64,000 nt of DNA from Methanobacteriota archaeon (lineage in GTDB: Archaea; Thermoplasmatota; E2; DHVEG-1). How positions within the stretch are numbered: the stretch's first letter is position 1; each line of letters starts with the position of its first letter. The notes under the pieces are model-generated. The model was not told the origin of the DNA and did not search any database. It saw nothing but the letters and a program-made list of their open reading frames with translations. Made by a program: the position numbers and the translations under genes. The stretch lies in the NCBI GenBank assembly GCA_963769885.1, contig CAVYNH010000006.1, positions 512,001-576,000 on the forward strand, in the 5' to 3' direction. This document shows positions 1 to 64,000 of the stretch, in pieces.

Positions 1-2
1 TC

Positions 3-2027
3 GTGTATGTGGAGGCTGACGACATCCGGGATCCGCTGGTCCTGCAGGAGATGGACCGGGTGGCGACCCGGGTTGATACGTATTCGCTGGATCGTGGCGA
101 GCTGGACGGCGTGGTCACGGTCACGAGCCTGGCGAGCCTGATCAAGGAGGAGCATGCGAAACCACTGCTCCCCGGGGGCTTCGGGGGGGAAGGCCTTAAC
201 GAGGTGCCGACGGACCCTGCGCTGATCACCACATATCTTGCCCGGGTCCAGTCCATGAAGGAGACGCTGTTCCTGGATACGTATAAGGTGGGGGTCATCG
301 TCTTTCAGCTGTCGCAGACCGCGGATGCGGCGAAGGTCCTACAGGCGGTCCATGAGGCGGTCGCGAAGAACGCCCATTACGCGGACATGACCGTCACGGG
401 CAGCATCGCCGTGAAGCAGGCGATGCAGGTACAGACCACGCAGTCGCTGCTGATTGTCGCCGTCATCGCCCTCGCGTTGGTCATGGTCAACATCTATCTG
501 TTCCATCGGAGTCTGAAAAGCTTCGTGGTCGCGTTCCTGCCGCTGGGGTTCTCGTTGGCTCTCACCTTTGGGATCCTGGGGCTGGTGCATCCGGAGATCA
601 CGGTTCTCACGATCGCTGCTGTCGCCCTCCTCGTCGGTCTGGGCGATGACTACGCGGTCTACCTTTCCAGCCGCTTCGCCGAAGGGACGACCCAGAAGGA
701 TCAAATCGAGAGGGTCGAGTCGATGCTGCGGATGACCGGCAAGGCCGTGTTCCTCTGCTGTCTGGCGACGGCGATCGGGTTCGGCTCGCTGATGACGTCC
801 TCGATGGCGCCGATCGTCGCCTTCGGTTTCGTCTGCCTCCTGGGGACCATGCTGGTGTTCGTCTCCGCGGTCATCCTTGTCCCCTGCCTCTGCATCCTGC
901 TCCATTATGAGAGCCATGAGACGGGCCGTCGCTGGCACCGCTTCTCCGCTTTCCTTGTTGACCAGCGGAAACGGCTCTTCGTCATCGGGTGCGCCTTCGT
1001 CGTCCTCTCGCTCGTGGTGCTCCCCCAGGTCAAAACCGACGTGAACTACCTGAAGATGGCGCCGCAGGACATCCCCGAGGTCCAGAAGCTCCTGGAGTAT
1101 TCGGAGAAGTTCGGGAAAGGGGCGAACTTCAACGCCCTCCTTGTCCAGACCGAGAATCAGGGGCTCATCGACCCTGAGACGATTGACGCGATCTACGCCC
1201 TGGAAACCCGGATCCGTGCCGCGGGCGGCTCCGCCTACTCTATCGTCGACGAGTTGAAGAAATACAATGAGGTCTTCGACCGAAACACCCTCCTCAGGAA
1301 CATCACGGCGCTCGCTGGCATCAACACCCTCATCTTCGACAAGATCGCGGAGAAAGGACTCGTGAACACGGATTGCTCCAAGACCCTCATCTTGGTCTCG
1401 TTCCCCGCGCAGCTCACCATCGAACAGCTCGAGACCGCTGTCGCCAGTGTCAACACCCTCGCGGCCTCCGCCGGCCTCCCCGGTGACGGCCGGGTCTCCT
1501 CCCTCATCGGCCAGGACGCCGTCACCGTCATCGTCAACCAGCAGATCATGGGCACGCAGATGACCTCGCTGCTCACCGAGCTGTTGCTGATTCTCGCCTG
1601 CCTCATCATCGGGTTCAGCTCCGTCCGGGTCGGAATCCTCTCCATCGTCCCGGTCCTGTTCGTCCTTGCCTGGGAGCCAGGCTCCCTCGTGATGCTGAAC
1701 ATCCCCCTCTCTGTCGTCAACATCACCGTCGCCGCCATCGTGATCAGCACCGGCATCGACTACGGCATCATCGTTACTCAGCGGCTGAACGAAGAACGCG
1801 GCAAAGGCAGATCCAAGGAAGACGCCCTGAAGACGACGCTGGAGACCAGCGGCTTCTCCATCATCACCGCCTCCTCCACCACCATGGTCGCCTTGCTGGC
1901 CACCTTCTTCGTCAACATCCCGATGCTGCAGCAGTTCAGCGTCATCGTCATCGTCCTCTACCTGCTCGCGCTCGTCGCCTGCTTCTGCATCCTGCCTACC
2001 GTCTATGTCTCAAAATGGTTCCGGTAG
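3..2027 (+). CDS. MMPL/RND-family transporter (5' end outside window)
   Basis: Two repeats of a large soluble loop followed by several TM helices, with RND motifs GLGDDYAVY and TGIDYGI; ORF is open at the window edge. Confidence 0.88.
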   Translation: MYVEADDIRDPLVLQEMDRVATRVDTYSLDRGELDGVVTVTSLASLIKEEHAKPLLPGGFGGEGLNEVPTDPALITTYLARVQSMKETLFLDTYKVGVIVFQLSQTADAAKVLQAVHEAVAKNAHYADMTVTGSIAVKQAMQVQTTQSLLIVAVIALALVMVNIYLFHRSLKSFVVAFLPLGFSLALTFGILGLVHPEITVLTIAAVALLVGLGDDYAVYLSSRFAEGTTQKDQIERVESMLRMTGKAVFLCCLATAIGFGSLMTSSMAPIVAFGFVCLLGTMLVFVSAVILVPCLCILLHYESHETGRRWHRFSAFLVDQRKRLFVIGCAFVVLSLVVLPQVKTDVNYLKMAPQDIPEVQKLLEYSEKFGKGANFNALLVQTENQGLIDPETIDAIYALETRIRAAGGSAYSIVDELKKYNEVFDRNTLLRNITALAGINTLIFDKIAEKGLVNTDCSKTLILVSFPAQLTIEQLETAVASVNTLAASAGLPGDGRVSSLIGQDAVTVIVNQQIMGTQMTSLLTELLLILACLIIGFSSVRVGILSIVPVLFVLAWEPGSLVMLNIPLSVVNITVAAIVISTGIDYGIIVTQRLNEERGKGRSKEDALKTTLETSGFSIITASSTTMVALLATFFVNIPMLQQFSVIVIVLYLLALVACFCILPTVYVSKWFR

Positions 2028-2038
2028 CCAGACAACCC

Positions 2039-2296
2039 TTATCTTTTTCGCTTCCGGAAATGCATCGTCCGCAGGAACGGCACGTCAAAGACGAGCGTCC
2101 CGACAAGGATAAGACAGCCTAACATGAACTCGGCCTCGTACGTCGGCAGACCCTTGAGGAGCCCTTGCCCAATAGACTCAATCAGAAAAAGAACCGCGAT
2201 GAGGAACGGCGCGATGACTAGAATCGGCGTCAACCACAGCTCCAGCCGCCTGCTCAAGATGATTTTCTGCGCCTGCCGCAACCCCCGCTTGTCCAT
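2039..2296 (-). CDS. Small membrane protein, 2 predicted TM helices
   Basis: 85-aa ORF starting immediately after the stop of the upstream gene; two hydrophobic segments and a basic tail. Confidence 0.7.
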   Translation of the reverse strand: MDKRGLRQAQKIILSRRLELWLTPILVIAPFLIAVLFLIESIGQGLLKGLPTYEAEFMLGCLILVGTLVFDVPFLRTMHFRKRKR

Positions 2297-2995
2297 CTAC
2301 GACCAGCCTCCAAGCGGATGGATGAGCTCAGGCGGCAGGATATTCACATGGAACAGTCCAAGGCTCTGCCACAACAGAAACAACAATAACGCGGGAACGA
2401 GCTGGATGAGGAGGTCGTCATCGAGCCACCGGAACTTCACCCGCTCTCCCAAGATTGCCCCAACGGCACCGATGAGACCGACGGCAACGAGAACAGGCGG
2501 CGCCGCCCGATACCAGGTCGCCACGAAAAAGCAGAAACTCAGCAAAAACCCGAGCAGATACGCGAACCGCCGAGGAAAACGATACCGGAATTCCCCGATT
2601 GACGGGTCGACGAAACAGGCGCAGAGAATGCAGGGGACGGCGATCTGTTGCGGAAATAACAAAAACAGAAGAATCAGGCCAACTCCGAAGTAAAAATAGC
2701 TCGCGGGACGGTGATGTTCATAGGACCGCAGCCCGAAAAAATATTGACGATCCAGTTCACCGCCGAGACGCCGGACCTCAATAATGCCTACACACACCAG
2801 GATAACCACCGGCACTACGATCTTCGCCAGGTCGATCCACGGCTCAACCGGCAGCAGGTAGTACACCAGAAAACAAGAGGCAAACGTATGAAACACCCGA
2901 CGGAACCAATGGGCGTCCACCTCGATGGACAGAAGACGCTCCAAAAGCTCGTCCTGATATTCCTCAACCCGTTCCTTCAGCTGCTTCGCGTTCAT
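2297..2995 (-). CDS. Dolichol/phytol kinase-like CTP-dependent lipid kinase (SEC59/DGK1/VTE5 family)
   Basis: RRVFH motif, LRSYE loop, DP-x-x-G in a TM helix, C-terminal DDDLL; polytopic membrane protein. Confidence 0.7.
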   Translation of the reverse strand: MNAKQLKERVEEYQDELLERLLSIEVDAHWFRRVFHTFASCFLVYYLLPVEPWIDLAKIVVPVVILVCVGIIEVRRLGGELDRQYFFGLRSYEHHRPASYFYFGVGLILLFLLFPQQIAVPCILCACFVDPSIGEFRYRFPRRFAYLLGFLLSFCFFVATWYRAAPPVLVAVGLIGAVGAILGERVKFRWLDDDLLIQLVPALLLFLLWQSLGLFHVNILPPELIHPLGGWS

Positions 2996-3047
2996 GCAGT
3001 AAGCGATGGAAAAACCCTACTCGATTATTAATCCTATGGCCTCGAAT

Positions 3048-3743
3048 TTAGTCGGTGCTTGACACCTGCTGATCCAGGGTCATAATCCCCTGACGGCTGG
3101 CCACAATCACAAGGTCCGCGAGATTAATGAACAGCCCATTCTCAACCACTCCGGGAATCGCGTTAATGTCTTTTTCCAGGACTTCAGGCTGAGCAATCCG
3201 ACCGAAGTCACAATCGATGATATAGTTGCCATTATCCGTGATGAACTTCTCATCAACGATTGTGCGCAGCTCCGCCGTACATCCCAGGTCAACCAGGGAT
3301 TTTTTCGTCGCCGCCCAGCCAAACTTCGTCACTTCGACAGGCACGGGAAAATCAGCCCCGAGGCCTTTGACAATCTTGGTCTCATCCACGGCGATGATTT
3401 CCTTTTTCGTATGGTACGCCACGATCTTCTCGCGGGTCAGTGCGCCGCCACCGCCTTTAATGAGGTTCAAATGGGAGTCCACCTCGTCAGCGCCATCGAT
3501 GGTGACGTCGATTTCTATAGTCTCGTCAAGCTCGATGATGGGGATGGCGAATTCACTGGCGAGTTTCTTGGATTTCATGGAGGTCGGGACAGCCTGTATC
3601 CGGAAGCCGTCTTTGACCATGGCGCCAAGCTTGCGAACGGCGAACTCAGCGGTTGAACCGGTCCCCAGACCTACAATCATTCCATCTTCGACGAACTGCA
3701 CCGCGCGCTCCGCGGCCAGTTTCTTCATTTCCGGTTGTTCCAC
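3048..3743 (-). CDS. rpiA: Ribose-5-phosphate isomerase A
   Basis: GLGTGST, DGADEVD, IKGGGGALTREK, TDNGN motifs. Confidence 0.97.
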   Translation of the reverse strand: MEQPEMKKLAAERAVQFVEDGMIVGLGTGSTAEFAVRKLGAMVKDGFRIQAVPTSMKSKKLASEFAIPIIELDETIEIDVTIDGADEVDSHLNLIKGGGGALTREKIVAYHTKKEIIAVDETKIVKGLGADFPVPVEVTKFGWAATKKSLVDLGCTAELRTIVDEKFITDNGNYIIDCDFGRIAQPEVLEKDINAIPGVVENGLFINLADLVIVASRQGIMTLDQQVSSTD

Positions 3744-3817
3744 GCTGTCACCACTCTTGTAACCGGCGTCGTATACAAAAACTTATACTTTGGAGTGGCA
3801 TTTCCCACCGTGACATT

Positions 3818-4522
3818 ATGCTAGGCAACTGTGATGACCACGGGTACTTCCGAGGCGAAGTCTGCCCAATCTGTAACCACAAGGGCCGTTTCCTGATGAG
3901 CGACCGTGAGCTCGACTCGCTGGGTCGAATCATGGCCGGCGTCTTGCGGCATTTCCCGGAGAAATTGGGAGTCGTGGTCGACGGTCATGGCTGGGTCGAT
4001 ATTTCGAAGTTCGTGGAGGCAGTCGGCGGGAGCCGCTCGGGGTTCCATTGGTTGAAGACCACGCACGTCGAGGCCATCGCATTGACGGACCCGAAGGGGC
4101 GGTACCAGGTTGACGGTGGGATGATTCGGGCGACGTATGGGCATACCATCGATGTGAAGCTGGATGACCTGCCGCTGGCGGACAATGAGTTCTTCTATTA
4201 CCCGGTGACCGAGGAGGAGATCGATTTGATCCTTGAGGGTGGGTTGAGGCCGATTGACCGTCGTCAGGTGCATCTCAGCGGGAGCATCGGGAAGGCGTTG
4301 GAGGCGGGTCGTGTGCGTACGGAGGATCCGTTGATTCTTCGGATTGATGGGAAGAAGGCCAAGGAGGACGGATTGCTCATTTATCGTGCCGGGTTCGATG
4401 TGTATGTGACGGACCGGGTTGACGCGAAGTACATCTCTAAAGTTGATCCCTCCGAGTATACGGAATCTGGGGAAAAGAGCGATGAAACCGGCGAGGAACC
4501 CAGTGAGGAAAAAAGCGAATAG
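3818..4522 (+). CDS. kptA: RNA 2'-phosphotransferase (KptA/Tpt1) with N-terminal Zn-binding motif
   Basis: LRH, KGRY, IRATYGHT, RRQVHLS motifs; N-terminal CxxH...CxxC; true start ATG 3818. Confidence 0.92.
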   Translation: MLGNCDDHGYFRGEVCPICNHKGRFLMSDRELDSLGRIMAGVLRHFPEKLGVVVDGHGWVDISKFVEAVGGSRSGFHWLKTTHVEAIALTDPKGRYQVDGGMIRATYGHTIDVKLDDLPLADNEFFYYPVTEEEIDLILEGGLRPIDRRQVHLSGSIGKALEAGRVRTEDPLILRIDGKKAKEDGLLIYRAGFDVYVTDRVDAKYISKVDPSEYTESGEKSDETGEEPSEEKSE

Positions 4523-4645
4523 ACGTGGGCCATTGCTGAGGGGGGTGTCGAGGCATTCTCTTTCTTCGTTCTCGCTTGGGTGGGTACCGTTAGATTTTTA
4601 ATCATAAAGCAGTTAGGGTCTCCCACCAGGGTTTTACTCCTGGAA

Positions 4646-4720
4646 GGGCTTGTAGCTCAGCTAGGTTAGAGCAGTCGGCTCTTAACCGACTGGCCGTGGG
4701 TTCGAATCCCTCCAAGCCCG
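4646..4720 (+). tRNA. tRNA-Lys(CTT)
   Basis: Acceptor GGGCTTG/CAAGCCC, anticodon arm GTCGG-CT-CTT-AA-CCGAC, T-loop GTTCGAATC; CCA not encoded. Confidence 0.97.
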
Positions 4721-4730
4721 TTCTTTTTTT
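4721..4730 (+). terminator. Oligo-T terminator after tRNA-Lys
   Basis: TTCTTTTTTT directly after the discriminator base. Confidence 0.6.
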
Positions 4731-4752
4731 CAAACCAAGGAGGTATCGTATC

Positions 4753-4839
4753 GTGTTTGGTATTATCATGGCGGGGGTGGGGGTTGTTGTTCCTGTTGTT
4801 GTTGTCGGACTTGGCGTGGACGTAGTGAGGCCTTTATAA
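4753..4839 (+). CDS. Candidate 28-aa Val-rich hydrophobic micropeptide
   Basis: AAGGAGGT Shine-Dalgarno 8 nt before GTG; MFGIIMAGVGVVVPVVVVGLGVDVVRPL*. Confidence 0.3.
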   Translation: MFGIIMAGVGVVVPVVVVGLGVDVVRPL

Positions 4840-4891
4840 CTCCTTGATGATTTCTGAACAGCAGAATTGGGTAATGTCCTTTGGGTGATGG

Positions 4892-5220
4892 GTTATCAAA
4901 AAGAGGTGTCCTGAGTGTCGCATGAAAGCCGTCCGTCTCTATCAGAACCGGACGGTCGATGGGCGGCGGAAATGGGTTCCTGTGGCCTGGTGCTGTACTG
5001 AGTGTTCGTATACGTATACGATTGAGTCTAATACGTTGCTGTATCCGATTGGGGGGAGCTCTATCAGGAGTCGTTTCAGGGGCTCTGCCCGAAGTGCGGG
5101 CAGAGATTGTCTCGGCTCTTTCGGCATAAGAACCCGACCCGGGGCAAGCAGGAGTGGGTCTCCAGCGCGTGGTACTGCACGCGGTGTAAGTGGGTCTGGA
5201 ACGATGCTGCCTCGCATTGA
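4892..5220 (+). pseudogene. Tandem double zinc-ribbon protein, interrupted by a frameshift at the G6 run (5051-5056); start uncertain
   Basis: Frame A: KRCPECRMKAVRLY...KWVPVAWCCTEC; frame B: LCPKCGQRLSRLF...EWVSSAWYCTRC; the two halves are clearly homologous. Confidence 0.75.
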
Positions 5221-5306
5221 CGATATGGATGAAGCGTGTTCAGCATTGTGCTAGGCGGACTCGCCGACCGGTTTTTTCAAGGTGGACGCTCCCCTGTTTT
5301 GGCGGC

Positions 5307-5320
5307 TATAAGTATAAATA
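5307..5320 (+). promoter_or_regulatory. TATA-box promoter for the rpl41e-tRNA-Trp unit
   Basis: TATAAGTATAAATA about 45 nt upstream of the rpl41e ATG. Confidence 0.55.
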
Positions 5321-5363
5321 CAGCTATCCTTTTTAGGGCTGGGTATACACCAGAGGAAACGCA

Positions 5364-5462
5364 ATGAAACGCAGCTCACGGGTATGGAAGAAACGGCGGA
5401 AAATGCGCTGGAAGTGGCGCAAGAAACGGATGCGCCGCGAGAAGCGCATGCGCAAACAGTGA
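5364..5462 (+). CDS. rpl41e: Ribosomal protein eL41 (eS32); missed by the ORF track
   Basis: MKRSSRVWKKRRKMRWKWRKKRMRREKRMRKQ contains the eL41 MRxKWRKKRMRR signature; GAGGA SD. Confidence 0.92.
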   Translation: MKRSSRVWKKRRKMRWKWRKKRMRREKRMRKQ

Positions 5463-5483
5463 TCTTCGATGATTCGCCCCTAT

Positions 5484-5622
5484 GGGAGCATGGTGTAACC
5501 CGGCATCATTACGGGCTCCAGTTAGGTATGATTACAAGAGGGTCATCTGACGGATGATGAGTAACTGGAGCGATGACCTACGAAGAGACCCGTCGATCTG
5601 GGTTCAAATCCCAGTGCTCCCA
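5484..5622 (+). tRNA. tRNA-Trp(CCA) with a 66-nt intron at 37/38 (5522-5587)
   Basis: Acceptor GGGAGCA/TGCTCCC, anticodon stem ACGGG/CCCGT, anticodon CCA 5518-5520, T-arm GGTTCAAATCC; relaxed bulge-helix-bulge junction. Confidence 0.95.
5522..5587 (+). ncRNA. Intron-encoded box C/D guide RNA
   Basis: C ATGATTA 5528-34, D' CTGA 5547-50, C' ATGATGA 5554-60, D ATGA 5573-76; D guide TAACTGGAGC is complementary to 5515-5524 and N+5 falls on C34. Confidence 0.9.
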
Positions 5623-5676
5623 TCCCTCTCGCCCGCCTCTGAACAAAAAAATGGAACCAATGAGGTTAGAAGAACT

Positions 5677-5877
5677 ATGTTCAGCCTGAAGAAATTCAAC
5701 CTGACAACCGTCTTTGCCATCCTCCTCGTCATCGCAGGACTTGCCTTGTACATCGGCTGGGGAATCCAGTACGGCGTCTGGTACGACATCGGCATCTATT
5801 CAATCGTCATTGTGCTGGTCCTCGCCGGCATCCTCGGCATCCTGATCTCCCTGCGCGACGTCAAAGAAGAGGCATAA
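5677..5877 (+). CDS. Small 2-TM membrane protein (66 aa)
   Basis: GAGGT SD upstream of ATG 5677; two hydrophobic helices. Confidence 0.75.
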   Translation: MFSLKKFNLTTVFAILLVIAGLALYIGWGIQYGVWYDIGIYSIVIVLVLAGILGILISLRDVKEEA

Positions 5878-5940
5878 CCCCCCCTTTTTCCCCCTATTTT
5901 CTAGATAACTATTAAATAGAATCCCAGATACTTACCCTTG

Positions 5941-6150
5941 ATGAATCCGAGCGACGAGGAATTACGGAAGTACTCTGGAGAATGGGTCCTGCTGTTCAAA
6001 GACAAGGTCGTCGACCACAGCGTCAACCTCGAAGAGGTCCTCAAGGTCGCCGAGGAGAAATACCCGGAAGACAAGGTCCCCAAGGACAGCCTCAAGATTT
6101 CCAGGGTCCTCACCAGCCCGCAGGAAAAAAGCCAGCGGTTCATCAAATAA
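5941..6150 (+). CDS. DUF5678-like small protein
   Basis: KYSGEWVLL...VVDHS..LEEV...A..KYP pattern; TATA (TATTAAATA) about 25 nt upstream. Confidence 0.7.
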   Translation: MNPSDEELRKYSGEWVLLFKDKVVDHSVNLEEVLKVAEEKYPEDKVPKDSLKISRVLTSPQEKSQRFIK

Positions 6151-6194
6151 CCCCGGTCCCATCGCAAATCTTATTCAATCCCAACCCTTTACCT

Positions 6195-6599
6195 ATGCCG
6201 ATGCCATCACGACCCCTCATCTTCCCCTACAACGACTATCCCTTGATTCCCATCAAGTTCCACTACCAGGACCGCGTCACCCCTCTCATTGACGCCCTCC
6301 TCGACTCCGGCGGCGACTTCATCGTCATCCCCAACGCCATCGCCAAATTCCTCAAACTCAAACTCTCCAAAGCCGGCTGCGTCGACACCGCCGGCGGCGA
6401 AGCCACCCTCTGCAGCTCCCGCGTCACCATGACCATCCACGGCGACGGCCACCAGTACAGCTACCCCAACATCGAGATCTTCGTCTCCGACCGCAACGAC
6501 CTCCCCGTCCTCCTCGGCCGCAAACCCATCTTCGACGACTACGAGATCGTCTTCAAGAAACACGAAAACACCCTCATTCTCCAATCCATCCACCCCTAA
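6195..6599 (+). CDS. Retropepsin-like (clan AA) aspartyl protease
   Basis: ALLDSGG catalytic motif, TAGG flap, VLLGR motif. Confidence 0.85.
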   Translation: MPMPSRPLIFPYNDYPLIPIKFHYQDRVTPLIDALLDSGGDFIVIPNAIAKFLKLKLSKAGCVDTAGGEATLCSSRVTMTIHGDGHQYSYPNIEIFVSDRNDLPVLLGRKPIFDDYEIVFKKHENTLILQSIHP

Positions 6600-6713
6600 A
6601 AACAACCCAATAGACACCTGGAACAGGGGAAATAGTCACAGAAAACCATTGTTAATATTAAAGGAACCTTTAAATCAAAGAGCATGGATATCCCACCCCG
6701 AGGGAACAAACCT

Positions 6714-6899
6714 ATGGTGTATGAACAGAATGGATGGAAACTCTATAAACGCGACGTCACTTTGAAAGGAGGACGGAATCAAACCATTTACTTTTTCAGC
6801 AAACGCATCCCAAAAAGCGGGACACCCTGCGATCTCCCACCTGGCTACACCGTCGGTGTCAACAAACGCACCGGCCTGCCCTACCTTAAAAAAGCATAA
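6714..6899 (+). CDS. Conserved small basic protein (61 aa)
   Basis: VTLKGGRNQTIYFF...LPPGY.V.VN.RTGLPYLKK pattern; own promoter (CCTTTAAAT) and GAGGG SD. Confidence 0.8.
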   Translation: MVYEQNGWKLYKRDVTLKGGRNQTIYFFSKRIPKSGTPCDLPPGYTVGVNKRTGLPYLKKA

Positions 6900-7079
6900 A
6901 TCCGAGGGTCCTGCCCTCTAACCGCCTCAAGCGACAGCCTTTCGCCGTCCCTTGAGTCTTTCTTCCCATTTTCTCCTTCGCTATACTCGTTTTCGGTTCT
7001 TCAGGCAGGGTTCCTGACTTGGTTCTCCCCGTTCTTCTACCACAATCTCCATAAACAGCCGATAAGTTATCCTATCCCC

Positions 7080-8162
7080 GTGGACCCTCCCCCAAAACGG
7101 CCGAAGGTCAAGCTCTACACGGTCATCAGCCTTACCCTTAGCCTTCTCATCATCGTTCTTGTCCTGTACTTCACTATCAGCCCGGATACCGTGAACAAGC
7201 TATCCCAGGTGCAAATCCATTATGAGTTCTTCGTCTTCGCGATCCTATTGAACATCGCGTCCTGGGTGCTGTGGGGCTGGCGTCTCCAAGTCCTCGCCCG
7301 GTCGTTGGATCCAACGGTTCAGATTAGTCTCTGGGAAGGGACCCGTATCGTTATCGCAAACTTGTTTCTGGCGAGCATCACCCCGGCGCTTGCGGGCGGT
7401 GAGCCGCTTCGGATCTATCTCTTGAAAAAAGATGGGATGAGTATTGGAGGAGCGACCGCCGCGATCATCGGGGAACGCCTCATTGACGCCCTCTTAATCT
7501 TGATCCTCCTGCCGTTCGCGTTCCTTATCTTTAAAGACCGACTCAATAGCCCGATGGTCGCCTGGGGTGCGGGGATTGGTATCGCTGTATTCATCGTGTT
7601 TATCGTCCTCTTCCTCTATGCGTTACGAAACCCGGAGCGGATAAAGCGATTTCTTCTCTATCTCAATGAAAGGTTTTCGCGGTTGAGGAAAAAGAAGGAA
7701 GATTCGGCTGAGTCAGCGAAGTCCGTTTCGTTTATCAGTCGCGAGGTTGACAGCTTTTCCTCCAGCATGCGGTTCTTGACGGGTAAGGGGAAACGGGCGT
7801 TCTTGTACGTCAGCCTCCTGACGGTCGCTTTCTGGGGGGTCTCGTTCATGATTCCGTCAATGTTGCTGCGCGGCCTAGGATTGCCACCGTTCGTCATCGA
7901 ATCCTATGCGGCGCAGCTGATCTTGCTGATTATCGTGATGATGCCGACGACGCCGGGGAGCAGCGGCATTGCGGAGATTAGTATCAGCGGGTTGTACAGC
8001 GTCATCATCGGCGCGACCAATGGGTACCTGCTTGGAGTCTTCGTCCTCCTCTTCCGATTGATCACCTACCATATGAATTTGATCGCGGGGGCGATCTTCC
8101 AGTATCGGATCTTCAAATCGTTGACCTCGTTCACGTTCGACGCGCTGTCTAAGGATGATTGA
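7080..8162 (+). CDS. Lysylphosphatidylglycerol-synthase-TM / flippase-like protein (UPF0104)
   Basis: ITPALAGGEP, ERLID, PTTPGSSGIAE, FRLITY motifs. Confidence 0.88.
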   Translation: MDPPPKRPKVKLYTVISLTLSLLIIVLVLYFTISPDTVNKLSQVQIHYEFFVFAILLNIASWVLWGWRLQVLARSLDPTVQISLWEGTRIVIANLFLASITPALAGGEPLRIYLLKKDGMSIGGATAAIIGERLIDALLILILLPFAFLIFKDRLNSPMVAWGAGIGIAVFIVFIVLFLYALRNPERIKRFLLYLNERFSRLRKKKEDSAESAKSVSFISREVDSFSSSMRFLTGKGKRAFLYVSLLTVAFWGVSFMIPSMLLRGLGLPPFVIESYAAQLILLIIVMMPTTPGSSGIAEISISGLYSVIIGATNGYLLGVFVLLFRLITYHMNLIAGAIFQYRIFKSLTSFTFDALSKDD

Positions 8163-8199
8163 GATATCATTTTAAATACGCCATGAGCTGTGGGGTGAT

Positions 8200-8835
8200 G
8201 TGTCCGCTCTCTCGGATTTCTTCGGCATAATCGCCAACTTCATTCTGGCCACGATTTCGGTGCTGGGATATGGCGGCTTGTTTGTCATGATGGTCTTGGA
8301 GAGTATGGTGTTCCCTGCGCCATCGGAGCTGATCATGCCGTTCGCCGGGTTCATCGCCTACCAAGGGAACTTTAACTTGATTCTCGTCATCGTGGTAAGC
8401 ACGCTCGGCAGCATCGTGGGGTCGGTGGCCTCGTATTATATCGGGAAGCGGTGGGGCACGAAACTTGTGATATTGTACGGGAAGTACATGCTCATCGGTA
8501 CAGATGATCTGCAGAAGACGGAGACATGGTTCCGGAAGCGTGGTGAGCTGACGGTGTTCGTGACCAGGCTGGTGCCGGTGATTAGGCATCTGATCTCCTT
8601 GGTCGCTGGTGTGGCGGAGATGGATTTCAAGAAGTTCGTCGTGTATACGCTGCTGGGGGCGGCAGTATGGAACTCGCTGATGGCCTATTTCGGGTTCTAT
8701 CTGGGGGAGAATTGGCATTTGATTACCCAGTACGCGGATGAGATCTCCGTCGTCGTGGTTATTTTGATCATCATCGGCGGGATGTGGTTCATTGTCCGTC
8801 ATCTTCTTCGGCGACGGAAAATGCAGCTGGGGTAG
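8200..8835 (+). CDS. dedA: DedA family membrane protein
   Basis: ESMVFPAPSE, RLVPVIRHLIS.VAG motifs. Confidence 0.92.
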   Translation: MSALSDFFGIIANFILATISVLGYGGLFVMMVLESMVFPAPSELIMPFAGFIAYQGNFNLILVIVVSTLGSIVGSVASYYIGKRWGTKLVILYGKYMLIGTDDLQKTETWFRKRGELTVFVTRLVPVIRHLISLVAGVAEMDFKKFVVYTLLGAAVWNSLMAYFGFYLGENWHLITQYADEISVVVVILIIIGGMWFIVRHLLRRRKMQLG

Positions 8836-9033
8836 GAAGCTTCCTTCTTTGTTTCGCTTTGAACAAAAATCTTATTGGTTCTGTGCGGGATTCAGGTCTT
8901 CATCCTAGTGGGACTGCATGAGTGATTCACCGAATCGGCTATGGTAATTCTTGTTCCAGTGGCGTCCTATGGATAAATCGGGGGTCGGTCCAAAAATAAA
9001 GGTGAGGGTTTTAGGAGATTCCCTAGACGAGAA

Positions 9034-9106
9034 TGGGCCCGTTGAGATTTGAACTCAAGTCACTTGCACCCCAAGCAAGAAGGATACCAAGCTACCCCAC
9101 GGGCCC
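9034..9106 (-). tRNA. tRNA-Pro(GGG)
   Basis: Reverse complement GGGCCCG...CTTGC-TT-GGG-GT-GCAAG...GAGTTCAAATCTC..CGGGCCC-A. Confidence 0.96.
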
Positions 9107-9251
9107 AGGAGAAACTGGCCGGGTGCTGACCAAGGGTGCATGCTGACAAGCCTTAATATAGTTTTTACTCACCCAGACAATATATTATTCTTCTTTCCTT
9201 AGTGAAAGCGAGACCTGAGCCAAGGGTGTTTCCGTAAACCGATATTTTAAT

Positions 9252-10433
9252 ATGCAAGGACCTCATTCGTTACAATGGAGGAGGACGCCCCTGATAAGGC
9301 AATATTTACTACAAAAGCACTCTCTTAAGATGAGTTGGCTCTTGATTATATTGGTTATGGCATCGATGTTGTTTACAAATATCCCTACCATGCCGGTGCG
9401 TGGAACCCATTGCAGTCTCGATTATACGCACGACGTCAGCATCACCATCACAGCGCCGACAAAAGCCATCCACTACAAAGCGCCAGGCACGCAAAATATC
9501 AGCGGCACCGCTAAAAACAATGGGACTTCCCCTGAGACTGGGCTCGTCGCAACAGCCGCCTTCAACAATTCCGCCCATGAGTACTACAACAATTCCATCA
9601 GCGGAATCACCCTCGCGGCCGGTGACCAACAAGAGCTTTCCTTCCCTAACTTCACGTTCATGTGTGAGGACGTCTACACCCTCCGAATGAGCCTACCACT
9701 CGCCACCGACGAGGATCCGACCAACAACGCTCAGAGCATCACCCTCGGCATTGACGCCACCCCGCCCGTCGTCCAGATCATCGTCGACCCCCCGAACCCG
9801 AACGGACAGAACGGCTGGTACATCACCAACCCCAGCATCAGTTTCAACGTCTACGATCCTCCTTTGAATGGAACGAGCGTCCCAGGATCGGGAATCGCCA
9901 GCATCATGTTCAAGATTGACGACGGGTGTTGGATGACATACACAGGACCATTTGTCATTACAGCTGACGGCACGCATAGCATCACAGTCATGGCAATTGA
10001 CAGAGTCGGCAATATAGGGATGTCGGAAATCTTATCCTATAAAGTCGACACCCATAACCCAACAATCACCCTGAGCAAGAAGATAGGGTTCAATTCAATT
10101 ACTTTCACCGCAAACGTCTCTGATTTCGGCAGCGGCGTAGAACGGGTCGTCTTTTCCACGGATTATGAACAAGTAACCATCTATGAGCCTGGCCCATACA
10201 TCTGGAGGCTCAGCCCCATACCGGGCCCAAACGGAACCAACGTGAAGGCCCAAGTCTTTGACTACGCCGGCCGCAGCTCTATCGTATTTTCGGGATCCAT
10301 CACCCCTCAAGCCGCACCACAGCCTCAGCAATGCCAGAGCACACTCTTATGCTGGGCAAACGCTCGAGGAAGACCCCAACTCATCTTGGGCCGGTACCAT
10401 ATCTCTGGTAGAAACATCATTACTCTGTCCTAA
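9252..10433 (+). CDS. Secreted multi-Ig-fold protein (CARDB/OmpL47-like modules); start uncertain (CTG 9291 or ATG 9330)
   Basis: Signal-like hydrophobic stretch; DEDPTNN, PNGQNGWY, GTHSITVMAIDRVGN modules. Confidence 0.75.
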   Translation: MQGPHSLQWRRTPLIRQYLLQKHSLKMSWLLIILVMASMLFTNIPTMPVRGTHCSLDYTHDVSITITAPTKAIHYKAPGTQNISGTAKNNGTSPETGLVATAAFNNSAHEYYNNSISGITLAAGDQQELSFPNFTFMCEDVYTLRMSLPLATDEDPTNNAQSITLGIDATPPVVQIIVDPPNPNGQNGWYITNPSISFNVYDPPLNGTSVPGSGIASIMFKIDDGCWMTYTGPFVITADGTHSITVMAIDRVGNIGMSEILSYKVDTHNPTITLSKKIGFNSITFTANVSDFGSGVERVVFSTDYEQVTIYEPGPYIWRLSPIPGPNGTNVKAQVFDYAGRSSIVFSGSITPQAAPQPQQCQSTLLCWANARGRPQLILGRYHISGRNIITLS

Positions 10434-10595
10434 TCGCGACCAGAACCTTCAGGGAGGTCTATTTCGTCGTCTTTCAAGAGACCTTTGCCGAAGTTGACGC
10501 TACCCACCCCTTTAAGGGTCAGAGCCACATCACGTGGTCCGCACGCTCTTTTTCACATCCTTTAATATCATCCACTTGCTTCCCCATAGACAACC

Positions 10596-10868
10596 ATGAA
10601 CATCGACCCCATCACCCTCATCGGCGTCGCCGCCGGCGCCATCACCTCCATCGGCTTCATCCCCCAGATCCTCAAAGGCCTCAGGACCAAACGACTCACC
10701 GACGTCTCCTACGGCATGCCCGCACTCCTCGCCTTCGGCATGGGCCTGTGGCTCTCCTACGGCATCCTCCGTGATGACGTGGCCATCATCGCCGCCAACG
10801 CCGTCGGCGTCACCTGCAACCTCCTCCTCGTCATCCTCAAATACCGATACGACCACCCCCGCCCCTAA
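10596..10868 (+). CDS. SemiSWEET / PQ-loop transporter
   Basis: FIPQILK, DVS, WLSYG, IIAAN motifs; 3 TM helices. Confidence 0.9.
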   Translation: MNIDPITLIGVAAGAITSIGFIPQILKGLRTKRLTDVSYGMPALLAFGMGLWLSYGILRDDVAIIAANAVGVTCNLLLVILKYRYDHPRP

Positions 10869-10973
10869 CCGGCAATTATTAAATACTACCGCCCCGCATA
10901 TCCCCGCCTGCCTCAGGGAAACACCCCCCTCAGACCTCCAGAGGACGTCCCTCTGGCCACGCTGCGAGACCGC

Positions 10974-11597
10974 ATGACCACTCCTCAGCCCACCCGCTCT
11001 CGCTCGACCCTTGCGGTCCTCATTAAACTCATCTCCAACTCGTTCTGGGAATTCGCCGACTACTGCGCCTACAAAAGCGAAGGCGCCGCCCGCCTCTACG
11101 ACAACCGCATCGGCGGCGACTACAAAGAAGAATACGAACGCTGCGGCATCGCGACCGCAGTCAACATCCTCCACATCGGCTGCGGCGCCTACCCTCTCAC
11201 CGAGATGGTCCTCGCCTCCGTCAGCTACGGACATGTCACCGGCATCGACAAAAACCCCTCCACCGTCACCAAAGCCCAACACGTCATCACCCGCCGACGC
11301 CTCACCGACCGCATCACCATCCACCACGGCGACGGCCTCACCTACCCGATCACCGCCTTCGACGCCGTCATTGTCTCCAGCTGCAGCATCCCCAAAATCG
11401 AGATCCTCGAACACCTCTCACAGACCACTAGCCCCCGCACCAACATCATCGTCCGCGAAGTCGACATCGCCTGCGCCGACATCGACCACTTCCTCGCCTC
11501 CCACCCCGAGATGACCACCCTGCAGCGCATCCGCCACAACCCCTTCCCATTCATCGAACCCATGGGCTGGGTCACCTTCCATATCCAGAAGCGATAA
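10974..11597 (+). CDS. Nicotianamine-synthase-like class I SAM-dependent transferase (copy 1)
   Basis: ILHIGCGAYPLT resembles NAS FIG(S/G)GPLPLT; GID, GDG, FDAVIV, IIVR. Confidence 0.65.
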   Translation: MTTPQPTRSRSTLAVLIKLISNSFWEFADYCAYKSEGAARLYDNRIGGDYKEEYERCGIATAVNILHIGCGAYPLTEMVLASVSYGHVTGIDKNPSTVTKAQHVITRRRLTDRITIHHGDGLTYPITAFDAVIVSSCSIPKIEILEHLSQTTSPRTNIIVREVDIACADIDHFLASHPEMTTLQRIRHNPFPFIEPMGWVTFHIQKR

Positions 11598-11635
11598 TCT
11601 TTTTACCATCCCTCTTCGTTTCCCTCCTCGACCCA

Positions 11636-12658
11636 ATGCCTGATCAAACCCCGACCGAGACCCAACCTCGGTATCACAACCGCATCCTCAATTTCATAGC
11701 CACCTGGCGGTCCTTCCCTGCCTATGAGATGCTCAGCTACCTCTTCATGTACGCAGGCGCGGTCATGTTCGCCTACGGCATCCATCGCTACACCCCCCAG
11801 ACCTACCTCATCCTTATCCTAGCAATGGCGACGATGTACGCCGGATTCTTCGCCGCCGTCATCTGGAACGACATCACGGACCAGGACATCGACGCGGTCG
11901 TCCACCCGAACCGACCCATTCCTGGGAGCCGGATCTCACCGCGGCGGTTCTTCGCCATCGCCCTGGTATTCTCCGCCATGACGTTCCTGTTCGCCCTCCT
12001 CGTCAGCCCCTGGTGCTTCATCCTCGTGGGGACCGCCGCGCTCTTCGTCGCCGTCCACAACAAGTATCTGAAAAAAATAGTGAAATTTCCTGCTTACTCC
12101 GAGATTTTCACCCCGGTGCAATGGATCGTCGTCCCCTTATTCGGCTTCTTCGCCGTCTGGTCCGCGCTCCCAACTTGTGTGGATTTCACGATCACCGCGC
12201 CCCTGCTCGGCTCGTTGTCGATCGCGCGGGCGGACCTGCTGCCCATGGCCCTACTCGTGTTGTTTACCTATTTCACGGACGATGCCCATGACCTCGCGGA
12301 AGGCATCCATGATGCCGACGGCGACCGCCGGACCGGCGTGCGGACCTACGCGACCTCGTTCGGGCCACGGGTTGCGGCAGCCGTCTCGTTTTCCATGTTC
12401 CTCCTCTCCGGCATCCTCGGAATCCTCCTCTATCTCTACTCACTCCTCACCTTGGTTTTCCTTCTCCCATTCCTCGCCTTCTGGGGATACACGCTCTTCT
12501 TCTCTATCCAGTTGCTGCGGGAAAAAGATCCACAGCAACAAAAAGACATCGGGACAATCGTCGGCAGAAAAGGCTACAACCTTCTGTTGGTATCCTACGT
12601 GCTCATCTTCGTCGACGTCCTCATCCAGCTTCTGCTTAGCACGCCGAGAGGCTGCTAA
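11636..12658 (+). CDS. UbiA-family prenyltransferase (copy 1)
   Basis: NDITDQDID, RPIPG, second Asp-rich motif DDAHDLAEGIHDADGD; polytopic. Confidence 0.9.
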   Translation: MPDQTPTETQPRYHNRILNFIATWRSFPAYEMLSYLFMYAGAVMFAYGIHRYTPQTYLILILAMATMYAGFFAAVIWNDITDQDIDAVVHPNRPIPGSRISPRRFFAIALVFSAMTFLFALLVSPWCFILVGTAALFVAVHNKYLKKIVKFPAYSEIFTPVQWIVVPLFGFFAVWSALPTCVDFTITAPLLGSLSIARADLLPMALLVLFTYFTDDAHDLAEGIHDADGDRRTGVRTYATSFGPRVAAAVSFSMFLLSGILGILLYLYSLLTLVFLLPFLAFWGYTLFFSIQLLREKDPQQQKDIGTIVGRKGYNLLLVSYVLIFVDVLIQLLLSTPRGC

Positions 12659-13581
12659 ACAGTTGGGGCGAGGAGCTTGAGAAGGAGCGCCAGCTGCGCC
12701 CACAGCCGGTTCTCCGCCTCGTCGATGATAACGGACTGCGGGCCATGGGCCACGTCCTTGGTGACCTCTTCGCCGTAATAAATGGGCATGCAGTGCATGA
12801 AGATGGCGTCGGGCTTCGCCTTGCTCATCACCTCGGCGGTGACCGTATAGTCTTTGAGGTCCGCGAGGCGTTTCTTGCGATCCTGTTCGTACCAAAACGA
12901 GACCCAGGTGTCAGTCGCCACGACATCGGATGAGGCGACGGCATCGAGATCCGAGGTCACGGTAATGGTATGGTGCTTCGCTGCCGCGATCTCTTTCGCC
13001 TTCTGCACGTAAGAGTCGGCAGGCCAATAGGCCTTCGGGGCGATCACGGTCACGTCCATGCCCGTCAAGGCACAGCCGAGGAGGTAGGAATGCGTGAGAT
13101 TATCATCGCCGTCGCCGATGAAGGTGAAGTGAAGGCCCTCCAACCGGCCTTTTTTCTCCTTGATGGTCATGAGGTCCGCGAGGATCTGGCAAGGATGCTC
13201 GTACCGGTCCAGACCGTTGATGACGGGGACGGTCGCAGCCGCCGCGAGCCCTTGGAGCCTCTTTTCATCGATCGCCCGGTACATGATGGCGTCCACGTAG
13301 CGGGACATGACCAAGGCGACATCCTCGGGCGTCTCCCGGGTGCCGATGCCGATTTCGTCCTTTGAGAGAAAGATTGCATGGCCACCGAGCATCGTCATGC
13401 CGACTTCGAAGGAGATCCGGGTGCGGGTCGAGGCCCGCTCGAAGATCATGGCAAGGGTCTTCCCCTGGAGGTACGGGGTGTGCTTCCCGGCTTTCTTCAC
13501 CTGTTTTAGGCGGATGCCGAGGTCGATGATGCTGGTGATCTCGTCTTTCACATCGAGGATTGAAAGCACGTTTTTCTTCAT
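12655..13581 (-). CDS. argF: Ornithine carbamoyltransferase
   Basis: STRTR, HPCQ, DTWVS, HCMP, AENR motifs; start ATG 13581. Confidence 0.93.
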   Translation of the reverse strand: MKKNVLSILDVKDEITSIIDLGIRLKQVKKAGKHTPYLQGKTLAMIFERASTRTRISFEVGMTMLGGHAIFLSKDEIGIGTRETPEDVALVMSRYVDAIMYRAIDEKRLQGLAAAATVPVINGLDRYEHPCQILADLMTIKEKKGRLEGLHFTFIGDGDDNLTHSYLLGCALTGMDVTVIAPKAYWPADSYVQKAKEIAAAKHHTITVTSDLDAVASSDVVATDTWVSFWYEQDRKKRLADLKDYTVTAEVMSKAKPDAIFMHCMPIYYGEEVTKDVAHGPQSVIIDEAENRLWAQLALLLKLLAPTV

Positions 13582-13648
13582 GGAAGCAGGCTCCTTGTGA
13601 AATCCCCCTCCGTATATTAAGATTGTGAAGACCACCGAATCCAGAGCC

Positions 13649-14956
13649 TTATGGGAGGACGGTCTCCCTCGGGATCGAACTCGGATTAATTGCGGTATGC
13701 TGCCTGGAGAACCGGGGAGGGATGAGCTGCAGGGTCGTCGAGGTCTTCCTCTTCTTCGGATGCGACTCGACCTCCATCGTCAGCCCGAGGCCTTTGGGGG
13801 GTTTGAGGAAGGTGAAGCGGACGGCGCTGTGCCCATGCCGGGGTGCCTCGCGTAGGGGCTCGTTCTTGCACAGGCCCGTGAGAGGGACCGCATGGTCGCG
13901 GTCGGTGAAGGTGCCCTCGATTCTGCCGGGGAGTTCGCAGAGGACGTAGGCGGTGAAGAACTTCTTTCGTCTGGGGAGGTCGATGTATTCGTAGGATTCG
14001 CAGGTGGAGGTGAAGCGGAGGCGGAGGGTCTTGTCGTCGAGCCTGCCGAAGAGTTCGAGGTCGCTGGGGTAGTAGACGTCGTGGTCTTTGATGTAGCGGA
14101 CCTTGTTGTATTTGAAGTGGAGGTCGCAGAATTCGAGGTAGTGTCTGCCGTCGGCGGTGAGGTAGAGGGGGCCGAAGCAGGGGCCCTGGGTGAGCCAGAG
14201 GAGGGTGTTGCCGAAGAAGAAGCTCCAGTCGTTGTCGAAGACGCCCCAGAGCCAGTCGAAGCTCATCGGGTTGTTGTCGGTGGCGAAGCCGATCTTGGTG
14301 GGGAGATGGTGGTGGTGTTGGGAGAGCCACCAGTAGCCGAGGCGCAGGTAGGTGCCTAGGGTTTTGGGGACGCCGCTGACGGCCTGTAGCGGGTTTTCGT
14401 AGGACCAGTTGCCGTAGGCGTGCTCGAAGTAGCCTTTGCCGGTGAGAGTACGAGTCATCCCTTGGTGGGTCATGGTGCCGGTGAGGGTGAGGTGGGGGAT
14501 GAAGCCGTAGCGGTAGTGGTTCAGGCCAGCGGGGATGTAGCCGTTGGTGGTTTCCTGGGTGATCCAGTGGGGCAGCGCGCGGGCATCCAGGGTGATGTCA
14601 GCGGAAAAGGCGGCGTCCGGGTCGTGGAGGCGGAGGCGGTACTGTGGGTACAAGCCCTGCAGCGTGTTGTGTTTGTACCGCAGGTCGACGCGGTTCTTCA
14701 CGGTCGTAAGCTCGGTGAGAGGATCGTTAAGGTCTTTGTGCAGGACGCACTTGTGTGTGGTGAGGTCGAAGAGGACGTGTTGGTAGAAGCAGGAGGGCGG
14801 CTCGTGGGTGACGGCGAACGAGGTCATCAGGTTCCAGAGGTGCTGGTCCTCCGGTGTCGTGAAGAAGAGCTCCGTGGTCCACCATTCCTTGCGGATGGGG
14901 GCATGGTCGCCTTCATCCTCGAGGGTCCAGGGGTTCATGGGGTCGCGTGGTTCCAT
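13649..14956 (-). CDS. CrtC/AttH/tocopherol-cyclase-like double-lipocalin protein (copy 1)
   Basis: EGDH...EWW, G.GYFEHAYG, FDWLW, YP..L.L pattern of the CrtC-like fold. Confidence 0.6.
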   Translation of the reverse strand: MEPRDPMNPWTLEDEGDHAPIRKEWWTTELFFTTPEDQHLWNLMTSFAVTHEPPSCFYQHVLFDLTTHKCVLHKDLNDPLTELTTVKNRVDLRYKHNTLQGLYPQYRLRLHDPDAAFSADITLDARALPHWITQETTNGYIPAGLNHYRYGFIPHLTLTGTMTHQGMTRTLTGKGYFEHAYGNWSYENPLQAVSGVPKTLGTYLRLGYWWLSQHHHHLPTKIGFATDNNPMSFDWLWGVFDNDWSFFFGNTLLWLTQGPCFGPLYLTADGRHYLEFCDLHFKYNKVRYIKDHDVYYPSDLELFGRLDDKTLRLRFTSTCESYEYIDLPRRKKFFTAYVLCELPGRIEGTFTDRDHAVPLTGLCKNEPLREAPRHGHSAVRFTFLKPPKGLGLTMEVESHPKKRKTSTTLQLIPPRFSRQHTAINPSSIPRETVLP

Positions 14957-15091
14957 AGCAACGGCTCTTGCGCGCCTTCGACATGCCGGCGCGGAAATAT
15001 AACCTTTGTCTCCCTTCGGTTGATAGGGAAGGAGGATTTTATTGAGTCTCATCAAAGGAATAAGAAAAAAGAAATCAGGCGTATTGCCTGA

Positions 15092-16003
15092 TTAATTGAT
15101 TACGTTGAACTGCCAAGAGGTGGCGAGCACGTGTTGATCGCTATCGACTAAGATGTTGCCGTTGGGGTCACGGAACGCGGCATAGACACGGTACACGCCC
15201 TCGCCATTCTTTAAATCCCCTGCCCGGACAAGACCATTGAAAATCTGGTCCAAGGCAAGCTGCTGCCCCGGTCCAATCATCCTGGGACTCGTTTCATTGA
15301 CCACATCATTATCAAGGATCCATTCCTTGGAATCATGGAACTGCACTTGAATCGAGAGATACCCACTGAGATTCGTGGTTCCCGTATTCTTGATCTTCGA
15401 CTGGTTCTCATGGACGATAACAAGCCTTGGCGCGAAATCAGCTCCTTGTTCACTGTTGAAGAAGTCGACGTATTCATCCCCGGTCGGTTGCAGAGCGCAG
15501 ATGTCACGGCTGCTGCGCAGGCAGAGCTTCGTCCAATGGCTTATATTGATCCATTTCTGGCTTCTGTTACCGATGAGCTCAATGTCGTTGTACCCTTCGA
15601 CGAGATTAGCGGTATTCAAGGTCCCACTAATGTTGCTGTAATATGCTTTGTTATAATCTGTTGACTCAAGAGGATCTTTGGGGTGATCCGGCTGCCCGCT
15701 CTGAACCTGGATATTGAAATCGGTGTCGGAGTTATCGCCAGCATTATAGAGACTGAGTGTCACATTGCGGATGACCATGTTGCTGGGAAGCATCGACGTA
15801 TTGAAATACACATAGCCACGGTTGATAGTATAGGTCTGGGAGACCTTGCTTTGGCCGATAAAAATATCATAACAGGGTGTCCATACTGCGCCGTTCTCTG
15901 ATGTCGCCTGCCATGCATCAATATAATTCTCTTCAGAATGGTGGAGAAAGCCATCACTACTGCTGGAATCCACGATCAATGTTGGATCAATGATGACCGG
16001 GCT
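15092..16003 (-). pseudogene. 5'-truncated fragment of an AT-rich secreted protein (DNRLRE-like beta domain)
   Basis: Begins at PVIIDPT, has RGYVYFNTS...NVTLSLY and PRLVI; N-terminus runs into the IS fragment; no signal peptide or proper start. Confidence 0.65.
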
Positions 16004-16710
16004 GGCTGCTGGAGACGGTCCCCGATGCGAACACCGCACAGGACCACATCGGGGACATCCCCGTCGCCTACCTCGCCGACCTGTTGCAGGAGACCGTCCG
16101 CGACATGGATGGATGCGGGATGACCGTGATCATCGACGCCACCGGGCTGTCGTTGAACCAGTACGGCCAGTGGATCCGCGTACGGAATGGGAAGCGGAAG
16201 GCGAAACGGAAATTCATCAAGGTCCACCTCGCCGTGGACAAAGGCAGCGGCAAGATCCTTGTCGGCCTCAGCTCCAAAGGCTGGAAGCATGACCACAAGT
16301 TTGGGGTCATGCTCGTCAAAGCGCTCCGCAGGCTCACGGCACGGTCCGGCGGGACAATCAAAGCAGAGCTGATGGACTCAGGGTATCTCTCACGGGAGAT
16401 GACCGATGAGGTCGAGCGATCCCAAGCGAAGCCGTACATCAAGATGAAGAGCAACTCGACCACGAAGGCCCGGCGGAGCCGGGCATGGAGGCAGAACATC
16501 CGCCTCCAGAAAAACCACCCGGAAGAGTTCATGAAAGAATACTGCTATCGGGTGGTCATCGAAGGGATTATCTCTGCCTTCAAGCGGGTGTTCGGATCGA
16601 TGCTGGCGTCGAAGAAACGACGCCATCAAGACATCGAGGTGCTTTGCAGGCTCATTCTATGGAACTGTATGCACTAAAACAGGAGGAAGAACGAATTTAC
16701 GGGCAACACT
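15997..16710 (+). mobile_element. 5'-truncated IS5-family (ISH1/IS903-like) element; transposase remnant 15997-16677
   Basis: DDE motifs IIDATGL, KVHLAVD, MDSGYLS, RVVIEGIISAFKRVFG; GC-rich block within AT-rich DNA. Confidence 0.85.
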
Positions 16711-16764
16711 AAAAGAGTCTTAAGTTTTAAATAATCGAAGTGTAATTATTTATCTGAGATAATC

Positions 16765-18303
16765 ATGATAAAGAAGAAAAATCATTTTTATTTCTTATTT
16801 ACTTTGTTGATAATTTTTTTTCAATTTGAAATAATAAATTTTTCTTATGCAATAAATATTGAAAAAAATCAACAATGGCCTATGTTTCATTATAATATAC
16901 AACGAACTGGAAGATGCTCTTTCGGTGTAAACCCACAAAATAGTACTCCTATTGTTAAATGGAAATATTTCACAACAAATATGGGATCTCTATCATCGCC
17001 TGCAATAGATGACAATGGTATACTCTATATTGGAACCTATGATTTACACAAGAGCTTTTTTGCCATAAATAAAAATGGGACAGAAAAATGGCATTTTGAT
17101 GCTGGTGACCTAGTTCGATCTTCCCCAGCTATCGGATCTGATGGAACAATTTATTTCGGTGCAGATAACGGTAATCTCTACGCTCTCTTACCAAATGGCA
17201 CTTTAAAATGGTGTATCAATCTTGGACTCGGATGGGTTATATCTTCACCGGTAATCGATAGCAATGGAGTTATATACGCAGCCTCGACAGCAAGCAGCAT
17301 GTTTTATGCTATATACCCTAATGGAACTTTAAAATGGTCCTTTCAAACGAATGACTGGATTTACTCATCACCTGCAATATCTGAAGATGGAACGATTTAT
17401 TTTGGTGCGAACGATCATTATCTCTACGCCATTTCACCTAATGGCTCGATGAAATGGAGATATAGTGCAGGACAGGAAATTCAATCCACCCCAAGTATTG
17501 ACTCTGCAGGTAATATTTACTTTGGTTCCTGGGATGATAACCTCTACGCTCTTTATCCTAATGGCACATTAAAATGGAAGATAAATGCAGGTGGCACCAT
17601 CGACGATTCATCCCCGGCAATTTCTGAGAACGGGACAATCTACATTGGTACGCTGAAAGGAGATATCCTAAGCGTTAGTCCAGGGGGGCATCTCAATTGG
17701 AGATATAGGACAGGGGACGAGATTTATTCATCACCAGCCATCGACCGCTATGGCATCATCTATTGTGGTTCATGCGATGGATATCTTTATGCATGCAATC
17801 CCAATGGAACGCTTCATTGGAGATTCAATCTAGGGTATCCAGTTATGTCCTCACCGGCTATTGACGAAAACGGAACCACTTATATCGCATGTTGGGGGCC
17901 ATATATATACGCCTTGTCCATCATTTACGATAATCATCCTTCTAAGCCTTCTATCAACGGTCAAGTAAACGGAAAAATAAACTATCCATATAACTATACT
18001 ATTGTCTCAACTGATATTGACAACGATAACATCTCCTACTACGTCAACTGGGGCGACGGCACCACCACCAACTGGACCACCCCCACCCACTCAAGCCAAC
18101 AGGTCATCCTATCGCACACCTGGCAGAAACGAGGCTCGTACACTATCAAGACAAAGGCCCAGGACGAACACGGCATGGAAAGCGACTGGGCCACCCTCAC
18201 CGTGAAGATGCCGTACCAGCCACCAAACTTCCCAATCTTACACTGGCTTTTGGACCGGTTCCCCAATGCCTTCCCCCTGCTTCACAGACTCTTCGGGTAT
18301 TAG
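16765..18303 (+). CDS. Secreted PQQ-like beta-propeller protein with PKD domain and FPNAFP C-terminal tail
   Basis: Signal peptide, WPMF, about eight SSPAI..DGTIY.G...LYA..PNGTLKW repeats, WGDG PKD motif, LLDRFPNAFPLLH tail. Confidence 0.9.
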   Translation: MIKKKNHFYFLFTLLIIFFQFEIINFSYAINIEKNQQWPMFHYNIQRTGRCSFGVNPQNSTPIVKWKYFTTNMGSLSSPAIDDNGILYIGTYDLHKSFFAINKNGTEKWHFDAGDLVRSSPAIGSDGTIYFGADNGNLYALLPNGTLKWCINLGLGWVISSPVIDSNGVIYAASTASSMFYAIYPNGTLKWSFQTNDWIYSSPAISEDGTIYFGANDHYLYAISPNGSMKWRYSAGQEIQSTPSIDSAGNIYFGSWDDNLYALYPNGTLKWKINAGGTIDDSSPAISENGTIYIGTLKGDILSVSPGGHLNWRYRTGDEIYSSPAIDRYGIIYCGSCDGYLYACNPNGTLHWRFNLGYPVMSSPAIDENGTTYIACWGPYIYALSIIYDNHPSKPSINGQVNGKINYPYNYTIVSTDIDNDNISYYVNWGDGTTTNWTTPTHSSQQVILSHTWQKRGSYTIKTKAQDEHGMESDWATLTVKMPYQPPNFPILHWLLDRFPNAFPLLHRLFGY

Positions 18304-18421
18304 GCTCTCATTTATCAAGTAAGAAACGGAGACATGATACCTTATCCTTTTCCTCTTTTTCCTCATTCAAATACTTGCACTGCTTAAAGGTTTATATGCG
18401 TTCGGTGAATTCATCCAATCC

Positions 18422-19402
18422 GTGCGAGAGACGAGCGAAAGAACGGTGGCGTCACGGCTGTTCGCCCATTTGGAGACGATGCGGCCGTACACCCTGTTCT
18501 GGTGCGGGCTGGTCAGCCTCGCCGGTGCCGTCCTCGCCTCACAAACCTTGCCTTCGAAGTGGCTGTTGATTTTTATTGTCCCAATCCTCGGCTGGATCGC
18601 CGGCCTCTACCTCGCGGACTACTCCGACCGGAATCTGGATCGGGTCCAGAAACCGCACCGGCCCATCCCCTCCGGGCGCATCACCCCACGGGAGGCTCTC
18701 AGCGTGGGCGCGGTCTTCGCCGTTCTCGGTCTCATCCTGACCTTCCTGCTCAGCCTGGTGAACGTCCTACTGACGTTCCTCGCCGCAGCCCTCGTCTACC
18801 TTTACGCTCACTATGCCAAACCGCGCGGACTCTGGGGGAACTTGACGAGAGGCACGTTGACCATGACGACGTTCTTCTTCGGCGTCGCCGCTGTCCTGCC
18901 ACTCACATCGCTGTCTCTTCCATTAGTCTGGTTCGCCGTGGTCTTCTTCATCCATGATACGAACAGCAACATCATCGGCGCCTTGCGGGATGTCAGCGGC
19001 GACCGGGCCGCCGGCTGCCAGACCACGCCAGTCCGGTACGGCATGCGTATAGCGCTCCTCATTTCCCTGGCGTTGTCCCTGCTGTATTTGAGCCTGGCCG
19101 TCATCCTCGTCCTCATCGCGTCTCCCCTTCCCCACTTCACACTGTTCCTTCTCATCCTCGCCACAGGAATCGTTCTCCTAGGAATCATGTATGCTCTTCT
19201 TTTCCGGTCCATCCAAGTATCGTCTCAGCTTCGGATGCTGCATGCGCATGAGCTCTTCGTCGCCGAACGTATCCTGTTCGCCTCCGCCTTCATCTTCGGC
19301 ATCTTAAACGTCAGCTCCTTCACTCTCACTCTGGTGCTTAGCGCACTACTCCTCACCCTCCTCTCTCAGCACCTCCTCCGCCGTCGGTACGAGCTCACCT
19401 GA
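18422..19402 (+). CDS. UbiA-family prenyltransferase (copy 2, DGGGP-synthase-like)
   Basis: MRPYT, ADYSDRNLD, RPIPSGRI, RDVSGD..AG..T.P motifs. Confidence 0.9.
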   Translation: MRETSERTVASRLFAHLETMRPYTLFWCGLVSLAGAVLASQTLPSKWLLIFIVPILGWIAGLYLADYSDRNLDRVQKPHRPIPSGRITPREALSVGAVFAVLGLILTFLLSLVNVLLTFLAAALVYLYAHYAKPRGLWGNLTRGTLTMTTFFFGVAAVLPLTSLSLPLVWFAVVFFIHDTNSNIIGALRDVSGDRAAGCQTTPVRYGMRIALLISLALSLLYLSLAVILVLIASPLPHFTLFLLILATGIVLLGIMYALLFRSIQVSSQLRMLHAHELFVAERILFASAFIFGILNVSSFTLTLVLSALLLTLLSQHLLRRRYELT

Positions 19403-19544
19403 CCAAGGACCTGTTTCTTTTCGAGGAACACTCCATGCTCAACAATATGATTTTTACAAATAAAGAAAAAGGTTACAATTACCTTTAAATAGACAGTGGA
19501 TAGTCTTAAAAGGTTCTATAAAGATTACATAGCGGAGGAAGGCA

Positions 19545-20336
19545 ATGAAGAAGCTGATGGTTGTTGGTATTATTCTATTATTCTGTTTTTCAAGCACACC
19601 TGCATTAGGCATCAGCAAAGAAATTCCATGTAGTAGTGGAAGAGATCCTGTTTGCTACCCTGTTCTTAATGGAACGATAGGCTGGAATGGAGCTTATGTT
19701 AGTCCTGTCCAAGTCTCTTTCTTCTATAATGAAGAGGTAGTGCTTGTTCAGTACAATTTTGGGGGAAATTGGATAAATTACACTGAACCCTTTACCATTT
19801 ACGGGGAAGGTTCAATCGTCTTCATGTTTCAGTACCTTGATGTTTATGGTCACTGGTCTCAAACCTATGTAATGCCACCAATTAAAATTGATTATACTCC
19901 ACCTACGGTCACAGCAGATCTTCGATGTTTAATAAATAAACTCTCGATAACCGCTGACGTTCAAGACAGTGTCAGTGGCATCGCCTATGTTGAGTTTTTC
20001 CTAAATGATGTGTTAATGTTCAACGATTCTGACATGCCGTATCAATGTTTTTTATACCCCTTCCCCAGATTGGACGGCCTCTGTATTCAAATAGTCGTAT
20101 ATGACCGCGCAGGGAACATGAATGAAACCAAGGTTTATTTCTATCACGTTCGGGGGTCCGTTCTTCGTCTTGGACAGACAACAGAATACTATCAATGCTT
20201 CGCCCTTGCATTGAAGATCTCTGACCACTGGCATTACTTTGAAAAAATCGAACTATCCAAGGTCCATTTTGGACGCACTGGTCTATTCTTCTTCAATGGA
20301 TTCTTCTTATTCAAAGAGCCACTTCCTACAAGATAA
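19545..20336 (+). CDS. Secreted Ig-like protein (paralog of 9252-10433)
   Basis: MKK signal peptide; GWNGAYVSPV, KIDYTPPT, DSVSGIAYVEF, YDRAGN; AT-rich. Confidence 0.8.
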   Translation: MKKLMVVGIILLFCFSSTPALGISKEIPCSSGRDPVCYPVLNGTIGWNGAYVSPVQVSFFYNEEVVLVQYNFGGNWINYTEPFTIYGEGSIVFMFQYLDVYGHWSQTYVMPPIKIDYTPPTVTADLRCLINKLSITADVQDSVSGIAYVEFFLNDVLMFNDSDMPYQCFLYPFPRLDGLCIQIVVYDRAGNMNETKVYFYHVRGSVLRLGQTTEYYQCFALALKISDHWHYFEKIELSKVHFGRTGLFFFNGFFLFKEPLPTR

Positions 20337-20427
20337 AAAGAAGCGTGTCAATAAGGCTGGAGAAAGTCTTAGAAGGGGAAAAAACCAGTACCTTTAAACC
20401 ACCAGGAGTGTTTTCCCTCCGAGCCGA

Positions 20428-21078
20428 ATGCCCTCCCCCCTGACCAGACTCTTCTCCTTCGCCCAAAAAATGGTCTTCGTCGAACTCGGCAACCGGTTCC
20501 CCAACAAAGAAATCAAACGACTCATGGACTACGGCTTCATCATCTTCGAAAAAATGGGCGTCAAATTCCCCGCCATCGCCCACCTCTACCTCCAATTCTA
20601 CTCAAACGTCGTCCAACAGGAAACCATCCTCGCCAAGATCACCCCCGCCGACCGCGTCCTCGTCATCGGCAGCGGCTCACTCCCCGCCACCCCCATCCTC
20701 ATCACCCGCACCACCGGCGCAACCGTCGTCAGCATCGACCACGACCAGTCCGCCGTCAAAGCCAGCACCCAATTCATCCGCAACATCCACCTCGACCACA
20801 GCCTCTCCATCGCCCACGGCGAAGGCCTCACCTACCCCGTCAAGGACTTCACCGTCGTCTACATCCTCTACGGCGTCAAAAACACCCAAGCCGTCCTCGC
20901 CTCACTCCCCAGCAGAATCTCCGACGGCTGCCGCGTCGTCCTCCGCCTCATGTGCGACCAACACCGAAAAATCATCGGCGACCTCGACATCACCAGCTAC
21001 TTCACCATCAAAAACCAGGTCCATACCACCGCACTCGGCAGCTTCGAGACCTTCCTCCTCGAAAAGAAACCGACTTAG
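20428..21078 (+). CDS. Nicotianamine-synthase-like class I SAM-dependent transferase (copy 2)
   Basis: FY..VVQQE..LA.I...DRVLVIGSGSLPAT matches the NAS-like core. Confidence 0.7.
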   Translation: MPSPLTRLFSFAQKMVFVELGNRFPNKEIKRLMDYGFIIFEKMGVKFPAIAHLYLQFYSNVVQQETILAKITPADRVLVIGSGSLPATPILITRTTGATVVSIDHDQSAVKASTQFIRNIHLDHSLSIAHGEGLTYPVKDFTVVYILYGVKNTQAVLASLPSRISDGCRVVLRLMCDQHRKIIGDLDITSYFTIKNQVHTTALGSFETFLLEKKPT

Positions 21079-22394
21079 AACCCGAAATCCTTCTTATAAT
21101 ACCGCCGGAACGTGTAGTTCGTCCCCGCCGGCAACACCCCCGCGAACTTCTTCGTCCGCCACATCACCCGCACAAACCGCGACACCACATCCGGCATCGA
21201 ATAAAACTCCCTGGCGACCCGCCGCGCCCCGTCGAACAACTCCTCAGGCGACATCAGCTTGGGCTGGAACACCACCTCAACCTGATTATACCGCGACCAG
21301 TCCCGCGTCAAAATACGGCCCTCACGCTCCAGACGATCAAACAACGGCGTCCCCGGATACGGCGTCAAGATATTCACCTCCACCGCATCCAACTCCCACT
21401 CATACATCTTCTGCAGCGTCGCATCAAAGATATCCGGCGCATCCTCATCAAACCCAAAAATAATCCCCCCCTGCACCGTCATCCCATGATCATGGATCCG
21501 ATCAATCGTCCTCTTGAAATCCTCAACCTTGTTCACAACCTTCTTGATCCCGTTCAACGCCGCCTGACTCACCGACTCGAACCCCACGAACCACTCCACA
21601 CAGCCGGACCGCCTCGCCAGGTCCAAGAACTCGTCATCCACCTTCCCCAGCACGTTCGCATTCCCATTCCCCGCCCAGCCCTTATGCACCCGCTGACGGA
21701 TCAACTCCTTCATCAACGCCCGCGTGTACGCCGGGCTCACCGTCAGACTCGGATCATGGAACACATAAATCGGGTTCGGCATCGCCTTGATCTCAGCGAC
21801 CACACTCTCCACCGGCCGATGCTTCACCCCATGCTTACAGAAACTCGCAATCGCACAAAACTCACACTTATTCGGACACCCACGCGTCGACTGCACCGCC
21901 CCGATCAGCGGATTCTGCCGAATCAAATCCCGACGCAACGGCGGAATCTTCGCCATGTCAAAATCCGGGCTCGGCCCATAGAACGGCTGCAACTCACCCT
22001 TCGACGCATCCTCGAGGACCTGCGGCCAGGTCAGCTCAGCCTCGCCAAGGACCACGCAATCCGCATGCTCCTTTGCCTCCGCCGGCATCGCGGTCGGATG
22101 GTACCCGCCGAGGACAACCTTTCTGCCTAGCCTACGGAACTCATCAGCCAGGTCGTAGACCCGGGGTGCCGTCATGGTGTAGCAGGTGATCCCCACGAGG
22201 TCAGCCGGCTCATTGAAATCAAGGTCTTCGTAGTTCTCATTAATTATCTTTATCTCATGACACGGCGGGGTGATTGCCGCGAGATGAGGCAGCGTGATGA
22301 CCGGGTACCCGAAAAGTATCGAACTCCACGATCCTTTGTCCGAGTACGTCGTTGCTCCGTGTTCAATCCGCGGGAATACCAGTAAAATCTTCAT
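21075..22394 (-). CDS. B12-binding-domain radical SAM protein
   Basis: GGYHPT, GEAE cobalamin-binding domain; RGCPNKCEFC; GFES; TPYPGTPL. Confidence 0.93.
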   Translation of the reverse strand: MKILLVFPRIEHGATTYSDKGSWSSILFGYPVITLPHLAAITPPCHEIKIINENYEDLDFNEPADLVGITCYTMTAPRVYDLADEFRRLGRKVVLGGYHPTAMPAEAKEHADCVVLGEAELTWPQVLEDASKGELQPFYGPSPDFDMAKIPPLRRDLIRQNPLIGAVQSTRGCPNKCEFCAIASFCKHGVKHRPVESVVAEIKAMPNPIYVFHDPSLTVSPAYTRALMKELIRQRVHKGWAGNGNANVLGKVDDEFLDLARRSGCVEWFVGFESVSQAALNGIKKVVNKVEDFKRTIDRIHDHGMTVQGGIIFGFDEDAPDIFDATLQKMYEWELDAVEVNILTPYPGTPLFDRLEREGRILTRDWSRYNQVEVVFQPKLMSPEELFDGARRVAREFYSMPDVVSRFVRVMWRTKKFAGVLPAGTNYTFRRYYKKDFGF

Positions 22395-22481
22395 GAGCCA
22401 CCTGCATATGCTACGTCTCCGTATTTAACGTTTCTTTAGATGCCAGGGGAGGCATGGGCATCCGCTCGCTCTGTGGATTTT

Positions 22482-24620
22482 TTATGGGATGCTTCTCGGT
22501 CCTTTCCCTTTGTACACTGCTTCCGCGAAGTTGATTTGGCGCATGCGCGGCTGTGAAGCGACTTCTTCGAAGTAATGGGCGGAGAGGCCAGCTATCCTCC
22601 CGTAGATGAAGAACGCCTTTGCCATCGCAGGCTCGAGGTTCATATCTGCCACGATTGCTCCGATCACCCCGTCGACGTTAATCGGGAGGCTCATCCCTCT
22701 CACCTGCTCAAAGACCGTGCTCACTATCTTTGAGAGCTGTACATGTTTGCCAGCGATGCCGGTCTGAGCGGCAAGCGCCCATAGCACGTCGCGGCGCGGG
22801 TCTTTGGTATGCAGTCGATGCCCGAGGCCTTCGATGCGTTTTCCTTCTTCGACGTAGGCCCTCATGATCTCCCTGGTGGCCTGCGCGACGTCGATGTTCT
22901 CCTTCTCCGACTTTCTGATGCATTCATTGAAGAGCGCTGCCGCCTTCGCGCCAGCGCCGCCATGAACATCGGTGATCGCGCCGACGCCTTGAGCCACGGC
23001 GACCTCGAAGGGCGCCCTCGTGGATGCCGCGATGAGCGTCGCTTGGGCAGACGGCGGGGTCACCCCATGGTCGACGCAGGCGACAATCATCGCCTCGATC
23101 ATCCGGGAATGGTGTTCATTCACCGTTGTATTGCCCGTCACCGCGTGATAGATAACATGGGAGAACGGTTCGTCCCCGTGAAGGTTCTCCACCGCGTTTT
23201 CCGTGCCTAATACCCCGCTGAGGTATCGGGCGACCCGGCCGAGGCAGAACACGGTTTTTTTCACCGCTCCCTCGGTGCCCCCCTCGGGATACTGTGCAAG
23301 CTCCTCGTCAAGGACGAAGTATTTGACCAGTGTCTTTGAGATATCCTCGTTCTTCATGCGGGTGACTTTCGGGATGGGCCGTTTTGCGGCATCAACCGCG
23401 ATATTCCGCATCTCCTCAAGTGTTTTTTTCTCAGGGAACTCTCCTTTGACGAGGAGGTAGGCAGTCTCAAGAACACTCTTTTTCTCCACGATGTCCTGCA
23501 ATGAATACCCGGAGATCACCAGGTTATTGGGCATGACCTTGGTGATGAGCGTCCCCCAGCCGGGTTTCTTGGAGGGGGCATCCCAGATCGTCTTCATCTT
23601 CTTGTAGTAATGCTCCACGTCGAAGTAGGTTTTATTCGCAAGTCTCCGCTGCACCTCGGTGATGAGGTCGTACTGGCTGTTCACCACGGGGACGCCGGCG
23701 TCTTCCAACGCGGTTTTCTTCGACTGGAACGTCCCGTAGACCTGCCCGGGGGAGACGATCGCGCCCGCATGACCCATGGTTTTCCCCTCGGGGGCGTGCG
23801 CCCCGGAGATCAACGCGACGAGCGGCTTTGGGTATTTCTTCGGGTTTTTCTTCATGTCCTCTGCGAGGAGCTCTTCTTGGCATCCGCCGATTTCCCCAGC
23901 GACGACGACGAGGTCGGTGTTCTTGTAGGCCATGGCGAGTGGGACAAGGTCGCGGAACGTCGAGCCGATCGCACCGTCCCCGCCGACGCCGATGACCGCG
24001 TTCTGTGCGATGCCGACGCTTGCCAACGCATCTGAGAGATGGTACAGGATGGCGCCGCTGCGAGAGATGATAGTGACCCCTTTCGGCCCAAACGCCTCTG
24101 GGGAGACTTCCTCCGGGTAGAACACGTCCGGGAGCATCCCTGCCTTGATTCCCTCAGGAGGGAAGATGACGCCGGGGGTGTTCCCGCCGATGAGCACGGT
24201 GTTGTGCTTCCGTGCTGCGACGAGGATGTCACGGACGTCTTTCAACGGAATCCCTTCGCTGATGAGGATGACGACGGGGATGCCTGCGTCGATGACGTCG
24301 ATGGTCGCATCCTTCGCGGTGGAATAATGCCGCCAGATGCTCGCGACCGCGATGCCGGGATGTTCTTTGATGCATTCGCCGATGGTATCGTACACCGGGA
24401 TCGTCTCAAGAAGCCGTGTGCCTCCACGGCCGGGGGCGATCCCTGCCGTGATGGTCGTCCCGTACTGCTGCATGAGCTCCGCGTGTCGCGTCCCTTGTCT
24501 TCCAAGGCCGACGACCACGGTTTCGATGATCCCGGTTTTTTTTATTTTTTTCGCAAGGTCTGGTCGTTTACTCTCGATGATGTAGAAGAGCATTCCTTGG
24601 TCGGGGGGAACGAGTCTCAT
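22482..24620 (-). CDS. SucD-like CoA-ligase alpha subunit fused to a citryl-CoA-lyase/citrate-synthase domain (ATP-citrate-lyase-like)
   Basis: ISEGIP, SRSG, GEIGG, MGHAGA (phospho-His) followed by [25 protein letters not shown]; ATG 24620 overlaps the upstream TGA. Confidence 0.85.
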
Positions 24621-25900
24621 GGTTTCCACCCCTTGGATTCGAACGCTTTTTGGATGCCCTCGCGGATCACATCTGCCATGATCCGCTGGTTTCCTACGTA
24701 AATAGTGACCTGTTGTAATGCCTCTGGATACTCTGCTTTTGCTCGTTCGAGGAATGTCCGTGCGCTGGGGAGGTCGGTGCCGACCATCCTGCCGAAGATC
24801 GGGACCATTCGCCTTCCGCTCTCGTAGCGTTCTTTGACTGCTTGCACCATACCGCGGATGAAGATGTCGCAGCTGGAGATGCCGCCGAACCGCGAGGTCA
24901 CGATCAGGTCGACAACCGGGTAGTCCATGAGGAGGTGGAACATCTCGGCGACCCGGTTCTGCGGGGGGCCTCCGCCGCTGTCCATGAAATTCACGGGGAC
25001 GACCCGGTCATGGAAGAAGCGGCTTCCTATCGTGGCGACCTCGTCGATGGAGAAGATCCCGTAGCCTGCGCCGCCGGGGATGAGGCCGACGTAGAGTTTT
25101 TCCGGGTCTTTCGTAAAAGGCTGTGGCAGGAGATCGATGTACGGGAACCCGGCGGACTGCGCGCGCAGCTCGTTCTTGGTTCGTTCCGCTACATCATGTC
25201 GTTTTTCGGTGATGCCGAGCAGTTCAAGGAGCTCGACTTGTCTGAAGAGCGCGTTGTCGTCGAGGACGAGTTTTGCGTCTGCGGCGACAACACCTGTCGG
25301 TGTGATGATCAGTGGATTGATCTCGCAGAGTCTGGCGTCGAATCGCTGATAGGTCGCGTACACCTTCGTAATGATTTCAGCAAGGGTGCTCGTCATCTCT
25401 TTTTTACTCCCGAGTTGCGCGGCGAGGGACGCAGCGAGGTCATGGGTTAGATTTTTGGATAGTTCCTTGGCGTTATCCGGTATTTCCCTCTTGATGATCG
25501 CTTCTGGCCTCTCCGCTGCCACCTGTTCGATGTCAACGCCTCCTGAGGCACTGACGATGACGACGTTGTTGAATGTCGTCGGGTCCATGGTGATGCCAAT
25601 GTAGCACGCCCCGATTTCCTGGACTGCTGCTTCAATAAGAATGCATTCCACGGGGAATCCTTTGATGGTGAGTGTGAACAACTCCGTCGCGATTCTTTTT
25701 GCTTCCTCCCTGTTTTTCGCTTTCTTGATGCCGCCTGCTTTGCCTCTGCCGCCGACCAGTACCATGGACTTCAGCATCACCGGGAATTCCATTGGTAACG
25801 GATCGAGCTCTGTGGGAGAACGAATCACGCCGTACTGGTTCGGGGTGGGGATTCCCATGTTCTGGAATACTTTCTTCGCCTCGTACTGGTACAGCCTCAT
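24617..25900 (-). CDS. SucC-like ATP-grasp CoA-ligase beta subunit
   Basis: MRLYQYEAK, GGRGKAGGI, GGVDIE, EINPL, DAK..LDDNA, NFMDSGGG, FGGI..CD. Confidence 0.88.
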   Translation of the reverse strand: MRLYQYEAKKVFQNMGIPTPNQYGVIRSPTELDPLPMEFPVMLKSMVLVGGRGKAGGIKKAKNREEAKRIATELFTLTIKGFPVECILIEAAVQEIGACYIGITMDPTTFNNVVIVSASGGVDIEQVAAERPEAIIKREIPDNAKELSKNLTHDLAASLAAQLGSKKEMTSTLAEIITKVYATYQRFDARLCEINPLIITPTGVVAADAKLVLDDNALFRQVELLELLGITEKRHDVAERTKNELRAQSAGFPYIDLLPQPFTKDPEKLYVGLIPGGAGYGIFSIDEVATIGSRFFHDRVVPVNFMDSGGGPPQNRVAEMFHLLMDYPVVDLIVTSRFGGISSCDIFIRGMVQAVKERYESGRRMVPIFGRMVGTDLPSARTFLERAKAEYPEALQQVTIYVGNQRIMADVIREGIQKAFESKGWKP

Positions 25901-26433
25901 TTCTTCTGATCTCCTTTCGTCTGCATCGTCTTCTTGATCTCAAAATCGATGAAATCGCAATGATGCACGATGATTGCCTCCGGCGTCCGGTTCATCGCGT
26001 CACCCTCGTGTGAGTGTGCGGCGATGATGTGGACGACCTCGGGGGGGAGCCCGGCTGCTTGGGCGAGGGACGCCCCGATCGCGGGATGGCGTTGGGTCTG
26101 ACCGGAGCGCTTCTCGACCTTCCCGTTGACCATCTCGTACTCGAGGAGTTTGCCGACGTCGTGAAGGAGGGCGCCGGCGATGAGGTAGTCGGTGTTGAGC
26201 TGCTCTTCCCTGGCGCTGGCGGCGGCCCAGACGAGCTTGGTGATGCGTCTGGTGTGGTCGACAAGGCGGCCGGAGTCGGGAAAAATGAGGGTGAAGGGGA
26301 CGTCGTCGAAGCTGGTCCATTTGCCTTGGTCTTTGGCGGTGGTCCAGACCTGTTGGACTTTCTGGCCGAGTCCTTTGTTGTGGATGAGGTTGAGCTCTGG
26401 GAACATGGTTTCGAGGTTTTCATGGGGTGTCAT
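25897..26433 (-). CDS. HD-domain phosphohydrolase
   Basis: H...LLHDVGK...H...HSH...D; translationally coupled to the beta subunit (ATGA overlap). Confidence 0.9.
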   Translation of the reverse strand: MTPHENLETMFPELNLIHNKGLGQKVQQVWTTAKDQGKWTSFDDVPFTLIFPDSGRLVDHTRRITKLVWAAASAREEQLNTDYLIAGALLHDVGKLLEYEMVNGKVEKRSGQTQRHPAIGASLAQAAGLPPEVVHIIAAHSHEGDAMNRTPEAIIVHHCDFIDFEIKKTMQTKGDQKK

Positions 26434-26579
26434 GTTGTTGTTCGCCTCCTTCCGTTTACCGGGGTGGGGTAATTCTCCTTGGATTTATTTAAGCTTGGTT
26501 CGCGGGGTATGGGTAAGGGATGTACAGGAAGTTATTAATAAATAGAAGGGGGAAGTCTTCTGTAACAGTTTGGTGAGAA

Positions 26580-27872
26580 TTGAGATCTATGCCTCGGAGA
26601 CTGCGGACGGTCGACGTCTGTATCGTTATCGGGTTGCTGGTCGCTTCGGCCGGGTTTTTGTATAAGGCTGAGGTGTTATCGCCGTTGTTTCCTGTGTCTC
26701 ATCCTCCTGTTGTTCCTGTGAATAATCAGACGGTGGGTCCGTCCGTGTTGCCGCCGGTGTCGTTGGTTCCGTCGTCGCGGCGTGACGTGTCTGGGGAGGA
26801 TGAGGGGGTGCATTTCGATGGGTTGGCGGTGTCGCGGGAGTGGTGGTATTTTGCTGGGGTCTTCAACGGCTCGGGTTCTGCGTTGAAGAATTGGGGGGTT
26901 GGGGTGAGTTTTGCGCATCTGGCGCCGGGGGATTTGTTGGGGACGGCGAAGCCGGATTTACTGGTGATCAGTCTGTTGGATCCGAGCGGGGATCATGTGG
27001 GGGGGTTGGTGAATAAGCGGCATTATCTCGGCGTGTTGAAGAGCGGTACCCTGGTGGCGAGTTCGCCGGGGGTGAAGTTGAGTTATGAGTCGTCGTGGGT
27101 GGAGGGGACGGCGCCGTCGTGGCATGTGCATGCGGAGGACCCTGCCATTGATGGGGCGCATACGGTGGTTGTGGATCTGGATTTCCATGCGGTCAGTCTG
27201 CCGGTGTGGACGCTGGGGAGCCGGGCGTTTGCATTGTCGAATAGTTCGCTTGCGAGTTACGTGTTCCTTGGATGTGAGATTTCTGGGACGGTGACCATCG
27301 ATGGGGTTGAATCGGCGGTGTCTGGGGTGGGGACGTATGAGCATGCGTGGTCGCCGAAGATTGTGAGCCGCGCGGAGATCAACGGGTGGGATTGGTGCAG
27401 CCTAGTGTTGGAGAATGGCTGGACAGTGTACGTGTCTGATTTCTTGCCTGCACCGGCGGTCGTCACGCAGAAGACGCCGGCGTTGTCGCCGTTTGGGACC
27501 GTGATTGTGACGACGGATCGGGGAGAGACGTGCACAGAGCTGAAAAACGTGGGAATCAAGGTGACGGCGAGCGATGAGCGAGTGTTCCCGCTGGTGAAGA
27601 TGCCGTCGGCGTTCAATCTTGAGGCGTCGCCGAGCCTGAACCCAAGCTACCTGGTGAGCCAGTCGCTGCTGTTGGGGTCGAAGTTGTCGCTGTCTGCGGA
27701 TTGTTCGGTACTTAGTTCGGTGGATAAAATCTGGAAGTTCCCCACGTATGTTGGGATGCGGATCGGGTACGTGCAGGTGAGCGGGGAGCTGTCGTGGATT
27801 GATGCGGACGGGTCGCATTCAGTTCCGTTTTCCGGAGTCGGTGTCTCCTGGGACATGCGGGCGTTGCTGTAG
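26580..27872 (+). CDS. Membrane-anchored CrtC/AttH lipocalin-like protein (copy 2)
   Basis: N-terminal TM helix; DEGVH...REWWYF, SGVGTYEHAWS, GWDW motifs. Confidence 0.7.
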   Translation: MRSMPRRLRTVDVCIVIGLLVASAGFLYKAEVLSPLFPVSHPPVVPVNNQTVGPSVLPPVSLVPSSRRDVSGEDEGVHFDGLAVSREWWYFAGVFNGSGSALKNWGVGVSFAHLAPGDLLGTAKPDLLVISLLDPSGDHVGGLVNKRHYLGVLKSGTLVASSPGVKLSYESSWVEGTAPSWHVHAEDPAIDGAHTVVVDLDFHAVSLPVWTLGSRAFALSNSSLASYVFLGCEISGTVTIDGVESAVSGVGTYEHAWSPKIVSRAEINGWDWCSLVLENGWTVYVSDFLPAPAVVTQKTPALSPFGTVIVTTDRGETCTELKNVGIKVTASDERVFPLVKMPSAFNLEASPSLNPSYLVSQSLLLGSKLSLSADCSVLSSVDKIWKFPTYVGMRIGYVQVSGELSWIDADGSHSVPFSGVGVSWDMRALL

Positions 27873-27901
27873 ATTTAGCTTAAGTTTTTGTTAAGAAAAA
27901 A

Positions 27902-28053
27902 GAAGCCTTAGACACTACAGGCTTCAGAAGCGACAGTCACATATCCAGTCTCAGAAGATACTTTGATAGAAGAATACCTACTGTAATAGTTAGTGAGGCA
28001 AAGATGAGAACAACAGCCAGGATGTTTATTCCAATGATACTTCGCTTATCCAT
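27902..28053 (-). pseudogene. Decayed N-terminal remnant of a paralog of 28070-28846
   Basis: MDKRSIIGINILAVVLIFASLTITVG/YSSIKVSSETGYVTVASEACSV*GF aligns to MKKVV...VGYRSVKASQENDYFDVTVRACGIEGF; contains a frameshift, a stop and a truncation. Confidence 0.75.
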
Positions 28054-28069
28054 ATCAATTCCCTGTATG

Positions 28070-28846
28070 TTAGTCTGGTGGATAGATTAGTTCTGTGGAA
28101 TAGCTCCATCCTAGACAAGTAACTTGTTCTTCCTTAAAGTCGATTGTAATTTGTAATCCAACAAATCCAAAGACTCCAAGATCACTAACATTCTCACACT
28201 GCTTTATCCCTAATAGTCCAATGGTAAATAGCTGAGCTTCATTAAATTCCAGAATGCACAATGCATTGAAAGGTTTGAAAACAGCCCATGCAAGGAGACA
28301 AATACTTAAAAATACAATAATACCAGAAAGATGATACCCAGCCCAACGATTGAGAAGAATTCCAGTCAAAGTCCAGATACTCATTTTATTTGAAATGATA
28401 CCATTGATATAGGTTAGACAATAAATGTTGGTGACATTATCTCTCGCACTCTTTTCCAGAAACCGATTCCATTTAGATGAAGAAGGTCGTTCAACTACAA
28501 GTTCCTGCGCCTTTTGAATACTCATTCTCTTTGGCAACAGTCCATATTCATTTAACTCAATCACAGCCTCTTGGAAGATGGGTATTGCTTTTTCTCGGGC
28601 GCTCGTTTGATTCAATCGAGTTCTAATACCGATGAGATAAGTTTCTAAATCCTTATATTGTTGTTTGGTTAAACGAACCGTGTTATTCCCAAATCCCTCA
28701 ATGCCGCAAGCTCTTACAGTTACATCAAAATAATCATTCTCTTGAGAAGCCTTAACAGAACGATATCCTACTACACTTGTCTGTGAGCCAAGGACGATGA
28801 GAACAATAGTTAGAAGACTTCCCCCGACGAGCACTACCTTCTTCAT
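28070..28846 (-). CDS. Hypothetical secreted/membrane protein (AT-rich)
   Basis: MKK signal peptide, GAAGGA SD, 258-aa ORF. Confidence 0.8.
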   Translation of the reverse strand: MKKVVLVGGSLLTIVLIVLGSQTSVVGYRSVKASQENDYFDVTVRACGIEGFGNNTVRLTKQQYKDLETYLIGIRTRLNQTSAREKAIPIFQEAVIELNEYGLLPKRMSIQKAQELVVERPSSSKWNRFLEKSARDNVTNIYCLTYINGIISNKMSIWTLTGILLNRWAGYHLSGIIVFLSICLLAWAVFKPFNALCILEFNEAQLFTIGLLGIKQCENVSDLGVFGFVGLQITIDFKEEQVTCLGWSYSTELIYPPD

Positions 28847-28882
28847 GTTTTATCCTTCTCTAGCAAGTATACATTGACCTCC

Positions 28883-30351
28883 CTAAAGGAATTTCCAGAC
28901 GGAAATTTTATCGCTTGCCGTCTGTCCAAGAGTATTGTACCCGATTACGGAAATTGTATGTTGGATGAACGGTTCTATTCTCCATGTCCAGGTATAGGGT
29001 GGTGTGCGGCAGGTGTGTCTGAGCTTTCCGTCGATGTAAAAATCGACGTAATCGATAGTCGCGTTATCGATGGCCGTGACCCTGATTGTTATTTTGCCGA
29101 CGATCACGGTGGGTGCTGGGTTTGGTACGAGGTAATTCATGGGGAATAGTTCATGATTGCAGACGTAGAGATATCCAGCCTTTATGCTGGTGATATCGAC
29201 GTATAAGGGGAGGTTTCCGTGCGGCTTCATGAGCGGAAAACGGTCACGGTTTATTCCCCCTGAGATATTGTAGGGGGTGTCCCCGATGCCGTCGCCATTG
29301 GCATCGATCCCGGTGTAGTCGTCCCAATAGTTGCCGGTTGAGGTCCGTTATCCCATTGGTTTGACCAGTTGTCGTAGCCGTTTCGGCCATTGTTGAAGAA
29401 GTTATTTTGATAAATTATGATGCCACCGATATGGCTGTCAATGTGAACCCCACTTTCGAGGTTCCCGGCCAGGGTATTTCTTATCACGATATTATTGTTG
29501 AATGGCCCATCGACGTTATCAAAATGGATGCCGGCTCCTTTATTCTTCATGATGATGTTTTCAAGGATCGTATTGTTTTCTGAGTTTAGAACCCAGACCC
29601 CGTCAAAAGTTTTGCTGTAGAGGATGGTGTTGTTACAAACGAGGGTATGCTGCGCACACCATAGAAAAATCCCATCATTGTTTCCTTCGATTGTATTTCC
29701 AATTATAATATTTCTATCTGGTTGAGGCGTTGGTTGAAAAATGCTGATGCCAACATAGATACCATGGTTCGTATTATTCGTAATCGTATTTCCGATTACA
29801 CGGTTGTCAATCGATCCAGGACCAAGGACAATACCAATGAAAGCATTTTCTGAGGCTGTATTATATTCGATAGTATTGTTTGTTGAGTTCGAAAGGAGGA
29901 TACCAAAATTGTTCTTTCGAAAAATATTTCCGGAGACAATGCAGTTCGAATGGTTTGTAAGAACAACGCCATTTCCTTGGTTTGCTCCCCCTCCATTTTG
30001 TATGGTGAATCCAGTGATTTTGATATAATCTGATTGAACTGTTATGACATGACCATGCCCTTGTCCATCGATGATTGTTGCATTCTTGTTTTCACCGATT
30101 AGGTTAATAGCATGTGGGATAATCAATCGTTCATAGTAGGGTAACGTATGGGCGTAAACGAAAACGGTATCTCCTGCCGTCGAATTGTTGATAGCCGCCT
30201 GGATAGTTGAATAGTTCTCAGGTCCAGACCCTCCTACATAAAGAATATTCCCACTGGATGAAGGAAGAGCTGACTTCTCATTTGAGTGTGCTACGACAAT
30301 GATGCTTGAGCAAAGAAGCAGCAGGACTACCCAAACTACTAAATTCTTCAT
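28883..30351 (-). pseudogene. NosD/right-handed beta-helix secreted protein with C-terminal Ig-like domain; frameshift near 29345
   Basis: YVGGSGPENYSTIQAAI and beta-helix repeats; the conserved GNYWDDYTG.DANGDGIGDTPY...RFPL continues in the frame of ORF 28883-29230. Confidence 0.85.
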
Positions 30352-30462
30352 TGCTTCCCCTCTATATAATTTAAAAAGAGGCTTTTAAAACCTTCTATAG
30401 CCTATATAAGAGCAAATGAAACCTTTATCCTCTTCTATAAAGAGGAATCAACTTTCGAATAG

Positions 30463-30855
30463 TTATTTTTTCGAATTGACCGTGACTGTTCCAGAGTCGG
30501 CGTCGAGGGTGACCTGGTCGCCATCCTTGATCTGGTCGATGTCGATCTTGTCAATGCAGGGGATGCCGGCGAGGATGACGCCGGTGGCGACGATGGTCTC
30601 GGTCTCCTTATTGATGATGCCTTTGGGGCCGACCTTGTTCTTCGCCAGGCCGTAGATGACGTAGGAGCCGACGGTGGAGCCCTTGCCGTTGGGGAAGACG
30701 AGAATCTTATCCTTGACGCTCTTGCCTTCGAGCGGGTGACCTTTTTCAATAACGAGGCCGGTCTTGATGTCGACCATGCCGTAGAAGCCGAGCGGTTCCT
30801 TAGAGACGAGGGCTGTGCCTGTTGCCTTTCCGGGGGAGATGATGCGTCCATTCAT
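30463..30855 (-). CDS. Phosphomevalonate dehydratase small subunit (AcnX swivel domain, DUF126)
   Basis: GHPLEG.S, FPNGKGSTVGSYV motif; coupled to the large subunit. Confidence 0.88.
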   Translation of the reverse strand: MNGRIISPGKATGTALVSKEPLGFYGMVDIKTGLVIEKGHPLEGKSVKDKILVFPNGKGSTVGSYVIYGLAKNKVGPKGIINKETETIVATGVILAGIPCIDKIDIDQIKDGDQVTLDADSGTVTVNSKK

Positions 30856-32036
30856 GCGATTGCCTCCACGAGCGCGTCAAGGTTCGCAAAACACACGCTC
30901 TGTTTGCAGAAGCTGGGGAGATAGTTTGCGGCTTTACCTGACGTTACTCCTGTGGTCTTATAGCCCATGTCTTCGATGGGGCTGACAACCATGCAGGTGT
31001 CGGCGACGATATGGCCGCCTGCTTTTTCGATGATCTGACTGTAGCCCATGCGGTCCGCGGCCTCCTTCATCATCCGGCTGGTGCAGACCCAGAGGGGCTT
31101 GCGCAGCTTCTTCCCCTTGACTTTGTCGGCGACCGAACTGATCTCCCGCAGCGAGGCGTGCGGGCAGCCGACGATGACGATGTCCGGTTCTTTGCCGGTG
31201 TTGAGCTTGGCGTAGGCGTCCTGGAGGTCTTTCTTGGCGATCGTGATGGTCTCGAGATTGTCTTTCTTGACGAGGTCTGCTTCGGGGGTGAGGCCTTCGA
31301 CGTGGTACAACGCGACGGCGCCGGAGGCGGCCATCGCTGCTCCGAGGGCCTTGAGCTGGTCGGTGTCCGCGTTCTTGATGCCGGTAAAATAGGGGATCTT
31401 GTTCTTGATCTGCTTTCCCAGGATGTAGCCTAAGGCGCCGAAATCAGAATCAAAAACTAAATCGGTTTCAACTTTGACTTTGATGCTCGGCTGGCGCTGC
31501 TCCCAGAGGTGGAAGCCGTAGTTGGGGGTCTTGCCGAAGATCGCGGCCGCAAGCGCGGAGGGCCCGCCTTCACGGTTGGTACGCGCGCCGATGACGCTGT
31601 TGGAAAACGAGATGGCGGAGGACTCGGACCAGGCGATGTGTTCCCTGAATCGTGGAAGGTTGCCGGCCAGATATGGGGTGCAGGTGGCGGTGATGACAAT
31701 ACCCATCTGTTTGAAGGCGTCCATGATGCGCATCTGGTTCTTCGCGAACTCCTTTTTAAAGCCGAGCTTCTGCCAGTCTTCCAGGTCCATGCCGGCGGGG
31801 TTGAGGAAGGTGAGGACTTTCACTTTGACACCTTGGCTGGCGATGTCTTCGAGGAACTCGGTGCCGGGTTCTTCGATGGATTTGTAGGAGACGCCGGCGA
31901 CCTGGACGGATCCGACGGGGATCATCTTGTCGGCGCCGTAGATCTCGCCGAGACGTACGAGGAGGCGGAACATGCGTTCCTGGACGGGGCCTTCCTCTCC
32001 GTTGAGGATGGCTTCTTCCTGGTTTGTGAGATACAT
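30852..32036 (-). CDS. Phosphomevalonate dehydratase large subunit (AcnX, DUF521)
   Basis: GVSYK, TCTPY, AWSESSA, GARTN, GCPH, DTCMVV, SGKAA motifs. Confidence 0.9.
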   Translation of the reverse strand: MYLTNQEEAILNGEEGPVQERMFRLLVRLGEIYGADKMIPVGSVQVAGVSYKSIEEPGTEFLEDIASQGVKVKVLTFLNPAGMDLEDWQKLGFKKEFAKNQMRIMDAFKQMGIVITATCTPYLAGNLPRFREHIAWSESSAISFSNSVIGARTNREGGPSALAAAIFGKTPNYGFHLWEQRQPSIKVKVETDLVFDSDFGALGYILGKQIKNKIPYFTGIKNADTDQLKALGAAMAASGAVALYHVEGLTPEADLVKKDNLETITIAKKDLQDAYAKLNTGKEPDIVIVGCPHASLREISSVADKVKGKKLRKPLWVCTSRMMKEAADRMGYSQIIEKAGGHIVADTCMVVSPIEDMGYKTTGVTSGKAANYLPSFCKQSVCFANLDALVEAIA

Positions 32037-32109
32037 ACCTGGTTTCTCCTGATGGGCAGGGTTATAACCTGGGTGATTATTTTAGTTTTCCCACCCCAAA
32101 GGATCTCGT

Positions 32110-33276
32110 ATGAAGCTGAAGCAGCGGCCACAGGACTTCATCGTCGAGGAGACCTCGAGTCTGACGTGGTCATCTCAGAAGGCGGCGCACGCGGTCTATG
32201 CGATGGAGAAGACGGAGGTCGATACGTTCACGGCCGTCCGCGCGCTCGCCCGCCGTCTGCGTCTGCCCCCTGGGGAGGTCGGGTACGCGGGGCTGAAGGA
32301 CAAGCACGCGATCGCACGGCAGTACATCTCGCTCCCAGTGCACTGCAACATCGAGACGATGCGCCTGCCGGGCATCGAGATCAAACGAGTCGGGTACCTT
32401 CCCAACAAGATCCAGATCGGAGACCTCCAAGGCAATACGTTCACGATCGTCGTCAGAGACCTTTGTGATTCAGAACTGGACCATTTTATGGACCGAATCG
32501 ACCACCTTCGCACCGACGGCGTCCCAAACTACTTCGACAGCCAGCGCTTCGGGAGTGTCATCAACCACGTCTTCATCGCCAAACTCCTCATCCAAGGCAA
32601 GGACGAAGCGGCCGTGAGACAGTACCTAACCGCGTACCAGAAATCCGAGCCCAAGACCGTCAAAGACGAGAAGCGCAGACTCGCAGCCGAGTGGGCTCAC
32701 CTCGCAGACATCCACGCCCGTGATCGGACAATCGCCCGCGTCATCGAGGAATACCGGACGACACAGAGCTGGCTCCAAGCCTACCAACACGTCCCCTCGC
32801 AGCTTCGAGAGATCCACGCCAACGCCTACCAAAGCTACCTCTGGAACGAGATCCTCAAAGAACTCCTCCACACCATCGTCGACCGCAGACGGCTGTTCAC
32901 GGTCGAGTACGCCGTCGGCTCACTCTTCTTCTACAAAGACCTGACAGCTGACGAACACCAGGCCATCCCCCCAGAGTTCTACACCCCTAGCGAGACCGCG
33001 CTGTATTCAGGCAAAGAGCTCACCGCAGTCAAAAAAATCCTCGCGCGAGAAGGCATCAGCCAACAGGACCTCGCCAGACTCCATGCTGCAGGCTACATCC
33101 TCAAAGCCCGACCACGCCCCACCATCCTCACACCCACAGACCTCTCCGCTACCGCGCCCCAGCCGGACGAACTCAACACCAAACCACGGGAACCACGCAG
33201 CAAAATCAAGCTCACCTTCACCCTCCCCAAGGGAGCCTACGCGACCATCGTCACCAAACAACTCTTCGGCCACTAA
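32110..33276 (+). CDS. truD: tRNA pseudouridine(13) synthase
   Basis: DFIVEE, YAGLKDKHA..RQ, GN.F.I, PNYF..QRFG, AYQSYLWN, F.LPKG.YAT. Confidence 0.95.
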   Translation: MKLKQRPQDFIVEETSSLTWSSQKAAHAVYAMEKTEVDTFTAVRALARRLRLPPGEVGYAGLKDKHAIARQYISLPVHCNIETMRLPGIEIKRVGYLPNKIQIGDLQGNTFTIVVRDLCDSELDHFMDRIDHLRTDGVPNYFDSQRFGSVINHVFIAKLLIQGKDEAAVRQYLTAYQKSEPKTVKDEKRRLAAEWAHLADIHARDRTIARVIEEYRTTQSWLQAYQHVPSQLREIHANAYQSYLWNEILKELLHTIVDRRRLFTVEYAVGSLFFYKDLTADEHQAIPPEFYTPSETALYSGKELTAVKKILAREGISQQDLARLHAAGYILKARPRPTILTPTDLSATAPQPDELNTKPREPRSKIKLTFTLPKGAYATIVTKQLFGH

Positions 33277-33590
33277 AGGTTGGGGATAAAGGCACGGCAA
33301 TTCCGCACCAACACCTCGATCTCTTCCTTCGTCGCCCCATCGATGTGGATACCGCCGACCGCGACGGCCGTCACATGATACCTCTCACACGCCGCCTTAG
33401 CGATGATCTCGAGAACCACGGTGTCGTAATGCCCCTGCCGCGAAAGCACTAGAGGCTTCTTCCCTGGCTCGCAAAGTACCACGCCGCCGACATGCGGCCG
33501 CTCACCGCCACCTAAAATATAGACGAGGTCCGAGCCCACCTGATGCTTCTCCAACCAGACCCGATACTTCCCGCTACCGGAGGTAATCAT
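33273..33590 (-). CDS. LpdD-like prenylated-flavin chaperone (PAC4-like fold)
   Basis: GGGERPHVGGV, GHYD, GGIHIDGATKEEI motifs; overlaps the ubiD-family stop. Confidence 0.7.
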   Translation of the reverse strand: MITSGSGKYRVWLEKHQVGSDLVYILGGGERPHVGGVVLCEPGKKPLVLSRQGHYDTVVLEIIAKAACERYHVTAVAVGGIHIDGATKEEIEVLVRNCRAFIPNL

Positions 33591-34884
33591 CCAGCCTCAC
33601 AGGCTTGTACTTGACGACCTCGTACTTACTCTTGTCGACGCCCGCCGGGATCGTCGCATCGACGCCGACCTTGTCGGTCAGCGCCTTCTTGCCTTCCTCC
33701 TGCCTCGCAGTCGGGTCAAGAGAGCTTCCCGGCTGGTCGCACTTCACGACCAGATCCCTGCCGCCCTGGAACCGTGTCGCGATCGCCCACTCCACCGCCG
33801 TCGGGTTATAGATGTCCACGTCGCTGTCAATGATCACGACATGCTTCATGCTCTTATGGCCAAGGAACGCGGCCTCGATTGCCTTCTTCCCATCCTCCGG
33901 CGACTTCTTCTCAATCTGCACGATGCCATGCAGCCAGCTACCGCCACCCAACGTGATTAGCACGTTCTTGCAGGTCGCCACCTTGCTGACCTCATCGTAG
34001 ATCGTCGGCTCCTTCGGCATCCCCATCAGGTTCTTATGTTCAAGCCGCCCGGGGATGAGTGCTTGGTACATCGCGTCCTTGCGATGCGTGATGCAGTCGA
34101 CGGCGAACACGGGCTCCTTGCGCTCAAAGTCGCGGGTCTCGGTCAAATCCAGGAAAGGCCCTTCCTTGTCAGTCTGCTTCGTGAGACGACCTTCAATCAC
34201 AAACTCTGACTCTGAGGGGACCTCAAGGTCGTTGGTGACGCATTTCACCATCGTCATTGGATCCAGCGTATTCGCAATGGAAAACTCGTCCACACCAGAG
34301 GGCGGGCTGAGGCTCGCCGCGACCATCACGGGAACCGAGCTGCCGATACAGACAGCAAACGGCGTATCACCACTATTTTTATCATACGTCGTGCGCGTCT
34401 GCCTGCCCTTGATCAATCGCGCCGTGAAATGGTTCTTATCCCGCTTCATGAGCCGATGGTACGAGGCGTTGCGCCCGGTCTGCGGGTCTTTCACCGTCGC
34501 GACCGTCGCCGTGGCATAGTACCCCCCGTCACCAGGCAGATGGAACAACAATGGAAGCTCATCGAGGTTCGGAGTCTTCTCCACGACCTCCTGGCACGGA
34601 GCAGAGGTGACGATCTTTGGAACCGTTGGATGCCGCAGGGCGTTCACCAGCACCGGCAGGAGCTGCTCCTTCATCGTGCCGAACGCCTCCGCGATGATGT
34701 CCCGGTTCGACGTGATCCCGCCGAACACCGGGTACTTCGAGCCGGCGACATGGTCGAAGATCACCGGCTGCTCGCCGAGGGTGTTCATGATGTTGGCGAT
34801 CTCGTACTGTGTCGAAACCTCCTTTTTGATTTTGACGAGTTTCTTCTCTTGTTCCAGCTGTTTGAGAAACGGACGGAGTTGCAT
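33574..34884 (-). CDS. UbiD-family decarboxylase, probable anhydromevalonate-phosphate decarboxylase
   Basis: DGG.Y, N.SYHR, EGPF.D, WAIATR, GSSLDP, K.G.DAT; directly downstream of mvk; true start ATG 34884. Confidence 0.88.
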   Translation of the reverse strand: MQLRPFLKQLEQEKKLVKIKKEVSTQYEIANIMNTLGEQPVIFDHVAGSKYPVFGGITSNRDIIAEAFGTMKEQLLPVLVNALRHPTVPKIVTSAPCQEVVEKTPNLDELPLLFHLPGDGGYYATATVATVKDPQTGRNASYHRLMKRDKNHFTARLIKGRQTRTTYDKNSGDTPFAVCIGSSVPVMVAASLSPPSGVDEFSIANTLDPMTMVKCVTNDLEVPSESEFVIEGRLTKQTDKEGPFLDLTETRDFERKEPVFAVDCITHRKDAMYQALIPGRLEHKNLMGMPKEPTIYDEVSKVATCKNVLITLGGGSWLHGIVQIEKKSPEDGKKAIEAAFLGHKSMKHVVIIDSDVDIYNPTAVEWAIATRFQGGRDLVVKCDQPGSSLDPTARQEEGKKALTDKVGVDATIPAGVDKSKYEVVKYKPVRLDDYLR

Positions 34885-34886
34885 AG

Positions 34887-35846
34887 TCACTCGACCTCGG
34901 TACGGGACATCCCGATAATCGTCTTGATGGTCTGGAAGCCTTCCTTCTCGATAGCGTTGGCAACGCGGTCCTGGACGGCTTTGCCGGGGGTGAGAGCGAT
35001 GATGTTGCCACCGAGCCCGCCGCCGGTGAGCTTGGCGCCGAGCGCCCCGCATTTCACCGCGACCTGGACGAGGAAGTCGAGCTCCCGGCTGCTGACCTCG
35101 ATCTGCTGCAGGAGCCGATGGTTCTCGTTCATCAGCTTACCGACGGCCTTATAATCGCCTTCCTCCAACGCCCGTTTGGCGAGGTAGGTGATGTTCTCAG
35201 CACGATCGAAGATTTCCTCGTACTTCTTGGGGTTCTTCTCCTTGCGTTCCTTGACGCCGGCGACCGCCGCCTGGGTGTTGGCCACCTTGCCGGTGTTCCC
35301 GATGACGATCTCCACGGGGGTGGAGACCGAGATTTTTTCGATGACGTTGTGGTCCGCTTTCTGGAACCAGATGAGGCCGCCGTAGGTCGAGGCGGTGTTG
35401 TCGACGCCGGAGGGCGTCCCATGGTAGCCTTTTTCGCCTTCGAAGGCGACGGCGTTGATCTCCTCATCGGAGAGATTGAGGGTGTAGTAGTCGGAGAGGG
35501 CGCGGGCGGCGGCGACGCAGGAGGCGGCGCTGGCGCCGATGCCGCTGGAGGCGACGAGGTTGCCGTCCAGGATGATCCGGATGCCCTTCGTTGAGAGGTC
35601 GATGTTCATTTTCTGCAGGATCCGGTTGAGGGAGTCGATCTGCTGGTCTTTCTTGTCTTCCTTGTAGTGGGGCGTTGCGGGCCGTAGGTCCTGCAGCTCA
35701 TACTGGGGCTTGTTTAGCGGTTCTATACGGGCTCTGGTGTACTGGCCAATGGCCGAGACGATGGAGGGGATGCCATAGACCACGAAATGTTCGTTGAAGA
35801 GGATTGCTTTTCCGAAACCGATGCCTTGTCCTTTCATTCGTATCAC
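34887..35846 (-). CDS. mvk: Mevalonate kinase
   Basis: GKAILFNEHFVVYG, GIGASAA, HGTPSGVDN, GAKLTGGGLGG (GHMP motifs). Confidence 0.93.
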   Translation of the reverse strand: MIRMKGQGIGFGKAILFNEHFVVYGIPSIVSAIGQYTRARIEPLNKPQYELQDLRPATPHYKEDKKDQQIDSLNRILQKMNIDLSTKGIRIILDGNLVASSGIGASAASCVAAARALSDYYTLNLSDEEINAVAFEGEKGYHGTPSGVDNTASTYGGLIWFQKADHNVIEKISVSTPVEIVIGNTGKVANTQAAVAGVKERKEKNPKKYEEIFDRAENITYLAKRALEEGDYKAVGKLMNENHRLLQQIEVSSRELDFLVQVAVKCGALGAKLTGGGLGGNIIALTPGKAVQDRVANAIEKEGFQTIKTIIGMSRTEVE

Positions 35847-35907
35847 TCAGGAATTATCCTGGTTTTCTGCTGAATACTGATGAGAGTTTATTATGTTTAT
35901 GGGCAAA

Positions 35908-36444
35908 CTATGCCTGGTTTTCTCCGAGAGGTGTGCCGCAGGCATGCCGCAGGGAGCAGTGTTGGCAGCGGCGGGGGTCGTCGTGATTCAGGATTACCCG
36001 GCCGGTGGTCAGTGTCTGCCGCATCCGCCGCATGGTCTCCTCCAAGGAATACCGCAGCTGGGGGTCGAAGGGGATCTTGGTCGGCTGGTCGCCCAGGACG
36101 AGGATGCCGTAGGGGACGAACTCCCCGGTGGTGTCCTCGAGGAGTTGGCAATAGGCGGCCAGCTGCAGGACGTGGCTGGGCTGCGGATGGGTATGGTGTC
36201 CGGTCTTGACCTCGATGGGAACGAGATGGTCATCCTGGCGCAGGATGTAGTCAGGTTTGCCCGTCAACTGGAGACGTCGTGAGAACAGAGGAGCGGCGGG
36301 GATGGAGAGATCCTGATACACTAAGGTGCCGTCAGGGATTCCGTGTTGTGTCTTCTGGGCCTGGGTTCGGCGACGCATGGTCAGGGCGGAGACGATGAGG
36401 AGGCTGGCGATGAGCAGGAGGATGAGGGGCAGCAGGATGCTCAC
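35908..36444 (-). CDS. Solo Cas4-like PD-(D/E)xK nuclease, C-terminal half, with N-terminal TM helix
   Basis: GKPDY, PIEVKT, QLAAY, CQHCSLRHAC; lacks the first Cys; GTG start overlaps the upstream TGA. Confidence 0.85.
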   Translation of the reverse strand: MSILLPLILLLIASLLIVSALTMRRRTQAQKTQHGIPDGTLVYQDLSIPAAPLFSRRLQLTGKPDYILRQDDHLVPIEVKTGHHTHPQPSHVLQLAAYCQLLEDTTGEFVPYGILVLGDQPTKIPFDPQLRYSLEETMRRMRQTLTTGRVILNHDDPRRCQHCSLRHACGTPLGENQA

Positions 36445-36710
36445 AGGACCACCCCGAGGAAGAGAGCCAGGAGAGAGAGGAGGAGCAGGAGGAGGCCGAG
36501 GGCAAGGGCGCGGGAGGCATGGCGCTGGCGGCGCTGGATGCTCTCCAGGCTGTAGCCGAGGTCTGTGTGGCGGTCAGTGCCCGTGTTGAGTCCGGGTGAT
36601 TCTGGCTGGTGGCCTTGGCGGCGGAGGTACCAGGCGTTGGAGCAGTAGGTGTATTGGCCGATCTCGGAGGCGCTGAGGACGCGTGAAGCCTGGGGCGGGC
36701 GGGTTCCCAT
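36441..36710 (-). CDS. Cas4 N-terminal half (first Fe-S Cys) with C-terminal TM helix
   Basis: LSASEIGQYTYCSNAWYL...G...H, then a hydrophobic tail; ATG 36710 about 25 nt after CTTATATA. Confidence 0.8.
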   Translation of the reverse strand: MGTRPPQASRVLSASEIGQYTYCSNAWYLRRQGHQPESPGLNTGTDRHTDLGYSLESIQRRQRHASRALALGLLLLLLSLLALFLGVVL

Positions 36711-36963
36711 CAAGAGGAGGAGAGGGGGGTGGTCGTATATAAGGGCGGTGTGGGGGTCGGCGAAAGTACCCAGAGGCTTTGTCTCAAAAGTATTCAGTCG
36801 TCCCCCGAGATCGTTTTTCTCGTCTTGAAGTGGCTTCAGGAGGAACCTTTGAGTTTTGAGACAACGCCGTACCCAGAATCCGGTGGGGGGGGGTTTGGTG
36901 TTTCCCAAACGATTTCCGACACTATATAAGGTTTCATGGATATAGCGGTGAATGTGATTCCCC

Positions 36964-38946
36964 ATGTCTGAAAAAAAAGTGAAAGTCCAGGCCATCCTCT
37001 TGGTCGGCGTGCTCGTCTGCGCGAGCATCGCGATCCTAGGGGTGTTCAGCTCCCTGCCGACGGCGGGGAAATATACCTACGCCTTGAACCATTTCCAGTC
37101 CTACGACGAGCTGCTCGAGTTCCTCAAGCAGCGGGCGAGTAGCTACGGATCGACTTATCTGGCGAACGCGCTGAAGGATTCGACGGCCGGCCGCGGGTCG
37201 AGCGAGCTCGGGCCCGTAAGTCCGCAGGCGCCGGTGCCGCATTCCTCGACGAACGTCCAAGTCGCCGGCGTGGACGAGCCGGATACGGTCAAGACCGACG
37301 GCACTTACATTTACACGATATCTAACAACACCCTCTTCATCGCCCTCGCCTACCCGGCCTCTGAGATGCATATCGTCGCGAAGATCTCGTTTGACATGAA
37401 CAACTCCGTGCAGTCGTTCTTCATCAACGGCGACCGGCTCGTCGCCTTCTGCTCCGGCTACGCGTACCCGATTCTCTACTATGGCGGTGGCGTCCGCGTC
37501 ATGGAAGACCTCATCTACCCTGGCTGGTACAGCACCCAGATGCAGATCCGCGTCTACGACATCAGCGACCGCAGCAGCCCCAGCCTCGTCAAATCCCTCA
37601 AGATGGACGGCTACTTCCTCGACGCCCGCATGATCGGCTCCTACGTCTACGTCGTCAGCAGCACCCCCACCTATAGCATCTACACCACCGTTGACGGCAA
37701 CGAGACCCTCCGCGTCCCCACCATCACCATCGATAACGAGACGAAGAACATCAGCGCCGACAACATCTACTACGTCGACGTCCCGGAGCTCGCGGACAGC
37801 ATGACCAACGTCCTCAGCCTCAACATCGACACCAACGACGTCAACGAGAAAAGCTTCATGCTCGGCAGCTCACAAACCATGTACGTCTCCCAGGACAACA
37901 TCTACCTCGCCACCAACCACTACCCCACCGGCATCCTCGCCGAAGAGACCAACGGCACCCCCGCCACCGAGACCACGATTATCCACAAGATCGCCATCAG
38001 CCAGGACAGCATCGACTACGTCGCCCAAGGCGAAGTCCCCGGCCACATCCTCAACCAGTTCGCCATGGACGAACACGACGGCTACTTCCGCATCGCCACC
38101 ACCACCGACTACTACAACGGCGAAGAGTACCAGACCACCAACAACGTCTACGTCCTCACCAGCGACCTCAAGCGCGCCGGCACCCTGGAGAACCTCGCAC
38201 CCGGCGAAAGCATCTACGCTGTCCGATTCCTCGGCGACCGCGCCTACCTCGTCACCTTCGTCCAAGTCGACCCGCTCTTCGTCCTCGACCTCTCCGACCC
38301 CACCAACCCCACAGTCCTCGGCGAACTCAAGATCCCCGGCTACTCCACCTACCTGCACCCCTACGACGCCACCCACATCATCGGCATCGGCCGCGAAGTC
38401 GACCGCAGCATCGACGCCGACAAGGTCCACACCCCCGGCGCCGTCTACTACACCGCCATCCAAGGCCTTAAGTTCGCCTTGTTCGACGTCACCGACGTCG
38501 CCAACCCCGTCGAACTCTACACCATCGCCCTCGGCGACCGCGGCACCGACAGCCCCGCCCTCTACGACCACCACGCCTTCCTCTTCGACCACGACACAGG
38601 CCTCCTCGTCATCCCCGTCAGCCTCTGGGAGATTCCCCAGACGACCCTCGACACCCTCAACGACAGCAACGCCACTGAGATCGCCTGGGACTGGGGCCAG
38701 TACACCTTCCAGGGCGCCTACGTCTACCGCCTCACCATCGACGACGGCTTCCAGCTCCAAGGGCGCATCACCCACCGCGACACCAACGATCCAGTAGACT
38801 CATGGTCCTACGGCGTCAGCACCGACATCACCCGCAGCCTCTACATCGGCGACACCCTCTACACCATCTCCACCAGCAAAATCAAGGCCAACAGCCTCGC
38901 CGCAGGCGACAACCTGCAGGAGCTCGCAAGCATCACGCTCGCCTAA
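36964..38946 (+). CDS. Secreted beta-propeller domain protein (COG4880-like)
   Basis: Signal anchor; TNVQVAGVDEPD.VKTDG, NQFAMDE, GESIYAVRF, VDPLFV.DL, LKIPGYS.YLHP. Confidence 0.9.
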   Translation: MSEKKVKVQAILLVGVLVCASIAILGVFSSLPTAGKYTYALNHFQSYDELLEFLKQRASSYGSTYLANALKDSTAGRGSSELGPVSPQAPVPHSSTNVQVAGVDEPDTVKTDGTYIYTISNNTLFIALAYPASEMHIVAKISFDMNNSVQSFFINGDRLVAFCSGYAYPILYYGGGVRVMEDLIYPGWYSTQMQIRVYDISDRSSPSLVKSLKMDGYFLDARMIGSYVYVVSSTPTYSIYTTVDGNETLRVPTITIDNETKNISADNIYYVDVPELADSMTNVLSLNIDTNDVNEKSFMLGSSQTMYVSQDNIYLATNHYPTGILAEETNGTPATETTIIHKIAISQDSIDYVAQGEVPGHILNQFAMDEHDGYFRIATTTDYYNGEEYQTTNNVYVLTSDLKRAGTLENLAPGESIYAVRFLGDRAYLVTFVQVDPLFVLDLSDPTNPTVLGELKIPGYSTYLHPYDATHIIGIGREVDRSIDADKVHTPGAVYYTAIQGLKFALFDVTDVANPVELYTIALGDRGTDSPALYDHHAFLFDHDTGLLVIPVSLWEIPQTTLDTLNDSNATEIAWDWGQYTFQGAYVYRLTIDDGFQLQGRITHRDTNDPVDSWSYGVSTDITRSLYIGDTLYTISTSKIKANSLAAGDNLQELASITLA

Positions 38947-38980
38947 ATAACAGGCGGATTCTTCCCCGCATAGAAACCCC

Positions 38981-39050
38981 GTGAGAGAGGGCCTCCAATC
39001 CTCGTTCTTCCTCCTTTCCTCGTCCCCCTCTCTCACCCCTCCTTTTTTCT
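38981..39050 (+). terminator. 11-bp inverted repeat followed by a T-run
   Basis: GTGAGAGAGGG (38981-91) / CCCTCTCTCAC (39026-36), then CCTTTTTTCT. Confidence 0.5.
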
Positions 39051-39138
39051 CCCTAAAATACCGATACCGTTTTATAAGGCAAAAGGATAACCATCCAGCG
39101 GGTCCCTAACCACGGCCCATTCTCGGAGGTAAATATCC

Positions 39139-40446
39139 ATGCCGATTCGACCCACAGAAGTCCACCAGGTGCTCTCAAAATACATGCTCGCGGACGGCTT
39201 CGACCTCGTCCTCGACCTCCAAAAAAGCCACGGCTGCCAACTCTACGACTCCAAACACGGGAAAACCTACCTGGACTGCTTCTCTTTCTTCGGCACCGCG
39301 CCCCTCGGCTGCAACCACCCCCGCATGACCGACCCCGACTTCATCAAAAAGATCGGGGGCATCGCGATCAACAACCCCTCCAACTCCGACGTCTACACCA
39401 TCGAGATGGCCGAGTTCGTCCACGCCTTCTCCACCATCGCCATGCCCAAGCACTTCCAGCATCTCTTCTTCATCAGCGGCGGCGCCCTCGCCGTCGAAAA
39501 CGGCCTCAAAGTCGCCTTCGACTGGAAAGTCCGCAAGAATATCGCCGCCGGCAAAGGCGAAAAAGGCTCCCAGATTATCCACTTCAAGGACGCCTTCCAT
39601 GGACGCACCGGGTACACCGTCTCCATGACTAACACCTTCAACATCAACAAGACCAAGTACTTCGCCAAATTCGCCTGGCCCCGTATCGACAACCCTAAGA
39701 TCGTGTTCCCTCTCAACGCCAAGAACCTCGACGATGTCAAGCGGCGGGAAGCCGCCGCCCTCACCCAGATCCAAGACGCCATTGACAAAAATCCCGACGA
39801 CATCGCCGGACTCATCATCGAACCAATCCAGTCGGAAGGCGGAGACAACCATTTCCGATCTGAATTCTTCCATGCCCTCCGCCGGGTCTGCGACGAGAAC
39901 GACATCATGTTCATCCTCGACGAGGTCCAGACCGGAGTCGGCATCACCGGCAAGATGTGGGCGTACCAGCACTTCGGCTTCGAACCCGACATCATCGCCT
40001 TCGGCAAGAAGACCCAGGTCTGCGGCATCATGGTTAGCGACCGCGTCAACGAAGCCAAGGACAATGTCTTCCAGGTCCCCAGCCGGATCAACTCCACCTG
40101 GGGCGGTAGCCTCGTCGACATGGTACGATCCCAAAAATACTTCGAGATTATCAAAGAAGAGCGGCTCGTCGAGAAGGCCGCGACAAACGGCGTCTACCTG
40201 CTCAAAGAACTGCAGGAAATCCAGGGGAACCACCCCAAGATGGTTTCCAACGTCCGCGGCCGTGGCCTTCTGTGCGCCTTCGACCTGCCGACGACGGAGC
40301 AGCGCGACGCCCTGAAGCAGAAACTGTATGAGAACGGCCTCGTCATCCTAGGCTGCGGTAGCAAATCCATCCGCTTCCGGCCGCCCCTTACGATAACGAA
40401 AGAAGAATTAGGCAGCTCGCTGGCGATGATCGACCACGCGCTGTAG
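39139..40446 (+). CDS. lat: L-lysine 6-aminotransferase (class III PLP)
   Basis: MLADGFDLVLDL, LAVEN.LK.AFDWK, FHGRTGY, EGGD, DEVQTG, FGKK.QV, NSTWGG. Confidence 0.9.
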   Translation: MPIRPTEVHQVLSKYMLADGFDLVLDLQKSHGCQLYDSKHGKTYLDCFSFFGTAPLGCNHPRMTDPDFIKKIGGIAINNPSNSDVYTIEMAEFVHAFSTIAMPKHFQHLFFISGGALAVENGLKVAFDWKVRKNIAAGKGEKGSQIIHFKDAFHGRTGYTVSMTNTFNINKTKYFAKFAWPRIDNPKIVFPLNAKNLDDVKRREAAALTQIQDAIDKNPDDIAGLIIEPIQSEGGDNHFRSEFFHALRRVCDENDIMFILDEVQTGVGITGKMWAYQHFGFEPDIIAFGKKTQVCGIMVSDRVNEAKDNVFQVPSRINSTWGGSLVDMVRSQKYFEIIKEERLVEKAATNGVYLLKELQEIQGNHPKMVSNVRGRGLLCAFDLPTTEQRDALKQKLYENGLVILGCGSKSIRFRPPLTITKEELGSSLAMIDHAL

Positions 40447-40484
40447 GCTACATTCGCTCGTGTATCTCGGTAGGGGTGCTGCGC

Positions 40485-40949
40485 TTATCGGATTTTTATG
40501 TTACAACCGATAATTGTCGCGTTCACTGTTTTCGTGATATCGGGAAGGTTCAAGGCTCGGGCGACAACCGTGATGGTGATTTTCCCTAGTCCATGGACTT
40601 TAGTGATATAGAAACTGGCTGTGCCGTTACCGGCCAGGGTGATGAGACCCCAGGCCTGGCTTTTATTTACCATGCCGAGGAGTCCTCCAGTCACGATCAT
40701 CTTAATGAATAGGTCGTTCGCGGCTATGGTTCCGTTATTGTGCAAGATGGCGCTGATAGTACCGCGCCTGTTGCCGGTGATGTTCTGGATGATGACGACA
40801 GCATCATCAGTCGTAGCTTGTGGAGTTTTCGCATGTCCAGTCGAGGTTATGGTTGGCGTTTGAGCTTGTGCTGCGGTCGTGACGATAGCCAGCAAGAAAA
40901 TCGCGAGGAGAACACCAGCCTTTCTTTTCCCATTCTTTTTGAATTCCAT
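40485..40949 (-). CDS. Small secreted beta-sandwich protein
   Basis: Signal peptide ending AQA; GGGGGA SD. Confidence 0.75.
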   Translation of the reverse strand: MEFKKNGKRKAGVLLAIFLLAIVTTAAQAQTPTITSTGHAKTPQATTDDAVVIIQNITGNRRGTISAILHNNGTIAANDLFIKMIVTGGLLGMVNKSQAWGLITLAGNGTASFYITKVHGLGKITITVVARALNLPDITKTVNATIIGCNIKIR

Positions 40950-41060
40950 ATGCTTCCCCCTAAGAAATAGTGCATAGCCTTAGTGTATTTAATAATAATC
41001 TAATAAAATTTAAATACCTTAATTTTTTCCCGCTCAAAATAGAAAAGAGGTCGTGTTAGG

Positions 41061-42719
41061 TTATTTGTATGTGCAGGAGACTTGTTTTTTGATTTGCTCT
41101 ATAACGGCTTTGATTGGGGTGCGTTGCTGCTCCGTGGTGTCGCGGCTGCGGATGGTCACCTTGTGGTCGGTGAGGGAGTCGTGGTCGATGGTGACGCATA
41201 AGGGGGTGCCGACCTCGTCCATCCGGGCGTAGCGTCGGCCGATGGTCCCGGTGGTGTCGAAGTAGGTGTAGATGCAGGCGGCTCTGAGGTCGTCATTGAT
41301 TCGTTGGGCGAGGGCGACGAGTCGGTTGTCGTCGGTGAGGGGGAAGACCCCGGCGGTGATCGGGGCGATGCCCGGCGGGAAGGAGAGGATGGTGTATTCC
41401 TCGTCTTTTTTGGAGATCTCCTTGTAGTTGTGTTCGATGAGGAAGTAGAGGATGCGGTCGATACCGAAGGAGGGCTCGATGACGTTGGGGACGAATTTTT
41501 CTCCAATGGTCTTTTCTTCGACTTCGGTGACGTCATAGGCATCCTTGGGGATGGTGATGATTTTCCCGTCGAGGGTGACGTTGACTGGTCCTTTGGTTGG
41601 TGCTTCCATGGTTTCGAGGAGTGCTTTGATTTTGCCCGCGTCTTTTTTGAAGAGGGGGCCGAAGATGTCCATTTTTGGGATGATTTTTCGGTGTTTTTCG
41701 ATCTTGGGTTCTGGGTATTTGCGGACGGCGTACATGTCGACGCCGCTGGCTTGGAGGTGGGCGTTGAGGTCGTAGGCGCTGCGGTCTGCGATGCCGACGC
41801 ATTCGATCCAGCCGAAGCGGTCGCTGTAGAGCTCGGCGTCCCAGCATTCGCAGGCGTAGTGGGCGAGTTCGTCGCTGGCGTGTTTGCGGAACCGGAATTT
41901 TTTTGGGTCGATGCCGGCGGCGAGGAGGAACGAACTGGTGAGATGCATGTAGTAGGCGAGGGCTTGGCTGTTGATGATGCCTTGGTTGACGGCGTGGCCG
42001 ACGGTAACGTGGTGTTCGATGACGTTGTCGTTGAGGACGAGGGGTTCGTTGATGATGTCGTGGAATCGGGGGTGGGTTTTGGTGGTGGGGTCGATGAAGA
42101 TTTCGGCTTCGGCCATACTGAATTCGCGTTGGCGCAGGGTGCCTTGTCTTGGGCTGATTTCGTTGCGGTAGCCTTTGCCGATTTGGACGACGCCGAGGGG
42201 GAGTCGTTCGCGGTTGTATCGGTAGAGGAGGTGGAAGTTGGTGAAGATGCCTTGGGCGGTTTCTGGTCGGAGGAAGGCTGGTCTGCCGTCGCCGGCGCCG
42301 ATGGTGGTGCTGAACATGAGGTTGACGGGATGTGGGTTGGTTAAAACGGTGCCGCAGCCGAGGCATTTGATTTTCTTTTCCGCCAGGGCTTGTTCAACTG
42401 GGGTGGTGCCGATGATGTCTTCGACTTTGAAGCTTTTCTTGCATTTTGGGCAGTCGACGGTGAGGTCGGTGAATTCTTCGACGTGTCCGCTGGCTTTGAG
42501 TACTTCGTAGAGGGTGATGTCGGGGGTGGTGATTTCGATGCAGTTGTCTTTGAGGACGAAGAAGCGGCGCCAGAGGTTTTCGATGTTGTTTTTGAGTTGG
42601 GCGCCGAGGGGTCCGTAGTCGTAGAAGCCGGCGATGCCGCCGTAGATTTCGAACGACGGGTAGATGAATCCGCGTCGTTTGGCCATCGTGATGATTTTAT
42701 CGTAGATGTCTTGCGGCAT
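41061..42719 (-). CDS. glyS: Glycine--tRNA ligase (archaeal/eukaryotic type)
   Basis: LRPETAQGIF, RNEISPR, REF..AE, EPSFGIDR, IGRRYAR.DE.G. Confidence 0.97.
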   Translation of the reverse strand: MPQDIYDKIITMAKRRGFIYPSFEIYGGIAGFYDYGPLGAQLKNNIENLWRRFFVLKDNCIEITTPDITLYEVLKASGHVEEFTDLTVDCPKCKKSFKVEDIIGTTPVEQALAEKKIKCLGCGTVLTNPHPVNLMFSTTIGAGDGRPAFLRPETAQGIFTNFHLLYRYNRERLPLGVVQIGKGYRNEISPRQGTLRQREFSMAEAEIFIDPTTKTHPRFHDIINEPLVLNDNVIEHHVTVGHAVNQGIINSQALAYYMHLTSSFLLAAGIDPKKFRFRKHASDELAHYACECWDAELYSDRFGWIECVGIADRSAYDLNAHLQASGVDMYAVRKYPEPKIEKHRKIIPKMDIFGPLFKKDAGKIKALLETMEAPTKGPVNVTLDGKIITIPKDAYDVTEVEEKTIGEKFVPNVIEPSFGIDRILYFLIEHNYKEISKKDEEYTILSFPPGIAPITAGVFPLTDDNRLVALAQRINDDLRAACIYTYFDTTGTIGRRYARMDEVGTPLCVTIDHDSLTDHKVTIRSRDTTEQQRTPIKAVIEQIKKQVSCTYK

Positions 42720-42733
42720 CAGAGTTGTCCTGG

Positions 42734-43585
42734 TTATTTGCCTTTTTTGAACATGCAGCTGATGAGGTCGATGTCGGTGACCATGCCGATGAGTTTGTTG
42801 TCGGGGTCGACGACGGGGACGTGGCTGATTTTGTTGCGGTACATCTTGCGGGCGATCTCGCTGATGGGGTCGTTTTTGTATGCTTTGATGACGTTGCTGA
42901 TCATGACTTCTTTGACGGGTACTGGTGGGAGGTCGACTTTGGTGGTGCTGTAGTAGAGGCGGATGGTGTCGCGGATGCCTTCCCAGGTCCAGGCGTCTTC
43001 GTCGTCTGCCATGCCCATGTTGGTCTGGGACATTGATTCGCGGATGTGGCTGAGTTTGAAGAGGTCGCCTTCGCTGACGATGCCGGCGAGTTCGAGTTCT
43101 TTGTTGAGGACGGGGAGGGCGGTCTCGTTGGTGACGTTGATGACTTCCATGATGAAGGTGATGGGGTTGTCTTGGTAGACGGGGACGAGGTTGCGGGTGA
43201 AGTAGTGGTCGACGATGTCGTCGTACTCGTCCGGCAGCGCCTTGAGGATGTCGGTGGGCGAGATGATGCCGACGAGGTTTTTGCGTTTGTCGACGACGGG
43301 GATGCCGTGGATTCGGTTTTCGTAGAGGATTTTGGCGGCGTTGACGAGCTGGTCGTCTTTCTGGATGGTGTGTGGGTCGGTGGACATGATGAGGGCGATT
43401 TGTTCCTCGTCTGGGTTTTTGAAGATGTCGGAGCGGGTGAGGACGCCGACGACGCGTTTGGTGTCTTTCTTCAAAATGGGCATGCCGCTGACGTTGTGTT
43501 TGGCTAGGGTTTTGAGTGCCTCTCGGATGGTGCCGGGGACGTATCCGACGATGAGGTCTTTGGACATCGCGTCTTCGACTATCAT
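42734..43585 (-). CDS. Four-CBS-domain protein
   Basis: Repeated CBS motifs (GMPIL, GIPVVD, ALPVL, HVPVVD). Confidence 0.9.
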   Translation of the reverse strand: MIVEDAMSKDLIVGYVPGTIREALKTLAKHNVSGMPILKKDTKRVVGVLTRSDIFKNPDEEQIALIMSTDPHTIQKDDQLVNAAKILYENRIHGIPVVDKRKNLVGIISPTDILKALPDEYDDIVDHYFTRNLVPVYQDNPITFIMEVINVTNETALPVLNKELELAGIVSEGDLFKLSHIRESMSQTNMGMADDEDAWTWEGIRDTIRLYYSTTKVDLPPVPVKEVMISNVIKAYKNDPISEIARKMYRNKISHVPVVDPDNKLIGMVTDIDLISCMFKKGK

Positions 43586-43591
43586 GCGTTT

Positions 43592-44623
43592 TCAGACTCC
43601 AGGGGTTTGCCTTGGGGATAGGAACAATGGATTTAAAGTTTGCTTCTGTAAAACAACGATGTGATCCATTGGGTTGAGACCCTGAATAAGGGTCGGTATT
43701 TTTAACACTTTCCTTGGAGTGGTGGAGACCATTTCCAGGAGGGATTCGGTCGAGAAGACGCCGGTGGGTTGGAGGGCTCTGGCGTCGTCCAGAACGTTGG
43801 GTGATTGCAGCATGGCGTTGTCCGAGCCGAGCATCAGCCGCAGCCCGCTCTCTTTAAATGCTTTGTAGTCGACTTTTAGGCCGAAGAACTGGTAGGAGCG
43901 CGGGCAGAGGACGACCGGGATATCGGCGTCGCTGACCTTCTTGAGGTCGCTTGGGGTGGCGGCGGTGCAGTGGACGAGGAAATCCGGCTCCAATGAGAGG
44001 ACCTTTTCGATGTCTTCGCGGCTGGCTTCACTGGCGTGCAGGGCGAAAAGCATCTTTTTCTTCTTGACATAAGAGGCAAGGTTGTCGAGGTCGCCTGCTG
44101 GCCAGTCAGCGATGCCGCTGACGCCGATGCCGTGAGAGTGCTCGAGGAGTTGAGCGACTTCCCGGCGTTTATATGAGAGTCCGCGGGGCCGCGAAAGGAT
44201 GAGTGGATGGACCGTGCTTGTGTCGGTCGCGGTTTTGAGTTGTTGGATGCCGGGGAGTCCGCATTCGCGGAAGTCGATGAAGACGCTGGTGCCGCAGGCC
44301 TGCATCGTGCCGAGGGCGCGGCGCATGCTACCGATGATCTCTTCAGGGGACGTGGTGCGTAGGAGCCGGTGTTTGAGGCCGTCGGGTGGGCCGACCAATG
44401 CTTTGACGTCCCGGGGGAGTTCGATGCCGCGGTGGCGGATGAAGGCGTCCCCGAGGTGGGTGTGGGCGTTAACCATGCCGGTGAGGATGTAGCCGGTGGC
44501 GTCGGTGACATGCGGTGAGAGTCCTTCGTGGATTACGGCGTGTTTGTCCGTGATCTCTAGGTAGGCCTGGATGGGGCCGACGTCGGTGATGAGGTCTCCT
44601 TGAATGTATCGCATCCGATTCAC
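43592..44623 (-). CDS. Metal-dependent amidohydrolase
   Basis: NAHTHLGD, DFRE.G, LHASE, LVH, CPRS, GSDN. Confidence 0.88.
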   Translation of the reverse strand: MNRMRYIQGDLITDVGPIQAYLEITDKHAVIHEGLSPHVTDATGYILTGMVNAHTHLGDAFIRHRGIELPRDVKALVGPPDGLKHRLLRTTSPEEIIGSMRRALGTMQACGTSVFIDFRECGLPGIQQLKTATDTSTVHPLILSRPRGLSYKRREVAQLLEHSHGIGVSGIADWPAGDLDNLASYVKKKKMLFALHASEASREDIEKVLSLEPDFLVHCTAATPSDLKKVSDADIPVVLCPRSYQFFGLKVDYKAFKESGLRLMLGSDNAMLQSPNVLDDARALQPTGVFSTESLLEMVSTTPRKVLKIPTLIQGLNPMDHIVVLQKQTLNPLFLSPRQTPGV

Positions 44624-44787
44624 TTGAAGGGTAAGTCCAGGGTGTCTTTTATAGTCTCGTTCCCGTCATAGAAATATTTTTGAATCTGCCGGGTGTTCTG
44701 TTAGTTCCCACCTGAGGCTCGAGCTCCAAGGCTTTCTAGAGCATAGGAGAGGGAATCCGGCGGCATGGTGGGGATGAGGTGTGATGG

Positions 44788-45852
44788 ATGATGGAGAGTG
44801 TTGATTCTCGCATGCAATATGATAAATCCGGGATGCTTGAGGTGATTTCCCGGTTTCCGGACCAGATCAAGGAGTCCGTGGCGTTGGCTGGGACGGTGGA
44901 GCGGCTCCCGTTCTTAAAAATAGATAATGTCATCATCTCCGGGATGGGCGGCTCCGCGATCTCCGGGGACCTCGTCGAGGCGTTGTTCCGCGACAAGCTG
45001 GACGTCCCATTGGTGGTGAACCGTGAGCCGGATCTGCCGAAGTGGGCGAACAAGGACACCCTGGCTATTTGTCTGAGTTACTCGGGGAACACGGAAGAGA
45101 CAATCGGCGCGTTTAAGGCCGCGAGCCAGCGGAAATGCAAGATCATCAGCATCTCGACTGGTGGGAAGCTTGAGGAGCTGTCCTCGAAACGGGATGTGGT
45201 GTTTTTGAAGATCCCGTCGGGGATGCAGCCACGGGCGGCGACGCCGTTTCTGTTGTTCCCGACGATTGTGCTGCTGCATAAGGCCGGGCTGGTGAAGGCG
45301 AACATCGAGCCTGACATCGAGGAGACCGTCGCGGTGACGCGGGAGTTCGTCGCGGCGAACGGCCCGAAGATCCCGGAGGCGTCGAACCCGGCGAAGCAAT
45401 TGGCCAGACGGCTGTACGGAGCGATCCCGCAGATCTACGGGTGGGGGCCGTACGCGCCGGTAGCGACGCGCTGGCGGCAGCAGTTCAACGAGAACAGCAA
45501 GATCATCGCCCGGATGGACGTCGTCTCGGAGTCGAACCACAATGACTTGGTCGGCTGGTCTCAAAGCCCTGAGTTCACGAAACAGTTCATGTACATCCTG
45601 TTCCGCGACCGGGAGAACGAGTCGATCTCGCTGGGGACGCGGCTGGATTTCATGAAGAGCCTGGGGCAGAACGTGGCCAAGGACGTCATCGAGGTGTCGC
45701 CGAAGGGGAAGAGCCGGCTGGCGCGCATGATGCACCTGATGTGCCAGGGGGATTTCGCGAGTAACTACCTGGCGTTGCTGCGTGGCGTGGACCCAAGCCC
45801 TGTGGACATCGTGACGGAGTTGAAGCGCCGTTTGGCGGAGAAGCTCGGGTGA
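44788..45852 (+). CDS. Bifunctional phosphoglucose/phosphomannose isomerase
   Basis: GMGGSAISG, SYSGNTEET, QPRAA, NENSK, E.NHN motifs. Confidence 0.93.
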   Translation: MMESVDSRMQYDKSGMLEVISRFPDQIKESVALAGTVERLPFLKIDNVIISGMGGSAISGDLVEALFRDKLDVPLVVNREPDLPKWANKDTLAICLSYSGNTEETIGAFKAASQRKCKIISISTGGKLEELSSKRDVVFLKIPSGMQPRAATPFLLFPTIVLLHKAGLVKANIEPDIEETVAVTREFVAANGPKIPEASNPAKQLARRLYGAIPQIYGWGPYAPVATRWRQQFNENSKIIARMDVVSESNHNDLVGWSQSPEFTKQFMYILFRDRENESISLGTRLDFMKSLGQNVAKDVIEVSPKGKSRLARMMHLMCQGDFASNYLALLRGVDPSPVDIVTELKRRLAEKLG

Positions 45853-45899
45853 ATAAAACATAAATAGGCTGTCTCCGTTTCCTTCCTTTAAGTAGGTGG

Positions 45900-47003
45900 A
45901 TGAGAAGCACGCATAGTTCCCGGATATTCTCCAGTGTGTTATGTACGGTGCTCGCTAGCGTCCTGCTAATGGTTCCTTTTATTTTGTGTGGCGCTGCCCA
46001 GGATGAGCAGTTGTCGATCGAGGTCTTGGACCTGGAGCAGTCGGGCGACAACGTGATGTACGAGGGCTCGACCTATACGGTCGGGATCGGGGTCAGCGGC
46101 GGGCTGCCGGTCCTGTCCGGGGTGACGGTCTCGGTTCCCTGGGCGACGTACGTGACGACGAACGAGACGCCGATCATCGAGTTCACCGCTCCCTTGTACA
46201 CGGATCATCCGAGTTTCACCATGACCGCGGAGAAACCTGGGTATCTCTCCGCGAACATTACGTTTTCGGTGCTGCGCGGGGCGCTGCATATCTCCACGCC
46301 GTCGACGAGCGTGCGTGAGCAGGCGTCCATGGGGCTCACGGTCACGGACCAACATGGGTTCCCCATCGAGGATGCCACGATTCAGCTGCGCGGCGTGAAC
46401 ATCACGACGACGGACGCGGCGGGGAAGGCGACCGTGACCGCCCCTGAGGTCAACCAGGACCAGGAGGTCGTCGTCTCCGTGATGAAGGACGGCTACGTCT
46501 CCGGTACCCGGACGGTTGTCGTCAGCAACGTCCACAGCCAGCTGTTCACGGTCGATTTGTCGCAGATCCTGCCAATCATCATCGCCGGTGTCGTGGTGAT
46601 CTTCGCGATTGGGGTGGTCCGCTGGCGGCAGACGCATCGCCCACGGCACGTCCATCATCATGAGGTCTCGGAGCCGTCGACGATCCAGCTCGCCCATAAG
46701 CCGTCGATGGAGTCGTCAAAGGTCGAGGAAATCCGGATCCCGCTTGTCGAGAAGAAGAAACAGACCACGTTCATCCCCCGGGAGAAACCTGAGCATCATC
46801 CGGACGCGAAGCCCGTAGGAACGGCGGACTGGTTCCAGGGGACGGATTACGCGAAGTTCAAGCTTGACGAGATGACCGGGAAGATCGACGGGAAGAAGGA
46901 GGGGAAGTGGTTCGTCGGCGAGGACGACATCGAGTCCAAGGTCGACGAAACCCTCAAGAAGAAGGCGTCGCCGAAACGGGAAAGTCATAAACACTCCAAG
47001 TGA
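45900..47003 (+). CDS. Type I membrane protein with extracellular Ig-like domains and a charged cytoplasmic tail
   Basis: Signal peptide, TTDAAGKA beta-sandwich, TM helix, charged tail with two W-F-x-G repeats. Confidence 0.75.
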   Translation: MRSTHSSRIFSSVLCTVLASVLLMVPFILCGAAQDEQLSIEVLDLEQSGDNVMYEGSTYTVGIGVSGGLPVLSGVTVSVPWATYVTTNETPIIEFTAPLYTDHPSFTMTAEKPGYLSANITFSVLRGALHISTPSTSVREQASMGLTVTDQHGFPIEDATIQLRGVNITTTDAAGKATVTAPEVNQDQEVVVSVMKDGYVSGTRTVVVSNVHSQLFTVDLSQILPIIIAGVVVIFAIGVVRWRQTHRPRHVHHHEVSEPSTIQLAHKPSMESSKVEEIRIPLVEKKKQTTFIPREKPEHHPDAKPVGTADWFQGTDYAKFKLDEMTGKIDGKKEGKWFVGEDDIESKVDETLKKKASPKRESHKHSK

Positions 47004-47050
47004 CCGTGAATTTTTTAAGGAAACGCCCCATCAATCCCCCTGTTGCATCT

Positions 47051-48058
47051 ATGAATCTCCTCTTTGAGCTGTCGAAAGGCCTGAAGGACCTGCCCGCGGA
47101 CGAGGCCGTCGCATGCCTTGAGTCGGAGCAGATACGCCCTACAGTAATTATTACTAATGAGGATGTTGTCGTTGCTGCCGCCGACGTCTCACACTCCCAG
47201 ATTCAGGTCCTCGCCCGGCGGCTCGCCTGGACGGCGGTCCTCGATGAACTTCTGTTCACCTGCCCCGTTGATGAATTAGAGAATCAGGCCCAGAAGTATC
47301 ACCTCACCACGCCGGGTTCGCTGGCCGTCCGCATCAAGAACCGCTCGACTTCGCACAAATCCGAAGATATCCTGGACGTCCTTGCAGACGTGTACTCCTC
47401 GACTCACCCCATCAACCTCAGACAGCCTGCCCATGAGGTCCGCGCGGTAGTCACCGATGACATCATCTACGTTGGACGAAAGCTGGCGGAGGTCGATACT
47501 TCGGGGTTCGAGCAGCGGAAATCCCAGTACCGCCCGTTTTTCACCGGCATCACCATGCACCCGCGCCTCGCCCACGCACTCGTCAATCTCTCCAGAGTCC
47601 GGGCTGGCGAACTGTTTTGCGACCCGTTCTGCGGCTCCGGCGGTATCCTCCTTGAAGCAGGGCTCATGGGAATAACAGTGATCGGCGGGGACATCGAACC
47701 GAAGATGACGACAGGCTGCACCAAGTCCCTCGAACACTACGGCATCAACAAATTCCAGCTCTTCCCCACCGACATCGGCACACTCCCCGACTATGTCCCC
47801 GACGTGGACGGGATCGCCACCGACTTCCCCTACGGCCGCTCAACCACGACTAAAGGCGAAGACCGCGCAAAGCTCTACAACCGCGCCTTCCAAGCCATTG
47901 CAAAGATCCTCAAACCAGGGCGGTACGCGGTCTGCGGACTCTCAGAAAAAAACCTGATCCCCATCGGAGAACGATACCTCAGCCTTCAAAAAGTCTACGA
48001 CATCCGAGCCCACCGCAGCCTCACTCGCTCCTTTGCCGTCTTCAAAAAAACACCCTAA
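47051..48058 (+). CDS. trm11: tRNA (G10-N2) methyltransferase, THUMP + Rossmann domains
   Basis: RPFF, PRLAHALVNL, DPFCGSGG, TDFPYGRS, HRSLTR. Confidence 0.88.
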   Translation: MNLLFELSKGLKDLPADEAVACLESEQIRPTVIITNEDVVVAAADVSHSQIQVLARRLAWTAVLDELLFTCPVDELENQAQKYHLTTPGSLAVRIKNRSTSHKSEDILDVLADVYSSTHPINLRQPAHEVRAVVTDDIIYVGRKLAEVDTSGFEQRKSQYRPFFTGITMHPRLAHALVNLSRVRAGELFCDPFCGSGGILLEAGLMGITVIGGDIEPKMTTGCTKSLEHYGINKFQLFPTDIGTLPDYVPDVDGIATDFPYGRSTTTKGEDRAKLYNRAFQAIAKILKPGRYAVCGLSEKNLIPIGERYLSLQKVYDIRAHRSLTRSFAVFKKTP

Positions 48059-48107
48059 ATCTCGGCTCCCAAAAGCTTTTCATCCCAAGCTCCGATGCCC
48101 ACCGCCT

Positions 48108-49025
48108 ATGACGCAGCTGCGCATCCTCTTCCTCGGCACGAGCGGCAGCTGGCCGACCATCCAGCGCAATGTCGCCTCCACCGCCATTCATCGCGGCAGC
48201 GAAGTCCTCCTTTTCGACTGCGGCGAAGGCACCCAACGCCAATTCCAACGCACCACCCTCTCCTACATGCAGATCACCAGCATCTTCATCACCCATTTCC
48301 ACGGCGACCATTTCCTCGGCCTCCCCGGCCTCATCCAGACCATGCAGCTCAACGACCGCACAACCCCCCTCAACCTCTACGGACCCCCAGGGATGAACAA
48401 GCTCACCGCCCAACTCCTTTCTCTCGGCTACTTCCGCCCTGTCTACGAGATTGTCTCCCATGAGATCGATGACGGCGAAACCCTCCACTTCGACGGCTAC
48501 GACATTAAAACCCTCGCCACCAAACACAACGTCCCTTCCCTCGCCTACAGCCTGGAGGAAGACATGAGGCCAGGGAAGTTCAACAAACCCAAGGCCCTCC
48601 ACCTCGGCATCCCCGAAGGCCCCCTCTTCAGCAAACTCCAGCACGGTCAGACCATCACCCTCAAGAACGGCACCACCATCACCCCGGGCATGGTCCTCGG
48701 GCCACCACGCAAAGGAAGGAAGATCGTCATCACCGGCGACACCACCTACGACGAAGACCTCATTCAGTTCGCCAAGGACGCGGACGTCCTCATCCACGAC
48801 GCCACCTTCGACTCTACCTTCGTCGAATCCGCAGAGTACGGCCACTCCACCGCCGCCCAAGCAGCAATGATAGCGAAACAAGCGGACGTCGACGCCCTCT
48901 TCCTCACCCACCTCAGCCCCCGCTACCTCGACCCCAAGGTCATCGAGGACGACGCCCGAAAGATCTTCCCCCGCTCCTTCGCCGCCAAAGACCTCCAAGA
49001 AATCGAAGTCAAACTCAAACCATAA
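48108..49025 (+). CDS. rnz: Ribonuclease Z
   Basis: FLGTS, DCGEGTQ, THFHGDH, GP exosite, GDT, HDAT, HST, TH.S.RY. Confidence 0.96.
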   Translation: MTQLRILFLGTSGSWPTIQRNVASTAIHRGSEVLLFDCGEGTQRQFQRTTLSYMQITSIFITHFHGDHFLGLPGLIQTMQLNDRTTPLNLYGPPGMNKLTAQLLSLGYFRPVYEIVSHEIDDGETLHFDGYDIKTLATKHNVPSLAYSLEEDMRPGKFNKPKALHLGIPEGPLFSKLQHGQTITLKNGTTITPGMVLGPPRKGRKIVITGDTTYDEDLIQFAKDADVLIHDATFDSTFVESAEYGHSTAAQAAMIAKQADVDALFLTHLSPRYLDPKVIEDDARKIFPRSFAAKDLQEIEVKLKP

Positions 49026-49054
49026 AAAAGAAAAAAACACCAGAGGCGGGAAGG

Positions 49055-50143
49055 CTATTTCTTCGACCGCGGCGCCGGCTTCTCCTCGAACCGCTCACAC
49101 GGATCCCCGAAGAACACTCGCCCCAAATTAAACAATTCCATGTCCACAGTCTTCAGCTTCTCTACGCCCTCACTGATGTCCACGGGCACGATCTTGTAGC
49201 CCCGGAACGCTACCATCTTCCCCCAGTTCTTCGCCGCGACCTGATCCACCGCCGCGATGCCGAACCGCGTTGCCAACAGACGGTCGTACGCGGTCGGCGT
49301 CCCGCCGCGCTGCACATGACCAAGCACCGTCACCCGCGTCTCCACCCCCAGCCGCTTCTCGATCTCTTTACTGATCAACTGCCCGATGCCGCCGAGCCGC
49401 ACATGACCGAACTCATCCAACTCTTTCGAAATCGTCGCAAAATCCGCCATGCTCTTCGGCTTCGCACCCTCCGCGACCACCACGATACTGAACCCCTTCC
49501 CGCTCTTCATCCGACACTCCAGGTTCTTGCAGATCGTATCCAACTCGAACGGCACCTCAGGGACCAGGATCTCATCCGCCCCGCCCGCAATCCCGGACAC
49601 GGTCGCAATCCACCCGGTATGCCGCCCCATCACCTCTAAGACCATGATTCGGTGATGCGACTCCGCCGTCGTATGCAGCCGATCGATCGCCTCCGTCACA
49701 ATCTGCGTCGCCGTATCAAACCCAAACGTCGTATCCGTCCCACAGATATCATTGTCAATGGTCTTCGGCACCCCGATCACATGCACACCCATCTTAGACA
49801 GCTTCAACGCCACACCCAAGGTATCCTCCCCGCCGACCACGATCAACGCATCAATCTGCAGCTTCTTCAGATTCTGCACGATCTTCTCCGCATCCCCAGG
49901 GTTCTTGAACGGATTCGTCCGCGACGTCCCCAGAATCGTCCCACCACGCGGCAAAATCCCGGACACCTCACGCTCCGTCAACGGCATCGTATTCCCATCA
50001 ATCACACCCTTCCACCCATTCAAGAAACCGGTCACCCGCCAGCCGTGCTTCAACGACTTCCTGACAACCGCACGGATCACCGCATTCAACCCAGGGCAGT
50101 CACCGCCCCCCGTCAAAATCCCAACATTCAACGTCTGACCCAT
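49055..50143 (-). CDS. pfkA: 6-phosphofructokinase, bacterial PfkA family (mixed-substrate group III)
   Basis: TGGGDCPGLN, GGEDT, PKTIDND, EVMGR, GHVQRGG. Confidence 0.93.
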   Translation of the reverse strand: MGQTLNVGILTGGGDCPGLNAVIRAVVRKSLKHGWRVTGFLNGWKGVIDGNTMPLTEREVSGILPRGGTILGTSRTNPFKNPGDAEKIVQNLKKLQIDALIVVGGEDTLGVALKLSKMGVHVIGVPKTIDNDICGTDTTFGFDTATQIVTEAIDRLHTTAESHHRIMVLEVMGRHTGWIATVSGIAGGADEILVPEVPFELDTICKNLECRMKSGKGFSIVVVAEGAKPKSMADFATISKELDEFGHVRLGGIGQLISKEIEKRLGVETRVTVLGHVQRGGTPTAYDRLLATRFGIAAVDQVAAKNWGKMVAFRGYKIVPVDISEGVEKLKTVDMELFNLGRVFFGDPCERFEEKPAPRSKK

Positions 50144-50270
50144 ACGAATATTCCTCTTCCCGCCCCGGGTAACCACTCACTCCGATTAAAGCTTATCGAA
50201 ACCCCCCATAGAACCACATGAAAACCAAGAAATACGCAAAACCAGTTTCCTTCACCCAAGGCTAGACACC

Positions 50271-52977
50271 ATGGCACCCACACCAGAACCAGACCAGTAC
50301 TACACCAAGACCACCGACAACCTCCTCAAAACCCTCCAAACCACCACCAACGGCCTCACCCCAACACAGGCAGAGGCCCTCCTACGCACCTACGGGCCAA
50401 ACGAACTCGCCAAGAAAAAACGCAAATCCCTCATTGTCAAAATCTTCGAGGCCATGAGCGAAGCCATGATGGTCATCCTCATCATCGCCGCCCTCCTCTC
50501 CTTCTTCATCATCCAAGACCTCCTCGAAGCACTCGCCATCCTCGGCGTCGTCGTCATCAACACCGTCATCAGCCTCTACCAAGAAGGCAAAGCCGAAAAA
50601 GCAGCTGAAGAACTCCAAAAAATCCTCTCGCCACAATGCAAAGTCATCCGCGACGGCAACATCGGAGTCATCGCCTCCAAATACCTCGTCCCCGGCGACC
50701 TCATCCTCTTCGAATCCGGTGACATCATTCCCGCCGACGCCCGCACCATCCAGGCCGTCACCCTCCTTGTCGACGAAGCCCACCTCACCGGAGAAAGCGA
50801 ACCTATCCGAAAGGAAGACAAACCACTCCTAGCCGCCGACCTCAAACTCTACGAACAAACCAATATGGTCTTCGCGGGCAGCAAAGTCCTCACCGGCCAC
50901 GGCAGGGCCATCGTCACCAAGACCGGTTCCCAAACCGAGATAGGGAAGATCGCCAAGAACATCGAAGAAACCGAAGACGAACAGACGCCACTCCAAAAGA
51001 AGATGAACCGCGAGGTGAAAGCACTCGTCGCCCTCGCGATCGCCTCCCTCGTCCTCGTCATCGTCATCAACATCGCCCACAGCCAAGACATCGGCCAGAC
51101 CGTCCTCCTCGGCATCAGCATCCTCGTCGCCGTCTTCCCCGAAGGCCTCCCCGCCTCCATGACTATCGCCCTCTCATTGGCCATGGAACGGCTCGCCCGA
51201 AACTCTGTCATCGTTAAACGCCTATCCAGCGTCGAGACGCTCGGCAACGTCGACTACATTTGCACAGACAAAACCGGAACCATCACCAAACACGACATGA
51301 CCGTCAAGGAATTCTTCATCGGTGACCACTTCCACGTCATGGCCGACATCTTCAAGATGATCGCCGACGGCCAAGTCGCTGTCCTCCATGACCTCTTCCT
51401 CACCAGCATCAAAGGCTCCACCGCATCCGTCGAAGAAGAAGACGGCACATTCATCAAAGAGGTCGGGGACCCAACAGAAATCGCGCTCATCAAAGCGGCA
51501 TATCTGAACGGCTTCAAGCCCCAGGACTTCGCGGGAAATCAGACGTTGGATTCTCTCCCGTTCTCCTCCGAGACCATGTACTCAGCGCTTCTCGCACAGG
51601 ACCCCCGGGGGAAACGCGAAGTCTACCTCAAAGGCGCCCCTGAAAAAATCCTCGCTCACTGCACCTCCTACTACATACAAGGCCGGGTAGAATCGCTCAC
51701 GGATCACCACCGGCAGCGAATCCTTTCAGAATTGACTTTTCGCTCCGAGAAAGGCTTTAGGTTGATTGGGTTCGCCAAGAAGGAGAATGTGGTAAAGGAG
51801 AAGCTAACTGAAGTGCCTCTTGACGGCTGCATCTTCCTGGCGACCGCGGTCTTGTATGATCCTCCCAAGGATGAAGTCAAGAACATGATCCAGGAGACTC
51901 GAGACGCGCATATCAGTGTCGTCATGATCACGGGGGATAGCAAGAAGACCGGGTTTTCCGTCGCTGAGAGCGTCGGCATCGCCGAATCCATCGATCAAGC
52001 TGTCGAAGGCCGTGACCTCGAGGCGATGAGCGAGGAGGAATTCGGCCAAAAAGTTGAGTCCCTACGCGTGTATAGCCGGGTTGCTCCCCTGGATAAGCTA
52101 CGGATCGTGGACAAGCTGGAGGAGAAGGACCACATCGTGGCCATGACGGGGGATGGTGTCAACGACGCGCCCGCTCTGAAGAAGGCGGATGTCGGCATCG
52201 CCATGGGCCGGGCTGGGACTCAGGTGGCCCAGGAGGCCGCGGATATCATTTTGACCGACGATAATTTTTCGACTATCGTTCGTGGCGTTGAGGAGGGCCG
52301 CCGGGTATACCAGAACCTGAAGCGGCTCATTCAGTATCTGTTGACGAATAATCTTGGGAAAGTCGTAGGCGTGCTGGCGACGCCGCTGCTTGGGTTCCCG
52401 GCGCCGTTGCTGCCGTTGCAGTTGTTATGGTCTAATGTGGTGATGGAGAGTTTTCCGAGCGTTGGTGTGAGGACCTGATACGGCGGATCCTGATCAGATG
52501 AAACGCCGACCGGCGAAGATCTCGGAGCCTATCGTCTCACGGAGGCAGCGGATGCGCATGATCCTGGATGGGGTCCTGTTCGGCATCTGCATCATGCTTG
52601 GGTATATCGTGGCCTGGGAGTATCTCACGCTGGTGTTGGGGATGGAGCCGTTCTCCAAGACTGTCGTGGCGTTGTCCGGGACGGTGGCGTTTGCGATTAC
52701 TCTGGTGTCTCCGCAGGTGTACATCTTCTCGTTGCGAGCTGGCACTATTCGGGAGAAGTTTACGCGCAAGAACCTGTTGTTGAAGGCGTTCTTCGTCATC
52801 ACGATTCTGATGGTGATTGCGATTATTTATGTGCCCTCGTTGAATGTGATTTTTGGGACGCTCCCGTTGACTAATCTAGTGCTGATCGGGATTGTGGTGG
52901 TGCTCTCCTTGGTGACGACAATTGTGCGGTTGCTACTCGGCAATAAAGAATTTAATGAGGAGCCGGTGGCGCAATGA
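50271..52977 (+). pseudogene. P2-type (Ca2+-like) cation ATPase with a +1 frameshift near 52474
   Basis: TGES, PEGLP, DKTGT, KGAPE, TGDGVNDAPAL; removing one base gives ...GVRTDTADPDQMKRRP, joining ORF 52498-52977. Confidence 0.88.
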
Positions 52978-53020
52978 TTTTTATATGGTGAAGAGGATGT
53001 CTGAGTTTGGAGTGAGGGTT

Positions 53021-53467
53021 ATGGAAACGCGTCCGTCGTATGATGAGTATTTTATGGAAATGGCGCATGTGGTCTCCAAGAGGAGTACGTGTTTGCGGCG
53101 TCGGGTGGGCGCAATCCTGGTCAAGGAGAAGCATATCCTGAGCACTGGGTATAACGGGGCGCCGAAGGGGATGGCACACTGTGAGGAGGTAGGGTGTCTT
53201 CGGGAGAATTTGAAGATCCCATCGGGGGAGCGCCATGAGTTGTGCCGGGGTCTGCATGCGGAGCAGAACGCGATTATTCAGGCCGCGGTTTTTGGAACCT
53301 CGATAAAGGGCTCCGTGTTGTATTGCACCAATGTCCCCTGCGTCGTGTGTGTGAAAATGTTGATTAATGCGGGGGTGACGGAGATTATCTACTCTGGGGA
53401 GTATCCGGATGAGCTTGCGAAGCGGATGTTGGAAGAGAGCCGGCTAAAAATAAAAAGATTTAAATAA
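53021..53467 (+). CDS. dCMP deaminase
   Basis: RSTC.RR.VGA, TGYNG, HAEQNA, PC..C. Confidence 0.92.
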
Positions 53468-53547
53468 TAACGGTGCTTATAAAAATTTCGTGAAAAATTG
53501 GAAAAATATATATACATCAGAATTGATTTATTTTGCGAGGAGAACGT

Positions 53548-53934
53548 ATGAAACGGAAGAAATCGTTTGTGTTGGACGATAAAGACTACAAAGCAGTCCA
53601 ACTCTTCACGGAGCTTGGGATGCCAAAGAACCTTGCAAAGACCCTGTTATATATATCCCAGGTTGACGAATGCCGGTCCGCGGACGTCGAACAAGGAGCA
53701 GATCTCCGACAGCCTGAGGTAAGCGTCGCGATGCAGGAGCTGCGGCGGCGCGGCTGGGCGAAGAAGCGGGACGTCAAGAAAAAAGGAAAGGGCCGCCCGG
53801 TACACCTGTATAAGCTGACGGCCGACCTCCCCACGATCCTGAAGAGCTTCGAAAGAGAGAAGATGAAGCAAGTGGAGAACATCCGTCAGGACCTTGATCA
53901 GCTTCACACGCTTATCACCAACATGGAAAAGTAG
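53548..53934 (+). CDS. Archaeal winged-helix transcriptional regulator (COG4738-like)
   Basis: LRQPEVSVAM, KGKGRP..Y motifs. Confidence 0.88.
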   Translation: MKRKKSFVLDDKDYKAVQLFTELGMPKNLAKTLLYISQVDECRSADVEQGADLRQPEVSVAMQELRRRGWAKKRDVKKKGKGRPVHLYKLTADLPTILKSFEREKMKQVENIRQDLDQLHTLITNMEK

Positions 53935-54009
53935 GGGGCCACCACACCCCTATTTTTCTGTGTTCCCTCCTGCTTTTCCTCTCGCTTGTTTGTTCGTTTA
54001 GGTGACGGA

Positions 54010-55101
54010 ATGGCGAATCTCCGTGTGCGGAAGGTGTTTTCGCAGGTGTCATCGCCGGTGGACGCGGTGCTGGTGAAGAATGGGACTGCACCGTTCATAG
54101 ACGATAATTTCTTCTACCTGACGGGTCTGGTGAGTGGGGTCTTTGAGGGCTGTCTGGCCATCGTGTTTCCTGATGGGCGAGTCGAGGCGGTCATCTCGGA
54201 GCTGGAAGCGGAGAGCGCCCGGCGATCGACGGCGACCATCCAAGTGTACCGCACCAAGAAGGAGTTCAACGAGATTTTCGCCCGGCTCCTCGGCAGCGCC
54301 GAGAAAATTGGGTTCAACGCGGAAGGTATCACCGTTCATGACCAGAAGGCGTTGGCAGGGTTGTTGCCAAAGGCCGGGTTCGTGGACGTGTCCGGGGCGT
54401 TCGCCGCGGCGCGGCTGGTCAAGGATGAGGACGAGCTTGCGCGGATCCGAAAAGCCTGTGCAGTCGCGGACCGAGTGGCTGAGTCACTCGGCGAGGTCAT
54501 CGAAGCAGGGATGACGGAGAACAACCTGGCGGCGGAGATCGATTACGCTCTCGTGAAGGAGGGGGCGGATCGGCCGTCGTTCGATACGATCTCGTCGTGT
54601 GGGGCGAACACGGCGGAGCCGCACTATAGTCATGGGAATGTGCCGCTGAAGCGGGGGGAGTTCGTGCTCTGTGACTTCGGCGCGTTGTACCAGCGGTACG
54701 CCAGTGATTTGACGCGGACGTTGGTGCTCGGCCAGGGTTCGGTCCAGCAGCGGAAGATGTATGAGACCGTCTTTGAGGCGCAGGAGACGGCGATTGCGGC
54801 AATCAAAGCCGGTGTTACGGCTAGTAGTGTGGATAAGGCTGCCAGGGACTGTATCGACCATTCCGAGTTCAAGGATCGGTTCATTCATTCGACGGGGCAT
54901 AGTCTGGGGCTGGCGGTCCATGATGGGCAGCGTTTCAGCAGCGAGGCGTCGTTTACGCTTCAGGAGAACATGGTGTTCACGGTGGAGCCGGGGGTGTACA
55001 TCCCAGGGCTCGGTGGGGTGCGGATCGAGGATGATATCCGAGTAACCTCAAAGGGTTGCGAGGTGTTGACGCATGCTGGGAAGGCGTACACGGAACTCTA
55101 G
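54010..55101 (+). CDS. pepQ: Xaa-Pro dipeptidase (M24B)
   Basis: PH, DFG...[27 protein letters not shown]. Confidence 0.92.
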
Positions 55102-55169
55102 GGAAAAAAAGGAGCAGGGGTGCTCGTTGTTCGACCCCCTACATTTTTTCTTGGAGGAATTGAACGAGG

Positions 55170-55409
55170 TTACTCTTTTGCTCGTTTGTAGGTCCAGTTG
55201 ATTTCCTGGTTGATTTTGCGGTAGAGGTCGGCGCCGCGTTCCAGGGTCCTTTTTTCTTCGAGGACTTCGAAGGCTTCGTCCGCAAGGATTTTGAGAACTT
55301 CGCGGAATTCCTTGCGGTTGGTTTTGAGTAGGTCGATGCCGACGTGGATGAGTTCGTCGACGATCTCTGAGACATTTTCCCCTTCGATGCTGATATTGAT
55401 TTTCACCAT
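55170..55409 (-). CDS. Hypothetical protein (79 aa)
   Basis: ATG with SD-like GGGA; natural-looking amphipathic sequence between convergent/divergent neighbours. Confidence 0.65.
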   Translation of the reverse strand: MVKINISIEGENVSEIVDELIHVGIDLLKTNRKEFREVLKILADEAFEVLEEKRTLERGADLYRKINQEINWTYKRAKE

Positions 55410-55519
55410 TGCTGTGTCCCTCTATGGAAGGTCGAGCCCGGCCATTGGGTCCGCCTCATATAAAGTTTTGTGTTCGAAACGTATTTAAAATCCTTGATTT
55501 TTGTGTGTCACCTGTAGGT

Positions 55520-56422
55520 ATGGAGTATTCGACTCGACTGATGGAGTGGCTGACTGCCGGTACCACGATCGTGCTGATGGGATTTGGGATTGCTCAGATC
55601 ATGATCGGGCAGTTTGTTTCTTTTAGCGTTGTGTTGGTCGCTAACGGGATTGACTGTATGGGGGACGGGTTCGTCTCCGGGATCGTGTGGGTTGGGCTGC
55701 GGTTTGTGAAGAAGCCGGCGAACAAGAAGTTCAGCTTCGGGTATTACAAGTTTGAGAACCTGGCGTCGCTGGCCGCGGCGATCGTGATGTTCATCTTGGC
55801 GACCTACATTATTGTGCGGTCGTATTATGCGCTGGTGTCGCCGCAGCCGGTGCAGGTGCCGCTGCTAGGGGCGGTGATTGCAGGGGTCTCGGCGGTCGTC
55901 GCGTTGTCGTTGGGTTTTGTGAAGATGCGGTCGAGTAAGCGCAGTCTACTGGGGTCGGCGCGGCTGGATGCGGTGAACACGATCAAGGATGGGACGACGT
56001 CAACGTTAACGGTGCTTACCTTGTATTTGGAGTCGGTTGGGTATAATTTTGATCCTTACGTGGGTTTTATTCTCGCCGGGATCATCTATTTCGTCGGGAT
56101 CGCGGCAATCAAGGAATCCGGACTTGTGTTATTGGATGCCTGTGATGGGGAGTGTCTGGACCTTGGCATGGTTCTACGCAGAATTGCCTTGAACATCCCG
56201 GGAGTAAAAGAGGCGCATGTGGTTCGGTTGCGGCGGACGGGTCCGGTGTTTTTCGGTGAGGTCGAGGTATCGGTGCCGCGGTCGATGACGGTCGAGGAGT
56301 TCGAAGCGATTCGGACGCAGATCACGGAGCAGGCGAAGGAGAAGATGCCGGAGATCGAGCATCTCGCAATCGAGTCAAAGCCGGTGGCTGACGGGCCGGG
56401 GCCGCTGCCTCCTTCGGGTTGA
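55520..56422 (+). CDS. Cation diffusion facilitator transporter
   Basis: KPA...F.FGY.K.E, 6 TM helices, LLD, R.RR.G in the C-terminal domain. Confidence 0.9.
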   Translation: MEYSTRLMEWLTAGTTIVLMGFGIAQIMIGQFVSFSVVLVANGIDCMGDGFVSGIVWVGLRFVKKPANKKFSFGYYKFENLASLAAAIVMFILATYIIVRSYYALVSPQPVQVPLLGAVIAGVSAVVALSLGFVKMRSSKRSLLGSARLDAVNTIKDGTTSTLTVLTLYLESVGYNFDPYVGFILAGIIYFVGIAAIKESGLVLLDACDGECLDLGMVLRRIALNIPGVKEAHVVRLRRTGPVFFGEVEVSVPRSMTVEEFEAIRTQITEQAKEKMPEIEHLAIESKPVADGPGPLPPSG

Positions 56423-56433
56423 ATTTCGTTTTT

Positions 56434-56856
56434 TTAGAGGTCGTGGAGTCGCTGGTGGAGTTTGACGACGGCTTCGACGACGGCTTTGGCACGGTCGATG
56501 CGGTCCTGGGCTTGGAGTCTGGTCATGCCGGGGCCGGAGATGCCGAGGCCGACGGGTTTGTTGTAGTCGACGGCGAGGTCCGCGATTTTCCTGGCGGTGT
56601 TTTGGATGACGATTTGGTCGTGGTCGGTCTCGCCTTCGATGACGGCGCCGAGGGTGATGACGCCGTCGATGTCTTTGCGTTCGAGGAGTTTCTTGACGGC
56701 GAGTCCCATGTCGAAGGTGCCGGGGACTTGGATGACTTTGGTGATCTGTGCGCCGAGGAATGCGGCGTGGTCTTTGGCTTGTTGGAGCATCATCATGGCG
56801 ATGTCGTAGTTGAATTCGGAGACGACGGCTCCGATGCGGATGGGGTTTTTGGGCAT
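56434..56856 (-). CDS. ribH: 6,7-dimethyl-8-ribityllumazine synthase
   Basis: [25 protein letters not shown]. Confidence 0.95.
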
Positions 56857-56885
56857 GGTTCCTTTCCTTCCTGTCTTGGTTTTTT

Positions 56886-57794
<909 letters not shown>

Positions 57795-57807
<13 letters not shown>

Positions 57808-58499
57808 ATGTTCCAGGCCTCGATGATCTCCCTGCCTTCGAGGTAGGTGAGGTGGTGGTCTTTGGCGTATTGTTGTGCTTGGAGTCTTTGGAGGGCTTTG
57901 CCGGAGTCTCCCATCATCTCGCAGCCGGTGCCGATGGGGGTGAGGCCGGCCATGGTGAGGAGGGCGACGGTGAGTTCGGTGTGGCCTTGGCGGGTGGCGA
58001 CGAGGCCGGGGGTGGCGGCGCAGATGGGGACGTGGCCGGGTGAGCGGAAGAGGCTGCCGAAGCGGGTCTGGGCGGCTTGGGGGCTGAGGCGTTGGACTTG
58101 TGCGGCGAGCTCGGCGAAGGATTTGATGGTGAGGCTGCGGTCGTTGTCGGTGATGCCGGTGAAGGTCTTGCGGTGGTTGATGGATAGTGAGAAGGAGGAT
58201 TTGGTGTCGTAGGGGATGTCGTTGGGGACGAGGGCTTTGAGGACGGGGTGTTCTTGTTGTGCGGTGGTGTAGAGGTCGGTGAGGAAGGGGAGTCCGAGGT
58301 GAGAGGCGATGTTGGGGGCGACCATGAGGATGATGAGGCCGCCGCCGTCTTTGCGCATCTGGCGGATGGCGTCTGGGGTGGCGTACTGGGCGGCCATGAC
58401 GAGGTCGGTTTCGCCTTCGCGGCTGGCGCTGTCGAAGATTTGGATGAAGCGGCCGTTGCGGAGGTCCTCTGCGGCTTGTTGGAGGGTTGTGGTGAGAAT
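57795..58499 (-). CDS. ribB: 3,4-dihydroxy-2-butanone 4-phosphate synthase; no canonical in-frame start (ATT 58499 or ATC 58502)
   Basis: FDS..REGETD, R.DGGG, SSFS...NHRKTFTGITD.DR, FRSPGHV, RQGHTE, CEM. Confidence 0.92.
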
Positions 58500-58550
58500 G
58501 ATGTGCCACCCAGGGTGTGGAAATACCGGGGGAAAATAAAAGTTGGGGTG

Positions 58551-58769
58551 CTACTCAGAAATGGGTGGGCTGGTTATGTGTTTGTTGTGGGAGACGACGT
58601 AGCGGGTGGCGTAGCCGGCGATGCGGTTGCGCAGGAGGTTGGTGCTGCCGGTGGTGAGTTCGGCGACTTTATGTTTATTGTTCTGGAAGTCGGTGGTGAA
58701 CTGTTCCGGATATCTCTTGACGAGTTCGATGGCGACGTTCTTGATGTGGGACGATCTGATGTTTCCCAG
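58551..58769 (-). CDS. rps17e: Ribosomal protein eS17; CTG start; missed by the ORF track
   Basis: (M)GNIRSSHIKNVAIELVKRYPEQFTTDFQNNK..V...LRNRIAGYATR; GGTGA SD 4 nt before CTG. Confidence 0.95.
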   Translation of the reverse strand: MGNIRSSHIKNVAIELVKRYPEQFTTDFQNNKHKVAELTTGSTNLLRNRIAGYATRYVVSHNKHITSPPISE

Positions 58770-58963
58770 GCTATCACCCTGTAAGGAGACGTGTATATCC
58801 TGATGTTATTTAAATCTATCCGGACTATCTCTGTAATATTCTTTTTGATGCGGTAGCCGGAAATATTGTACGTTGTGAAAAGCCGTTAAAACTCGTAGAA
58901 AAGAGATCGTTTTTTTTTAGTACACATGTTTTAAGTGAATCTGTCAGAAAATTTATATTCTAA

Positions 58964-61900
58964 ATGTTCTTCTTTGAGATAAAAGGGAAAGGCGAAAGTA
59001 CGAAGAAGATTGCAATTTCCATTGTTTTTTTTATCGTTTTATTTGGAGATTGTTCATTTCTACTGCATGCCCAACCTATTAGTCAATCTTTTTTTAAGTA
59101 TAGCATTCCCAAAGACATATCCATTCCCAGGTTGAAAAATGAAAAAATTGAACAGTGTGTCGAAGAATTGTTAGTCCAGCATAATACTGATGATACTCAC
59201 CATTTCAAGTCTTTAAGTAGTTTCGATTTTGTCAATGGGAAAGTTCGACTTGAGGTCCTCCTTGCGAATGAAGACCAATTGAGTTCTTTGGCAGACTTTA
59301 ACCATGATATCGTGATTGAGAATCATTATAAGTCGTTGGCTCAAATCTTAATTCCTCCTACTCAAATTCAAAATTTATCTGAAGAAAAATATGTGCAATT
59401 TATTCGCAGACCCGTGCAAGCAATCCCTGATGTCATTAGCGAAGGGGTTAATGTAATCGGAGCAAATTTAGTACAAAATGCAGGATATTATGGTGCTGGG
59501 GTAAAAGTAGCGATTATTGACCTTGGTTTCAAAGGCTATTCCACAGATCTAGATTTGCCCTCATCGCGAATCAAAGAAGTCAAGTCGTTTCGTGCCGACC
59601 ACGATATCGAAGCAGGTGAAGTGCACGGGACTGCTTGTGCTGAAATCGTGCTTGATGTGGCACCGCAAGCCGATCTTTATCTCTATAATTTCGACACAAT
59701 ATCTGATTTAAATAGCGCTGTTTCCTATACGATATCAGTTGGTGTAAAAATCATTAGTTTTTCTATTGGATATGTTGGTATCAATGATTATGATGGAGTT
59801 GGATATTCTTCGATCGGCGACGTCTGTGGCATTGTGAATAATGCTCGTTCGCAAGGTATCTTATTTGTGGCATCTGCAGGAAATGAAGCTCAGAGCCATT
59901 ATGAGGGAACATTCATAGATAATAATAGTAATAACTGGCATGATTTTGGACCTGGAGATGAAGAGCTATCTCTTGGTTATTTATCTGTTGGGAATGTAGT
60001 TCATTTGATTCTTAGTTGGAATAATTGGCCTACCTCTAATCAAGATTATGATTTGTATTTAATGGACAGTAGTTCGAATATTATTGCATCGTCGGAAAAT
60101 CCGCAAACTGGTTCACAGCCCCCTGTTGAATATATAGCTGTATATGTACCATATAGGGATGTTTATTATGTCGCTATCAAAAAAAGTTCTGCAACTCAAA
60201 ATGTTCATTTTGAACTATATAGTTTTTATAACGATTTTATTACATACGACTATCCTGAAAGTAGCCTTACTTGTCCAGCTGATACCACAGGTGCAATGAC
60301 AGCTGGCGCAACCTACTGGCGGAATGATACCCTTGAGAGTTACAGCTCAAGAGGTCCGACAAATGACGGCAGGATAAAACCCGATGTCACAGCTCCAGAC
60401 GGCGTATCAACACACACGTATGGAAGTGGTAATTTCTATGGTACATCTGCGTCAGCTCCGCATACTGCTGGAGCCGCAGCGTTGCTCTTAAGTGTCGGTC
60501 CTCAATGCACCGTTGATAATCTACAGAACTTACTTGAAACAAAAGCGGTCGATTACGGATCACCTGGAAAAGACAACCTCTATGGATCTGGCAGAATCGA
60601 CGTATGGGCTGCCTTTAACTATATGATTCCCAAGGCGAACTTCACCTATTCGCCGCAAAACCCAAAGACGTCCGATACAATCCAATTCACTGACAACTCT
60701 ACGGATCTCGATGGAACCATTGTCTCTTGGGATTGGATCTTTGGTGATGGAAATATCTCTACAACGCAGAATCCTCGTCATTCCTTTTCAAATGACATCA
60801 CCTACAATGTCACCTTGAAAGTGACAGACAATGATGGAGCGAACAGCACTCTAACAAAGCAGGTTGTCACAAGGATCGTCTACACCAATGTAACTCTAGA
60901 TGGAAATGAGACTACTGTGGATTTCCAAAATGAAACCGGCGCTATTATCATTATCACAACGATGAATTCGACGAATATCACCCTGTCGAAATATTCTGGG
61001 AATCCAACGGGAGAGAATATCCTCGGGAACATTACCAGTGTTGACAATTATATCGACATTACAGTTGGAAATGAAAGTCTGGTTGAATGGCCTGTTACCA
61101 TCAAGATGTTCTACACCAAAAATGACTTGAACAACTCCCATCTCAACGAGAGTCAATTACTAGGTATCTATTTCTGGAATACTACCGTCATTGAATGGCA
61201 GCTGTATAACAAGACTGGCGTGAATACAAGCTACAATCAAAACGAGTATGAGGGGTATTGTTGGGCTTATGTATGGCATCTAACCCCACTTGTTCTCGGA
61301 GGAGATGCAGAACCGCCATCAAAAGTCGGAGGATTGACCGTTACCAATGCACATGACGGAAAATTGAATCTCGTTTGGAATCCTTCGACAGATAATATCG
61401 CTGTTCATAACTATAGAATCTATAGAAATGGAAATTTTATTATCAATAGAACTTCAACTTCATATCTGGATAGTGGTCTCAACAATGGTCAGACATACAG
61501 TTACGAGATTTCTGCCGTTGATGCTGTAGGAAACGAAGGAGCAAAATCTAATCCAAAAAGTGGGATTCCAACTGCTAACAATCCACCCACTTTGACTAAC
61601 TCGAGTCCCACGAATGGATCGAGAGGCGTGTCTATTAGTATTTCAACTGTGAGCATAATGATTCGTGACCTGGAGGGGGATCATTTCAACTGGACAATTA
61701 CCACATCACCAAACATAGGTAGCAACTCGGGAGTCTCAGCAATCAATGGAACAAAGACTTGTAGCATTTCTGGACTAGCAGATTCTACAACTTACAAATG
61801 GACTGTACGAGCATTTGATGGCAAGCTTTGGGCAAATCAAACCTTTACATTTACAACTGCTTCAGCCGGTGGAGGCGGCGGTGGTGGAGGCGGAGGCGGT

Positions 61901-62530
61901 GGTAATGAAAATCTCCCACCAATAGCTAATGCATCTGGAGGTAGGCACTATTGGGGATATGTAAACGAATCACTAACTTTTGACGGATCGTCGAGTTATG
62001 ATCCTGATGGAAACATCACCTCATGGTTCTGGACTTTCGGTGATGGTACTAATGGATCGGGAGAAGTTATCAAGCATATGTACAAGAAAGTGGGTAACTG
62101 GACTGTTACTTTAGAGGTTACGGATGATAGCGGAGGCGCAGACATTGATATAACGTATGTGATTATCACAGAAAAGCCAAACGTACCCCCTATTGCTAAT
62201 TTCTCGTATCTTCCACTTCATCCCACGACGAATGATACCCTACAGTTCACTGATTCATCGACAGACAGTGATGGAACTATCGTCTCTAGGTATTGGGACT
62301 TTGGCGATGGCACATATTCCACTGAAAAAGATCCAGCACACCAGTACGTTCAAAAAGGAATATATCGGATCGTCTTGAATGTCACCGATAATGATGGCGC
62401 TCTTAACTCGACATACAGATGGATAGTTGTCGATAGTGTAATTGCTACTGGGACGCGTGGAACACCTGGTTTTGAATTGTTGATTGCATTGCTCGCGATG
62501 GCGCTAATCTTGGTCTTGAAACGAAAATGA
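58964..62530 (+). CDS. Cell-surface S8 subtilase with PKD/FN3 domains, poly-Gly linker and PGF-CTERM anchor
   Basis: AIIDLGF, HGTACAE, GTSASAPH triad; FGDG PKD repeats; Gly12 linker; TPGFE + TM + KRK; AT-rich. Confidence 0.92.
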   Translation: MFFFEIKGKGESTKKIAISIVFFIVLFGDCSFLLHAQPISQSFFKYSIPKDISIPRLKNEKIEQCVEELLVQHNTDDTHHFKSLSSFDFVNGKVRLEVLLANEDQLSSLADFNHDIVIENHYKSLAQILIPPTQIQNLSEEKYVQFIRRPVQAIPDVISEGVNVIGANLVQNAGYYGAGVKVAIIDLGFKGYSTDLDLPSSRIKEVKSFRADHDIEAGEVHGTACAEIVLDVAPQADLYLYNFDTISDLNSAVSYTISVGVKIISFSIGYVGINDYDGVGYSSIGDVCGIVNNARSQGILFVASAGNEAQSHYEGTFIDNNSNNWHDFGPGDEELSLGYLSVGNVVHLILSWNNWPTSNQDYDLYLMDSSSNIIASSENPQTGSQPPVEYIAVYVPYRDVYYVAIKKSSATQNVHFELYSFYNDFITYDYPESSLTCPADTTGAMTAGATYWRNDTLESYSSRGPTNDGRIKPDVTAPDGVSTHTYGSGNFYGTSASAPHTAGAAALLLSVGPQCTVDNLQNLLETKAVDYGSPGKDNLYGSGRIDVWAAFNYMIPKANFTYSPQNPKTSDTIQFTDNSTDLDGTIVSWDWIFGDGNISTTQNPRHSFSNDITYNVTLKVTDNDGANSTLTKQVVTRIVYTNVTLDGNETTVDFQNETGAIIIITTMNSTNITLSKYSGNPTGENILGNITSVDNYIDITVGNESLVEWPVTIKMFYTKNDLNNSHLNESQLLGIYFWNTTVIEWQLYNKTGVNTSYNQNEYEGYCWAYVWHLTPLVLGGDAEPPSKVGGLTVTNAHDGKLNLVWNPSTDNIAVHNYRIYRNGNFIINRTSTSYLDSGLNNGQTYSYEISAVDAVGNEGAKSNPKSGIPTANNPPTLTNSSPTNGSRGVSISISTVSIMIRDLEGDHFNWTITTSPNIGSNSGVSAINGTKTCSISGLADSTTYKWTVRAFDGKLWANQTFTFTTASAGGGGGGGGGGGGNENLPPIANASGGRHYWGYVNESLTFDGSSSYDPDGNITSWFWTFGDGTNGSGEVIKHMYKKVGNWTVTLEVTDDSGGADIDITYVIITEKPNVPPIANFSYLPLHPTTNDTLQFTDSSTDSDGTIVSRYWDFGDGTYSTEKDPAHQYVQKGIYRIVLNVTDNDGALNSTYRWIVVDSVIATGTRGTPGFELLIALLAMALILVLKRK

Positions 62531-62597
62531 AGTCAAAGCTGCATCCCTAGTTCATAATGAAGTGAGGCAGACAGGTCGGTTTGGTTAGTTGTGTTGT

Positions 62598-63863
62598 TTA
62601 TACTCCTGATGCGCCGTAGTAGGCTTTGCGGTCGAACTCCGCCACTGAGCCGAGCGTCATCTCTTCCTTGATGACCTCCCCGAGCCGCTTGATGCCCTCG
62701 CGGATTACGTCATCGTCGGAGTACGAGAAGTTCAGCCGCATGCTGTTGTAGTTGCTCGCATCCGGGTAGAACGTGTCGCCGATCACGTACGCGACCTTCT
62801 TCGCCAGGGCGCGCTTGAACATATGCCGGGTGTTGACGGTCTTGGGCAGCGTCACCCATAGGAACATCCCGCCGTGGGGCACCGTCCAGTGTGCCTCCTT
62901 CGGGAAGTACTGCTGCAGCGCCTCGATCATCACGTCCCGCTTACGCTTGTACATGGCGCGGATCGTCTCGACCTGCTTGTCCAGGTACCCGCCCTTGATG
63001 TACTCATACGCGATGTACTGCGTGAACACGTTGCTGCACAGATCCGTGCACTGCTTCGTCTGCGCGAACTTCGTGATGATATCCTCGCTGGCGACGACCC
63101 AGGCGAGCCGGAACCCCGGCGCCAGGATCTTCGAAAACGTGCTAATGTATATGACCCGGCCCTTTGTATCAAACGACTTGATTGGCGGGATCGGCTCCCC
63201 GTCGAAGATCAAGTCCCCGTAGGGGTCGTCCTCGATGATGATGAAGTCGTACTCGGACGCCAGCTCCAACAGCTCCTTGCGCTCCTCCACCGGGATCGAC
63301 TCCCCGGACGGGTTCTGGCACGTCGCCACCGTATACAGGAACTTGGGGATGATGCCGGTCCGGTTCAGCCGCTTCAGGTTGCGCCGCAGGCTGTCGATGT
63401 TGATGCCCGTGTGATTAATCGGGATGGACTCGCAGTTCGCCCCGTACGCCTGAAACGCCTGCAACGCACCTAGATACGTCGGCGCGCTCGTGATGAACGT
63501 GTCCCCCATGTCAAGGAAGTTGAACGCCACGAAATTCAACGCCTGCTGCGCCCCGCTCGTAATCAATAAATCGTAGGGCGTGCAGTCGATCTTCTTCTCC
63601 TTGCGCATCCGGTCCGCCAAGGCGCTCCGTAACAGGGGCAGTCCTTCAGTGGTTCCGTACTGCAGGGCATTGTGGATGTTGTTCTTGAACACCTTCTCGA
63701 TGCACTCGTGGATGATCTCGACCGGGAACGCCTGGGGGTTCGGCAGCCCACCGGCCAGCGAAATGAAATCACCGCTCTGGGTGAGTTTCAGCAATTCTCT
63801 GATTTCTGAGGACTTCAGTAGTTTTGACCGTTTAGAAAACAGTCGGTCATAATTAACGACCAT
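62598..63863 (-). CDS. Class I PLP aminotransferase (LysN/Aro8-like)
   Basis: SLAGGLP, LQYG.TEG, QNPSG, EDDPY, TFSKILAPGFR, GGMFLW, RLNFS. Confidence 0.93.
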   Translation of the reverse strand: MVVNYDRLFSKRSKLLKSSEIRELLKLTQSGDFISLAGGLPNPQAFPVEIIHECIEKVFKNNIHNALQYGTTEGLPLLRSALADRMRKEKKIDCTPYDLLITSGAQQALNFVAFNFLDMGDTFITSAPTYLGALQAFQAYGANCESIPINHTGINIDSLRRNLKRLNRTGIIPKFLYTVATCQNPSGESIPVEERKELLELASEYDFIIIEDDPYGDLIFDGEPIPPIKSFDTKGRVIYISTFSKILAPGFRLAWVVASEDIITKFAQTKQCTDLCSNVFTQYIAYEYIKGGYLDKQVETIRAMYKRKRDVMIEALQQYFPKEAHWTVPHGGMFLWVTLPKTVNTRHMFKRALAKKVAYVIGDTFYPDASNYNSMRLNFSYSDDDVIREGIKRLGEVIKEEMTLGSVAEFDRKAYYGASGV

Positions 63864-64000
63864 TCAATTGCCCCAGGCCTGTAATTCAAGAGGTAGTATT
63901 ATATTCTTTGGCTCTCGCTTCCCTGTCAGCTCCTTTAAATGATCAGGCGGCGACGAGCTATCACCCGCCTCTCAACCAACGTTTATGAAAAACCGTACCC

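What the first reader, a model, noticed from the sequence alone, without database searches (positions are those of the whole stretch)
5522..5587. tRNA-Trp intron C/D RNA appears retargeted: one guide for its own C34, the other for 23S rRNA helix 69 (C1920)
Seen: complete C/D'/C'/D boxes. The D guide pairs 10 bp across the exon-intron junction and the N+5 rule selects C34. The D' guide (AAGAGGGTCAT, 5536-5546) pairs only 5 bp (GACCC) with its own tRNA. Established: in characterised euryarchaeal tRNA-Trp introns (Haloferax, Pyrococcus) the two guides direct Cm34 and Um39 of the same tRNA. The complement of this D' guide, AUGACCCUCUU, matches over 11 nt the archaeal 23S H69 sequence as I recall it (GUAACUAUGACCCUCUUAAGG); the rRNA is not in the window. 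N+5 lands on C1920 (E. coli numbering), the ribose that bacterial TlyA methylates. The shared GACCC core keeps the same register as tRNA position 39, suggesting a simple route for retargeting. Inference: a spliced tRNA intron that also acts in trans on the ribosomal intersubunit bridge, linking tRNA splicing to ribosome maturation.
Basis: partly seen in the sequence, partly recalled or inferred. Interest (0 to 1): 0.78.

Follow-up and report, generated by a model that had tools for sequence, protein, structure and literature searches.

The report
tRNA intron guide aimed at ribosome
The intron of this archaeon's tryptophan tRNA is a known methylation-guide RNA, but one of its two guides now matches a key helix of the large ribosomal RNA instead of the tRNA itself, and relatives show this job moving between the intron and a separate small RNA gene.

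Summary
Confirmed. Window 5484-5622 is tRNA-Trp with a 66-nt box C/D intron. Its D guide pairs 10 bp with its own C34 region. Its D' guide (5536-5546) exactly complements this genome's 23S helix 69 (E. coli 1916-1926); N+5 selects C1920. Pairing with its own C39 is only 5 bp.
Comparative support:
(1) In 69 of 69 parsed introns of this class the guide fits H69 better than the tRNA (one unparsed case ties); 50 of 54 outgroup introns show the reverse.
(2) The sister class carries the same guide in a free-standing sR49-type sRNA (40 loci read).
(3) Within one family, three genomes with the full H69 guide in the intron have let the sRNA copy decay or shift.
(4) Two relatives with an intron-less tRNA-Trp keep an intron-like RNA with the H69 guide intact and the C34 guide decayed.
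Cm1920 made by a C/D guide is measured in Nanoarchaeum. No methylation was measured here, and weak C39 guiding may persist. A regulatory link between splicing and ribosome maturation is not shown. This scan saw look-alike introns on other genomes but read them as the ordinary C34/39 guide.

The parts
5484..5521 (+). tRNA-Trp(CCA) 5' exon; C34 = 5518, G37 = 5521
   Evidence: Rfam tRNA alignment; positions
5522..5587 (+). 66-nt intron at 37/38 = box C/D sRNA (sR3/sR50 type)
5523..5526 (+). 5' arm of terminal stem (pairs 5577-5580)
   Evidence: sequence
5528..5534 (+). box C (AUGAUUA)
   Evidence: conserved in relatives
5535..5546 (+). D' spacer; 5536-5545 is the 10-bp guide to 23S 1917-1926; G5542 (-5) selects C1920; 5540-5544 also pairs own tRNA around C39
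5547..5550 (+). box D' (CUGA)
5554..5560 (+). box C' (AUGAUGA)
5561..5572 (+). D spacer; 5562-5571 pairs 5515-5524 of pre-tRNA; G5568 (-5) selects C34
5573..5576 (+). box D (AUGA)
5577..5580 (+). 3' arm of terminal stem
5588..5622 (+). tRNA-Trp 3' exon; C39 = 5589
5364..5462 (+). 32-aa Arg/Lys-rich ORF (L41e-like, no Pfam or NCBIfam hit), 21 nt before the tRNA; used as synteny marker for the locus

Best explanation
The intron is the ordinary euryarchaeal tRNA-Trp box C/D RNA with a changed second job. It assembles with L7Ae, Nop5 and fibrillarin. Its D guide methylates C34 of unspliced pre-tRNA-Trp. Its D' guide, probably as the excised and circularised intron, opens helix 69 of pre-23S rRNA, forms 10 bp with 1917-1926 and directs 2'-O-methylation of C1920. 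In this class it is the only C1920 guide found. In much of the sister class the same guide sits in the D' slot of a free-standing sR49-type (tRNA-Met C34) sRNA. The job has passed between the two RNAs more than once, helped by the five letters that H69 and the tRNA 37-41 region share. SHOWN: boxes, pairings, numbering, machinery genes, distribution in relatives. INFERRED: RNP assembly, circularisation, the methylation itself, and the direction and route of hand-over (point mutation versus gene conversion).
For: Exact match in the genome's own 23S, and the best hit among all its rRNAs and tRNAs (11 versus 7 for the next). Duplex energy -17.9 kcal/mol versus -10.7 for own C39, equal to the D guide's -17.6 on C34; chance about 0.2-0.4%. 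In 69 distinct introns of the class found without using the guide, H69 pairing beats own-tRNA pairing in 69; 47 are 10/10. Position -12, outside the duplex, varies freely while -10 and -11 are 68/69 and 66/69 conserved. Among 54 outgroup introns own-tRNA pairing wins in 50. Published guides of Methanosarcina, Methanomicrobiales, Pyrococcus and Archaeoglobus do not carry the H69 sequence (PMC2584109 suppl. 4). The same box C-guide-box D' pattern is in 78 of 301 sister-class genomes (reversed control 3); 40 loci read are free-standing sRNAs whose D guide is the sR49/tRNA-Met guide. In family f35, G109, G179 and G391 keep the H69 guide in that sRNA and have introns with a mismatch to H69 at -8. 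G201, G762 and G778 have 10/10 H69 guides in the intron, and their syntenic sRNA's D' guide is shifted or decayed. G396 and G635 have intron-less tRNA-Trp but keep an intron-like C/D RNA with the intact H69 guide and a decayed C34 guide; in G396 it stands at the old locus behind the L41e-like ORF. G286, G642 and G643 changed tRNA position 41 while the guide stayed with H69. G124 has C1926 and G at guide -11. Fibrillarin, Nop5, L7Ae and the splicing endonuclease are present; TlyA is below cut-off. C/D-guided Cm1920 is measured in N. equitans (PMC5389701).
Against: No methylation data for any member of this lineage; public runs gave only unspliced contigs. H69 1917-1926 is invariant in the class, so there is no within-class covariation; the single compensatory case is in another class. 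22 of 69 class guides have 1-3 mismatches to H69, mostly at -9. G373's guide followed its own tRNA at -7, and G278's guide ties (8 v 8). Guide -1 to -7 can also pair with the intron's own box D region, the MFE fold of the naked intron. Related genomes are not independent. G635 is a 65% complete MAG. G000 is 92% complete, so a missing second guide is not excluded.
Confidence: 0.85

Rival explanations
1. Dual guide: the D' guide directs Cm1920 and still directs some Cm39 on its own pre-tRNA through the shared 5-6 bp core. This modifies the best explanation rather than replacing it; the confidence is for the window's organism.
For: The core -3 to -6 is invariant in 69/69 and fits both targets. 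In several lineages with the H69 guide the intron's penultimate base is U, which regains a pair at -2. In f35 this holds for exactly the three genomes with the full H69 guide. G373 tracks its own tRNA at -7.
Against: In the window the own-tRNA duplex is 5 WC bp, -10.7 kcal/mol. That is below the 9-bp criterion used for archaeal target prediction (PMC4644070) and below the 7-9 of 10 pairs seen in outgroups.
Confidence: 0.3
2. The D' guide is only a weakened C39 guide or a structural element. Its box-proximal letters are kept by pairing with the intron's own box D region, and the H69 match is coincidence.
For: Guide -1 to -6/-7 pairs with box D plus terminal stem; -1 covaries with the first letter of box D across lineages. 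This hairpin is the naked-intron MFE (-14.1 kcal/mol, z -2.0). -1 does not follow the C1916 of family f4.
Against: Self-pairing explains none of -8 to -11 (0-18% paired versus 70-100% for H69). With the proximal 7 letters fixed, a full match arises in 0.4% of trials. It cannot explain the identical free-standing guide, the reciprocal decay, or retention after intron loss.
Confidence: 0.08
3. The guide binds H69 but acts mainly as a folding chaperone, or competes with the group I intron's P1 helix, without methylating.
For: The 23S carries a group I intron after U1931 whose P1 partner overlaps 1925-1926.
Against: The N+5 register and the 12-nt spacer are strictly kept. Most relatives with the guide have no intron at 1931 (inserts in 5 of 31 loci). 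Cm1920 is a measured archaeal modification.
Confidence: 0.05

Closest known systems
Euryarchaeal pre-tRNA-Trp intron box C/D RNA (Haloferax volcanii; Pyrococcus sR50; Rfam sR3 RF01133; Clouet d'Orval 2001 and Singh 2004 as cited in PMC7994747, PMC2584109)
   Same: Same host gene and 37/38 site, four boxes, 12-nt spacers, D guide to C34 across the exon-intron junction; trans action and a stable circular intron are reported for Haloferax (PMC3326292).
   Different: The D' guide fits 23S C1920 (10-11 bp), not tRNA position 39 (5 bp). No rRNA target for this intron was found in the papers searched. PMC2584109 suppl. 4 lists the Thermoplasma and Picrophilus guides under position 39 without noting H69.
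Nanoarchaeum equitans Neq sR20 (PMC5389701)
   Same: A box C/D guide for Cm1920 in helix 69, confirmed there by MS and RiboMeth-seq (data not shown in the paper).
   Different: Not a tRNA intron; its other guide targets 16S G1530.
sR49 / sR-tMet family (tRNA-Met C34 guide; PMC2584109 suppl. 5)
   Same: In the sister class this sRNA carries the identical C1920 guide in its D' slot.
   Different: In halophiles, Methanosarcina and Thermococcales its D' guide is variable and does not carry the H69 sequence; no convincing copy was found in the window's genome.
Composite and transposed C/D sRNAs of Pyrobaculum (PMC6009581)
   Same: A guide shared between two sRNA families.
   Different: Those are single-species cases among free-standing genes. 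Here the recipient is a tRNA intron, the state is class-wide, and the donor copy decays.
Bacterial TlyA (Cm1920 of 23S, Cm1409 of 16S; Johansen 2006, cited in PMC5389701)
   Same: Same 23S ribose.
   Different: A protein-only enzyme; no TlyA above cut-off in this genome.

Membership tests
Archaeal box C/D methylation guide sRNA | Boxes C, D', C', D in order with ~12-nt spacers and a terminal stem | tested here: met
   C and D each deviate by one mutually complementary letter
Archaeal box C/D methylation guide sRNA | At least 9 consecutive WC pairs with a stable RNA covering position -5 | tested here: met
   D guide 10 bp to pre-tRNA C34; D' guide 11 bp to 23S C1920
Archaeal box C/D methylation guide sRNA | L7Ae, Nop5 and fibrillarin encoded | tested here: met
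Archaeal box C/D methylation guide sRNA | RNA accumulates, binds the proteins and directs 2'-O-methylation | not testable with these tools
   laid runs were contigs without a splice or circle joint
Euryarchaeal tRNA-Trp intron guide (sR50/sR3) | Lies in the 37/38 intron of tRNA-Trp(CCA) | tested here: met
Euryarchaeal tRNA-Trp intron guide (sR50/sR3) | D guide selects C34 of own pre-tRNA | tested here: met
Euryarchaeal tRNA-Trp intron guide (sR50/sR3) | D' guide selects position 39 with an extended duplex | tested here: not met
   register kept but only 5 WC bp versus 7-9 of 10 in most outgroups; hence a variant, homologous by descent
Euryarchaeal tRNA-Trp intron guide (sR50/sR3) | Rfam RF01133 gathering score | tested here: not met
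   27.3 bits versus 41, E 2e-4
sR49 / sR-tMet family | Free-standing gene with D guide to pre-tRNA-Met C34 | tested here: not met
   the window RNA is intronic and its D guide targets tRNA-Trp; only the D' guide is shared

The most novel reading that the evidence does not exclude
A tRNA intron is the sole guide for 23S Cm1920 in a whole archaeal class. The job was handed over from a free-standing sR49-type sRNA repeatedly (this class, part of family f35, scattered Thermoplasmatales such as Picrophilus). It matters enough that the intron RNA is kept as a stand-alone gene when the tRNA loses its intron, a traceable route from tRNA intron to free C/D sRNA gene.
Probability: 0.65. Interest if true: 0.78.

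Novelty: new variant of a known kind. Interest (0 to 1): 0.7.

Why it matters
The tRNA-Trp intron is the textbook self-targeting guide. An rRNA target would be the first found for this intron in the literature I could search, and it sits at intersubunit bridge B2a on the ribose that TlyA marks in bacteria. It gives a tRNA intron a function outside its tRNA, which bears on why archaeal tRNA introns persist. It also supplies natural snapshots of guide evolution: one-mismatch intermediates, hand-over with decay of the donor, and escape of an intron RNA into a free gene. It is testable in cultured organisms, because Picrophilus torridus (10 bp) and Thermoplasma acidophilum/volcanium (8+2 bp) carry H69-fitting intron guides that the literature files under tRNA position 39.

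Tried and rejected
Covariation at guide 5544 versus 23S 1918: no variation in the class, so it cannot be tested.
Other phyla were therefore covered only by published tables, not by my own search.
Sequencing runs: only contigs of relatives, unspliced and possibly DNA. They are no evidence for or against splicing, circles or expression.
One search had wrong spacing (it missed its positive control) and was redone. One search was uninformative. Scripts (sRNA scan part) had regex faults, fixed.
A second exact 11-mer in an mRNA-like region (C7:222648) is at chance level for a 2-Mb genome and is not considered a target.
Another C1920 guide in G000: none found. A possible degenerate tRNA-Met guide at C6:741762 minus lacks proper boxes and has no H69 guide.
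Self-pairing with box D was taken seriously and kept only as an explanation for position -1 and perhaps -2.
The tally included loci found with the guide itself and was replaced; even there two f35 rows come from a guide search, and G278 was not parsed.
Clouet d'Orval 2001, Bortolin 2003 and Yang 2016 were not held; they are cited through other papers.

Full report
OBSERVATION. Window 5484-5622 is tRNA-Trp(CCA) with a 66-nt intron at 37/38 (5522-5587). Rfam also gives a sub-threshold match to sR3, the tRNA-Trp intron family. Boxes C 5528-5534, D' 5547-5550, C' 5554-5560 and D 5573-5576 enclose two 12-nt spacers. The D guide pairs 10 bp with 5515-5524 and selects C34. The D' guide pairs 5 WC bp around its own C39.

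THE rRNA TARGET. The genome has one 23S gene (C5:179601-182799 minus). The guide's exact complement is at E. coli 1916-1926, and -5 falls on C1920 (numbering from MG1655 rrlH). This is the best target among the genome's rRNAs and tRNAs (run of 11; next 7). The duplex is -17.9 kcal/mol, against -10.7 for own C39 and -17.6 for the D guide on C34. Random guides reach such a run in about 0.2% of trials, also with the inherited core fixed, and 0.4% with seven letters fixed. Archaeal RNPs pair at most 10 nt (PMC7229835). In family f4 base 1916 is C while guide -1 stays U. The working duplex is therefore -2 to -11 on 1917-1926. Fibrillarin, Nop5, L7Ae and the splicing endonuclease are encoded; TlyA is not found above cut-off. 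No other C1920 guide was found in this 92% complete genome.

WHERE IT COMES FROM. Two same-phylum genomes have their introns at the coordinates published for Thermoplasma acidophilum and T. volcanium, so the phylum is Thermoplasmatota. Near-identical genes come from 'Thermoplasmata archaeon' MAGs. The window's class is not Thermoplasma's class. Neither name was tested.

CONSERVATION. Among 69 distinct introns of the class collected without using the guide, H69 pairing exceeds own-tRNA pairing in all 69 (47 are 10/10, 11 are 9/10). One further genome that the script did not parse (G278) ties. Position -12 is free, while -10 and -11 are nearly fixed. Among 54 introns from other groups of the phylum own-tRNA pairing wins in 50, and there the guide's -2/-3 letters follow the intron's last letters. 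Published guides from Methanosarcina, Methanomicrobiales, Thermococcales and Archaeoglobus lack the H69 sequence. H69 1917-1926 is invariant in the class, so covariation cannot be scored there. Three genomes changed tRNA base 41 while the guide stayed with H69, and one (G373) followed the tRNA. G124, whose guide is the one published for Picrophilus torridus, has C1926 and the matching G at -11. Kin are not independent, so these counts describe a few events.

THE SAME GUIDE AS A SEPARATE GENE. A search for box C, guide, box D' in the sister class hit 78 of 301 genomes (reversed control 3). Forty loci that I read are free-standing sRNAs whose other guide is that of the sR49/sR-tMet family for pre-tRNA-Met C34. 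A dedicated C1920 guide with this very sequence is thus conserved in the phylum. In the window's class the pattern hits 111 of 197 genomes; of 20 hits inspected, none is sR49-type. In family f35, G109, G179 and G391 have the guide in the free sRNA, and their introns miss H69 at -8 (8-9 of 10). G201, G762 and G778 have 10/10 in the intron, and the syntenic free sRNA keeps its tRNA-Met guide while its D' guide is register-shifted (G201) or decayed. This is the pattern expected of a hand-over, and it shows that one substitution can complete the switch. Point mutation and gene conversion cannot be told apart.

SURVIVAL WITHOUT THE tRNA. In genus g44 of the window's class most tRNA-Trp genes found are intron-less. 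G635 has a C/D-like RNA with the intact H69 guide and a decayed C34 guide about 12 nt behind its intron-less tRNA-Trp. G396 has such an RNA 80 nt behind the same small basic ORF that precedes tRNA-Trp in the window, with its intron-less tRNA-Trp about 2.8 kb away. The half that was kept is the H69 half. These are two MAGs (65% and 85% complete). Five other g44 genomes showed no such RNA within 1.5 kb of the tRNA and were not searched further.

RIVALS. Guide -1 to -7 can pair with the intron's own box D and terminal stem, the MFE of the naked intron, and -1 covaries with the first letter of box D. This may explain -1 but not -8 to -11. Residual C39 guiding is possible: the core serves both targets, and several lineages regained a pair at -2 through the intron's end. 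In the window, however, only 5 bp remain. A group I intron after U1931 (268 nt; RF00028, 77 bits) has a P1 helix overlapping 1925-1926. L1931 is a known archaeal site (PMC6125680), and most guide-bearing relatives lack it, so it is incidental.

MECHANISM. Shown: anatomy, pairings, machinery, distribution. From established knowledge: the Haloferax intron acts in trans and persists as a stable circle (PMC7994747, PMC3326292); C/D-guided Cm1920 exists in N. equitans (PMC5389701); H69 is a methylation hotspot (PMC4644070). Inferred: the excised intron RNP methylates C34 of other pre-tRNAs and C1920 of pre-23S before H69 is locked into the subunit. I put this at 0.85. A regulatory coupling of splicing and ribosome maturation is not shown. 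Several families show almost no match to the C1920 guide pattern (f11 1/48, f27 0/54), so the mark is probably not essential.

NOVELTY. Ten library searches found no report of an rRNA target for the tRNA-Trp intron; several primary papers were not held. The 2008 table prints the Thermoplasma and Picrophilus guides as position-39 guides. Guide sharing between sRNA families is known in Pyrobaculum (PMC6009581). The visible text of earlier notes of this scan on look-alike introns reads them as C34/39 guides. Verdict: a new variant of a known kind, well supported by comparison and unproven by experiment; interest 0.7.

Noticed in passing
G000:C5:180815-180548 (minus); L001:2512-2725: 268-nt group I intron after 23S U1931 (RF00028, 77 bits), too short for a typical homing endonuclease gene; inserts of 270-717 nt at the same site in four other class genomes. 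Known archaeal site.
   Followed up: partly
G000:C5:180832; 23S position 1915, normally U/pseudouridine, is C throughout families f1 and f10; 1916 is C in family f4.
   Followed up: no
G000:C6:225805-225871: The only other perfect-box C/D sRNA found in the genome: D guide 10 bp to tRNA-Leu(CAA) C34, D' guide 9 bp to the tRNA-Leu(UAA) variable arm; the D-guide pattern is in 99 of 129 class genomes.
   Followed up: partly
L379-L406, L439-L455: The sR49/sR-tMet homolog of the sister class has an H69 (C1920) D' guide, a target for a guide slot that is variable in other euryarchaeotes.
   Followed up: yes
L541 (G396), L542 (G635): Intron-like C/D RNA standing free at or beside the tRNA-Trp locus in genomes with intron-less tRNA-Trp: a possible birth of a free sRNA gene from a tRNA intron.
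   Followed up: partly
L515 (G201): The free sRNA's D' guide is shifted by one base and would now select C1921 rather than C1920.
   Followed up: no
window 5364-5462: 32-aa Arg/Lys-rich ORF (L41e-like, no profile hit) ends 21 nt before tRNA-Trp; co-transcription is plausible.
   Followed up: partly
window 3653-4522: RNA 2'-phosphotransferase (Tpt1/KptA, PF01885) gene just upstream of tRNA-Lys and about 1 kb from tRNA-Trp.
   Followed up: no
G000:C4:138424-138546: Elongator tRNA-Met has an intron, but no convincing C34 guide (sR49 type) was found in this genome.
   Followed up: partly
G000:C5 and C6: 23S, 5S and tRNA-Ala lie near the end of C5 and 16S at the very end of C6, so operon linkage cannot be read from this assembly.
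   Followed up: no
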